The notes under the pieces: model-generated
The model's database searches: none
Told to the model about the DNA's origin: nothing
The model's input: the letters and a program-made list of their open reading frames with translations, nothing else
DNA from: Nitrosopumilus maritimus SCM1
GTDB lineage: Archaea; Thermoproteota; Nitrososphaeria; Nitrososphaerales; Nitrosopumilaceae
Direction: 5' to 3'
Length of the DNA: 32,000 bases
Assembly: GCF_000018465.1 (NCBI RefSeq)
Contig: NC_010085.1
Span: 270,001 to 302,000, forward strand
Shown here: piece after piece, positions 1-32,000 of the stretch
Layout: the number at the start of each line of letters is the position of its first letter
How positions within the stretch are numbered: position 1 is the stretch's first letter
Position numbers and translations under genes: made by a program

Positions 1-207
1 AAATAAAGAACTGTGCTAAAATTTTAGGCTCTACTACTTGTAAGGAAGTAAATACATTCCACCGTAATAGGTCAGTCCGATTGTAATGGCCATTGCAACC
101 CACCAAAATCTCATAATAGAAATTTTACATGGTTAATAATAAATCTACAGTCTAATTTTCATAAAAAATCAAAGATTATTACTGGATGATCTCTTTTCTT
201 TATCTGT

Positions 208-280
208 GGCCTTCGTAGTACAGTGGTTAGTATAGAGGATTGTGGATCCTCGGACAGGAGTTCGATTCCCCTCGAGGGCC
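208..280 (+). tRNA. tRNA-His (anticodon GTG) with genome-encoded G-1
   Basis: Hand-folded cloverleaf. Acceptor GCCTTCG (209-215) pairs with CGAGGGC (273-279), with one G-U pair. U8 is at 216. D arm is GTAC/AGTGGTTA/GTAT. Anticodon stem GAGGA (235-239) pairs with TCCTC (247-251), and the loop TTGTGGA puts GTG at positions 34-36. T arm is AGGAG/TTCGATT/CCCCT with one A-C mismatch. The extra G208 opposite discriminator C280 is the His-specific G-1:C73 pair. No CCA is encoded. Confidence 0.85.
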
Positions 281-334
281 CTCCTTTTATTTTATGAATT
301 AGAATGATTCTAAACAGATTATTTGATTATGGAA

Positions 335-724
335 CTAGGATTTTGTTGGTCCAATATCCAACAAAGATGAAATATTTTTTATGTTGATATTTTTGAACAT
401 CTCTACTTCTTCTTCCTTGTTATCTATACTGATAAAGAGTAAATGCTCTTCATCAATCGGGATGGTCATTCTCTTAATCTTCTCATATGATGTAACTGAG
501 TATAGAGGTCTTCCAACTTTGTCTTTGATTTCTACACGTGATTTCCATGACTCTATTGTTCGACTTAATTGCTCTTTAGTTTCTTCTAAAGAAAACAATT
601 CTCTAATGTCATCTCGACGTTTTTGAAACAATAATTCCCCTTTTAGATTACACATGGCTGAAAATCTGATATTCTTATTTGACACCATTAAAACTTCTAA
701 AAAGCTCTTGTAATCTTCCACCAT
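335..724 (-). CDS. hypothetical protein (129 aa)
   Basis: Longest ORF at this locus. The antisense 81-aa ORF (381-626) is low-complexity shadow. No family recognised by eye; the alternating beta/alpha pattern is vaguely Roadblock/LC7-like. Confidence 0.6.
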   Translation of the reverse strand: MVEDYKSFLEVLMVSNKNIRFSAMCNLKGELLFQKRRDDIRELFSLEETKEQLSRTIESWKSRVEIKDKVGRPLYSVTSYEKIKRMTIPIDEEHLLFISIDNKEEEVEMFKNINIKNISSLLDIGPTKS

Positions 725-780
725 CTCATTTTCACTTAATCACTAAAATACATATCTTGAATTTCCCATTTTCGACAATT

Positions 781-1149
781 TTAGAATATTCCAAATTTAC
801 TTGATTCCATCTCTTCTTTTATGGCCAACTTGAATCTAGGTGATTTATTTTCCAAATTATTGGTTAACCAAGTCAGGAATTTCTTTTCAGTACCTTTGCC
901 CTTCAATTTGTCAAAATCAGGACCCATCATATCTACTAATTTCTGAACTAGTGACTTATTCACACTTAATACAAAAAAATGCCATCCAAATGCAAATTCT
1001 GAATCTGTCATAACAAAATCTTCCTCACTATGAACCATCTCCTCTAATAGAGATAATTGTCTAGTTAGTGCCTTGCTTGTTTTGTCATAATCTACTGCTG
1101 ATACATTAATGTGCATTCTTTCGTCCATAATTGATTTGTGTTTAAACAA
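781..1149 (-). CDS. hypothetical protein (122 aa)
   Basis: ORF-track ORF, co-directional with its neighbours. No recognisable motif. The start is ambiguous (M1, M8 or M12). Confidence 0.55.
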   Translation of the reverse strand: MFKHKSIMDERMHINVSAVDYDKTSKALTRQLSLLEEMVHSEEDFVMTDSEFAFGWHFFVLSVNKSLVQKLVDMMGPDFDKLKGKGTEKKFLTWLTNNLENKSPRFKLAIKEEMESSKFGIF

Positions 1150-1168
1150 AATAAAAGGATTACACGAA

Positions 1169-1930
1169 TTATTCTTTTAACATGGGTTCAAAATCTATGT
1201 CAAAATTCATTTTCATGAGTTTAATGTATGTCTGAATTGACTCTGGAATCTCTTCTCCGCAAGCAACTCCTAATTTTTTTGCATTGATCCAGATTACTAG
1301 AGTTTGAATAATTGTGAGAAATCGATCGTTTTTGATTTCAGGTGAACCAATTGCTTTTGTGTATCTTTCTGCAAATTCCCACGCTGTAACAAAATCTACA
1401 CATTTTACACCAAACACTGCTAGCAACTGTTCTTGCATATTCTTTGCTTTTGTAAATGGTACTTTGTTTACGATGTATGGAAAGTCTACTTTATCTGGAA
1501 TGCAATCTGGTAATGGCCCCCAAATAGTAATTATTCTTGTATCTGATTTTAATTCTTCAAATTTTTTTAACATTTGATTTGTAATATTTTCATCTGTAAA
1601 CCAAAACAAAATTACTGTTGCATCAGAAATGTCTGAATCCAAAATATCTTGACATCTTAATTCAGCTTTGGTTTGTTTTTCTTCAAGATTTTTTTTTGCA
1701 TTTTCAATTTTTTCACAATTATTGTCTATTCCTACTGCTTTTTCTACTTGGAATTCTTTTACTGCTATCTCTATTCCTTTTTCATCACTACATCCTAGAT
1801 GATAAAAAATATCATCTTTTGTCAATTTTACAAATTTGAAAATGCTTCTTAGAGACTTTTCTGGTAGTTGAACATCCTCCCCGTTCAGTAAATTTTCTGG
1901 TAATGTATCTAAATACTCATCAATTCTCAA
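1169..1930 (-). CDS. hypothetical protein, possible class-I SAM-methyltransferase-like fold
   Basis: 253 aa. The N-terminal half has a degenerate Rossmann/MTase pattern: IFYHLGCSDEKG as motif I, AVGID as the acidic end of beta-2, and ATVILFWF. By-eye only. The antisense ORFs 1314-1577 and 1618-1839 are low-complexity shadows. Confidence 0.6.
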   Translation of the reverse strand: MRIDEYLDTLPENLLNGEDVQLPEKSLRSIFKFVKLTKDDIFYHLGCSDEKGIEIAVKEFQVEKAVGIDNNCEKIENAKKNLEEKQTKAELRCQDILDSDISDATVILFWFTDENITNQMLKKFEELKSDTRIITIWGPLPDCIPDKVDFPYIVNKVPFTKAKNMQEQLLAVFGVKCVDFVTAWEFAERYTKAIGSPEIKNDRFLTIIQTLVIWINAKKLGVACGEEIPESIQTYIKLMKMNFDIDFEPMLKE

Positions 1931-1955
1931 TAATACTTGTTTTAAAAACGAGAAT

Positions 1956-2225
1956 TTATTCTCTTATGCTTTCTAATTTGGAAACTGCTTGCCATAATTG
2001 GGTTCTAACATATGATGGCATATTGGGGTCTTGTGTTACATCATCAAGCAAGCTAATTGTATTTGCAGCTCTCACTGACAACGAATATTCTTCATTATTC
2101 AAATCAGCAATCAAATCAGTAATAGATTTTTTTATTGTTTTTGGGGTTGAGTTACTGCCAATAATCTGATTTAGTGTTTCAATTGCTTCTTTCATTGATT
2201 CTTTGTTTTGTTGCTCGTCTGCCAT
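1956..2225 (-). CDS. UPF0147-family small archaeal protein
   Basis: 89 aa. SVRAANTISLLDDVTQDPNMPSYVRTQLWQAVSKLE matches my memory of the conserved core of the archaeal UPF0147 family (..R.AA..I..LD.IS.DPNMP...RT.IW...S.LE). Confidence 0.65.
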   Translation of the reverse strand: MADEQQNKESMKEAIETLNQIIGSNSTPKTIKKSITDLIADLNNEEYSLSVRAANTISLLDDVTQDPNMPSYVRTQLWQAVSKLESIRE

Positions 2226-2260
2226 TTTTCCACCTTTTCTTAAAAATTAGAAGTATATAG

Positions 2261-2569
2261 TTACATCTCTACAAATACGCTATCTGATTCAACTGTCACG
2301 TTGTATGATGTTAAATCTCTAATTTTTGCTGGAAATTTTACTAGTTTTCCTGTTTTACAATCAAACTCTGCAGCATGCCATCCACATGTAACAACACAGC
2401 CGTCTAATTTTCCCTCTGAAAGACTTGCACCAGAATGAGTACACGAGTCATCTGTTGCACAATACTCTCCGTCGATATTTGCAACGAGTATGTCTCTTCC
2501 GTCAATAGATACCTTGATCATTTTTCCAGGAGGAATATCTGATATTTTTCCTGCAATAATTTTTCCCAT
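2261..2569 (-). CDS. Rieske [2Fe-2S] domain protein (small Rieske-type ferredoxin)
   Basis: 102 aa. Both Rieske cluster-binding boxes are present: C-T-H (CTHSGASL) and C-G-W-H (VTCGWHAAEFD), with canonical spacing. Confidence 0.85.
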   Translation of the reverse strand: MGKIIAGKISDIPPGKMIKVSIDGRDILVANIDGEYCATDDSCTHSGASLSEGKLDGCVVTCGWHAAEFDCKTGKLVKFPAKIRDLTSYNVTVESDSVFVEM

Positions 2570-2611
2570 TGAAGTTTTTATTTAATAATGCTTAATATTT
2601 TTTCGTAATAC

Positions 2612-3388
2612 ATGATTAGAAATGCAAAACCTTCTGACAAATCTCAAGTTTTGAAATTTTGCCAAAATACTTTTTCTTGGGGTGATTATGTAGAACATGT
2701 TTGGGATTATTGGTTAAATGAGGATTTGCTATTTGTTTATGAAAAACAATTTCCTGTTGGTATTTGTCATGCATTTTTTTCAAAGAACCAAATATGGATT
2801 GAAGGAATTAGGGTAGACTCAAATTTTCGAAAACAGAAAATCGCATCTGAACTTGTAAGTCATGTTGAATCGATAGGACAAAAAAATAATGCATTATTTT
2901 CATTCATGCTGATAGATGTTGAAAATTCAATTTCGCTTTCTATGGCTAAATCTCTTAAATATCAACTCTTAGAAATCTGGAATTTTTATTCACTTGAGCC
3001 TAAAAAAAACTCTAATTTTGATATCATCTTTGCAAAATCTTTAGATGCTTCTCTTTACCCTCATTACGTAAAGTCGTGGAGATGGCTTCCAATTGATAAT
3101 ACAATAGTGTCTGAACTTGTACAACAAAATAAAATAATTCAATCACAAATTAATGGTGAAGTTTCCACTGCAATTCTTTCTGATTCTGAGCATTTTGATA
3201 ATACACTGATTGTTACGTTATTTTCAGGCTCAGAAAAAACATCTTTACAAATAATCTTGTTCTTACAAAACTATGCTATAGAAAATAACTATAATCGAAT
3301 TCAAATATTGAGTACAGAAAAATTATTTGATTTAGAATTTTTAGATCATAAGCTTTCTTTTCATTTGTTGAGAAAAACTCTAGATTGA
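2612..3388 (+). CDS. GNAT-family N-acetyltransferase with uncharacterised C-terminal half
   Basis: 258 aa. It starts MIRNAKPSD and has the motif-A-like IEGIRVDSNFRKQKIASELVSHVE typical of GNAT acetyl-CoA binding. The C-terminal ~130 aa are unassigned. Confidence 0.7.
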   Translation: MIRNAKPSDKSQVLKFCQNTFSWGDYVEHVWDYWLNEDLLFVYEKQFPVGICHAFFSKNQIWIEGIRVDSNFRKQKIASELVSHVESIGQKNNALFSFMLIDVENSISLSMAKSLKYQLLEIWNFYSLEPKKNSNFDIIFAKSLDASLYPHYVKSWRWLPIDNTIVSELVQQNKIIQSQINGEVSTAILSDSEHFDNTLIVTLFSGSEKTSLQIILFLQNYAIENNYNRIQILSTEKLFDLEFLDHKLSFHLLRKTLD

Positions 3389-4249
3389 TTTTATAACTTT
3401 AATTGTATTGTTTAAAACTCCCAAACCTTCAATCTCCATCTCCACCTTGTCCCCATCTTTTAAGAAGATTGCATTTGGTTTGTTTAACATAACTCCTGCA
3501 GGTGTTCCTGTAGAAATAATGTCTCCCTTCTCTAATGTCATTACTTTTGAGATTTTTGAAATTATTTCAGGTATTTTGATAAACATGTTGCTTGTAGAAG
3601 AATTCTGTCTTAGTTCTCCATTGATTTTGGTTGTTAATTTCAAATTTTGCGGTTCTTGAATTTCATCTGCAGTTGTGATCCATGGTCCGCATGGTGCAAA
3701 TGAATCAAAGCTTTTCCCTCTAGTGAATTGTTTGTCTTTAAACTGAATGTCTCTGGCTGACACATCATTGAATACCATGTATCCAAAAACTACATTTTGT
3801 GCTTCTTCGACACTGATATTTTTACAATTTTTCCCAATTATCAAGGCTAATTCAACCTCATAATCTAACTGTGTAACAAAATCTGGGCATTCAATATTGG
3901 CATTATTTCCATTAAGGGCAGTTCTTGGTTTTATGACAATGGCAGGATCCTCTGGTGCTGTTAATCCCTGTTCTTTTGCATGATCTACATAGTTGAATGC
4001 TAAACAAATTATCTTATTGGGATTTGGAATCGGTGCTAATAATTTGAATTTAGAGAGATTTTCTTCATAAGGCAAATCTTGTATTTTATTTTTAATTTCA
4101 TCAAACCATCCATCAAAAAGAAAATCTTTGACATTGTGTGGAATTGGAACACCTGTCAGGTATGTTATCTCGTCTTTTGTTGCAACTTTATCTTCTTTAA
4201 CAAATCCATACGTTTCGTTATTCTCATGTACTAATCGTGCTATTTTCAT
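3380..4249 (-). CDS. fumarylacetoacetate hydrolase (FAH) family protein
   Basis: FAH-family motifs are present: AFNYVDHAKE, DYEVELALIIGK, FTRGKSFDSFAPCGPW and GDIISTGTPAGV. I prefer the ATG at 4249 (MKIARLV..) to the track's GTG at 4258, which would overlap the gltX stop. Confidence 0.85.
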   Translation of the reverse strand: MKIARLVHENNETYGFVKEDKVATKDEITYLTGVPIPHNVKDFLFDGWFDEIKNKIQDLPYEENLSKFKLLAPIPNPNKIICLAFNYVDHAKEQGLTAPEDPAIVIKPRTALNGNNANIECPDFVTQLDYEVELALIIGKNCKNISVEEAQNVVFGYMVFNDVSARDIQFKDKQFTRGKSFDSFAPCGPWITTADEIQEPQNLKLTTKINGELRQNSSTSNMFIKIPEIISKISKVMTLEKGDIISTGTPAGVMLNKPNAIFLKDGDKVEMEIEGLGVLNNTIKVIKSI

Positions 4250-4254
4250 GTCAA

Positions 4255-5964
4255 TCACTTGTGTGTAAAAATTGCCTGATTCTGTGAATCTTTTCTACAA
4301 TATCCAAACCTAACAAATTGAATTTCTTCTCCTTCCTTTAATTGAAGATACTGGGGTTCTGTATAAACGTCTAATTCTTCTAAACTATCTTCATTAAATT
4401 CTTCATCATTGAATAAAATTTTTGGAATAATCATTTTAATTTCATGTGCTGTTTTTTGTGGAACCCATTGAATTTTCAATATATTTGATGAATCTCCATC
4501 TCTCTCAAACTCTCCTTCTAATTCATTACCGATTTTTGTAATCTTGACATTACCTAATCCTAAAAGTCTGATTGTTGATTGTTCTTTGATTGCTTCTGAA
4601 TCGTCTCCAGAAATGTAAAAATCTTCAGTGATTTCGATTTTTCTTTTACCCAAATCATTTATTGGATGATTAGGAACTTCAACTATTGTTGATTGCAAAT
4701 TTTTTATTTTCAATTTTTTAGCATTTTTAACCATAAACAATCGCATACTATCTGCATCTACAAATTTCCTATTGAATGCCTCAAGAGCATCAAATGGTGC
4801 AAGTGTATTTGCTTTTGTTAGTCCCAAAGACATGATAAATTTTCTAATTGCCTCAGGTTTGATTCCTCTTCTTCTTAGTGCCTCTAGAGTTGGAAGTCTA
4901 GGATCATCATACCATGAAACTTTACCTTCTTCAATTAGGGGCTTGATTATTCTCTTTGATATGGGCATTCCTTTGAATTCGAGCCTGGAAAAAAAACCTT
5001 GTTGAGGTTTTCTCATGCCTAGTGCATCTAAAATTGCATCTATGAGTTCTTTTCTCAACTCAAATTCTTTTGAACGAAATGCGTGTGTGACACCATCTAT
5101 GCTATCTTCAATTGCCACTGCAAAATCATAACTAGGCCAAATTCTGTATTTGTCACCTACTGTGTAATGTTTTTCATCAATGATTCGTAATAGTACGGGA
5201 TCTCTCATAACTGCATTATCTGCTTTCATATCTCCACGAAATCTAACTATTGCTTCACCTGGTTTGAACTTGTTTTGCATCTTTTCCCAATTTTTGTTGT
5301 TCTTCCCAACATCTTCCATACTGCATTTGCAAGCTTTTCTTTCTCTACGATTTTGACTAATGTCTTCTCTTTTACAAGTACAAACATATGCTTTACCAGA
5401 ATTAATTAATTCAATTCCTTTTTCATAAAATACTTCCATGTCATCAGAAGTACTTTTTACTTGATCAAATTCAATTCCCAACCATTCTAACCCTACTTTG
5501 ATTGCAGCATGATACTCCATTCTTTCAGCTTCAGGATTAGTATCATCCATTCTGAGTATAAATTTTCCTCCATACATCTTTGCATATTCTGAATTAATTA
5601 TTGCAGCTTTTGCATGTCCTATGTGTGGATAACCATTAGGTTCTGGAGGAAATCGTGTAACAACTTTTCCTTGTATTGCATCTTTCAGTTCTGGTAATCC
5701 TTCCCTTTCTTCTATTTTTTCTTTAGGTGCTAATGCTTCTGGGAATTTCTCTTCCATCTCTTTTTGTTGTTCTTCTGGTGATAGTTGATTTACTGATGCA
5801 ACAATTTCTGAAATCTCTCCTGAAATTTCTTTTACTTTTGTTCTAAATTCTGGTTTTGTTCCAAGAATTTTCCCTAAAATTATTTTATCCTGAGTTTGCC
5901 CTCCATGCTCAAAAGCATTCTGAAGAGCCATTTTTCTAATCTCGTGTTTTATTTCTTCATCCAT
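4255..5964 (-). CDS. gltX: glutamate--tRNA ligase (archaeal-type GluRS)
   Basis: 569 aa. Class-I HIGH motif (PNGYPHIGHAKAA), archaeal/eukaryal GluRS core (RFRGDM, WPSYDFAVAIEDSIDGVTH) and a KMSKS-equivalent (GMPISKR). Confidence 0.9.
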   Translation of the reverse strand: MDEEIKHEIRKMALQNAFEHGGQTQDKIILGKILGTKPEFRTKVKEISGEISEIVASVNQLSPEEQQKEMEEKFPEALAPKEKIEEREGLPELKDAIQGKVVTRFPPEPNGYPHIGHAKAAIINSEYAKMYGGKFILRMDDTNPEAERMEYHAAIKVGLEWLGIEFDQVKSTSDDMEVFYEKGIELINSGKAYVCTCKREDISQNRRERKACKCSMEDVGKNNKNWEKMQNKFKPGEAIVRFRGDMKADNAVMRDPVLLRIIDEKHYTVGDKYRIWPSYDFAVAIEDSIDGVTHAFRSKEFELRKELIDAILDALGMRKPQQGFFSRLEFKGMPISKRIIKPLIEEGKVSWYDDPRLPTLEALRRRGIKPEAIRKFIMSLGLTKANTLAPFDALEAFNRKFVDADSMRLFMVKNAKKLKIKNLQSTIVEVPNHPINDLGKRKIEITEDFYISGDDSEAIKEQSTIRLLGLGNVKITKIGNELEGEFERDGDSSNILKIQWVPQKTAHEIKMIIPKILFNDEEFNEDSLEELDVYTEPQYLQLKEGEEIQFVRFGYCRKDSQNQAIFTHK

Positions 5965-5985
5965 TGTAATTACCTGATATGATGT

Positions 5986-6966
5986 CTAGACACTTCTCTT
6001 AACTACAAAATCTAATAATGCAATAAGTTCAGTTTTTGCTGAACCAGAGTATTTTGAGAGTGATTTTTCGGCTTTTTCAGCGTATTTTAGTGCCTGTCTC
6101 CTGACACTGTCTTCAATACCAAGAGAACGAATTACATCTACTGCCTTGTTCAGATCATTTCTTGAAATTTTTGAATTTCCAAATGCCTTTAAAATAATTT
6201 TTTTATCTTTGCCTTTTGCGAGCTTTATTGCCATTAGTATTGGAAGTGATTTTTTACCTTCTCGAAGATCATTACCTACTGGTTTTTTTGTAATTTTTGG
6301 ATCTCCCATCACACCAATCAAGTCATCAGTAATTTGAAATGCAATTCCTAGGTTTCTTCCAAATGATGAAAGATTTGAAATGTCTTTGCCTTTATTTGTA
6401 GCACATATTGCTCCCATTGCACAGGATACATCAAACAATGCTGCAGTTTTCTTTCCAATCATTGTAATGTATTGCGATTGTGTAGGAATTTTTTTTTCTT
6501 CAGCCATTTTGACATCAAGTAGTTGTCCCTCACAAACATCTACACATGCTTTTGCAAGTCGTGAGATAAGATGTGTTGTTGCAGTTGGTGATAATTTTGT
6601 ATCTGAAATTACTTGATATGCTTTTGAAAATAACACATCTCCTGCAAGAATTGCAATCGGCATGCCGTATTTTCTATGTGTGGTTGGAACTCCGTGACGC
6701 ATTTCATCATTATCCATAATGTCATCGTGAACTAAAGTAAAATTATGAACCATTTCCACTGCACTAGCTGCTGGCATTGCATTGGAAGATTTTCCTCCCA
6801 AAATTTGACAACTTCTAATTACCATGTATGGCCTGAGTCTTTTTCCTCCATGAACTATAAGATGACCTGCAGCATCATAGAGTTTTTTTGGATTACCTTT
6901 TAGTTTTGATTTAAGATACTTGTTTACAGTTTTTGCATTTTTTTCAATTTGTTTAGTTTTTTTCAT
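5986..6966 (-). CDS. idsA: polyprenyl (geranylgeranyl) diphosphate synthase
   Basis: 326 aa. First Asp-rich motif LVHDDIMDND and second Asp-rich motif FQITDDLIG of trans-prenyltransferases. Chain length cannot be read from the sequence by eye. Confidence 0.85.
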   Translation of the reverse strand: MKKTKQIEKNAKTVNKYLKSKLKGNPKKLYDAAGHLIVHGGKRLRPYMVIRSCQILGGKSSNAMPAASAVEMVHNFTLVHDDIMDNDEMRHGVPTTHRKYGMPIAILAGDVLFSKAYQVISDTKLSPTATTHLISRLAKACVDVCEGQLLDVKMAEEKKIPTQSQYITMIGKKTAALFDVSCAMGAICATNKGKDISNLSSFGRNLGIAFQITDDLIGVMGDPKITKKPVGNDLREGKKSLPILMAIKLAKGKDKKIILKAFGNSKISRNDLNKAVDVIRSLGIEDSVRRQALKYAEKAEKSLSKYSGSAKTELIALLDFVVKRSV

Positions 6967-7603
6967 TTACTAATCTCCATTTTTCTTCTGGCAAATGTGT
7001 TTTGATTGCATTTTGCAATCCTTCATGAACCTCATTCGTCATCCATGTAGATAAGATATTTGCATGTTTTTCAAGCACAGATTTATCTGATTTTTCAAGT
7101 AATTCTAATGCAATTAACATCCATGGACAATAAATTTCAGGTTTTGTTTTGATTTCTGAAAGTAATTCATCAGCTGAACTCCATTTTATTTCGTCTATCT
7201 CGCCTTCAATCTCTTTTAGTTCTGTCGATTTGTCAATTACTCCAATTAATGTTCCACAAATTTCATTTTCTGAACCTACATCTTTGTATGGCACATGATA
7301 TTCGAATTTGTGTAAATAATCTAATTTTCCTTCAATACCTAATTCTTCAGGCATTCTTCTTTCACCTGATGAGACATAAGTTTCTGATTCTCTAGGATGG
7401 CTTGCAAATGTTCCATCCCAATCTCCTGGCCATAACATTTTTTCTTTTGCCCTTCTTGTTAGTACCAGTCTTCCACTATCATCAAACAATAATGCAGTAA
7501 ATGCTCTGTGTAGTTTTCCATTTGGCAAATGACATTTTACTTTCTCTTCTTTTCCAATCGGATTATCGTTTTCATCTACTAAGATAACAAATTCTTCAGC
7601 CAT
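6953..7603 (-). CDS. idi: isopentenyl-diphosphate delta-isomerase, type 1 (Nudix-fold)
   Basis: 216 aa. LHRAFTALLFDDSGRLVLTRRAKEKMLWPGDWDGTFASHP...ERRMPEELGI is the IDI-1 pattern. It overlaps idsA by 14 nt and shares 1 nt (TAATG) with the ipk stop. Confidence 0.85.
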   Translation of the reverse strand: MAEEFVILVDENDNPIGKEEKVKCHLPNGKLHRAFTALLFDDSGRLVLTRRAKEKMLWPGDWDGTFASHPRESETYVSSGERRMPEELGIEGKLDYLHKFEYHVPYKDVGSENEICGTLIGVIDKSTELKEIEGEIDEIKWSSADELLSEIKTKPEIYCPWMLIALELLEKSDKSVLEKHANILSTWMTNEVHEGLQNAIKTHLPEEKWRLVNEKN

Positions 7604-8346
7604 TATTTCCCTCTGAACAATGTTCCTTCAAATTTCCTATTTTTAACCGCTTTCACTATTCTTTCAGGTTTGTTCCCATTGACAAAAAATACATTCATTC
7701 CCATCTTTGAAATTTTTGATGCCTCTTCTATTTTTCTAGTCATTCCTCCTGTTACATCCATTTTATTTTCAGAAATTGATGGACGTTCTCCTTTTAATTC
7801 GTGAATTAATTTTTTAGATTTAAGATCTGAATACACTCCGTCCTCATTTAATGCAAAAATACAAAGTTTGGGTTTTAGAATTTTTGCAAGATGTGTCATT
7901 ATTTTATCTCCTGATAAAATGAATGTCTTGTTTTGTCCATACCATAATGCATCTCCAAAAGTGACTGGAATCAAGCCTGATTTTGAGATTTTTTCAATTT
8001 CTTTTACTTTTTTTGGTATTGGTTTGTTCCCTGTCATGAAATCTGTGGGTGGTAGACAGTATGGTTTTAATTTATTTTTTAGAAATGAATCTAAAATTAT
8101 CTTGTTTAGTTCAATCATGGAATTTTTTACAATTGAAACTCCTCTCAAATCGTATTTTCTTTCTTTAGTGTGCATGTCATACTTAACAGACCAATAATGT
8201 CCATAGGATCCTCCTCCGTGAACTATTATTATTGGCTCTTGGATCTTTTTTAGACTCTTTGCAAGATTATCTATTGTCTTTCTTCTTGCTGACAGTGGTT
8301 TTTCCTTATTTGTAATAATTGAACCACCTAATTTTATTAGAATCAT
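7603..8346 (-). CDS. ipk: isopentenyl phosphate kinase
   Basis: 247 aa, amino-acid-kinase fold. MILIKLGGSIITNK and IIIVHGGGSYGH motifs, plus its position between mvk and idi. Confidence 0.85.
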   Translation of the reverse strand: MILIKLGGSIITNKEKPLSARRKTIDNLAKSLKKIQEPIIIVHGGGSYGHYWSVKYDMHTKERKYDLRGVSIVKNSMIELNKIILDSFLKNKLKPYCLPPTDFMTGNKPIPKKVKEIEKISKSGLIPVTFGDALWYGQNKTFILSGDKIMTHLAKILKPKLCIFALNEDGVYSDLKSKKLIHELKGERPSISENKMDVTGGMTRKIEEASKISKMGMNVFFVNGNKPERIVKAVKNRKFEGTLFRGK

Positions 8347-8370
8347 ATTTGTTCCAAACTATCTATATAA

Positions 8371-9312
8371 TTAAAAAGTATCCAGTCCTTTGAAATCAAT
8401 TTTTACAGAAAAACATTCGTGATTTTTTTCTTTGAATTCTTTGATCGTATTTTCTAAATTTGATTCATCTGTAAGGGCAAAAATACATCCTCCTCCTCCT
8501 GCACCTGTAATTTTTGCACCAAATGATGAATTTTGTCCAGTTTGAATCATCTCTCTGAGTTTGGCATTTGAAATTCCAATTCTCTCCAAGTACTCTTGAT
8601 TCTTAATTACTCTCTCACCAAGTTCTCTAATGTTATTTTCTTTTAACAATTCTAATACATTTTCAATAAGATGTGATTCATCTTTACATAATTTTGAAAA
8701 TTCTGCTTCATTGTTTTTTTTGAATTTTCTTACTCCTGCCACAACACTTTCTGTTGAATGTTCAACATTTGAATTTGCTATAACTAGATGAAAATTAGGC
8801 TCAGATTCTATTTTGGAAAACCCATTTTCCTTGTCGTACTCCATTAATCCTCCAAAAGTGCAAACCGTACAATCTGCACCTGATGTGTTTTGAAAAATTG
8901 TTTTTTCTGCCTCTATTGCAAGTTTTAGAATCTCTTCTTTTGAATTATTTTCAAATAGATTTGAAATTGCAGCTGCTCCTGCTACACAACAAGCAGATGA
9001 TGAACCTAAACCAACACCTAATGGAATTTCTGATTCAACGTCTATCTTGATTCCAAAATTTTTATCTTGAATTATTTTATTTGCCAAATAATAAAATGGT
9101 TTTAGCGGTGAATTAATTTCTGAAATTGGTTTGTTTGGTTCTAATTCAAGGTGACCAATATTAGATTTGATTGAAATTTTTCTTTCATCAATTTTTTCTG
9201 CAGTAACTGCGATTCTTTTGTTAATTGCACAAAGAATCGCTTTAACTCCATACACAACAAAATGTTCTCCAAAAAGAATAACTTTTCCAGGAGCAGAGGC
9301 TTTAGATTTCAA
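8371..9312 (-). CDS. mvk: mevalonate kinase
   Basis: 313 aa, GHMP kinase. SAPGKVILFGEHFVVYG, PLGVGLGSSSA and KITGAGGGGC motifs. The only available start is TTG at 9312, because an in-frame stop lies at 9339-9337. Confidence 0.9.
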   Translation of the reverse strand: MKSKASAPGKVILFGEHFVVYGVKAILCAINKRIAVTAEKIDERKISIKSNIGHLELEPNKPISEINSPLKPFYYLANKIIQDKNFGIKIDVESEIPLGVGLGSSSACCVAGAAAISNLFENNSKEEILKLAIEAEKTIFQNTSGADCTVCTFGGLMEYDKENGFSKIESEPNFHLVIANSNVEHSTESVVAGVRKFKKNNEAEFSKLCKDESHLIENVLELLKENNIRELGERVIKNQEYLERIGISNAKLREMIQTGQNSSFGAKITGAGGGGCIFALTDESNLENTIKEFKEKNHECFSVKIDFKGLDTF

Positions 9313-9340
9313 AAGTAAATGCTTTAGAGTTTTGATTTAT

Positions 9341-9964
9341 TTATTCGATTTCCTCTTCGGTAATCTTTGTTTCAAAATCATCAATTTCAATATTCATTGG
9401 GTCTTCTTCTTTTAGTTCTCCTTTTTCAATGAGAATTTGACGTACCAATAACCAGTAAACTGTAGCTAGCGCTTTTCTTCCTCTGTTGTTTGCTGGTATG
9501 ATTACATCTAGATTTGATGTAATATTATCTGTATTTGCAATTCCGATTACTGGAATGCCTGCATTAGTTGCTTCAGTAATTGCTTGTTCGTCAACTTGAG
9601 GATCGGAAATTAAAACCAATTTTGGTTCAATGTAATATGGTAATGATGGGTTTGTTAGAGTTCCTGGCATAAATCTTCCAAGTAATTTCTTTGAACCTAA
9701 TGTTTCACAGAATTTTTCAATTGGTGTTTCTGCATATTGTCTGCCTGAGCATACAATAAGATTCTCTACACCTAATCTGTTGATGAATTTAGCAGCAGTC
9801 TTAATTTTGTCCAGTGTGATATCCAAATCAAGCATGTAAAGTCCTTCTGGGCTAGCCTTGGTGATGAATGGTCTCATGAATTTTGTTTTAACTTGTGTAC
9901 CCACTCTGATTCCTGTAGATAGGATCTTCTTTTTGATGTCTGTTGTTTCTGCTTGTTGGCTCAT
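9341..9964 (-). CDS. rps2: 30S ribosomal protein uS2
   Basis: 207 aa. Archaeal uS2 core (LLSTGIRVGTQ.., RFMPGTLTNP, LVLISDPQVDEQAI.EA...GIPVIGI.NTD). Confidence 0.9.
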   Translation of the reverse strand: MSQQAETTDIKKKILSTGIRVGTQVKTKFMRPFITKASPEGLYMLDLDITLDKIKTAAKFINRLGVENLIVCSGRQYAETPIEKFCETLGSKKLLGRFMPGTLTNPSLPYYIEPKLVLISDPQVDEQAITEATNAGIPVIGIANTDNITSNLDVIIPANNRGRKALATVYWLLVRQILIEKGELKEEDPMNIEIDDFETKITEEEIE

Positions 9965-9971
9965 AGCGATT

Positions 9972-11210
9972 TTAAACCTCTGCCATACCGCGTATTAAAT
10001 CATGCTCTGATAGGCGTAATAATTCATTTAATTTTGCCACTCTTTCTCCTCCAACAACGCCAACTTTGAGCATTTTTGACTTTGTTGCAAGACCAATATG
10101 GGAAATTTGTGAATCCGTAGATTCACCTGATCTGTGTGATGTGATTAATCTAATGTTATTTTCATTTGCCAAGTTTGCAAATTCTAGTGCATCATAAAGA
10201 CTTCCTGCTTGATTAACTTTCAAAATTGCTGCATTACATGATTTCTTGTCTATGGCTTTTGAAAGAATACCTTTGTTTGTTACTGTCAAATCATCTCCTG
10301 TGATTAGCGTATTTGGAAATTTAGCTGTTAATTCTGACATGTCTTCAAATGCTTCTTCGTGAACTGCATCCTCTGCATAAATTAATTTGAATTTTTCAAT
10401 AATGTCTGCTGCAAAATCAATTTGTTCTGATGTTGTGTTTTCAAAACCTGCTCTGTCATAAACATACTTTGATTTTTCTTCATTCCATTGTGTTGATGAT
10501 GCAAAATCTACTCCTAAAGATACTTCTTTTCCTAAAGTAAATCCTAAATTCTCACAAGCCATTGCAGAAACTTCTAATGCTTTTTGATTTTCTAACTTTG
10601 GTGCCCATCCCCCTTCATCTCCTCTTCCATTTGTAAAATTAGGATCTTCTTTTTCTAAAACACTACGCAATTCTTTATGTACTGCCAAATTAGTTTCAAT
10701 TGATTCCTCAATAGTTTTTGCTCCGGTTGCACAAATCAATATTTCTTGAATGTCTGGTGTACCTGGCCCTGCATGAGCTCCTCCACCTAGGATGTTTCCT
10801 AAAGGAAATGGAAATTTGAATGATGATTCATTTGATAGTGTTTTGAATAGTGGTTGGTCTAGTGCTTTTGATGCTGATTCCATGGATGCAATTGTTACTG
10901 CAAAAGCAAGTGCTCCACCAATTTCTGAATAATTTGATGAATTATCAAAACTTTTCAGTGTATCATGAATTCCTTTTAGATCAGATGACTCTAACCCAAT
11001 AAATTTTTGAGAATTTTCTTTCAAAACTTGAAGACTGTCTTCAGGCCTTCCATTGCGGAAACTAACTGCTTCATATTTGCCAACGCTTGCACCTGATGGG
11101 GCACAAACTCTTCCTACAAATTTTCCCTCAGATTCAACATCTACTTCTATTGTTTTGCTGCCTCTACTATTGTATAGAATACGTCCTTCAATCGAAGTGA
11201 TCTTGGCCAA
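9972..11210 (-). CDS. eno: enolase (phosphopyruvate hydratase)
   Basis: 412 aa. IEGRILYNSRGSKTIEVDV, SAPSGASVGKYEA-like stretch, GDDLTVTN, LKVNQAGSL and SHRSGES motifs. TTG start at 11210, one nt after the rpoN stop. Confidence 0.9.
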   Translation of the reverse strand: MAKITSIEGRILYNSRGSKTIEVDVESEGKFVGRVCAPSGASVGKYEAVSFRNGRPEDSLQVLKENSQKFIGLESSDLKGIHDTLKSFDNSSNYSEIGGALAFAVTIASMESASKALDQPLFKTLSNESSFKFPFPLGNILGGGAHAGPGTPDIQEILICATGAKTIEESIETNLAVHKELRSVLEKEDPNFTNGRGDEGGWAPKLENQKALEVSAMACENLGFTLGKEVSLGVDFASSTQWNEEKSKYVYDRAGFENTTSEQIDFAADIIEKFKLIYAEDAVHEEAFEDMSELTAKFPNTLITGDDLTVTNKGILSKAIDKKSCNAAILKVNQAGSLYDALEFANLANENNIRLITSHRSGESTDSQISHIGLATKSKMLKVGVVGGERVAKLNELLRLSEHDLIRGMAEV

Positions 11211-11211
11211 G

Positions 11212-11448
11212 TTATTCTAACTCAGATTGAACTTCTTGTTTTCTTCTCTGAATTGCTTCATAGAATGGAATTACTTGTTGAATTGTTTCAACCGTAGTTA
11301 GTAACATCCTTCTACAACAATATCTCTCGATTCCAAGGGATTCTAGAGTTTTCTCTGGATCTTCTCCAGCTTTGATTTTATTTTGATAATCGTCATATTT
11401 GTCTGCAATTAGGTTTCCACATGTAAAACATCTAACAGGAATTAACAT
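11212..11448 (-). CDS. rpoN: DNA-directed RNA polymerase subunit N (Rpo10)
   Basis: MLIPVRCFTCGN...YCCRRML zinc-binding pattern of RpoN/Rpb10. I start at the internal ATG 11448 (78 aa). The track's 11484 start adds 12 hydrophobic residues and would run across the TATA box at 11471-11478. Confidence 0.85.
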   Translation of the reverse strand: MLIPVRCFTCGNLIADKYDDYQNKIKAGEDPEKTLESLGIERYCCRRMLLTTVETIQQVIPFYEAIQRRKQEVQSELE

Positions 11449-11470
11449 ACGAACGAAAAAGTAATCAAGG

Positions 11471-11478
11471 ATTATAAA
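11471..11478 (-). promoter_or_regulatory. TATA-like box (TTTATAAT) for the rpoN-eno-rps2... unit
   Basis: The minus strand reads TTTATAAT, centred about 26.5 nt upstream of the ATG at 11448. This is archaeal TATA-to-TSS spacing and implies a leaderless transcript. Confidence 0.5.
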
Positions 11479-11500
11479 AACCATACATGGAAATTTCTTT

Positions 11501-11585
11501 GCGGGCGTCGCCCAGCCTGGCCAAAGGCGCTAGCTTGAGGGGCTAGTCTCTCAGGAGTTCGTGGGTTCAAATCCCATCGCCCGCA
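11501..11585 (+). tRNA. tRNA-Leu (anticodon GAG)
   Basis: Hand-folded, 85 nt. Perfect 7-bp acceptor GCGGGCG/CGCCCGC. Anticodon stem CTAGC/GCTAG with loop TTGAGGG (GAG at 34-36). Long variable arm (class II). T arm GTGGG/TTCAAAT/CCCAT. Discriminator A. No CCA encoded. Confidence 0.9.
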
Positions 11586-11600
11586 TACAAACTTTGAAAA

Positions 11601-12215
11601 TCATTTTTCAAATTTTTTGAGTGTTTTAATTAATTCAGTCCTTCTTTTTTCTTCAGTAATTGCAGATCTCACATCATCTACTAAAATTCTATTTACATCG
11701 ATTTTTCTTCTTGCTTCTTTTACCACTTTATCATACATCGAGAAAGTGTAAAGTTGCAGATACAAGTTTTCCATTACTTCAAAAACTCTTGTGGCTTCTT
11801 CAATTTCTCCAATTCTGATTTTATCAAAAACCATTCTTTTTAATTCTCCAATACAATCTAGTAATCCCAAAACATATGATTCTGGCATCACTCCTAATTT
11901 TTTATCTGATGGGATTTCTTTTTTTTCTACAATTGCAATTAGGCATGCAGCTTCAACAAATTCTTGTTCGGGAGTAATGATATATCTTCTTAAATCTCCT
12001 GTAGCTTTTTTCTTGTATTTTTTTAATAGTGATTCTGCTTTTTTTAGATTGTTCTTTCCTGTCTTTGTATCATTTTTATGAATTGCAATTATTGATCTAC
12101 TACAAAGAACGATTATCTCTCTAGTGTTTTTCAGTAAAAATTCTCTTGAATCTTGAACGTTTCCTAAAGTCTTTGAAATTTTATTCAATGATGGTTTTAC
12201 ATTTTTTAATGTCAT
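11601..12215 (-). CDS. translin-family protein (predicted nucleic-acid binding)
   Basis: 204 aa, all-helical. YVLGLLDCIGELKRM matches the Y.LGL.D..GEL.R signature I associate with archaeal translin/TRAX homologues (COG2178). By-eye call. Confidence 0.6.
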   Translation of the reverse strand: MTLKNVKPSLNKISKTLGNVQDSREFLLKNTREIIVLCSRSIIAIHKNDTKTGKNNLKKAESLLKKYKKKATGDLRRYIITPEQEFVEAACLIAIVEKKEIPSDKKLGVMPESYVLGLLDCIGELKRMVFDKIRIGEIEEATRVFEVMENLYLQLYTFSMYDKVVKEARRKIDVNRILVDDVRSAITEEKRRTELIKTLKKFEK

Positions 12216-12288
12216 ATCTGGTGTTCATAATACCTTGGATAAAGCCGTTTTCTAAACTCTTATTTTGGATATGATTCTTACGTAAATT

Positions 12289-12936
12289 ATGGAAATAACA
12301 GTTGATCAAATGTACAATATTGAAAATAAAGGTCATGATATGGGATTTTTAAAAAAATTCATGATGGAAAATGCTGGTGCTGCCGCAGTAAAAAGATTAG
12401 TTGAAAAACTTGGAAATGTAGATTCAAAAAATATTTTGATTTTTGTTGGTATGGGAAACAATGGTGGTGATGGATTAGTCATGGCAAGACACCTTGCTGG
12501 ATACAATGCAAAAGTTACAGTTATGCTTCTTGGAAATCCTGAAAATATCAAAACTGAAGAAAGTAATTGGAATTGGTCAATTCTAGAGAAAATGCCTTCT
12601 GTAAAACTAATGACTGGAGGAACTACTAATTTTGATTTTAAACCCGATGTGATTGTTGATGGAATTCTGGGAACTGGCATATCTGGAGAAATCCGAGAAC
12701 CATACGCATCTGCAATTAATTACATCAATCAGACTGATTGTTACAAATTTGCTGTGGATGTCCCATCTGGATTGGATCCTCAAACAGGTGAAACTGCAAA
12801 TATCTTTACAAAGTGTGACATGACTGTGACATTTCACAAAATGAAACAAGGAATTCCAAAAAGAAAGGACTTGACTGGTGAATTATTTGCAGAAAAAATT
12901 GGAATTCCTCCAGAAGCAGAAGAGGGAATTCTATGA
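12289..12936 (+). CDS. nnrE: NAD(P)H-hydrate epimerase (stand-alone YjeF N-terminal domain)
   Basis: 215 aa. FVGMGNNGGDGLVMARHL and DGILGTGISG motifs of the YjeF_N epimerase. No C-terminal dehydratase domain. ATGA overlap with the next gene. Confidence 0.8.
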   Translation: MEITVDQMYNIENKGHDMGFLKKFMMENAGAAAVKRLVEKLGNVDSKNILIFVGMGNNGGDGLVMARHLAGYNAKVTVMLLGNPENIKTEESNWNWSILEKMPSVKLMTGGTTNFDFKPDVIVDGILGTGISGEIREPYASAINYINQTDCYKFAVDVPSGLDPQTGETANIFTKCDMTVTFHKMKQGIPKRKDLTGELFAEKIGIPPEAEEGIL

Positions 12937-13541
12937 TAGTTCATCAAATCCAAGTTGGAAACATGCAAAATTTTTCTTACATTGTTGTAGATGAAGACAC
13001 AAGCGAATCTATCATAATTGATCCATCTTGGGATCTCATTGAGTTAGAGATGGTAATCAAAGAAAATGACTTGAAAATAAAATACATTGTTAATACTCAT
13101 CATCACTTTGATCACACCATTGGAAACGAAGCAATGGCAGAATCTACCAAAGCACCAATTATTCAACATGAAAATTCTGAATTAAAACATGATATCACAG
13201 TCAAAGATGGTGATGTCATAGAATTTGGAAATTCAAAATTAAAAGTACTTCACACTCCAGGCCATTCCAAGGATAGTATTTGTTTGATAGGTGATGGAAA
13301 AATTTTCTCAGGTGATACTTTGTTTGTTGGAAACTGTGGCCGTATTGATTTACCTGGTGGCAGCGCAAAAGAACTCTATCACAGCCTATTTGATATCCTT
13401 TATTCATTAGATGATAATTTGGTCCTATATTCTGGGCACAATTATGGTCACAAAGAGATTTCTACACTTGGACAAGAAAAGATAACAAATATGGTAATGC
13501 AAAAGAGAACTGAACAACAATTTCTTGATATGATGGGTTAG
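12933..13541 (+). CDS. MBL-fold metallo-hydrolase (glyoxalase II-like)
   Basis: 202 aa. NTHHHFDHTIGN (HxHxDH), HTPGHS and GDTLFVGNCGR motifs. Confidence 0.85.
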   Translation: MIVHQIQVGNMQNFSYIVVDEDTSESIIIDPSWDLIELEMVIKENDLKIKYIVNTHHHFDHTIGNEAMAESTKAPIIQHENSELKHDITVKDGDVIEFGNSKLKVLHTPGHSKDSICLIGDGKIFSGDTLFVGNCGRIDLPGGSAKELYHSLFDILYSLDDNLVLYSGHNYGHKEISTLGQEKITNMVMQKRTEQQFLDMMG

Positions 13542-13545
13542 TGAT

Positions 13546-14607
13546 TTGTTGAAAGATTTTGAATTATATGGAAATGTTGATCTGGCTCAAAATTTCATTG
13601 ATTCTGTAAAATCTGGTAGATTTCTTTTTTCATTTGTTATTTCATATACTGAAACTTCTGAAATTCCTGGAATAACTTTTGCAGGTGCTGATAAGGATTC
13701 AATTCAATATACTCCTCCAGCTGATGCAGAATATCTCCATTATGGGTATTGTAAAACTATTGATAAAATTCCAATGACTCCTGACGGAAAACCCACTCCT
13801 GGATTATTAACTAAAACTGCTTTAGAATCTGCAAGTATTTCTCATTTGACAATTAATGCTGGTAGTAAAATCGTTCCTCAATTACCTTTTATTGAATCCG
13901 GATTGCCTTTTGGAAAAAATATTTTAGTTCAAGATGCAATGAATGATACAATTGTATCTCATGCAGTTGAATATGGTCAAATTCTTGGAAGAATCTTAGC
14001 ATCATTAACTGATTGTTTATTGATTGGCGAATGTATCCCTGGTGGAACAACTACTGCTTTAGCATTGTTAAAAGCATTAGATTATGACGCAAAGGTTAGT
14101 TCGAGCATTCCTGAAAATCCTATTGAATTAAAAAATCAAATTGTAACATCTGCACTTGAAAGAATTGATTCAGAACATCCCTACAGTATTGTTGCAAAAA
14201 TTGGTGATCCGATGATTCCTTTTGTTGCTGGAATGTTAAGTTCTGCTTCTAGTGTGTCTAAAGTAATGTTGGCAGGTGGTACACAAATGGCTGCAGTTTT
14301 GGCATTTGCATCAAAAATTGGATTTAATGAAGAAAACACTGCAATTGGAACTACATCTTACATTACAAATGATGAAACTGCAAACTTCAAAGAACTTATT
14401 CATGAAATCTCAGATATCCCTATTCTTTCTGTAGATCCAGGCATGAAAAATTCCAAATTTTCTGGTTTAAGGGCATTTTCTGAAGGATTTGCGAAAGAAG
14501 GAGTTGGAGCAGGTGGCAGTATTATTTCTTCAATGCTGAAAACTGGTAATAACTCTGAAACTTTGTTGAATTTAGCTGAAAAAGAATACCAACGACTATT
14601 TACTTGA
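13546..14607 (+). CDS. cobT: archaeal-type CobT / UPF0284 family (nicotinate-nucleotide--dimethylbenzimidazole phosphoribosyltransferase-like)
   Basis: 353 aa. The pattern FLFSFVISYTETSEIPGITFAGA...TP.ADAE...GECIPGGTTTA...GDPM resembles the TIGR00303/UPF0284 archaeal CobT family as I remember it. TTG start at 13546, 4 nt after the previous stop, and no in-frame ATG nearby. Confidence 0.7.
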   Translation: MLKDFELYGNVDLAQNFIDSVKSGRFLFSFVISYTETSEIPGITFAGADKDSIQYTPPADAEYLHYGYCKTIDKIPMTPDGKPTPGLLTKTALESASISHLTINAGSKIVPQLPFIESGLPFGKNILVQDAMNDTIVSHAVEYGQILGRILASLTDCLLIGECIPGGTTTALALLKALDYDAKVSSSIPENPIELKNQIVTSALERIDSEHPYSIVAKIGDPMIPFVAGMLSSASSVSKVMLAGGTQMAAVLAFASKIGFNEENTAIGTTSYITNDETANFKELIHEISDIPILSVDPGMKNSKFSGLRAFSEGFAKEGVGAGGSIISSMLKTGNNSETLLNLAEKEYQRLFT

Positions 14608-16360
14608 CTGTAACTGATTTTGCAAGATTTCTTGGATAATCAGGATCTGTGTCTTTTTCAAGTGCTGCATAATATGACAACAACTGAATTGGAATTATCT
14701 CTGAAATTGGATATAACACTTCATTAATTTTTGGCATTTCAATCCAATAATCATAAACATCACTTTTCACATCTGACACACCAATAATTTTTGCACCACG
14801 AGCTTTAATTTCTCTTGCACTGGTAAGAGTATCTGAATATGTTGAATCATTTGGATTTAGTATGATCACAAATACATTGGAATCCATTAAGGCAAGAGGT
14901 CCATGTTTTAGTTCGCCACCTGCAATTCCTTCTGCATGAATATATGTCAGTTCTTTGAGTTTTAGTGCAGATTCTGTTGCAATTGGATAATTGATTCCTC
15001 GACCTAGAATGTAAATGTCTGAAATTTCTTTCAATTCTTTTGCAATTTTTTGAATGTTGGTTGGGTTGTCCAATGTTTTTGAAATTGACTTTGAGAAATC
15101 TTCAAAATTAATTGTAATGTCATTATTGCTTAATTTTTGCACAATTTTGTACAAGATTACAAGTTGTGATGTGAAACTTTTAGTTGCAGCAACCCCAATC
15201 TCTGGACCACAATTCAAACCAATCACAACATCTGCTTCTCGTGCAAGCGAAGATGTCACTAGATTAACAATTGCAATAATCTTACAATTTGCATTTTTTG
15301 CAATTTTTACTGCTTCTAAAACGTCTGCACTCTCTCCACTCTGAGATATTGCAATTAGGATGGAATTTTCTTCAATAATGTTTGGATCAAACTGAAGCTC
15401 ACTAGACATGATTGACTCAGTCTTGATTTTGACATATTTTGACAAAATCTGCTTTGCAATTAGTGCTGAATTGTAGCTTGTTCCACTACCAGTAATGTAG
15501 ATATTTTTTGCCTGTCTGATATAGTCTGTTGCTGCTTCTATCTCACTAGATGTCTTTTCTCCTGCCTTCAAAATTGTCTCAGGCTGTTCGTAAATTTCTT
15601 TTAGTGTAAAATGTGCATAATCTCCCTTGTATGCATCTCCAAATTCTTTTGAAACTTTGGTAATTTCATACCCTGTTTGTTCTCCATTAAAATCTGAAAT
15701 TTGGAATTTGTTTTTATCAAATATTACAAAAGTTCCATTCTCCATATAGATTGCATTATCCGTAAATTCAATAAATCCTAGTACATCACTTGACAAAAAG
15801 TAATCATCTTTTCCTACTCCAATAATTAATGGTTCATGAAATCTTGCAGCTGCTAATTGCCCATCTTCAAACATTGCAACAAATGAATAATGTCCTTTTA
15901 GTTGAGAAACTGTTTTTAGAATTGTTTCTTTGACATTCTTTGTTTGGTCGTGATGTTTTTGGAGTAAATTTGAAATTATTTCACTATCTGTCTCACTTTT
16001 GAAAACATATCCATCACTTTCTAATTCTTTTTTTAACTCTTCAAAATTTTCTATAATTCCATTATGAACAATTGCAATTTTTCCTGAATTGCTAGGATGT
16101 GGATGAGCATTTACATCTGTTACCTTTCCATGTGTTGCCCATCTGGTATGACCAATTCCAACTCTTCCAGGTAATGTTTCTAATTGTACTTTTGAATTGA
16201 CTTCTTGTACTTTTCCAGTCCCTTTTTTCAATCCAATTTGGTTTTCTGATTCTGTTGCAACTCCTACACTATCATATCCTCTATACTCCATTCTCTTTAG
16301 ACCCTTTACGATTATGGGTGCTGCAGTTTCTTTTCCATAATAGCCGATAATTGAACACAT
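14600..16360 (-). CDS. glmS: glutamine--fructose-6-phosphate aminotransferase (isomerising)
   Basis: 586 aa. N-terminal nucleophile MCSIIGY, GHTRWATHG, two SIS domains (GSGTSYNSA, SQSGESADV) and a C-terminal ..NLAKSVTVK. Confidence 0.92.
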   Translation of the reverse strand: MCSIIGYYGKETAAPIIVKGLKRMEYRGYDSVGVATESENQIGLKKGTGKVQEVNSKVQLETLPGRVGIGHTRWATHGKVTDVNAHPHPSNSGKIAIVHNGIIENFEELKKELESDGYVFKSETDSEIISNLLQKHHDQTKNVKETILKTVSQLKGHYSFVAMFEDGQLAAARFHEPLIIGVGKDDYFLSSDVLGFIEFTDNAIYMENGTFVIFDKNKFQISDFNGEQTGYEITKVSKEFGDAYKGDYAHFTLKEIYEQPETILKAGEKTSSEIEAATDYIRQAKNIYITGSGTSYNSALIAKQILSKYVKIKTESIMSSELQFDPNIIEENSILIAISQSGESADVLEAVKIAKNANCKIIAIVNLVTSSLAREADVVIGLNCGPEIGVAATKSFTSQLVILYKIVQKLSNNDITINFEDFSKSISKTLDNPTNIQKIAKELKEISDIYILGRGINYPIATESALKLKELTYIHAEGIAGGELKHGPLALMDSNVFVIILNPNDSTYSDTLTSAREIKARGAKIIGVSDVKSDVYDYWIEMPKINEVLYPISEIIPIQLLSYYAALEKDTDPDYPRNLAKSVTVK

Positions 16361-16383
16361 GTCTATTCTACCTGTAATTGGGG

Positions 16384-16391
16384 GTTATTTA
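16384..16391 (-). promoter_or_regulatory. TATA-like box (TAAATAAC) for glmS
   Basis: Centred about 27.5 nt upstream of the glmS ATG at 16360. Confidence 0.4.
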
Positions 16392-16451
16392 CTGCTTAAG
16401 TAATTATTATTTTATCGCGGTGTGGTTATTTCACTGAAAAATCTAATTATT

Positions 16452-17057
16452 CTATGATTCTGTTGAAGGACTTTCTTCTTTTTTCTCTTCAGCAGGAGCC
16501 TCTACTGTCTCTTCAGCAGGAGCCTCTACTGTCTCTTCAGCAGGAGCCTCACTCTTTGTCTTTTCTAAAACTTGTGGAATCTTTGATTCTGGTGCAAAGT
16601 GAATACTGTTTTCTTCTTCTACTGTAACTGTGTATGAAGGAATGTCTACTTTTCTCTCACCAATCATAATGTGACCGTGAATAACTGCTTGTCTTGCTTG
16701 GTATGGTGTCTTGAATCCTAATTTCTTTGTAACAATAGTTTGTAATCTTCTTGAAAGCAAATCATTTGCAGTCAAGTTAAGTACATCATCTAGTGTTGCA
16801 TCTGAACTAACCAGTCCTATTCTAGCTAATGATTTCATTAGAATTGGTTCTTTTTCTGCTCTAACTTCTTGTCTTAATGCAAGTAATGATCTTGCTTGAT
16901 GTCTGACTCTGGATAGTTCTGTATGTGCTTTCCATAATTCTCTTTTAGTTCTTAATCCAAAAGTTCCTAGAGTTTTCAACTCTTCCATTTTTAATTCATA
17001 ATTAAGAGGTCTCTTTGGTTTTCTCCAAACTCTACGTGGATATTTTGGATCTCCCAT
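16452..17057 (-). CDS. rps4: 30S ribosomal protein uS4 with acidic Ala/Pro/Glu C-terminal extension
   Basis: 201 aa. MGDPKYPRRVWRKPKRP.. N-terminus and an S4 RNA-binding domain (RRLQTIV.K.G...ARQ.V.HGHI). The last ~37 aa, EKTKSEAPAEETVEAPAEETVEAPAEEKKEESPSTES, are non-canonical. Confidence 0.9.
   Translation of the reverse strand: MGDPKYPRRVWRKPKRPLNYELKMEELKTLGTFGLRTKRELWKAHTELSRVRHQARSLLALRQEVRAEKEPILMKSLARIGLVSSDATLDDVLNLTANDLLSRRLQTIVTKKLGFKTPYQARQAVIHGHIMIGERKVDIPSYTVTVEEENSIHFAPESKIPQVLEKTKSEAPAEETVEAPAEETVEAPAEEKKEESPSTES
16486..16552. repeat. perfect 24-bp tandem repeat (2.8 copies) inside the rps4 tail
   Basis: The unit tcttcagcaggagcctctactgtc occurs at 16486-16509 and 16510-16533, with a partial copy at 16534-16552. 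It encodes APAEETVE repeats on the minus strand. Confidence 0.9.
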
Positions 17058-17066
17058 TCAAAACAC

Positions 17067-17651
17067 CTATTCTTTTTTCTCCTCTGCAGCTGGTGCTGCT
17101 TCTGCTGGTGCTGCTTCTGCAGCTGGTGCATCTGTAGTTGGAGCTGCTGCGGCTGCTGGCGCATCAGATGATGATTTCTTTGCAGGAGCTGCCATACCAC
17201 CTTTTGCAACACCGACTGCTCCACCTTTTCTACCTGATGTTCTTGTTCTTTGTCCTCTTACTTTGAGACCGCTAAGATGACGATAACCTCTCCAACTTGC
17301 AGTAACTCTTTCTCTTTCAATATCATTTCTTAATGTAAATGGAATATCTGATGTTAGCAAATGCAAATCATTGCCAGTTTCAATGTCTTTTCTTCTGTTG
17401 AGGAACCATGTTGGAAAGTTGCCTTCAGCTGGATTTGTAATTAGTTTCTCAATTGCTTGAACATTTTCATCGGTAAGGTGACCAATGTTTGAGTTTGAAT
17501 CAATGTTTAATGTGTCTAGAATTGCTGTGGCAAAATTATATCCAATCCCCTTGATCTGAGTGAGTCCAACTAGCATCTTTCTCTCTCCTGGGATATCGTT
17601 TCCCACAATCCTAACAATGTGTCTATATTCTTGAGTGCTCAAGTATTCCAA
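17067..17651 (-). CDS. rps13: 30S ribosomal protein uS13 with Ala/Pro-rich C-terminal extension
   Basis: 194 aa. [21 protein letters not shown] and [12 protein letters not shown] motifs. No in-frame ATG exists: an in-frame TGA lies at 17657-17655, and the TTG start is at 17651 or 17642. The 17642 option gives (M)[11 protein letters not shown] and better TATA spacing. The C-terminal 42 aa are A/P/E-rich. Confidence 0.88.
17091..17120. repeat. perfect 15-bp tandem duplication inside the rps13 tail
   Basis: tggtgctgcttctgc occurs at 17091-17105 and again at 17106-17120, encoding the duplicated AEAAP. Confidence 0.85.
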
Positions 17652-17748
17652 AATTCAAGAAAACCCCGATAAAAACCATGCTAGGCACCATTTTAGGTTG
17701 ATTTTCAGATTTTATGCATTATATGCTTGACTACAAGTATCTGCTAGA

Positions 17749-17901
17749 TTATCTAAAGTCCTCATCTTCAGTCCAATCATTCCCTTGTACGTTCCACTGA
17801 TTGCACTGACAACATTTTTTGACCCCTCTTTGGGCATCAATATCTATGCAGTAACAATGTTCTCCTTTCCCTGATGGGTCATTTTGACAAAGTTTTTGCA
17901 T
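17749..17901 (-). CDS. candidate small Cys-rich protein (50 aa), not in the ORF track
   Basis: ATG at 17901, TAA at 17751-17749. Translation: MQKLCQNDPSGKGEHCYCIDIDAQRGVKKCCQCNQWNVQGNDWTEDEDFR (6 Cys, 1 His). A TATA-like ATAATTAA (17925-17932) is centred 27.5 nt upstream of the ATG. The ORF fills an otherwise empty 332-bp gap. Confidence 0.4.
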   Translation of the reverse strand: MQKLCQNDPSGKGEHCYCIDIDAQRGVKKCCQCNQWNVQGNDWTEDEDFR

Positions 17902-17924
17902 ACTGTGGTAATGGGGCTTTTTTC

Positions 17925-17932
17925 TTAATTAT
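17925..17932 (-). promoter_or_regulatory. TATA-like box (ATAATTAA) for the 50-aa Cys-rich ORF
   Basis: The spacing to the ATG at 17901 is 27.5 nt, identical to the radical SAM and glmS promoters in this window. Confidence 0.4.
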
Positions 17933-17947
17933 CTTATTGAATTTTGA

Positions 17948-17961
17948 AAAGTTATAACTTT
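17948..17961 (+). promoter_or_regulatory. perfect 14-bp palindrome AAAGTTATAACTTT overlapping the TATA-like core of the wHTH gene promoter
   Basis: AAAGTTA|TAACTTT is exactly self-complementary. Its centre is 29.5 nt upstream of the ATG at 17984, and the TTATAA core is TATA-like. Confidence 0.45.
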
Positions 17962-17983
17962 CAATATTCTCATCTCTATTGAA

Positions 17984-18292
17984 ATGGCAGATACTTTTGA
18001 TCGCGAAAAAGTTGTAGATTGCATGTTTGATCCTGTGACATCTTCAATTTTAGCAGAATTAGAAGACGGTGAAAAAACATGTTCATCTTTGGCACAACAA
18101 GCATCTATTTCTGAATCTGAGGTTTTGGAAAGACTGTCTTATTTGATAGAACATGAATTTATCATAAAAAATACTGATGGTGAAACTACTCTTTCTGCAA
18201 ATTCTGAAAAACTTAGTAGTATCGTTGAGAGTGGAGATAACTTTGATGAAACCATTAGCAGTCTTGAAAAAATGGATAGTTATCTAAACTGA
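17984..18292 (+). CDS. small winged-helix (ArsR/TrmB-like) transcriptional regulator
   Basis: 102 aa. SSILAELEDGEKTCSSLAQQASISESEVLERLSYLIEHEFIIKNTDG has helix-turn-helix plus wing spacing. By-eye call. Confidence 0.6.
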   Translation: MADTFDREKVVDCMFDPVTSSILAELEDGEKTCSSLAQQASISESEVLERLSYLIEHEFIIKNTDGETTLSANSEKLSSIVESGDNFDETISSLEKMDSYLN

Positions 18293-18787
18293 TTTTTTCT
18301 TACTTTTAATTTTGTAAATACCAGAACCTACCAATCCAACCATTCCAATTATCAAAATATATGCTGAAACAAAACTAAGTGATTTCTTTCCAGCATCTGG
18401 AAGTGGTCCTATTGCACCAAATACTTGAATATCTTCATTTGAATCAGTTTGAATGATTAATTTGTAAGATCCTGTGTCCGTAATGTCAAATTCTTCTTCA
18501 ATAGTTTCTTCATCTACATTTTTTGATACTATTTCATTACCAAACGGATCTAAAATTTTGGCTGAAACTGTATTCTCCTTAAACTCCATTACTTGTACTG
18601 CAAAAACCCCTGTGGCAGATTCTTCTGAATTAAATTCTCCTGAAATAGTCAGATCTTGACTTGAATTGATTTTCCCATTACCTTGGAAAACACCTTCTAG
18701 AATTACCTGGTTTCCAGCTGCAAGCAAAATTAATCCAACCACAATTAATGTGCCTGAAACAACTAGGATGATTCCAGCCTTTTCCAT
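18284..18787 (-). CDS. membrane protein with N- and C-terminal TM helices flanking an extracytoplasmic beta-rich domain
   Basis: 167 aa. TM1 is GIILVVSGTLIVVGLILLAAG and TM2 is FVSAYILIIGMVGLVGSGIY, followed by a KIKSKKKSV tail. The central domain contains ..ILDPFGNEIV...GSYKLIIQ. Confidence 0.7.
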   Translation of the reverse strand: MEKAGIILVVSGTLIVVGLILLAAGNQVILEGVFQGNGKINSSQDLTISGEFNSEESATGVFAVQVMEFKENTVSAKILDPFGNEIVSKNVDEETIEEEFDITDTGSYKLIIQTDSNEDIQVFGAIGPLPDAGKKSLSFVSAYILIIGMVGLVGSGIYKIKSKKKSV

Positions 18788-18808
18788 ATTTTTGGCACCT
18801 TTTTCTTT

Positions 18809-18816
18809 ACTTTAAA
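18809..18816 (-). promoter_or_regulatory. TATA-like box (TTTAAAGT) for the 167-aa membrane protein gene
   Basis: Centred about 25.5 nt upstream of the ATG at 18787. Confidence 0.4.
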
Positions 18817-18838
18817 CCTAATTTTTCTAATTTCAAAA

Positions 18839-18892
18839 TTTAGCCCTGTTTAACAAAGTTAGATTGGGCTAAGAAAGTTAGCTTAGGTTAAA
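18839..18892. promoter_or_regulatory. cluster of TTAG/CTAA symmetry elements (candidate metalloregulator operator)
   Basis: Inverted repeat TTAGCCC (18840-18846) / GGGCTAA (18866-18872). Palindrome GCTAA-N5-TTAGC (18868-18882). Direct repeat AAAGTTAG at 18855-18862 and 18874-18881. Pentamer run TTAGC-TTAGG-TTAAA (18878-18892). The cluster directly abuts the TATA box at 18893. Confidence 0.45.
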
Positions 18893-18900
18893 TTTAAATA
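18893..18900 (+). promoter_or_regulatory. TATA box (TTTAAATA) for the metal ABC transporter operon
   Basis: Matches the archaeal TTTAWATA consensus. Centred 29.5 nt upstream of the ATG at 18926. Confidence 0.5.
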
Positions 18901-18925
18901 AACTTTTCACAACTTCTTTTTAGAA

Positions 18926-19897
18926 ATGAAAAAACCGATCATTATTACAACTGTAGTAATTGCAGCAATAATTGCAGGATTGTCATCTACTGTTTTTACT
19001 CAAAACAACAGTTCTGATGAAATTATTCTTAGTGATGCAGAACAATCTGCTGGCAATACTGAAACAATTATGGTTACAACTACCACCAATGTTGTAACCG
19101 ATCTTGTTGAAAATATTGGTGGAGACAATGTGTCGGTTACCGGATTAATGGGACCTGGCGTGGATCCTCATTTGTATCGTCCCAGCGCAAATGATGTAAA
19201 AAAACTTCAGGATGCTGATATTGTATTTTACAATGGTTTAGACTTGGAAGGAAAAATGGGTGACATATTTGTAAAAATAGGACGAGAAGGAACAGCAGTG
19301 TGGGCTGTATCTGAAAATATTTCCCATGAATCACTCTTGAGTCTTGATAATACAGGTCATTTTGATCCCCATATTTGGTGGGATGCAGAATTGTGGATGG
19401 AGGCAGCTAAAGTTGTTGCAACTGGATTAAGTGAATATGATCCAGAAAATTCCCAAGCATATGAAAAAAATCTTCAAGAGTATTTGACACAATTAGAAGA
19501 ACTTGATCAAGATAGTTTAGAGAAGATGAATTCTATTTCCCAAGGACAACGAGTTCTTGTAACTGCTCATGATGCCTTTCAGTATTTTGGTCATGCTTAT
19601 GGTTTAGAGGAGATGGCAATTCAGGGATGGAGCACTGATAGTGAAGCTGGAATAAGAGAGATTCAAAATTTAGCTGATGAAATATCTGAGAGAAAGATAA
19701 AAGCCGTATTTGTAGAAACTACTATTTCTCCTGCCACAATTGAGGCTTTGACTGCTGCAGTTCAGGATAAAGGACATGATGTTGTGATTGGTGGCAAATT
19801 ATTCTCAGATGCCATAGGTGAAAAGGGAACTAGTGAAGGAACCTATGTTGGAGCTTTTACACACAATGTTGAGACAATTGTGAATGCATTGAAATGA
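18926..19897 (+). CDS. metal ABC transporter substrate-binding protein (cluster A-I, TroA/ZnuA/PsaA-like)
   Basis: 323 aa. N-terminal signal/anchor (IIITTVVIAAIIAGLSS). Metal-ligand motifs GVDPHLY, FDPHIWWD, VTAHDAFQYF and LFSDAIG give a His/His/His/Asp pattern as in TroA. No His-rich loop. Confidence 0.85.
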   Translation: MKKPIIITTVVIAAIIAGLSSTVFTQNNSSDEIILSDAEQSAGNTETIMVTTTTNVVTDLVENIGGDNVSVTGLMGPGVDPHLYRPSANDVKKLQDADIVFYNGLDLEGKMGDIFVKIGREGTAVWAVSENISHESLLSLDNTGHFDPHIWWDAELWMEAAKVVATGLSEYDPENSQAYEKNLQEYLTQLEELDQDSLEKMNSISQGQRVLVTAHDAFQYFGHAYGLEEMAIQGWSTDSEAGIREIQNLADEISERKIKAVFVETTISPATIEALTAAVQDKGHDVVIGGKLFSDAIGEKGTSEGTYVGAFTHNVETIVNALK

Positions 19898-20664
19898 TGG
19901 AGCAAAAATCGGTTCGAAGAAACATGAATGACGAACAAACATTTCCAATTGAAATCAAACATCTTTCTGTTACCTATCGTACTGAACCTGCATTATGGAA
20001 TTTAGATCTAAATCTACCTGAAGGACAATTAATTGCAATTGTTGGTCCAAATGGTGCAGGTAAATCTACTTTGATAAAAGCAGTAATGGGATTGGTTCCA
20101 ATCACTGCAGGCAAAGTAAGCATTTATGGAAAACAATATTCAAAACAAAGAAGCAAAGTGGCGTATGTTCCACAACGTGGAACTGTTGATTGGGATTTCC
20201 CTACTGATGCATTAGATGTTGTAGAGATGGGGCTTTATGGAAAACTTGGATGGTTACGTCGTCCTAATTCTCAAACAAAAGAGAAAGCAAGAGAATGTTT
20301 GGAAAAAGTTGGGTTAAAGGATTATGCAGATAGACAAATTGGTCAGTTGTCTGGAGGCCAACAACAAAGAGTATTCCTTGCAAGAGCTTTGGCCCAGGAT
20401 CCTCAAATTTATCTTATGGATGAGCCATTAAACGGAGTTGATGCAATTACAGAAGAGACAATACTCTCAATTCTTGAGGATCTAAAAAAAGAAGGAAAGA
20501 CAATTGTGATGGTTCATCATGATCTGCAAACTGTGGACAAGTATTTTGATTGGGTTGTAATGCTAAATAGGAATCTGATATCTGCTGGACCAATAAAAGA
20601 AGTATTTACAAAAGAAAATTTGGATATTGCGTATCAAGAAAAACAACGCATGTCTATTCAATAA
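19894..20664 (+). CDS. metal ABC transporter ATP-binding protein (TroB/ZnuC-like)
   Basis: 256 aa. Walker A GPNGAGKST, signature LSGGQQQR, Walker B IYLMDEP and H-loop VHHD. ATGA overlap with the upstream gene. Confidence 0.9.
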   Translation: MMEQKSVRRNMNDEQTFPIEIKHLSVTYRTEPALWNLDLNLPEGQLIAIVGPNGAGKSTLIKAVMGLVPITAGKVSIYGKQYSKQRSKVAYVPQRGTVDWDFPTDALDVVEMGLYGKLGWLRRPNSQTKEKARECLEKVGLKDYADRQIGQLSGGQQQRVFLARALAQDPQIYLMDEPLNGVDAITEETILSILEDLKKEGKTIVMVHHDLQTVDKYFDWVVMLNRNLISAGPIKEVFTKENLDIAYQEKQRMSIQ

Positions 20665-20679
20665 CATAAAAGATGTAGA

Positions 20680-21624
20680 ATGGTTTTAGAAGAAATACTG
20701 ACTATCTTTGTAGGGATTTTTACTGATTATACTCTCAGGTATGTTGCTCTTGGTTCTGCTATTTTAGGAATAACTAGTGGTGCTTTGGGATGTTTTACTG
20801 TTCTACGAAAACAGAGCTTGTTTGGGGATGCTTTAGCTCATGCTGCATTACCAGGTATTGGATTTGCGTATCTTTTTGCTGGAACAAAAGATTCACTGCT
20901 CTTGATGTTGGGAGCTGCAGTGTTTGCATGGTTTGGTGGAATTGTTACATTGACAATTACAAGTACTACAAGAATAAAGCAAGATGCAGCACTTGGAATA
21001 ACCCTCTCAGTTTTTTTCGGTCTTGGAATTGTTCTTCTTACATACTTGCAGAGTATTGGAGGTGCAAGTCAAGGTGGATTGGATAGATTTCTTTTTGGAC
21101 AAGCAGCTGCTTTGATAGAAACAGATATCATAAATCTAGGAATTTTGGCAGCAGGATGTTTTGTAGTTCTGATAATATTTTTCAAAGAGCTAAAAATTGC
21201 AACATTTGATAGTGTATTTGGACAAAGTTTAGGTTTTCCAACAAAATACTTTAGTGCATTATTAACATCTGTAATAGTTGTAGCAGTTGTTATTGGTCTG
21301 CATACTGTTGGTGTAGTCTTAATGGTTTCAATGCTTATAGCTCCTGCGGCTGCAGCAAGGCAATGGATATCTAGTTTGAAAAGTATGTTGATTCTTTCTG
21401 CTATATTTGGAGGTGTAAGTGGTGTGATTGGTTCTATGATTAGTAGTACTACAGAAGGAATGTCTACAGGCCCTGTTATTGTAATTACAATTACTACCAT
21501 ATTGGGCATCTCTCTTTTCTTTTCTCCAAAAAATGGATATCTTTTCCAATACATCCGTAAGAGAAAACAGCGTCAAAGTAACTTTAATGAAATCAATACT
21601 ATTTCAGGAGAAAACTCAAATTGA
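20680..21624 (+). CDS. metal ABC transporter permease (ABC-3 family, TroC/ZnuB-like)
   Basis: 314 aa, polytopic. GDALAHAALPGIG and LIAPAAAAR motifs typical of ABC-3 permeases. Confidence 0.85.
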   Translation: MVLEEILTIFVGIFTDYTLRYVALGSAILGITSGALGCFTVLRKQSLFGDALAHAALPGIGFAYLFAGTKDSLLLMLGAAVFAWFGGIVTLTITSTTRIKQDAALGITLSVFFGLGIVLLTYLQSIGGASQGGLDRFLFGQAAALIETDIINLGILAAGCFVVLIIFFKELKIATFDSVFGQSLGFPTKYFSALLTSVIVVAVVIGLHTVGVVLMVSMLIAPAAAARQWISSLKSMLILSAIFGGVSGVIGSMISSTTEGMSTGPVIVITITTILGISLFFSPKNGYLFQYIRKRKQRQSNFNEINTISGENSN

Positions 21625-22727
21625 TAGAGATATCTAATGATCTAATTATTATTGGAACTGCTGTACTAGTTGCAGCAAATTGTGCATCAATTGGAACTTT
21701 CTTAGTTTTAAGACAAATGGCCATGATGTCTGATGCCATTAGTCATGCTGTATTATTAGGAATAGTAATTGCCGTGTTTATGGTTGGAGGTCGAGAAACT
21801 ATTCCCGTAATAGTTGGAGGTGTACTGTCTGGTATCTTGACTGTTTCAATTGTAGAGATGCTTTATCGTACAGGTAAACTAAAACAAGACAGTTCCATTG
21901 GCATCGTCTTTCCATTTCTTTTTGCAATTGGTGTGATACTTGTCACACAAGCTGGTAATGTACACATTGATGCACAACATGTACTGTATGGTTCAATTGA
22001 ATTTGTACCATTTGACACACTATATCTTGATGAAATTAACATAGGTTCAAAATCTCTTTGGGTTCTTGGCGTTTTAGCAATTGCAAATATTTCTTTTATT
22101 GCAATTCTATACAAGGAACTAAAAATTAGCACTTTTGATGCTTCAGTTGCAGTAAGTGTTGGATTGATGCCCATGTTGATTCATTATTTGTTAATGATAA
22201 TGGTAGCTACAACTGCTGTTGTTGCTTTTGAATCAGTTGGTGCAATACTTGTCATTGCATTTTTCATAGTTCCTGCGTCTGGAGCTTATCTGTTAACCGA
22301 TAGATTATCTCATATGATAGCACTATCTGTAACACTGGGAACTATTAGTGCTATTGCAGGTTATCTGTTTGCAGTCTTACTTGATGTGTCGATAGCAGGC
22401 TCAATGGCCACAATTGCTGGTGCCATATTTGGATTAATCTGGGTATTTGCACCAAATCGAGGCTTGATTAGCAGATGGAGACGTATTACAAAACAAAGAT
22501 TCGAAATAGATTTGGGAATAGTTCTAACTTTCATTCAAGATGAGCTTAGCGCTAATCGTCAAGTATCCACTTCAACTTTATCGAATGCATTAGGGTGGAC
22601 AATAGATTACTCGAAAAAACTAAGTGAATTTATTCAAGAAAAAAAATTTATAGAAAAAGATGTTAGTGGAAATCTAATTCTAACAGTACTAGGACAAAAA
22701 AAGGCAAAGAACTACTCAACAACTTGA
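21621..22727 (+). CDS. metal ABC transporter permease (ABC-3 family, TroD-like) with ~75-aa C-terminal winged-helix-like extension
   Basis: 368 aa. TTG start in a TTGA overlap with the previous stop; the next ATG would delete TM1. SDAISHAVLLGI and FFIVPASGAY motifs. The tail after residue ~290 is soluble and HTH-like. Confidence 0.85.
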   Translation: MIEISNDLIIIGTAVLVAANCASIGTFLVLRQMAMMSDAISHAVLLGIVIAVFMVGGRETIPVIVGGVLSGILTVSIVEMLYRTGKLKQDSSIGIVFPFLFAIGVILVTQAGNVHIDAQHVLYGSIEFVPFDTLYLDEINIGSKSLWVLGVLAIANISFIAILYKELKISTFDASVAVSVGLMPMLIHYLLMIMVATTAVVAFESVGAILVIAFFIVPASGAYLLTDRLSHMIALSVTLGTISAIAGYLFAVLLDVSIAGSMATIAGAIFGLIWVFAPNRGLISRWRRITKQRFEIDLGIVLTFIQDELSANRQVSTSTLSNALGWTIDYSKKLSEFIQEKKFIEKDVSGNLILTVLGQKKAKNYSTT

Positions 22728-22744
22728 TATGATCTCTAGGTTTT

Positions 22745-24097
22745 TTATTCTGGTTCTGGATGAATTGTAATTACCGCATTTTTGATTTCTTCTCTTATAA
22801 TATGCTCAATCTCTGATGTCAAGTCGTGAACCTTTTCAATTGATAGTTCCTTATCAAATGAACAATCAATGTCAATTTTGAGTATATTTTTAAAGTTTAG
22901 TGAGACTATTCTTCCAATTTTCTTAATTTCAGAATATTTCTCTAAAATTATCTTTATTTTTTCCTCAGTAATTTTGTCTTCTAGATCAAAATTTTCTGGA
23001 ACTGTAACAAATGGTTCCAAGTGAATTGTGGCGTGTTCTATTTCTGGAATATTTTCTTGTATTTTCTGTTCTATAATTTCAGAGATTTTGTGAGCTAATG
23101 ATAGATTTATCTCTCTATCAACCATTACATGCAAATCTGAAAATGTTCTTCCTTTAGTTTTATGAGTACTTACATTGTGCACCCCTCTTACTCCTTCTAC
23201 ACTTTTTGCAATATCTAGAATTTTTGCATCTAATGGAACATCTTCCCAATTGGGCTCAAAATGGATTGTAATTGAAGCATTTGGAATTTTATTTTTGATA
23301 TTTTTTTCTACATTACTGCTTATCTCATGCGCTCTATCAAAACTTGTGTCTCCTCTTAATGATATTGTAACATCTGCAAAAGTTGTATCTCCCGAACGTC
23401 TCATTAGTATTGGATCTGCACCAATAACTCCTTGAGTTGATGTGGCAATGTCTCTAACATTTTTGACAAGTTCTGGTGAAATAATATCTGTTAAATCAAG
23501 AGCTGTTTTGTAAACTAGTTTGACACTAAGTACTGCTAATAATCCACCTAAAATTAATGCTGCAAAAAAGTCACCATGATACAAACCATAAGACACCAAA
23601 ACAATTCCAATAATTGCTACTAGTGTTGAACCAAGATCCATAAATGCATGATAGAAATCTGCTTTGAGAGTAGTACCTCCTATTTTTTGGATTGATCTTC
23701 TCAAAAGAATTATTCTAAATATGTCGACTCCTATTGTGTATAATCCGCCAATTATTGCAAACATTCCTGGTAGTATGTTTGGTGGTGGACTTTGAATTCT
23801 GTGAATTGACTCGTAAATGAAAAAACATGCAATCAGAAAAATTGCTATTCCTCCAATTAATCCCCCTAATGATTCAATTTTTCCATGGCCATAGGTATGT
23901 TCTGCATCTGGTGGTTTTATTGCCATTCTTGCAGCTAAAAGTAACACAAGAGTTACTACACTGTCAAGTAATGCATGAATACTGTCTGTGATAAGTGCCA
24001 AACTATTGGAAACAAGACCGAAAACCAATTCTACTAAAAATGCTGAAAAAATAGCCAAAAGTGAAATCTGTAATACCTTGGTTCTTTGTACAAACAT
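22745..24097 (-). CDS. cation diffusion facilitator (CDF) family metal efflux transporter with triplicated cytoplasmic domain
   Basis: 450 aa. TM2 ITDSIHALLD and TM5 FYHAFMDLG give an H-D/H-D site-A quartet. Three consecutive ~75-aa units end in ITIHFEP, ATIHLEP and ITIHPEP. Confidence 0.88.
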   Translation of the reverse strand: MFVQRTKVLQISLLAIFSAFLVELVFGLVSNSLALITDSIHALLDSVVTLVLLLAARMAIKPPDAEHTYGHGKIESLGGLIGGIAIFLIACFFIYESIHRIQSPPPNILPGMFAIIGGLYTIGVDIFRIILLRRSIQKIGGTTLKADFYHAFMDLGSTLVAIIGIVLVSYGLYHGDFFAALILGGLLAVLSVKLVYKTALDLTDIISPELVKNVRDIATSTQGVIGADPILMRRSGDTTFADVTISLRGDTSFDRAHEISSNVEKNIKNKIPNASITIHFEPNWEDVPLDAKILDIAKSVEGVRGVHNVSTHKTKGRTFSDLHVMVDREINLSLAHKISEIIEQKIQENIPEIEHATIHLEPFVTVPENFDLEDKITEEKIKIILEKYSEIKKIGRIVSLNFKNILKIDIDCSFDKELSIEKVHDLTSEIEHIIREEIKNAVITIHPEPE

Positions 24098-24183
24098 CTT
24101 ATTTTCTAATAATCTATATCACGTATTACAAGTTTCTAAGTAGGAATCATACGATAACGTTATTTGGAAAGAGACTTCATTTT

Positions 24184-27100
24184 TTGATATTGGATAAAAA
24201 TTGGCTATTTTTGCTAGGAATTTTCTCATTAATTCTAATTCCATCCATGAATGCTGATGCATCTAGTAATCCAAATCTTTCAGTATCTGCTGAAAATTCA
24301 GAATTTGGTAATCTTTTTGCAGGATCTATGGTAATTGAAGTAGTTATTCGTGATTCCAATATCTCTGACACTGATGAAGGCAAAGGCGAACCTGATGTCA
24401 CCATTAATGGTAAAACACTACGTATGGTTCAAGCTACAGATGGAAATTGGTATGCATATTTTGCAAATGTTGACAAGGCAAAAATTGCTGATGCTACTGT
24501 TGGTTTAACTGGTAAAGGATTAGACTTTGGAGAATTCTGTAGTCGTGATACTACAACATCTGTTTTTGGAATATCTCTAAGTGAAACTGATGGTTTTGCA
24601 ATTCCTAGGCCTGATTCTGTTACTGGATCTACAAACGGCAACTCATCTTTTTCTGAATGCACTTCAAGTCCTACAACCACTTCTAATCATAACAATGTCG
24701 TTAGAAATGCAAAATCAATCAATACAAATTCTAACATATCTGTTGGTCAAATTGGTTTAGATGCTGATGCATGGCCATTAATTCAACTTTATTCTTTTGA
24801 TGACGTAACAATACAATACAATCCTGGCGGACCTTCCCAACAAGTGTATCTTGATTATGATGAAATTGAGAATATCAGTTTAGGACTTGATAGGGAACTG
24901 TATCCTGAAAATTCTGAAGTATTTCTAACTATTAATGACATTCAGCTAAACCAAGATCCAACTGATGAAGACTCTTGGACATTTAATGTTGATTCTACTG
25001 TAAGTACATTTTATCAAGCATTTGATAATTCTGGAAATGATGATGCAAACGGAAATGCTGGATTGGTAAATCTTGTTCCACATCTTTCAAATTTAGGATT
25101 TGACGATAATGGAAAATTATCTCTCAACCTTGGAAATATTATGGAATTAAAAACAAACAATGACCAACCTGATTCTTCTATTGATGCTGATGGAGTGTCA
25201 AATACGTTTTCTAAAATTGTAACCCTAGTTGAACAAGGACCCAACTCTGGAATCTTCTCTAGTTCTGATTCTAATGATCAATCAGTAATCGGTATCAAAG
25301 ATGATGCACCTAGAGGACAATCTGGACAAATAACATACAACCAAAAATCTATTTCGGTAGTCTCTGGTTCTTCTACAGCTTCTGTTTCTTTTGATGATAA
25401 ACCTGTTTTAACAATAGGAAATGGTGACTCACTTAGGCCTGGTACTGAATATCCTGTATTGTTAGTTGATCCTGATCAAAATCTGAATACTGGTGCTAGA
25501 GATGATCTTGATGTCTTTAGAGACTCTGCAATTATTCCAACACTCACAATAGGGAATCCCATAACTTTGGAGAATGCAAACAGTGTTGAATTCCATTCTA
25601 CTTCTCCTACTATCTCTGGAGGTGATGATTCTAATTCATCTGTTCCTGATTCAAATTCTGCTATCTTACTAATTGACACCTCAAATGTCTCTAATGCTTC
25701 TTATGAGATGATATCGATTAATCTGGGTATTTCTGCCTTGTCTTTGGCATCCTCACTCATAGATTCTTCAGAATCTAATACTGATGGAACAAACTGGATA
25801 AATTATGATCTAAGATCTCTTGAAAATGAACTAGGACTTTCTGATTTTAGCAGTACTACATTTGCCCTTGCATTTGGAACCCGTGATTCTACTCAGATTG
25901 TAATTGTAGATGATGGTGATGTGTCGTCTTCTCAAGGATTTATTCAAATTGATAATGATGATGTTGAAAACATTAAAACAAAAACTGGCAATGTTTTTCT
26001 AATCATTGATTTTGATTCTTCTGACACAGTTACAATTTCTAATGAATCAAACAAACTTCCAATGGTTTTTGACTTTTTTTCATTTGGATTAAAAAATGAT
26101 AATAGTATAAACAATTCTATTTATCGTTTTGAACTAGAAGAGACTCGAGATAATTCATCTACATTTGAAGGTAGTCTTGAATATGCAGTTACAAATCAAC
26201 TAAACATAGTTGATCCAAATTTTATTCAAACTATTCAAACAATCGATGATGAAATAAAAATTATCATTACTGATAGATTAATTGATGAAGAAGGAATTGC
26301 AATCTCCTATGCTGATTTAGATTCATCTGGCGTGACAACAACGACTACAAGTAAATCTGATGCTGCAACGCATTCAGGAAATGTTTCTCTAGATTCAACA
26401 ACATTTCGATTTGGGCAACCAGTAACAATTACACTTAGCGACTCTGATCTTAATTTGAAAAGTGATACCGTTGAAATTTATTCAGTGATCAATGATTCAA
26501 ACTCTGCCAACGTTGATACTGTAGGTAAAGACGGGGAAATCTTACTAGAGATTAAAATCAAAGATATTCGTTACAAACGATGTACTGTCAATGGAGTTGA
26601 GCATGGTGGTTTAGCCTCTACTGGATTTACACTTGTAGAAACAGGACCTAGCACTGGAATATTTGCAGGAGTGTTCAAAATGCCATCTCAGATTTGTGAC
26701 AAAACAGGCTCAAAACTAATCTATACCTCTGGTGGAAGTATTGATGTTCGTTATCATGACTCTCGTGATGCTTCTGGAAATGCAAATATTTTCAGTTTGC
26801 TTGATTCAAAGTCATCTGTATCATTTTACACTCCTGCCAAATTAAGCCTAGAAAAAATGGTACTTCCTATGAGTGATTCAAAAGAAATAGTTCTGACAGG
26901 AAGTATTGAAAATCATAAACGAGGAATTCCATTATCTATTGAACTTACAAATCCTGATTACACAAAACAAAACTTTGGCGCGTCTCTAAGTAATAGCGGA
27001 GGTTATCGTTCTGTATTCACTATTAATCCAAATACTTTGCTTGGAACATATTTTGTATCCCTTTCATATGATGGTAAAAACCTTGGAACTCTCTCATTTG

Positions 27101-27375
27101 ATGTAGTTTCTGAAAATGTTCCTGATTGGGTAAAAAATAATGCTCGTTGGTGGTCTTCAAACAATATATCTGATGATGAATTTATTGGTGGAATAGAACA
27201 TCTAATTGAGACAGGAATAATTTCTATTGATTCCTCTGAACAAAATTCGACAGAACAAGAAATTCCCGATTGGATAAAAAATACTGCAAGATGGTGGGCA
27301 GATGATCAGATTCCAGAAGATGAGTTCTTAAAATCGATTCAATATTTGGTCAAAAAAGGTATAATTCAGGTATGA
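24184..27375 (+). CDS. large secreted Asp/Ser/Asn-rich surface protein with two C-terminal Trp-rich repeats
   Basis: The ORF is open from 24061, but the track's GTG start overlaps the divergent CDF gene by 37 nt. The first usable in-frame starts outside that gene are TTG 24184 and TTG 24190. These give (M)ILDKNWLFLLGIFSLILIPSMNA|DA, a good signal peptide. The first ATG (24247) lies after the hydrophobic core. Many N-x-S/T sequons and repeated ..L.D.D.N.. / ..LVE(T/Q)GP(N/S)(S/T)GIF.. modules. Confidence 0.75.
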   Translation: MILDKNWLFLLGIFSLILIPSMNADASSNPNLSVSAENSEFGNLFAGSMVIEVVIRDSNISDTDEGKGEPDVTINGKTLRMVQATDGNWYAYFANVDKAKIADATVGLTGKGLDFGEFCSRDTTTSVFGISLSETDGFAIPRPDSVTGSTNGNSSFSECTSSPTTTSNHNNVVRNAKSINTNSNISVGQIGLDADAWPLIQLYSFDDVTIQYNPGGPSQQVYLDYDEIENISLGLDRELYPENSEVFLTINDIQLNQDPTDEDSWTFNVDSTVSTFYQAFDNSGNDDANGNAGLVNLVPHLSNLGFDDNGKLSLNLGNIMELKTNNDQPDSSIDADGVSNTFSKIVTLVEQGPNSGIFSSSDSNDQSVIGIKDDAPRGQSGQITYNQKSISVVSGSSTASVSFDDKPVLTIGNGDSLRPGTEYPVLLVDPDQNLNTGARDDLDVFRDSAIIPTLTIGNPITLENANSVEFHSTSPTISGGDDSNSSVPDSNSAILLIDTSNVSNASYEMISINLGISALSLASSLIDSSESNTDGTNWINYDLRSLENELGLSDFSSTTFALAFGTRDSTQIVIVDDGDVSSSQGFIQIDNDDVENIKTKTGNVFLIIDFDSSDTVTISNESNKLPMVFDFFSFGLKNDNSINNSIYRFELEETRDNSSTFEGSLEYAVTNQLNIVDPNFIQTIQTIDDEIKIIITDRLIDEEGIAISYADLDSSGVTTTTTSKSDAATHSGNVSLDSTTFRFGQPVTITLSDSDLNLKSDTVEIYSVINDSNSANVDTVGKDGEILLEIKIKDIRYKRCTVNGVEHGGLASTGFTLVETGPSTGIFAGVFKMPSQICDKTGSKLIYTSGGSIDVRYHDSRDASGNANIFSLLDSKSSVSFYTPAKLSLEKMVLPMSDSKEIVLTGSIENHKRGIPLSIELTNPDYTKQNFGASLSNSGGYRSVFTINPNTLLGTYFVSLSYDGKNLGTLSFDVVSENVPDWVKNNARWWSSNNISDDEFIGGIEHLIETGIISIDSSEQNSTEQEIPDWIKNTARWWADDQIPEDEFLKSIQYLVKKGIIQV

Positions 27376-27420
27376 TCTGGTCAATTTTTCTTTCATTTAA
27401 TACATAAATACCCACAACCC

Positions 27421-28452
27421 ATGAAAAAAATGAAAATGAAAGTAGCAAGTATTTTAGCAATTACATTATTATCTATTTCAATTCTATCTTATGGTGTAAA
27501 CAATTCTGCCTTTGCAGCTAATTCATTCATTGAAGCATCATCCAGCTCTGGAAGTGTTGGCAATGGTGATCCTCTTGTTATATCTGGGAGCATTGTAGAC
27601 TATGAAGATGCAGGACACGCACTTACTTTCCAAATTATATCTCCTGATAACAGCATAGTTCAAATCGGTCAAGTAATGGGTAACATAGGTTCTGATGGTA
27701 CATTTGAAATGAACCTTACTGCCGGTGGTCCTTTATGGAAAACCGCTGGTGAATACACTGTCAAATTTTTCTATGGTCCTACTAAAGGTGATGCTACAGT
27801 AAATTATGCTGGTGGTGATACGCCTTCTACCCCAGAACCAACTGCACCAGAACCAGAACCAGAACCAACTGCACCAGAACCAGAACCAGAACCAACTGCA
27901 CCAGAACCAGAACCAGAACCAACTGCACCAGAACCCGAACCAATAACCTGTGGAGCTGGAACTGAAATGGTTAATGGTATTTGTCAAGTCATTGCTGAAC
28001 CAGAACCCGAACCAGAACCACAATGTCCAGCAGGATACTCATTCCGTGATGGAGTATGTGTTGAAGATGGTGGTGGTTGTCTTATTGCAACTGCAGCATA
28101 TGGAACTGAATTAGCACCTCAAATTCAATTACTTAGAGAAGTTAGAGATAACACTGTATTATCCACTGCTTCTGGAGCTACATTTATGACTGGATTTAAC
28201 ACATTATACTATTCATTTGCCCCAACTGTTGCTGATTGGGAAAGAGAAAATCCTATGTTTAAAGAATCAGTTAGAGCATTCATCACACCAATGATTTCAA
28301 CATTGTCTATTATGACATTGGCTGACGATGGTTCAGAAGTTGAAGTATTAGGATTAGGAATCTCTGTTATTGCACTTAATTTAGCAATGTACATTGCAGC
28401 ACCTGCATTAATTGGATTCAAAGTCCACAAATCACTCAAATCTAGAAAATAA
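27421..28452 (+). CDS. membrane-anchored secreted protein: beta-sandwich domain, (PE)n stalk, Cys-loop modules, CLIATAAYG-motif domain, C-terminal TM
   Basis: 343 aa. Signal peptide MKKMKMKVASILAITLLSISILSYGVNNSAFA, then PEPEPEPTA repeats, then ITCGAGTEMVNGIC and QCPAGYSFRDGVC. GGGCLIATAAYGTELAPQIQLLREVRDNTV follows, and the protein ends in a terminal TM helix plus KSLKSRK. Confidence 0.8.
   Translation: MKKMKMKVASILAITLLSISILSYGVNNSAFAANSFIEASSSSGSVGNGDPLVISGSIVDYEDAGHALTFQIISPDNSIVQIGQVMGNIGSDGTFEMNLTAGGPLWKTAGEYTVKFFYGPTKGDATVNYAGGDTPSTPEPTAPEPEPEPTAPEPEPEPTAPEPEPEPTAPEPEPITCGAGTEMVNGICQVIAEPEPEPEPQCPAGYSFRDGVCVEDGGGCLIATAAYGTELAPQIQLLREVRDNTVLSTASGATFMTGFNTLYYSFAPTVADWERENPMFKESVRAFITPMISTLSIMTLADDGSEVEVLGLGISVIALNLAMYIAAPALIGFKVHKSLKSRK
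27832..27945. repeat. perfect 27-bp tandem repeat (3 full copies plus flanking partials) encoding TAPEPEPEP
   Basis: The unit actgcaccagaaccagaaccagaacca occurs at 27841-27867, 27868-27894 and 27895-27921 with no mismatch. Partial copies lie at 27832-27840 and 27922-27945. A related PEPEPEPQ stretch is at about 27998-28023. Confidence 0.92.
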
Positions 28453-28502
28453 TCTTCTAGAATTACTCTAGGTTATTATACTGAAACACATTATCTTACT
28501 TC

Positions 28503-28826
28503 ATGCATATTGAATATGAGGAGTTTGATTCTGTTGAAGATTTTTTCATGTATTTGGCATCAGCTGCCCCACCCATGAAAAATACCATTCCAATCAATTC
28601 TTACAAGGAACATGTAATGTCATTTATTCCACTTAGTCCTTCTACTGGGGAAACATATCTGATGTTGTATGTCAAAGGTTCATTGGAACCTGGAATCTAT
28701 GAATTTGATGTTCCTTCAAAATCTTACAAAAAAGTAGACAATATTGAAAGAGCAGACAAAGTTTACTTCATCTCTTTGACACCCAAAAGAAATACGATTG
28801 CAGATACAGCTATTGCAAATCTATAA
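28503..28826 (+). CDS. hypothetical protein (107 aa)
   Basis: ORF-track ORF with no recognisable motif. Its 3' end overlaps the convergent radical SAM gene by 6 nt. Confidence 0.5.
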   Translation: MHIEYEEFDSVEDFFMYLASAAPPMKNTIPINSYKEHVMSFIPLSPSTGETYLMLYVKGSLEPGIYEFDVPSKSYKKVDNIERADKVYFISLTPKRNTIADTAIANL

Positions 28827-30401
28827 TTTCTTTGTTTGAATTTTAGGAGCAGATACTGATCTACTTCTAGCATATTTGTCAATTATCTCATCAGGAGTTC
28901 TTCCATTAAAGAGATCCTTGCACAATCCTCTGAGATATCTCATAATTGCCCAAGTTCCTGCCTTCAAAATTCCATACATGAAAACTTTCATTGGTGGACC
29001 GTAGGTCTTGTTTCTGAGAATAATTGGAATAATGTCATTAATTACTCTAAGGTTGTTTTCCCAGCATTTCCAAAATAGTGTAAATTGAGCTTCATTCAAG
29101 TTTCCAAAGTGCATTGAATTCTTTTCACTAAAATCTTGATACAATAATGGTGCTACTAATCCTCTAAAGTCCATTTCTCTAAAGTCGCTCATCATGTCAA
29201 TTGTATATTGAATATCATCCGGTGTTTCATCTGGCCAACCAATAATGATTGTAGCTGCTGGGAACCAGTGGTTCTCATTAAGAATTTTTGCACCTTCTCT
29301 AACTACACTGCCCCATTCTTCTGTTGAGAATGGTCTTGTTTTAACACCTAGGTGTTTTTTTACCATATCTGGTGCAACTGTTTCAATTCCTAAATTGGTT
29401 GCAAGCCATCTTCCTGATTGGTCCTGTCCATTTACATGAGAAATTTGTTGCATTAGTGTAGGATCTGCAGCAACTGCAGAAAATGTCATATGTGTAGTTC
29501 CAATAAAGTTTGCACCTAGTCCTTTTAGTGACTTCCACAAATCTGTAATTGCATCTCTGTTTGGAACAAAGTCTCTGTTATCACATCCATAAAGTAACAT
29601 TTCATCAGAATGTAACCAGATTGAGTCAAAACCGTAATCTAAATTAGTTTTTGCTTCGTGTTGTAATCTATCTATAGGTAAATCTTTTTTTGATCTCTTA
29701 TTTACATCACAAAAATCACAACCTCTTCCACAACCTCTCATTGCTTCAATCAATGAGTTGATTGTAGGACCTTCAATAACTGGAATATTTTCAAGGTTTC
29801 TTACAAAACAGTGCATCAATTCTGGTGCATCATTTTTCTCCAAATCTTGGAACAAATCAACTGCTAATTCATCTGCCTCTCCAACTACTACTGTGTCTAT
29901 TCCATGAATCTTCATTCTATCTGATTTTGCTAATTCCCATGCTCCGTTTCCTCCAACAACAACTTTGAAATCATATTTCTTTTTGAGCTGAATTATACTT
30001 GCACACATTTTTTTAAATTTCATTGCTACATACGACAATTTTTCTGGTGACATTGTTGTGGTAACTGGTGCCATTCCCAATGGATCCATCACATTGATTC
30101 CTACAACTTTGGTATCTGGACCAATTGATTTGTGCAACATATCTGGGTGTCCAATGAATACATCTTCTCTATTGTAACCTCCTTGAATCAATGAACTTTC
30201 AATTCTTCTTAATCCAATTTGTGCAACCTTTGCTTCCCCCGTGATTGGATCTGTTTCAACTGATGGACAAAACACTTTGTCAAAAACCCATTCTGGCAGA
30301 ACTTCATATGGTCCACATGCAATAAATCCATACAGAAAGTTTCCCCTGTAATTTGTCATTAAACTACGATCAGCAGTAAGTACAACACGTTTGCCGGACA
30401 A
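28821..30401 (-). CDS. radical SAM protein with N-terminal B12-binding-like (flavodoxin-fold) domain; possibly tetraether-lipid-synthase (Tes/GDGT-MAS)-like
   Basis: 526 aa. CxxxCxxC radical SAM motif in EAMRGCGRGCDFCDV. An upstream Rossmann-like segment (DFKVVVGGNGAWELA..IDTVVVGEADE). TTG start at 30401 immediately after an in-frame TAG (30404-30402). The specific family is unverified memory-based pattern matching. Confidence 0.75.
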   Translation of the reverse strand: MSGKRVVLTADRSLMTNYRGNFLYGFIACGPYEVLPEWVFDKVFCPSVETDPITGEAKVAQIGLRRIESSLIQGGYNREDVFIGHPDMLHKSIGPDTKVVGINVMDPLGMAPVTTTMSPEKLSYVAMKFKKMCASIIQLKKKYDFKVVVGGNGAWELAKSDRMKIHGIDTVVVGEADELAVDLFQDLEKNDAPELMHCFVRNLENIPVIEGPTINSLIEAMRGCGRGCDFCDVNKRSKKDLPIDRLQHEAKTNLDYGFDSIWLHSDEMLLYGCDNRDFVPNRDAITDLWKSLKGLGANFIGTTHMTFSAVAADPTLMQQISHVNGQDQSGRWLATNLGIETVAPDMVKKHLGVKTRPFSTEEWGSVVREGAKILNENHWFPAATIIIGWPDETPDDIQYTIDMMSDFREMDFRGLVAPLLYQDFSEKNSMHFGNLNEAQFTLFWKCWENNLRVINDIIPIILRNKTYGPPMKVFMYGILKAGTWAIMRYLRGLCKDLFNGRTPDEIIDKYARSRSVSAPKIQTKKL

Positions 30402-30424
30402 CTATCACATTTCGTTTAACTATG

Positions 30425-30432
30425 TTATATAT
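30425..30432 (-). promoter_or_regulatory. TATA box (ATATATAA) for the radical SAM gene
   Basis: Centred 27.5 nt upstream of the TTG at 30401. Confidence 0.45.
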
Positions 30433-30473
30433 CATTTACGAGGTTAATTTGCCTCTTGAATTGTAAATTTTCC

Positions 30474-31250
30474 TTATTCTTTTTTTCTTATTGTTCTGTT
30501 TGCAATATTGGCTGCAATCCCCCCTGCTGCAATACCATTGTCTATGTTTACAACAGATAGTCCTAATGAACAACTCTGAAGCATTGAAGCAAGAGCTGCA
30601 ATTCCTTTTTCTCCATACCCATACCCTACTGATGTTGGAATTCCAATAATTGGAATGTCTACTAGTGTGGAAACTAGTGTGGCTAGTGCACCCTCCATTC
30701 CTGCAGCTACTATGATGCAATCAACATCTTCTTCTATCATTTCTTTTAAAATTGGAAAAATTCTCTGAATTCCTGCTACTCCTACGTCATAACTTGTAAT
30801 GCATTTACAATTCATTGCCTCACAAACTAGTCTGGCTTCTTCAGCTACTCCAATATCTGAAGTACCTGCAGTTAGAATACCTACTTTTCCTCCCTGAAAT
30901 TTAATTGGTTTTTTGAATAACAATAGGGTAGATGATTTTTTTCCTGTCTTGACTTTGACTTTCAGTTTTTTTGCAAACGTCTGAATCTTTGGATAATCTG
31001 TTTTCTTTAATCTTGAAACAATAACTGAGTTTGATTTTTGCAAAGTCCTTTTTATGATTTTTCTAATATCTTCCAGTTCTTTTGTCTCTGCAAAAATTAT
31101 TTCTGGAATCCCTCTTCTTTTTCTTCTGTTGATGTCTATTTTGGCAATTCCTTCTATCTCTTCAATTGAATATATTGACAAAAGTTTTTTTGCATCATTT
31201 ATTGAAATTTTTCCTGTTTTTACGGCTTTAAGAATTTCATGAGTTTCCAA
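30474..31250 (-). CDS. larB: nickel-pincer cofactor biosynthesis protein LarB (PurE/AIR-carboxylase-like)
   Basis: 258 aa. GKVGILTAGTSDIGVAEEA, IIVAAGMEGALATLV, IPIIGIPTSVGYG and VVNIDNG..AG motifs typical of LarB. Confidence 0.8.
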   Translation of the reverse strand: METHEILKAVKTGKISINDAKKLLSIYSIEEIEGIAKIDINRRKRRGIPEIIFAETKELEDIRKIIKRTLQKSNSVIVSRLKKTDYPKIQTFAKKLKVKVKTGKKSSTLLLFKKPIKFQGGKVGILTAGTSDIGVAEEARLVCEAMNCKCITSYDVGVAGIQRIFPILKEMIEEDVDCIIVAAGMEGALATLVSTLVDIPIIGIPTSVGYGYGEKGIAALASMLQSCSLGLSVVNIDNGIAAGGIAANIANRTIRKKE

Positions 31251-31283
31251 TAATGGGTTTTTGTTTTATGGATAAAAAAAGGC

Positions 31284-32000
31284 TTAGATTTCAACACCTG
31301 AAAGTGCACCTTTAACATTCTCTACTGCTTTGTTAAAGACTTGCTTTTCTTCATCATTTAGATCTAATTCTATGATTTTTTCTACACCATTCTTTCCTAT
31401 TACTGCAGGAACTCCAATGGTAACATCAGAGTGATCATATTCTCCATCAAGATAAGTTGCTACTGGAATTACTTGTTTTCTGTCTCTTACAACTGCTTCA
31501 ACAATTGCAGAAATTGCATTTCCTGGTGCATGTACTGTAGCACCTTTTAGTTCAATTACTTTTGCTGCAACTTGCTTTGTGTTTTGAACTAGTTCCTCTA
31601 ATTTTTCTTTTGGAAGCAATGATGGTAGTGGAATTCCTGAAACAGATGAAAATCTTGGTAAAGGTAACATGTTTTCACCATGTTCTCCAATTACTAGTGC
31701 TCTAATTGAGTCACGAGAGTGTCCAGTTGCTTCGTGGATAAATTGTCTAAATCTTGATAAATCAAGCATACCTCCCATTCCAAATACTCTACTTCTATCA
31801 AATCCTGATACTTTGTATGTGATGTATGCCATTGGGTCTAATGGATTAGTTACTGGAATAATCATGGAATCATCTGCATATTTTTTCACATTTTCTACCA
31901 CGCTTTTTACAATTGATGCATTAATCTTCAAAAGATCCATACGGGTCATTCCTGGTTTTCGTCCAGAACCTGCAACTACTACTACAATATTGGAACCTTT
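31284..32000 (-). CDS. mdh: malate dehydrogenase (LDH/MDH family), 5'-truncated by the window edge
   Basis: The reading frame stays open to position 32000 (..[24 protein letters not shown]..), so the track's ATG at 31949 is internal. AG..RKPGM.R.DLL, TNPLD and GEHG motifs. MDH versus LDH cannot be settled without the N-terminal part and the substrate-specificity residue context. Confidence 0.85.

Follow-up and report, generated by a model that had tools for sequence, protein, structure and literature searches.

The 32,000-nt window analyzed here (Nitrosopumilus maritimus SCM1, NC_010085.1, positions 270,001-302,000; all coordinates below are positions in this window) carries on its plus strand a metal importer operon in the order solute-binding protein (SBP), ATPase, permease 1, and permease 2, a synteny that is kept in loci L006-L009. 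The SBP gene (18926..19897) encodes a ZnuA/TroA-type protein of 323 aa (PF01297, E = 7.1e-82) and is followed by the gene for a 256-aa ABC ATPase subunit (19894..20664; PF00005, E = 6.5e-33) and by those for two ABC-3 permeases, of which permease 1 (20680..21624, 314 aa; PF00950, E = 3.2e-65) is the partner membrane subunit of permease 2 (21621..22727, 368 aa). The permease 2 open reading frame (ORF) begins with a TTG start codon, and its translation matches the letters quoted in the first-pass annotation, running through ...IWVFAPNRGLISRWRRITKQRFE and then IDLGIVLTFIQDELSANRQVSTSTLSNALGWTIDYSKKLSEFIQEKKFIEKDVSGNLILTVLGQKKAKNYSTT to the stop codon.

The membrane domain of permease 2 (residues 1-276; 21621..22448, plus strand), assigned from its PF00950 match, its similarity to PsaC, and an AlphaFold2 (AF2) model, has nine transmembrane (TM) helices. 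The PF00950 match takes in residues 13-272 (E = 1.2e-43) and, at 150 bits, exceeds the gathering cut-off of 20.1, phmmer matched the protein to PsaC (7kyp) with an E value of 7.5e-29, and the full-length AF2 model, with its nine long helices and coupling helices, matched the same structure in Foldseek (E = 8.5e-15, TMt 0.86). According to the literature, PsaC and ZnuB have nine TM helices each. D38 and H42 of permease 2 (SDAISH), which are invariant or nearly so among its relatives, align with the metal-coordination pair D46/H50 (GDAISH) in TM2 of PsaC. We concluded that permease 2 is a cluster A-I (ABC-3) metal importer permease with the nine-TM type II fold of PsaC and ZnuB, and that it is the TroD-type (long) permease of an importer made up of an SBP, an ATPase, a short permease, and a long permease.

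The operon is preceded by a putative operator within its promoter region (18855..18901, no strand assigned), in which two tandem AAAGTTAG-N6-CTAA units (18855-18872 and 18874-18891) abut a TATA-like box, TTTAAATAA (about 18893-18901). The element, described from pattern matches and inverted repeats, is conserved in four Nitrosopumilaceae loci with its boxes invariant, and we take its TTAG and CTAA half-sites to resemble those of DtxR boxes. Further upstream lies a small conserved ORF of 102 aa (17984..18292, plus strand) that encodes a winged helix-turn-helix (wHTH) protein with weak ArsR/HTH_20 similarity (HTH_20, E = 5.7e-5, short of the Pfam cut-off; NF033788, E = 2.4e-4) and is a candidate separate regulator; it is syntenic in L006, L007, L009, and L091. 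Identities of 85, 49, and 74% were measured for it.

The C-terminal tail of permease 2

In the full-length AF2 model the last TM helix (TM9) spans residues 258-276, so that 92 residues follow the membrane domain, and the extension to which the first-pass annotation drew attention is real, being translated as quoted there and present in ~120 relatives. The model places after TM9 a turn (residues 277-281), a basic helical linker (residues 282-295), and a 73-residue wHTH domain. The turn, APNRG, and the linker, LISRWRRITKQRFE (together 22449..22505, plus strand; AF2 and column statistics), include five residues, P278, R280, G281, Q292, and R293, that are near-universal in bacteria and archaea. 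The linker has a net charge of about +5 and a dN/dS of 0.044, and it is predicted to form one continuous helix (282-310) together with the first helix of the winged helix. The latter (residues 296-368; 22506..22724, plus strand; AF2, Foldseek, and hhalign), referred to here as the tail, consists of helix 1 (to residue 310), helix 2 (317-324), the recognition helix, helix 3 (328-340), a wing (344-354), and helix 4 (356-367), and its conserved residues are L324, W326, Y330, K333, D347, L354, T355, and G358. By the topology of the model, the tail is on the membrane's cytoplasmic side, as had been anticipated. No winged-helix tail is present on permease 1, whose permease HMM match stops at residue 299.

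Modeled from a 49-sequence tail alignment, the tail gave a confident AF2 prediction (pLDDT 91.7, pTM 0.80) with, in tail numbering, helix 1 at 3-22, helix 2 at 29-36, helix 3 at 40-52, wing strands at 56-58 and 64-66, and helix 4 at 68-78. Its top structural matches in Foldseek were DtxR, IdeR, and MntR (rmsd 1.0-1.2 Å over 65-69 residues, TMq 0.76-0.80). In hhalign it aligned, without a shift of register, to the DNA-binding domain of genuine DtxR repressors (94.2%, E = 1.1e-7), and true DtxR-family proteins (P0135 and P0145) were reached when HMM searching was taken exhaustively from the tail. The tail shares with DtxR, IdeR, MntR, and TroR both the wHTH topology and the signature V...L...L...(recognition helix)...L-T-x-x-G-x-x-x-A at the wing/alpha-4 junction. 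Searched alone against Pfam and NCBIfam, it matched no family, the sole hit (MerB, E = 0.019) being judged spurious, and a scan of the 49 tails one by one against Pfam and a profile search of PDB sequences returned only sub-threshold matches, mostly to winged-helix families; among the latter, the DtxR-family structure 5zr4 (E = 0.85) is no evidence taken alone. The threshold of PF01325, the Pfam family to which the first-pass annotation had looked, was not reached in any of the Pfam searches, whereas the likeness to the DtxR N-terminal domain that it had proposed holds by profile and by structure. From these models and alignments we concluded that the tail folds as a winged helix and is most closely related to the DNA-binding domains at the N termini of DtxR, IdeR, and MntR.

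PF02742 was absent from permease 2 in the Pfam search, and the protein ends ~10 residues into the equivalent of DtxR alpha-4, so that, as first stated, no dimerization or metal-binding domain follows the tail. Unlike DtxR, IdeR, MntR, and TroR, the tail lacks all metal ligands and is fused to a membrane protein, and its recognition helix opens with an invariant Trp that DtxR proteins do not have. Its net charge is about 0, whereas DNA-binding domains of true DtxR proteins have a charge of about +3.6.

The tail in the TroD-type family

The tail was found in all ~120 full-length close relatives of permease 2 (363-368 aa) and in a clade of 58% identity (383-393 aa), with W326 and G358 invariant throughout, and hence it is not a chance read-through; across ~100 Nitrosopumilaceae sequences the domain is whole and in frame, and its length does not vary. 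Homology between the tails of archaea and bacteria is borne out by hhalign (98.6%, E = 5.2e-16 over 79 columns), and they have in common the motif P-x-R-G...Q-R...L-x-W...L-T-x-x-G, with W326 and G358 universal. The bacterial tails belong to a large family of ~369-aa permeases; the best 120 bacterial relatives represent many phyla and without exception measure 366-394 aa, and the gene order of the Nitrosopumilus locus recurs in L003 and L004. Permease 2 agrees with the long subfamily (about 366-370 aa) in its size, in its place as second permease of the operon, and in having a cytoplasmic tail of ~85 aa after TM9. We concluded that the tail is an ancestral, family-wide trait of TroD-type permeases, shared by bacteria and the Nitrosopumilaceae, and that it is neither a local fusion nor a repressor remnant; it is a standard part of a very large subfamily, even though neither Pfam nor NCBIfam annotates it. 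Seven short proteins, the only hits of the first tail homologue search, resembled free-standing tail genes and proved to be truncated calls, L090 being a frameshift-ridden assembly and L091 bearing a remnant left by a deletion of ~3.1 kb; as assembly artefacts or a deletion remnant, the tail-only ORFs in databases do not speak for a separate product.

Treponema offers the closest parallel. There TroD (366/367 aa; TroC, 304/298 aa) is the second permease of an operon of the same SBP-ATPase-short-long permease type, which encodes a Mn/Zn/Fe importer, but TroR, a DtxR-family repressor, is encoded by a separate gene directly after troD (PMC2628430), and no such gene was seen at the archaeal locus. 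A C-terminal winged helix has been predicted for T. pallidum TroD (2026 preprint), and the similarity in length and architecture, together with that fold prediction, suggests that the Treponema tail and the permease 2 tail are homologous. The first-pass annotation had regarded the tail as a TroR remnant occupying the place of the repressor gene and the architecture as unusual. Neither idea is supported, given the coexistence of a long TroD with a separate TroR, the predicted winged helix of T. pallidum TroD, the spread of long permeases among bacterial phyla, and the DtxR-family genes of the bacterial operons described below. As grounds for giving up its reading, it had named a tail universal in characterised TroD/MntD permeases with a known non-regulatory role. 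Half of this holds: the tail is typical of the TroD type, but no role, regulatory or other, has been established for it.

A full-length DtxR-family gene accompanies the tail-bearing permease in its operon, at whose head it stands, in 70 of 90 loci, a figure that is phylogenetically redundant, since 80 of the loci, mostly from Poribacteria, came from a scan with a narrow tail alignment and a single pattern, [VI]HL[LF]xHEGLP. The same co-occurrence was seen in Caldilineaceae, in Ignavibacteria, and in one unclassified MAG. Neither the window nor the four archaeal loci yielded a full-length DtxR gene, which leaves the tail as the sole DNA-binding domain of DtxR type seen at the archaeal locus; a literature search for DtxR in Nitrosopumilus yielded nothing useful.

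Permeases fused to a DtxR-type repressor are an architecture already catalogued. In Chlamydia trachomatis, YtgC-YtgR (CT069) is such a fusion, of which examples have been reported in 11 bacterial phyla, and YtgR, a DtxR-like repressor that is complete and has kept its metal-coordinating residues, is released as a fragment of ~28 kDa that represses its own promoter with Fe2+ (PMC5599777). Permease 2 does not carry a complete repressor: its tail is the equivalent of the DNA-binding domain only (~8 kDa), with no dimerization/metal domain and no evidence of cleavage, and it sits on the second permease, whereas the Chlamydia fusion involves the TroC-like YtgC.

Loss of a putative metal site in archaeal tails

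Among bacterial tails (n = 123), H27, H31, E32, E40, H49, and W52 are near-invariant. The His/Glu/Cys residues form the pattern H-x3-H-E...E-C...H-x3-H (H27, H31, E32, E40/C41, H49), which, judged from its conservation, is likely to be a metal site. The permease 2 tail does not keep this cluster and has F304, E308, a deletion, Q314, and A323 at the five positions; F304, Q314, and A323 stand for bacterial His, Glu, and His, respectively, and three residues are deleted. Across the Nitrosopumilaceae, only His27 of the five is kept as such (76 of 96 tails), and Glu replaces His31 in 83 of 96. In the comparison with Treponema TroD this counts as a difference, the cluster typical of the bacterial family being largely missing from the Nitrosopumilus tail.

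The tail has also diverged much faster than the membrane domain (TMD) that bears it, with 47% identity against 93% and a dN/dS of 0.435 against 0.046, an ~10-fold difference in values that are approximate because dS is near saturation (0.76-1.06). Tails were only 26-56% identical among relatives whose TMDs were 80-93% identical. The alignments thus indicate that archaeal tails have lost most of the bacterial ligand cluster and that constraint on them is relaxed.

Possible roles of the tail

The reading toward which we lean, if by a narrow balance, is that the tail works in cis as a docking or regulatory module of the transporter, metal sensing in bacteria and degenerate in Nitrosopumilus, rather than a transcription factor, and that the operon is controlled by a separate dimeric factor. 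The single basic helix that runs on from the end of TM9 would hold the winged helix rigidly on the cytoplasmic side, where it would act on its own transporter; in PsaC, TM9 is close to the pathway exit, within the TMD dimer interface, and the tail may be placed against the ATPase or the membrane domain. In bacteria the tail probably senses metal through its His/Glu/Cys cluster and would feed the signal back on transport. The precedent is the zinc-sensing domain of ZnuC, described in 2025 and proposed to shut transport at high cytoplasmic metal. Like the tail, it is a small cytoplasmic C-terminal domain with a conserved His/Cys motif, attached to one subunit of a cluster A-I metal importer, but it is borne by the ATPase instead of the permease, neither its fold nor its motif (CxxxHxCC) is related, and the archaeal tail has no ligand cluster; it is the functional analogy that we would favor for bacterial TroD tails. 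The near-invariance of the bacterial ligands, the rigid helix to TM9, and the ZnuC precedent all count in favor of cis regulation. With most ligands gone and constraint relaxed, the Nitrosopumilus tail is probably metal-blind and partly degenerate, and would have a structural or docking role only. Set against a cis-acting tail are K332 and K333, basic residues at positions that in DtxR face DNA, and the conservation of the N-terminal half of the recognition helix (W326, T327, Y330, S331, and K333), which also fits DNA binding.

These same residues favor a functional DNA-binding domain that acts on the operator of its own operon, either tethered or released by proteolysis in the manner of YtgR, and so couples the state or abundance of the transporter to transcription. 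The DtxR-N homology and fold, the precedent of cleavage and autorepression by a permease-borne DtxR domain, and the absence of a separate DtxR gene from the window and the archaeal loci point the same way, as does the conserved operator, if its half-sites are DtxR-box-like as we presume. We nevertheless consider such a repressor unlikely. The tail has no dimerization or metal-sensing domain, and a heterodimeric transporter carries one copy of it, while two tandem palindromes suit dimers. It is near-neutral, and it has acidic residues, D329 and E336, where DtxR has backbone contacts or R47. It diverges ~10-fold faster than the TMD, whereas the operator boxes are invariant and the 102-aa wHTH ORF that adjoins the operon is better conserved (85% identical). 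In bacteria, the operons that carry its homologues also encode a complete DtxR repressor, and the AF2 model makes the tether a rigid helix in place of a flexible linker. The conserved operator of the Nitrosopumilus operon most likely belongs to a factor other than the tail. Going by its tandem palindromic sequence, that factor is probably a separate dimeric regulator, which would set transcription of the operon and for which the 102-aa wHTH ORF is the local candidate. The tail and this ORF were also compared as possible paralogues, an idea that was rejected (BLASTP, E = 21).

Alternatively, the Nitrosopumilaceae tail might be vestigial, kept as a stable, harmless fold or as an aid to folding or membrane insertion, with no specific ligand or partner. 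The loss of the bacterial cluster with its three-residue deletion, the elevated dN/dS and low tail identities, and the lack of any Pfam match would all agree with this. We find it improbable, however, given a tail whose length and reading frame are preserved, with the domain whole, across ~100 Nitrosopumilaceae sequences and the 58%-identity clade, with a dN/dS well below 1 and with surface-capable residues (W326, Y330, K333, D347, and G358) invariant or near-invariant, and truncation of a useless 73-residue domain would be expected in streamlined genomes. Very improbable, finally, is an adaptor that hands metal to, or recruits, a soluble cytoplasmic metalloregulator or metallochaperone at the pathway exit: the position of TM9 in PsaC and the co-occurrence of probable metal sites with a DtxR gene in bacterial operons would suit it, but it is purely inferential, with no partner identified, and archaeal tails have neither ligands nor an adjacent DtxR gene.

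A wider reading, which we offer tentatively and regard as rather doubtful, would make the TroD-type tail a widespread built-in control module, a DtxR-type fold co-opted in bacteria for metal sensing and for posttranslational gating through the TM9 link. In ammonia-oxidizing archaea, having lost the metal site, the module would have been repurposed, possibly as a membrane-tethered domain that binds DNA or a partner and reports the state of the transporter to the TTAG-N6-CTAA operator.

Bacteria and the abundant marine ammonia-oxidizing archaea take up Mn, Zn, and Fe with high affinity mainly through cluster A-I (ABC-3) importers, whose posttranslational control is only starting to be understood. 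Since the tail is standard in the subfamily, usually coexists with a DtxR repressor, and has near-invariant ligands in bacteria, it leads to a simple hypothesis, open to test, in which metal import is controlled by feedback. The permease 2 gene itself is best annotated as encoding a TroD-type permease whose winged helix is DtxR-N-like and degenerate, and not as a transporter-regulator fusion.

Fold and topology of the permease tail

The window has a low GC content (about 33%) and encodes proteins matching Nitrosopumilus; its + strand carries a four-gene operon in the order solute-binding protein (SBP; ZnuA/TroA type, 18926-19897), ABC ATPase (19894-20664), short ABC-3 permease (permease 1, 314 aa, 20680-21624) and long ABC-3 permease (permease 2, 368 aa, 21621-22727). 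The translation of permease 2 is exactly the sequence in which the first-pass annotation had seen a DtxR/TroR-like C-terminal winged helix, and the observation is real. The Pfam ABC-3 match covers residues 13-272, and neither Pfam nor NCBIfam recognized a family in the last ~90 residues. An AlphaFold2 model of this tail (residues 296-368; pLDDT 91.7, pTM 0.80, 49-sequence alignment) bears out the winged-helix topology, with three helices, a two-strand wing and a further helix.

The full-length model (pLDDT 84.3) has nine transmembrane (TM) helices, the last of which ends at residue 276 and is followed by the turn APNRG and a single continuous helix (282-310) made up of a strongly basic linker, LISRWRRITKQRFE (net charge about +5), and helix 1 of the winged helix, which is therefore predicted to be held rigidly by a helical stalk instead of hanging from a floppy linker. 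Both solved ABC-3 permeases, PsaC and ZnuB, have nine TM helices, with their coupling helices on the cytoplasmic side, and the PsaC that was purified carried a C-terminal green fluorescent protein (GFP) fusion. This nine-TM topology, the PsaC GFP fusion, the four TM passes that follow the coupling helices in permease 2 and the charge of the linker all place the tail in the cytoplasm. The Foldseek match of the full-length model to PsaC was confined to the membrane domain (E 8.5e-15), and no comparable tail was found in any solved ABC-3 permease. Separately, residues 126-143 (21996-22049), between TM4 and TM5, are modeled with low confidence (pLDDT about 50) as a short beta-hairpin insertion, EFVPFDTLYLDEINIGSKS, that falls in an alignment gap and has no PsaC counterpart.

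The likeness to DtxR was recovered by three independent routes: structure, exhaustive sequence search and profile-profile comparison. The best Foldseek matches of the tail in the PDB were the N-terminal domains of DtxR, IdeR and MntR (rmsd 1.0-1.2 Å over 65-69 residues, TMq 0.76-0.80), with MarR-family proteins interspersed among the top matches and with E-values (2.5e-3 to 1e-2) kept modest by the small size of the domain. A tail-profile search of 1.84 billion representatives returned just 22 proteins at E ≤ 0.001, among them two bona fide DtxR-family proteins, P0135 (Fe_dep_repress plus Fe_dep_repr_C, E 7.9e-6) and P0145 (winged helix-turn-helix [wHTH], Fe_dep_repr_C and FeoA, E 7e-4). Genuine DtxR repressors whose operons also contain a tailed permease aligned with the tail over 61 columns (94.2% probability, E 1.1e-7), and the alignment keeps the register of the DtxR DNA-binding domain between the end of alpha-1 and the start of alpha-4; V, L and L core positions and an L-T-x-x-G-x-x-x-A signature at the wing/alpha-4 junction are common to both. 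As the annotation had noted, no dimerization or metal-binding domain follows, since permease 2 ends ~10 residues into alpha-4, whereas such a domain is a defining part of DtxR-family repressors. We concluded that the tail, as modeled, is a cytoplasmic, rigidly attached winged helix of the DtxR N-terminal type.

Spread of the tail and its relation to TroR

All ~120 close relatives of permease 2 are 363-368 aa long and keep the tail, and an archaeal clade at 58% identity measures 383-393 aa. Distant bacterial ABC-3 permeases (369-373 aa) that the exhaustive search also returned have a related tail in the corresponding place. A profile of the bacterial permeases matched 4745 proteins at E ≤ 1e-20; the top 120 all measure 366-394 aa and include Calditrichota, Anaerolineales, Roseiflexaceae, Gemmatimonadaceae, Rhodothermales, Thermomicrobiales, Deltaproteobacteria, Poribacteria and others. 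Homology between the archaeal and the bacterial tails is clear (hhalign 98.6%, E 5.2e-16), and the order SBP-ATPase-short permease-long permease recurs in unrelated bacteria. Both operon permeases are tailed in Caldilineaceae, Phycisphaerales, Thermomicrobiales and Chloroflexia (fetched loci L001, at 5879-6997, L010, L026, L048 and L083), giving two tails per transporter, versus one in Poribacteria, archaea and the window. The tail is an ancestral trait of a large permease subfamily that spans bacteria and archaea.

The suggestion that the tail occupies the place of a missing TroR fails on its premise, because Treponema has both a long TroD (366/367 aa, beside a TroC of 304/298 aa) and TroR as a separate gene (PMC2628430). 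Treponema TroD fits the long-permease pattern by length and gene layout, and permease 2 is a permease of this TroD type. Furthermore, a full-length DtxR-family gene (about 220-250 aa) on the same strand heads the tail-permease operon in 70 of 90 loci, a sample that the scan pattern makes mostly Poribacteria, and likewise in Caldilineaceae, Ignavibacteria and an unclassified MAG; the bacterial tail therefore occurs alongside a canonical repressor instead of taking its place. Neither the window nor four archaeal loci yielded a DtxR-family gene.

Nor is the architecture as unusual as had been supposed. In Chlamydia YtgC-YtgR, the permease carries a complete DtxR domain with metal ligands that is cleaved to a ~28-kDa repressor, and similar permease-DtxR fusions are reported in 11 bacterial phyla. 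A tail comprising only the DNA-binding-domain part, the window's included, is typical of TroD-type permeases. The C-terminal tail of T. pallidum TroD has been noted once, by structure prediction, and our literature search found no functional study of a TroD-type tail.

Putative ligand cluster, constraint and proposed mode of action

Among 123 bacterial tails, H27 and H31 (122 each), E32 (111), E40 (122), H49 (118) and W52 (all 123) are near invariant, and Cys41 (63) and H45 (80) are frequent. The pattern, IHLLxHE...E(C)...H..HLxW (genome-scan loci L010-L089 and permease relatives P0166-P0283), has no Pfam annotation. H27 and H31 on helix 1, like H45 and H49 on helix 2, are separated by one helical turn, with E40/C41 in the intervening loop, a pattern of conservation and spacing that suggests an intradomain metal site. 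Of this cluster, His27 alone survives unchanged among 96 Nitrosopumilaceae tails (76/96). Glu stands in for His31 (83/96), there is a three-residue deletion, and Lys/Gln, Val, Ser/Thr and Ser/Ala fill the remaining positions. Permease 2 itself has F304, E308, Q314 and A323 at cluster positions. Kept in both domains of life are P278, R280, G281, Q292-R293, W326, an aromatic residue at 330, L354-T355 and G358.

Between the window and N. piranensis, dN/dS, approximate because dS is 0.76-1.06, is 0.046 for the membrane domain (93% amino acid identity), 0.044 for the basic linker (95%) and 0.435 for the winged helix (47%). By these estimates purifying selection still acts on the winged helix, about 10-fold more weakly than on the rest of permease 2. 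The alignments show an archaeal tail that evolves fast and has lost the conserved His/Glu/Cys cluster, and permease 2 is an archaeal, partly degenerate member of the known TroD-type tailed permeases.

We lean toward a tail that would act in cis on the transporter, the bacterial form probably being a metal-sensing feedback module analogous to the zinc-sensing domain of ZnuC and the Nitrosopumilaceae form probably a metal-blind docking or structural remnant. The first-pass model, in which the tail binds DNA, either tethered to the membrane or released like YtgR, appears unlikely to us. In its favor, K332 and K333 occupy DNA-facing positions of DtxR; against it, D329 and E336 occupy the backbone-contact or R47 positions of DtxR (Arg in bacterial tails at the R47 position), and tail net charge is about 0 (window, +1; means, -0.3 in Nitrosopumilaceae and -1.4 in bacteria), with a mean of about +3.6 for true DtxR DNA-binding domains from the same operons. 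A purely vestigial appendage, with cluster loss on its side and the residual purifying selection against it, is somewhat less likely still, and an adaptor recruiting a partner is improbable. We regard the wider family, in which the ligand cluster is conserved, as a more interesting lead than the window locus.

A putative operator and the neighboring genes

Two palindromic AAAGTTAG-N6-CTAA units (18855-18872 and 18874-18891) lie in tandem upstream of the SBP gene and directly abut a TATA-like TTTAAATAA, and these operator-like boxes are invariant in four Nitrosopumilaceae species. The element (18855-18901) is likely an operator that overlaps BRE/TATA and serves a dimeric repressor. Palindromes in tandem require factors that bind as dimers, and the window transporter has one tail only. 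A better local candidate for the operator-binding factor, and a candidate metalloregulator of the locus, is a small acidic 102-aa wHTH open reading frame (ORF) (17984-18292, + strand) that has an invariant Cys13 and weakly resembles ArsR/HTH_20. This ORF is syntenic in every archaeal locus examined, next to the operon in L006, L007, L009 and L091, and is 85/49/74% identical in the genome pairs compared, against 47/26/56% for the tail wHTH in those pairs. Sequence comparison rejected it as a relative of the tail.

The end of the small wHTH ORF is overlapped by a 167-aa protein gene (18284-18787, - strand) that diverges from the operon promoter, is syntenic across all the archaeal loci and has a product with a TM helix at each terminus and a weak EMP24/GOLD-like match (E 2.3e-4). 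At 2300-3321 of L091, a 313-kb Nitrosopumilaceae contig, ~3.1 kb equivalent to 18898-21986 of the window is deleted. The SBP and ATPase genes, permease 1 and the first third of permease 2 are missing, and the promoter adjoins a decaying 3' remnant that is annotated as a 106-aa "tail-only" ORF; either that lineage can dispense with the operon or the low-coverage assembly is in error. Convergent with permease 2, and ending 18 nt from its stop codon, is a 450-aa CDF metal exporter (22745-24097, - strand) with a Cation_efflux domain and three ZT_dimer stretches where one is usual. Importer and exporter thus stand tail to tail, and the exporter gene is syntenic in L007, L009 and L091. Downstream of the CDF gene, a syntenic 1104-aa Ser/Asn/Asp-rich protein (24061-27375, + strand) has counterparts of 1048-1062 aa in L006, L007 and L091, with no Pfam match recorded in those loci. 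Ribosomal protein S13 (17067-17651, - strand) carries a ~45-residue low-complexity C-terminal extension rich in Ala, Pro and Glu.

Follow-up and report, generated by a model that had tools for sequence, protein, structure and literature searches.

A CDF transporter of Nitrosopumilus maritimus with three tandem C-terminal domains and a possible metal-bridged pair in its tail

In the window, the 32,000-nt stretch of Nitrosopumilus maritimus DNA analysed here, we identified a gene for a 450-aa CDF transporter that joins one membrane domain to three C-terminal domains (CTDs). It is unexceptional within a triple-CTD subfamily whose hundreds of bacterial and archaeal relatives are unstudied. As an explanation of the whole, we favour, at a probability of roughly 0.55, a triple-CTD divalent-metal/proton antiporter in which the second and third domains (CTD2 and CTD3) would form a metal-bridged pair below the canonical CTD dimer. 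Transition-metal homeostasis depends centrally on CDF transporters (YiiP/CzcD in bacteria, MamM/B in magnetosomes, plant MTPs and human ZnTs), whose cytoplasmic domain is argued to be either an allosteric sensor or a high-affinity dimer clamp. The triple-CTD subfamily is common in soil and marine microbes, including ammonia-oxidising archaea of the nitrogen cycle. Its metal sites have moved from the canonical CTD1 to two added, seemingly paired domains, which makes the subfamily a natural experiment on the function of such sites. For the N. maritimus window alone, the practical gain is modest.

The gene occupies 22745..24097 on the reverse strand (ORF list and translation; stop codon included), and its current annotation is generic, a cation-efflux pump. 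The protein scored 223 bits against TIGR01297 (CDF superfamily; cut-off 82.35) and 161 bits against PF01545 (Cation_efflux; cut-off 26.6), the latter over residues 9–202. This transmembrane domain (23492..24073, reverse strand; Pfam, AlphaFold2 helices and fold match) has six TM helices in the AlphaFold2 model (residues 2–30, 33–59, 72–102, 112–138, 142–169 and 175–202). The transport-site motifs are H41-x3-D45 on TM2 and H150-x3-D154 on TM5, and across 81 family members they are conserved in 74 (H41), 81 (D45), 77 (H150) and 81 (D154) sequences. Loop residues D64, H67 and H71, which match the YiiP site-B triad, are each kept in 81/81. With curated cut-offs passed, six TM helices and polar transport-site pairs, the protein is a member of the CDF superfamily.

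The closest characterised relatives are YiiP/FieF of E. coli and Shewanella oneidensis (2qfi, 3h90, 5vrf and 8f6e), which likewise combine a six-helix domain with a metallochaperone-like CTD. YiiP was the best PDB sequence match (E 3e-27, query residues 14–283), with E. coli YiiP aligned through its residue 287 against query CTD1, and the best fold match was S. oneidensis 5vrf_A (target-normalised TM-score 0.78, 283 columns). However, YiiP has one CTD rather than three, and its transport site is built of three Asp and one His (PMC10617992), compared with His-Asp/His-Asp in the query. The equivalog models for FieF/YiiP (NF050169, 173 vs 420 bits; NF007064, 151 vs 447), MamM/MamB (NF033615 and NF033616, 139 and 112 vs 350) and the Zn-CDFs ZitB/Cdf31 and the Mn-CDF MntE (NF002923, NF052602 and NF052621; 66 vs 408, 117 vs 460 and 116 vs 500) all scored below their cut-offs. 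Since FieF, MamM, ZitB and MntE fall so far short, orthology gives no basis for assigning a substrate. The HD-HD transport site makes Zn2+ the likeliest substrate; Co2+, Fe2+ and Mn2+ are also possible.

The original prediction, drawn from 22748..23476 (residues 208–450 of the ORF), held that this exporter carries three tandem copies of the CDF cytoplasmic domain, and it was borne out. Pfam ZT_dimer (PF16916) matched three stretches of the whole protein (163.8 bits). When the units were scanned singly, each exceeded the gathering score of 26.7: CTD1 with 66.7 bits (E 1.9e-18), CTD2 with 76.4 (1.7e-21) and CTD3 with 38.8 (9.4e-10). A six-frame PF16916 search of the whole genome gave three matches, all inside this gene, and no ZT_dimer match outside it. 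The AlphaFold2 model of the full monomer (81-sequence alignment; mean pLDDT 88.3, pTM 0.61) contains three alpha-beta-beta-alpha-beta modules, at residues 208–283, 289–363 and 375–449, mostly with pLDDT above 90. Pairwise identity among the units is 24–31%, and the invariant H, E and IH-x-EP of the predicted shared pattern are present in all three. All three units are therefore genuine CTD folds, including units 2 and 3, for which an unrelated fold had been the foreseen alternative.

All on the reverse strand, the canonical CTD1 spans residues 206–283 (23249..23482; ZT_dimer, unit tree), the extra CTD2 residues 286–363 (23009..23242; ZT_dimer, phmmer to YiiP) and the extra CTD3, at the end of the protein, residues 375–450 (22748..22975; ZT_dimer, AlphaFold2 fold). 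The annotated gap between CTD1 and CTD2 is two residues (284–285), shorter than the CTD2–CTD3 linker (residues 364–374, 22976..23008; AlphaFold2 pLDDT 66–73). The same asymmetry holds family-wide, with median gaps between CTD HMM matches of 3 aa (1–8) for CTD1–CTD2 and 12 aa (4–16) for CTD2–CTD3. The fold is shared with the CTD structures of MamM, MamB, CzrB and Thermotoga maritima TM0876 (6qek, 3w5x, 5ho5, 3byp and 2zzt/6vda), whose chains matched CTD2 at E 3.6e-5 to 3e-3; CTD3 matched TM0876 weakly (6vda/2zzt, E 0.28).

The original prediction had also implied that a triple array is rare; instead, it marks a large, old and widespread subfamily. Of the 150 best-scoring representatives after clustering at 50% identity, 122 had three CTDs, as did 75 of 80 species-level loci in a genome-locus search built on a 14-sequence family alignment. 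Homologues at E ≤ 1e-30 fell into at least 295 clusters, and the locus pattern matched more than 600 genome loci. The layout spans at least 13 phyla of Bacteria and Archaea, cultured Bradyrhizobium and Bosea included. Archaeal loci come from groups including Nitrososphaerota, Bathyarchaeia and Desulfurococcales, and bacterial loci from Acidobacteriota, Alphaproteobacteria, Actinomycetota, Gemmatimonadota, Verrucomicrobiota, Myxococcota, Chloroflexota and others; Hodarchaeota and Armatimonadota contribute further members. Within the class Nitrososphaeria, 107 of 151 genomes encode a CTD2–CTD3 tandem. The 120 nearest homologues, with named sources Nitrosopumilus, Nitrosopumilaceae and Marine Group I thaumarchaeote, are all 443–461 aa long and at least 86% identical to the query. 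We found neither a publication on CDFs with several CTDs nor a solved structure of one, in a literature search that was thin in subscription journals and leaves such an absence unproven. Where CDF papers speak of "two CTDs", the two protomers are meant and not two domains per chain.

We defined the triple-CTD subfamily as Cation_efflux followed by CTDs that match, in order, position-specific HMMs (c1, c2 and c3), which were built without any Nitrosopumilaceae sequence. The query units scored in that order (c1 65.7, c2 58.3 and c3 49.1), and both this order and the retention of site-C ligands place the query in the subfamily. In a unit tree, CTD2 and CTD3 formed one clade (50 rows), with 24/25 CTD2 units in a single clade, and CTD1 was mixed among the CTDs of single-CTD CDFs, YiiP included. 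CTD1 also scored best with the position-1 HMM, as did single-CTD CDFs. By this phylogenetic evidence, CTD1 and the lone CTD of ordinary CDFs are orthologous, and CTD2 and CTD3 are sister domains whose ancient addition preceded the family's spread through Bacteria and Archaea.

The putative metal ligands are unevenly distributed over the three domains. CTD2 has the full YiiP site-C set (H307, H323, H336, H359 and E361), which phmmer aligned onto H232, H248, H261, H283 and D285, respectively, of E. coli YiiP (2qfi/3h90). Among 69 distant members, these positions hold His at 307 in 69, His/Asp at 323 in 69, His at 336 in 67, His at 359 in 69 and Glu/Asp at 361 in 69. CTD3 has most of the set (positions G395, D411, H424, H446 and E448): H424, H446 and E448 are kept in 69, 68 and 69 of the 69, and His occupies positions 395 and 411 in 59/69 and 58/69, replaced by G and D in Nitrosopumilaceae. 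In query CTD3, only position 395 (Gly) is without the usual family ligand His. The neighbouring C412 is kept in 77/81 family members. Unlike YiiP, the query family has largely lost site C from its canonical CTD1 and keeps it in the added domains: the CTD1 positions are D228, T244, H257, H279 and E281, and H257, H279 and E281 are kept in only 16/69, 39/69 and 21/69 distant members. As read from these alignments, YiiP site-C ligands are nearly invariant in CTD2 and CTD3 and decayed in CTD1.

H261 of YiiP, the counterpart of H336, is reportedly a ligand given by the partner protomer, as described by Lu, Chai and Fu in 2009. In Shewanella YiiP, site C consists of C1 (H234/H250/D287) and C2 (D287/H263/H285) (PMC8282283) and engages both protomers (PMC8282283, PMC10617992). 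It is reported to bind metal with high affinity and to serve mainly in dimer stabilisation, with the conformational switch under the control of site B in the TM2–TM3 loop (PMC10617992, PMC8282283). A sensor role for the CTD, the premise behind the earlier idea of graded or multi-metal sensing by the array, is itself disputed. Metal ligands also lie at the dimer interface in the MamM, MamB, CzrB and TM0876 CTDs, as we propose for the query. However, those are single CTDs that act as homodimers, whereas the query has two in one chain that are apparently each other's partners.

The evidence for such a partnership comes from covariation. In direct-coupling analysis, the top pairs included H359–H424, H336–H446 and L360–I420; a first pass had been discarded as a gap artefact dominated by indel-prone columns (364–374, 286–288, 302–305 and 440). 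Across 190 non-redundant sequences, the ligands at 359 and 424 were lost together six times (5 origins; Fisher P = 2.4e-8) and those at 336 and 446 five times (5 origins; P = 2e-4), which couples the beta3 His of CTD2 with the alpha2 His of CTD3 and vice versa. Replacements at these pairs include R/D and R/E, possible salt bridges. Same-domain pairs (336 with 359, 424 with 446) and same-type pairs showed one co-loss each (P = 0.3–0.5), and the CTD1 same-domain pair 257 with 279 showed 39 co-losses from 16 origins. A phylogeny-aware sign test had only 4–6 independent pairs, a number at which significance is unreachable (P = 0.25–0.5). These co-losses suggest a YiiP-like CTD2:CTD3 pseudo-dimer, and the covariation is compatible with pairing within a chain or across chains.

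Structure prediction gave no help or spoke mildly against the pairing. AlphaFold2 on CTD2–CTD3 alone gave a pLDDT of 91.2 and a pTM of 0.54, so no confident relative packing is predicted and the pseudo-dimer is provisional. Chains matched in the PDB fold search hold one CTD and therefore do not show inter-domain packing. The suggestion that the array is an intramolecular pseudo-oligomer gained support from the reciprocal co-loss of CTD2 and CTD3 ligands, but a fixed packing of the two domains did not appear in the model.

Taking these results together, we propose the following arrangement. By analogy with YiiP, the CDF would work as a homodimeric divalent-metal/proton antiporter. From the pattern of ligand co-loss, CTD1 would pair with CTD1 of the partner chain in YiiP fashion, and CTD2 would take CTD3 as its partner, with the same two-fold geometry. 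Two metal-bridged sites would result: one would join H359 and E361 (CTD2) to H424 (CTD3), the other H446 and E448 (CTD3) to H336 (CTD2). In this arrangement each tail would carry a self-contained, metal-clamped pseudo-dimer beneath the canonical CTD dimer, most likely a high-affinity binder of cytoplasmic metal. It could either stiffen the tail or signal metal load to the transport domain via the two-residue CTD1–CTD2 gap. We infer the homodimer and the substrate, as well as any regulatory effect.

The pairing could instead be homotypic, with CTD1:CTD1′, CTD2:CTD2′ and CTD3:CTD3′ stacked into a long cytoplasmic stalk whose YiiP-like metal sites would lie in three tiers, giving a stronger dimer clamp or a response over a wider metal range. 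No other arrangement would extend the known CDF dimer so simply, and each of the three units retains the IH-x-EP strand and the loop ahead of the alpha2 His, through which the CTDs of YiiP meet. The lack of a fixed intramolecular CTD2–CTD3 packing in the AlphaFold2 model also agrees with it, as do CDFs with two CTDs, in which the second unit is without a heterotypic partner. However, stacking predicts joint loss of the alpha2 and beta3 His within one domain type, which occurred 39 times in CTD1 but only once each in CTD2 and CTD3, and it was the cross pairs that were co-lost, six and five times from five origins each. Linkers of 3 and 12 aa, and CTD counts of one, three and five, favour pairs over tiers. 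We therefore consider stacked dimers unlikely.

More doubtful still are tails in which CTD2 and CTD3 lack a fixed partner and serve as flexible metal-binding beads, either tethered buffers or chaperone-like domains, that would pass cytoplasmic metal to the transport pathway or contact other proteins in trans. The CTD fold is metallochaperone-like (PMC10710835), the low pTM of the CTD2–CTD3 pair would be expected, and in other archaea a soluble 256-aa triple array is encoded beside a P-type ATPase gene, so the array can act apart from the CDF membrane domain. Yet independent beads leave the reciprocal co-loss of CTD2 and CTD3 ligands unexplained, and they do not account for the strictly conserved alpha2 His, by which one YiiP protomer completes the site of the other. 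That units 2 and 3 are a functionless, decaying internal duplication or a gene-calling artefact is very improbable: CTD3 does have the weakest Pfam score of the three (38.8 bits), but the open frame and its length are kept in 120/120 nearest homologues, the layout is common to at least 13 phyla, identity among close relatives is as high in CTD2 (76%) and CTD3 (81%) as in CTD1 (78%), and the ligand residues of CTD2 and CTD3 are nearly invariant.

Returning to the CTD2:CTD3 pair, departures from the three-CTD layout bear on how it was acquired. These comprise CDFs with two or five CTDs and triple-CTD proteins without a TMD. The five-CTD protein has the order c1-c2-c3-c2-c3-like by position-specific HMMs, and counts of one, three and five fit the pair as the unit of addition. 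A strict rule of pairwise CTD addition was weakened by two genuine two-CTD CDFs (L084, 378 aa; P0238, 386 aa), since these indicate that an extra CTD is possible without a heterotypic partner. The soluble proteins (L027 and L030, 256 aa) have the same c1-c2-c3 order with no membrane domain and are uncharacterised; these stand-alone genes sit beside MgtA-type P-type ATPase genes in other Nitrososphaeria. Tentatively, and with less confidence than the transporter arrangement itself, we suggest that CTD2–CTD3 may be a portable metal-sensing pseudo-dimer, fused once or twice to CDFs (three or five CTDs) and also used in soluble form with MgtA-type ATPases. As such a module is not needed for the transporter dimer, its conserved sites would show a role for site C beyond dimer stabilisation. 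If true, this would provide a clean system for the sensor-versus-structural debate on the CDF cytoplasmic domain and would connect the tail of CDFs with the soluble triple-CTD protein beside magnesium-pump-type ATPase genes.

CTD number varies across the superfamily, and CTD-less CDFs are the opposite extreme to the query (none vs three); the same genome encodes two of these, of 205 and 206 aa. A Pfam tally of 135 ORFs flanking family members gave only lineage-specific synteny (OsmC, Rotamase_2 and UbiE methyltransferase) and no conserved metal-related neighbour that hints at the substrate. In the window, two ABC-3 (TroC/TroD-type) permease genes of a metal importer (20680..22727, forward strand; Pfam ABC-3, 220.6 and 150 bits) lie next to the CDF gene, an adjacency that is not kept in distant family members. 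The permease genes are convergent with the CDF gene, and a direct reading of the junction places the stop codons 17 bp apart.

The triple-CTD CDF gene (window 22745..24097, minus strand) is a single ORF encoding a 450-aa protein, in which a Cation_efflux domain (residues 9–202; Pfam, 161 bits) is followed by three stretches matching the cytoplasmic C-terminal domain (CTD; Pfam ZT_dimer). When the units were scanned singly, ZT_dimer scored 66.7, 76.4 and 38.8 bits (gathering score 26.7). Pairwise identity among them is 24–31%, with invariant His, Glu and IH-x-EP. The AlphaFold2 model of the protein (alignment of 81 sequences; mean pLDDT 88.3, pTM 0.61) has six TM helices and then alpha-beta-beta-alpha-beta modules at 208–283, 289–363 and 375–449. 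Therefore, the single-unit Pfam scores and modelled folds confirm the original prediction of three tandem CTDs in one CDF, and the alternative that unit 1 alone is a CTD, with units 2 and 3 of other folds, fails. In NCBIfam, the protein matched the CDF superfamily (TIGR01297; 223 bits versus a cut-off of 82) and fell far under every cut-off for the FieF, MamM, MamB, Cdf31, MntE, ZitB and DmeF equivalogs.

The rarity implied for this layout did not hold up. The closest homologues share 86% identity or more with it, are 443–461 aa long and, where a source name is given, come from Nitrosopumilus, Nitrosopumilaceae or Marine Group I thaumarchaeote. A search with the query CTD2–CTD3 tandem found it in 107 of the 151 genomes of the same class, including 70/80 of the same family, and matches in other families were 33–38% identical in frames of ∼450 aa. 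Searched exhaustively with phmmer, 1.84 billion cluster representatives yielded 16,450 hits at E ≤ 1e-3, of which 295 reached E ≤ 1e-30. By a custom CTD HMM, 122 of the best 150 representatives had three CTDs and one had five, the remainder being fragments or ordinary CDFs of ∼288 aa; source names of distant clusters include Thermoproteota, Hodarchaeota, Abditibacteriales and Armatimonadota. A one-genome-per-species scan returned at least 600 loci, and three CTDs were encoded by 75 of the best 80. Sources among these 80 were archaeal (Nitrosopumilaceae, Nitrosotalea, Bathyarchaeia, Desulfurococcales), alphaproteobacterial (Bradyrhizobium sp. McL0615, Bosea eneae CCUG 43111, Rhodoplanes) and from other bacteria, with many Acidobacteriota as well as Actinomycetota, Gemmatimonas, Ignavibacteriota, Bacteroidota, Verrucomicrobiota, Myxococcota, Elusimicrobiota and Chloroflexota. 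The Nitrosopumilus protein is thus typical of a subfamily that is both large and old, and no lineage-specific curiosity. Precomputed Pfam annotation already shows the domain hits, and the proteins carry generic cation-efflux pump names; the literature searches turned up no account of a CDF chain bearing several CTDs, and the PDB copy searched holds no structure of one. As far as we can see, the architecture is therefore detectable yet unstudied. In one Nitrosotenuis MAG, the triple-CTD CDF gene has an IS605 OrfB/TnpB-type transposase gene immediately upstream (L042:1793-2965, plus strand; OrfB_IS605 and Cas12f1-like TNB domains).

The main value of the finding lies in the relocated metal sites and in covariation evidence for a CTD2:CTD3 pseudo-dimer. 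By direct alignment, CTD2 residues H307, H323, H336, H359 and E361 correspond to E. coli YiiP H232, H248, H261, H283 and D285; the same five positions are D228, T244, H257, H279 and E281 in CTD1, and G395, D411, H424, H446 and E448 in CTD3. The binuclear CTD site (site C) of Shewanella YiiP engages residues of both protomers, with C1 formed by H234, H250 and D287 and C2 by D287, H263 and H285 (PMC8282283, PMC10617992). Across 69 distant family members, the CTD2 ligands were conserved in 69, 69 (His or Asp), 67, 69 and 69 (Glu or Asp) sequences, and the CTD3 positions in 59/69 (His), 58/69 (His), 69/69, 68/69 and 69/69. In CTD1, position 228 was acidic in 54/69 and 244 was without a ligand-type residue in most, and the remaining ligands were found in 16/69 (His at 257), 39/69 (His at 279) and 21/69 (Glu at 281). 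Since ligand conservation is high in the added CTD2 and CTD3 and low in CTD1, the metal sites are predicted to reside mainly in the two added domains.

Mean-field direct-coupling analysis used 309 triple-CTD sequences (effective number 172); a first pass was rejected as a gap artefact and gappy columns were then removed. The top coupled pair became G395–D411, both CTD3 C1-site positions. CTD1 ligand positions were coupled with one another, and coupled CTD2–CTD3 pairs were H359–H424, H336–H446, E343–H446 and L360–I420. Because the ligand columns are nearly invariant, losses of ligands were also tallied one by one, using 190 non-redundant sequences and a tree from which those columns had been excluded. 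H359 (CTD2 beta3) and H424 (CTD3 alpha2) were co-lost 6 times with 5 origins (Fisher P = 2.4e-8), and H336 (CTD2 alpha2) and H446 (CTD3 beta3) 5 times with 5 origins (P = 2e-4). Pairs within CTD2 (336+359; P = 0.43) or CTD3 (424+446; P = 0.42), and pairs of the same type (336+424, alpha2/alpha2, P = 0.32; 359+446, beta3/beta3, P = 0.54), were each co-lost once with one origin. Within CTD1, 257 and 279 were co-lost 39 times with 16 origins (P = 1.3e-15), and no significant co-loss was seen among the CTD1–CTD2 and CTD1–CTD3 cross pairs read. Replacements were RR, RD, KS, QD, KN and RY for H359+H424 and FQ, RQ, WQ, NS and RE for H336+H446, in sequences with only 21–45% mutual identity. In YiiP, the alpha2 His reportedly completes the site made by the His and Asp of the partner protomer's beta3 (Lu, Chai and Fu, 2009). 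Given this arrangement, the co-loss pattern leads us to propose CTD1:CTD1′ and CTD2:CTD3 pairs that share one two-fold geometry.

The proposed CTD1:CTD1′ and CTD2:CTD3 pairing draws on few co-loss events (6 and 5 per cross pair), and a phylogeny-aware sign test gave P = 0.25–0.5, being underpowered at 4–6 pairs. AlphaFold2 does not back the CTD2:CTD3 pairing; its model of these two domains alone had a pLDDT of 91.2 and a pTM of 0.54, so their relative orientation is not confident. A fold search found no PDB chain spanning more than one CTD. The earlier suggestion of an intramolecular pseudo-oligomer gains support from the ligand co-loss between CTD2 and CTD3, not from AlphaFold2, and the covariation signal would be the same for an intrachain and a chain-swapped pair. 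Simple head-to-tail stacking of CTDs is argued against by the reciprocal cross-pair co-losses (CTD2 beta3 with CTD3 alpha2, and the reverse). The CTD2–CTD3 linker (median 12 aa, versus 3 aa for CTD1–CTD2) and the occurrence of one, three or five domains fit a CTD2–CTD3 pair acting as a unit.

In a maximum-likelihood tree of 84 individual units, three from each of 25 proteins and nine from CDFs with a single CTD (E. coli YiiP among them), grouping followed position, not organism. CTD2 and CTD3 formed one clade (50 rows, support 82/52), 24/25 CTD2 units were monophyletic (95/78) and CTD1 units were interspersed with single-CTD sequences; the short units limit support to a moderate level. Position-specific HMMs for the three CTDs (c1, c2 and c3), made from sequences other than those of Nitrosopumilaceae, agreed with the tree: the query units scored best with c1, c2 and c3 in order, and single-CTD CDFs with c1. 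In the simplest history, a canonical CDF acquired a single additional CTD that was later duplicated. In CDFs with two CTDs and complete C-termini (L084, Bdellovibrionales MAG, 378 aa; P0238, 386 aa), the second unit scores between the c2 and c3 types; these proteins may be survivors of an intermediate stage, or secondary losses. P0160, a 653-aa CDF from a JGI metagenome, has five Pfam-confirmed ZT_dimer domains that read c1-c2-c3-c2-(c3 or c2), as if the CTD2–CTD3 pair had duplicated a second time. Soluble 256-aa proteins with three ZT_dimer domains only (c1-c2-c3) are encoded in other families of the same class (L027:1164-1931, minus strand; L030:769-1536, plus strand), each with a gene for a P-type ATPase (E1-E2_ATPase and Cation_ATPase_N domains) immediately downstream. 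Other layouts were a CDF with one CTD and then a different C-terminal domain of ∼120 aa (L038 on G006:C1, 436-aa frame), two CTDs with ∼230 unassigned residues between them (P0152, 613 aa), and three CTDs starting ∼150 residues later than usual, with extra sequence upstream of the array (P0261, 614 aa).

In the established model, CDFs are homodimeric metal/proton antiporters, with metal bound by the CTD where the protomers meet. The Nitrosopumilus transport site is His-Asp/His-Asp, and the triad D64/H67/H71 in the TM2–TM3 loop (site B) is invariant in the family; the protein would transport canonically through the former and retain site-B control. CTD1 would homodimerise, with its own metal site partly kept in Nitrosopumilus (H257, H279, E281), and be joined through a 2-residue gap to a metal-clamped CTD2:CTD3 pseudo-dimer, for which stiffening the tail, sensing metal or buffering metal are candidate roles. 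In one view, CTD metal binding activates CDF transport (reviewed in PMC10710835); in Shewanella YiiP, cryo-EM and binding data assign site C a high-affinity (33 nM), dimer-stabilising role and site B that of the switch (PMC10617992). A transport-site His instead of Asp reportedly makes zinc preferred over cadmium (PMC8000985), and the His-Asp/His-Asp composition is the only hint of substrate.

The genome is a single contig of 1,645,259 bp (the window is positions 270001–302000). The CDF gene converges with two genes for the ABC-3 (TroC/TroD-type) permeases of a metal importer; the stop codons of the TroD-type gene and the CDF gene are 17 bp apart (window 22725–22747), and the gap holds a six-T run on the plus strand. 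On its other side, the gene is divergent from one for a very large secreted protein. Since distant family members share no conserved metal-related neighbour, the CDF gene appears to work alone. An A+T-rich ATATAG element within ∼25 bases upstream of the ATG suggests a short leader. Genome-wide, ZT_dimer matched the triple-CTD CDF gene only. Two further CDFs, of 205 and 206 aa and nearly identical to each other, have Cation_efflux without a CTD (G000:C1:1057094-1057711, plus strand, L005:1438-2055; G000:C1:1256918-1257538, minus strand, L006:1480-2100), and so the zero-CTD and three-CTD extremes of CDFs coexist in one genome. Adjoining the second of these genes (L006:73-1401, minus strand) is one for an extremely methionine-rich 442-aa protein with a hydrophobic N-terminal segment, long M, N, G and Q runs and no significant Pfam match, possibly a secreted Met-rich protein that binds metal (copper?).
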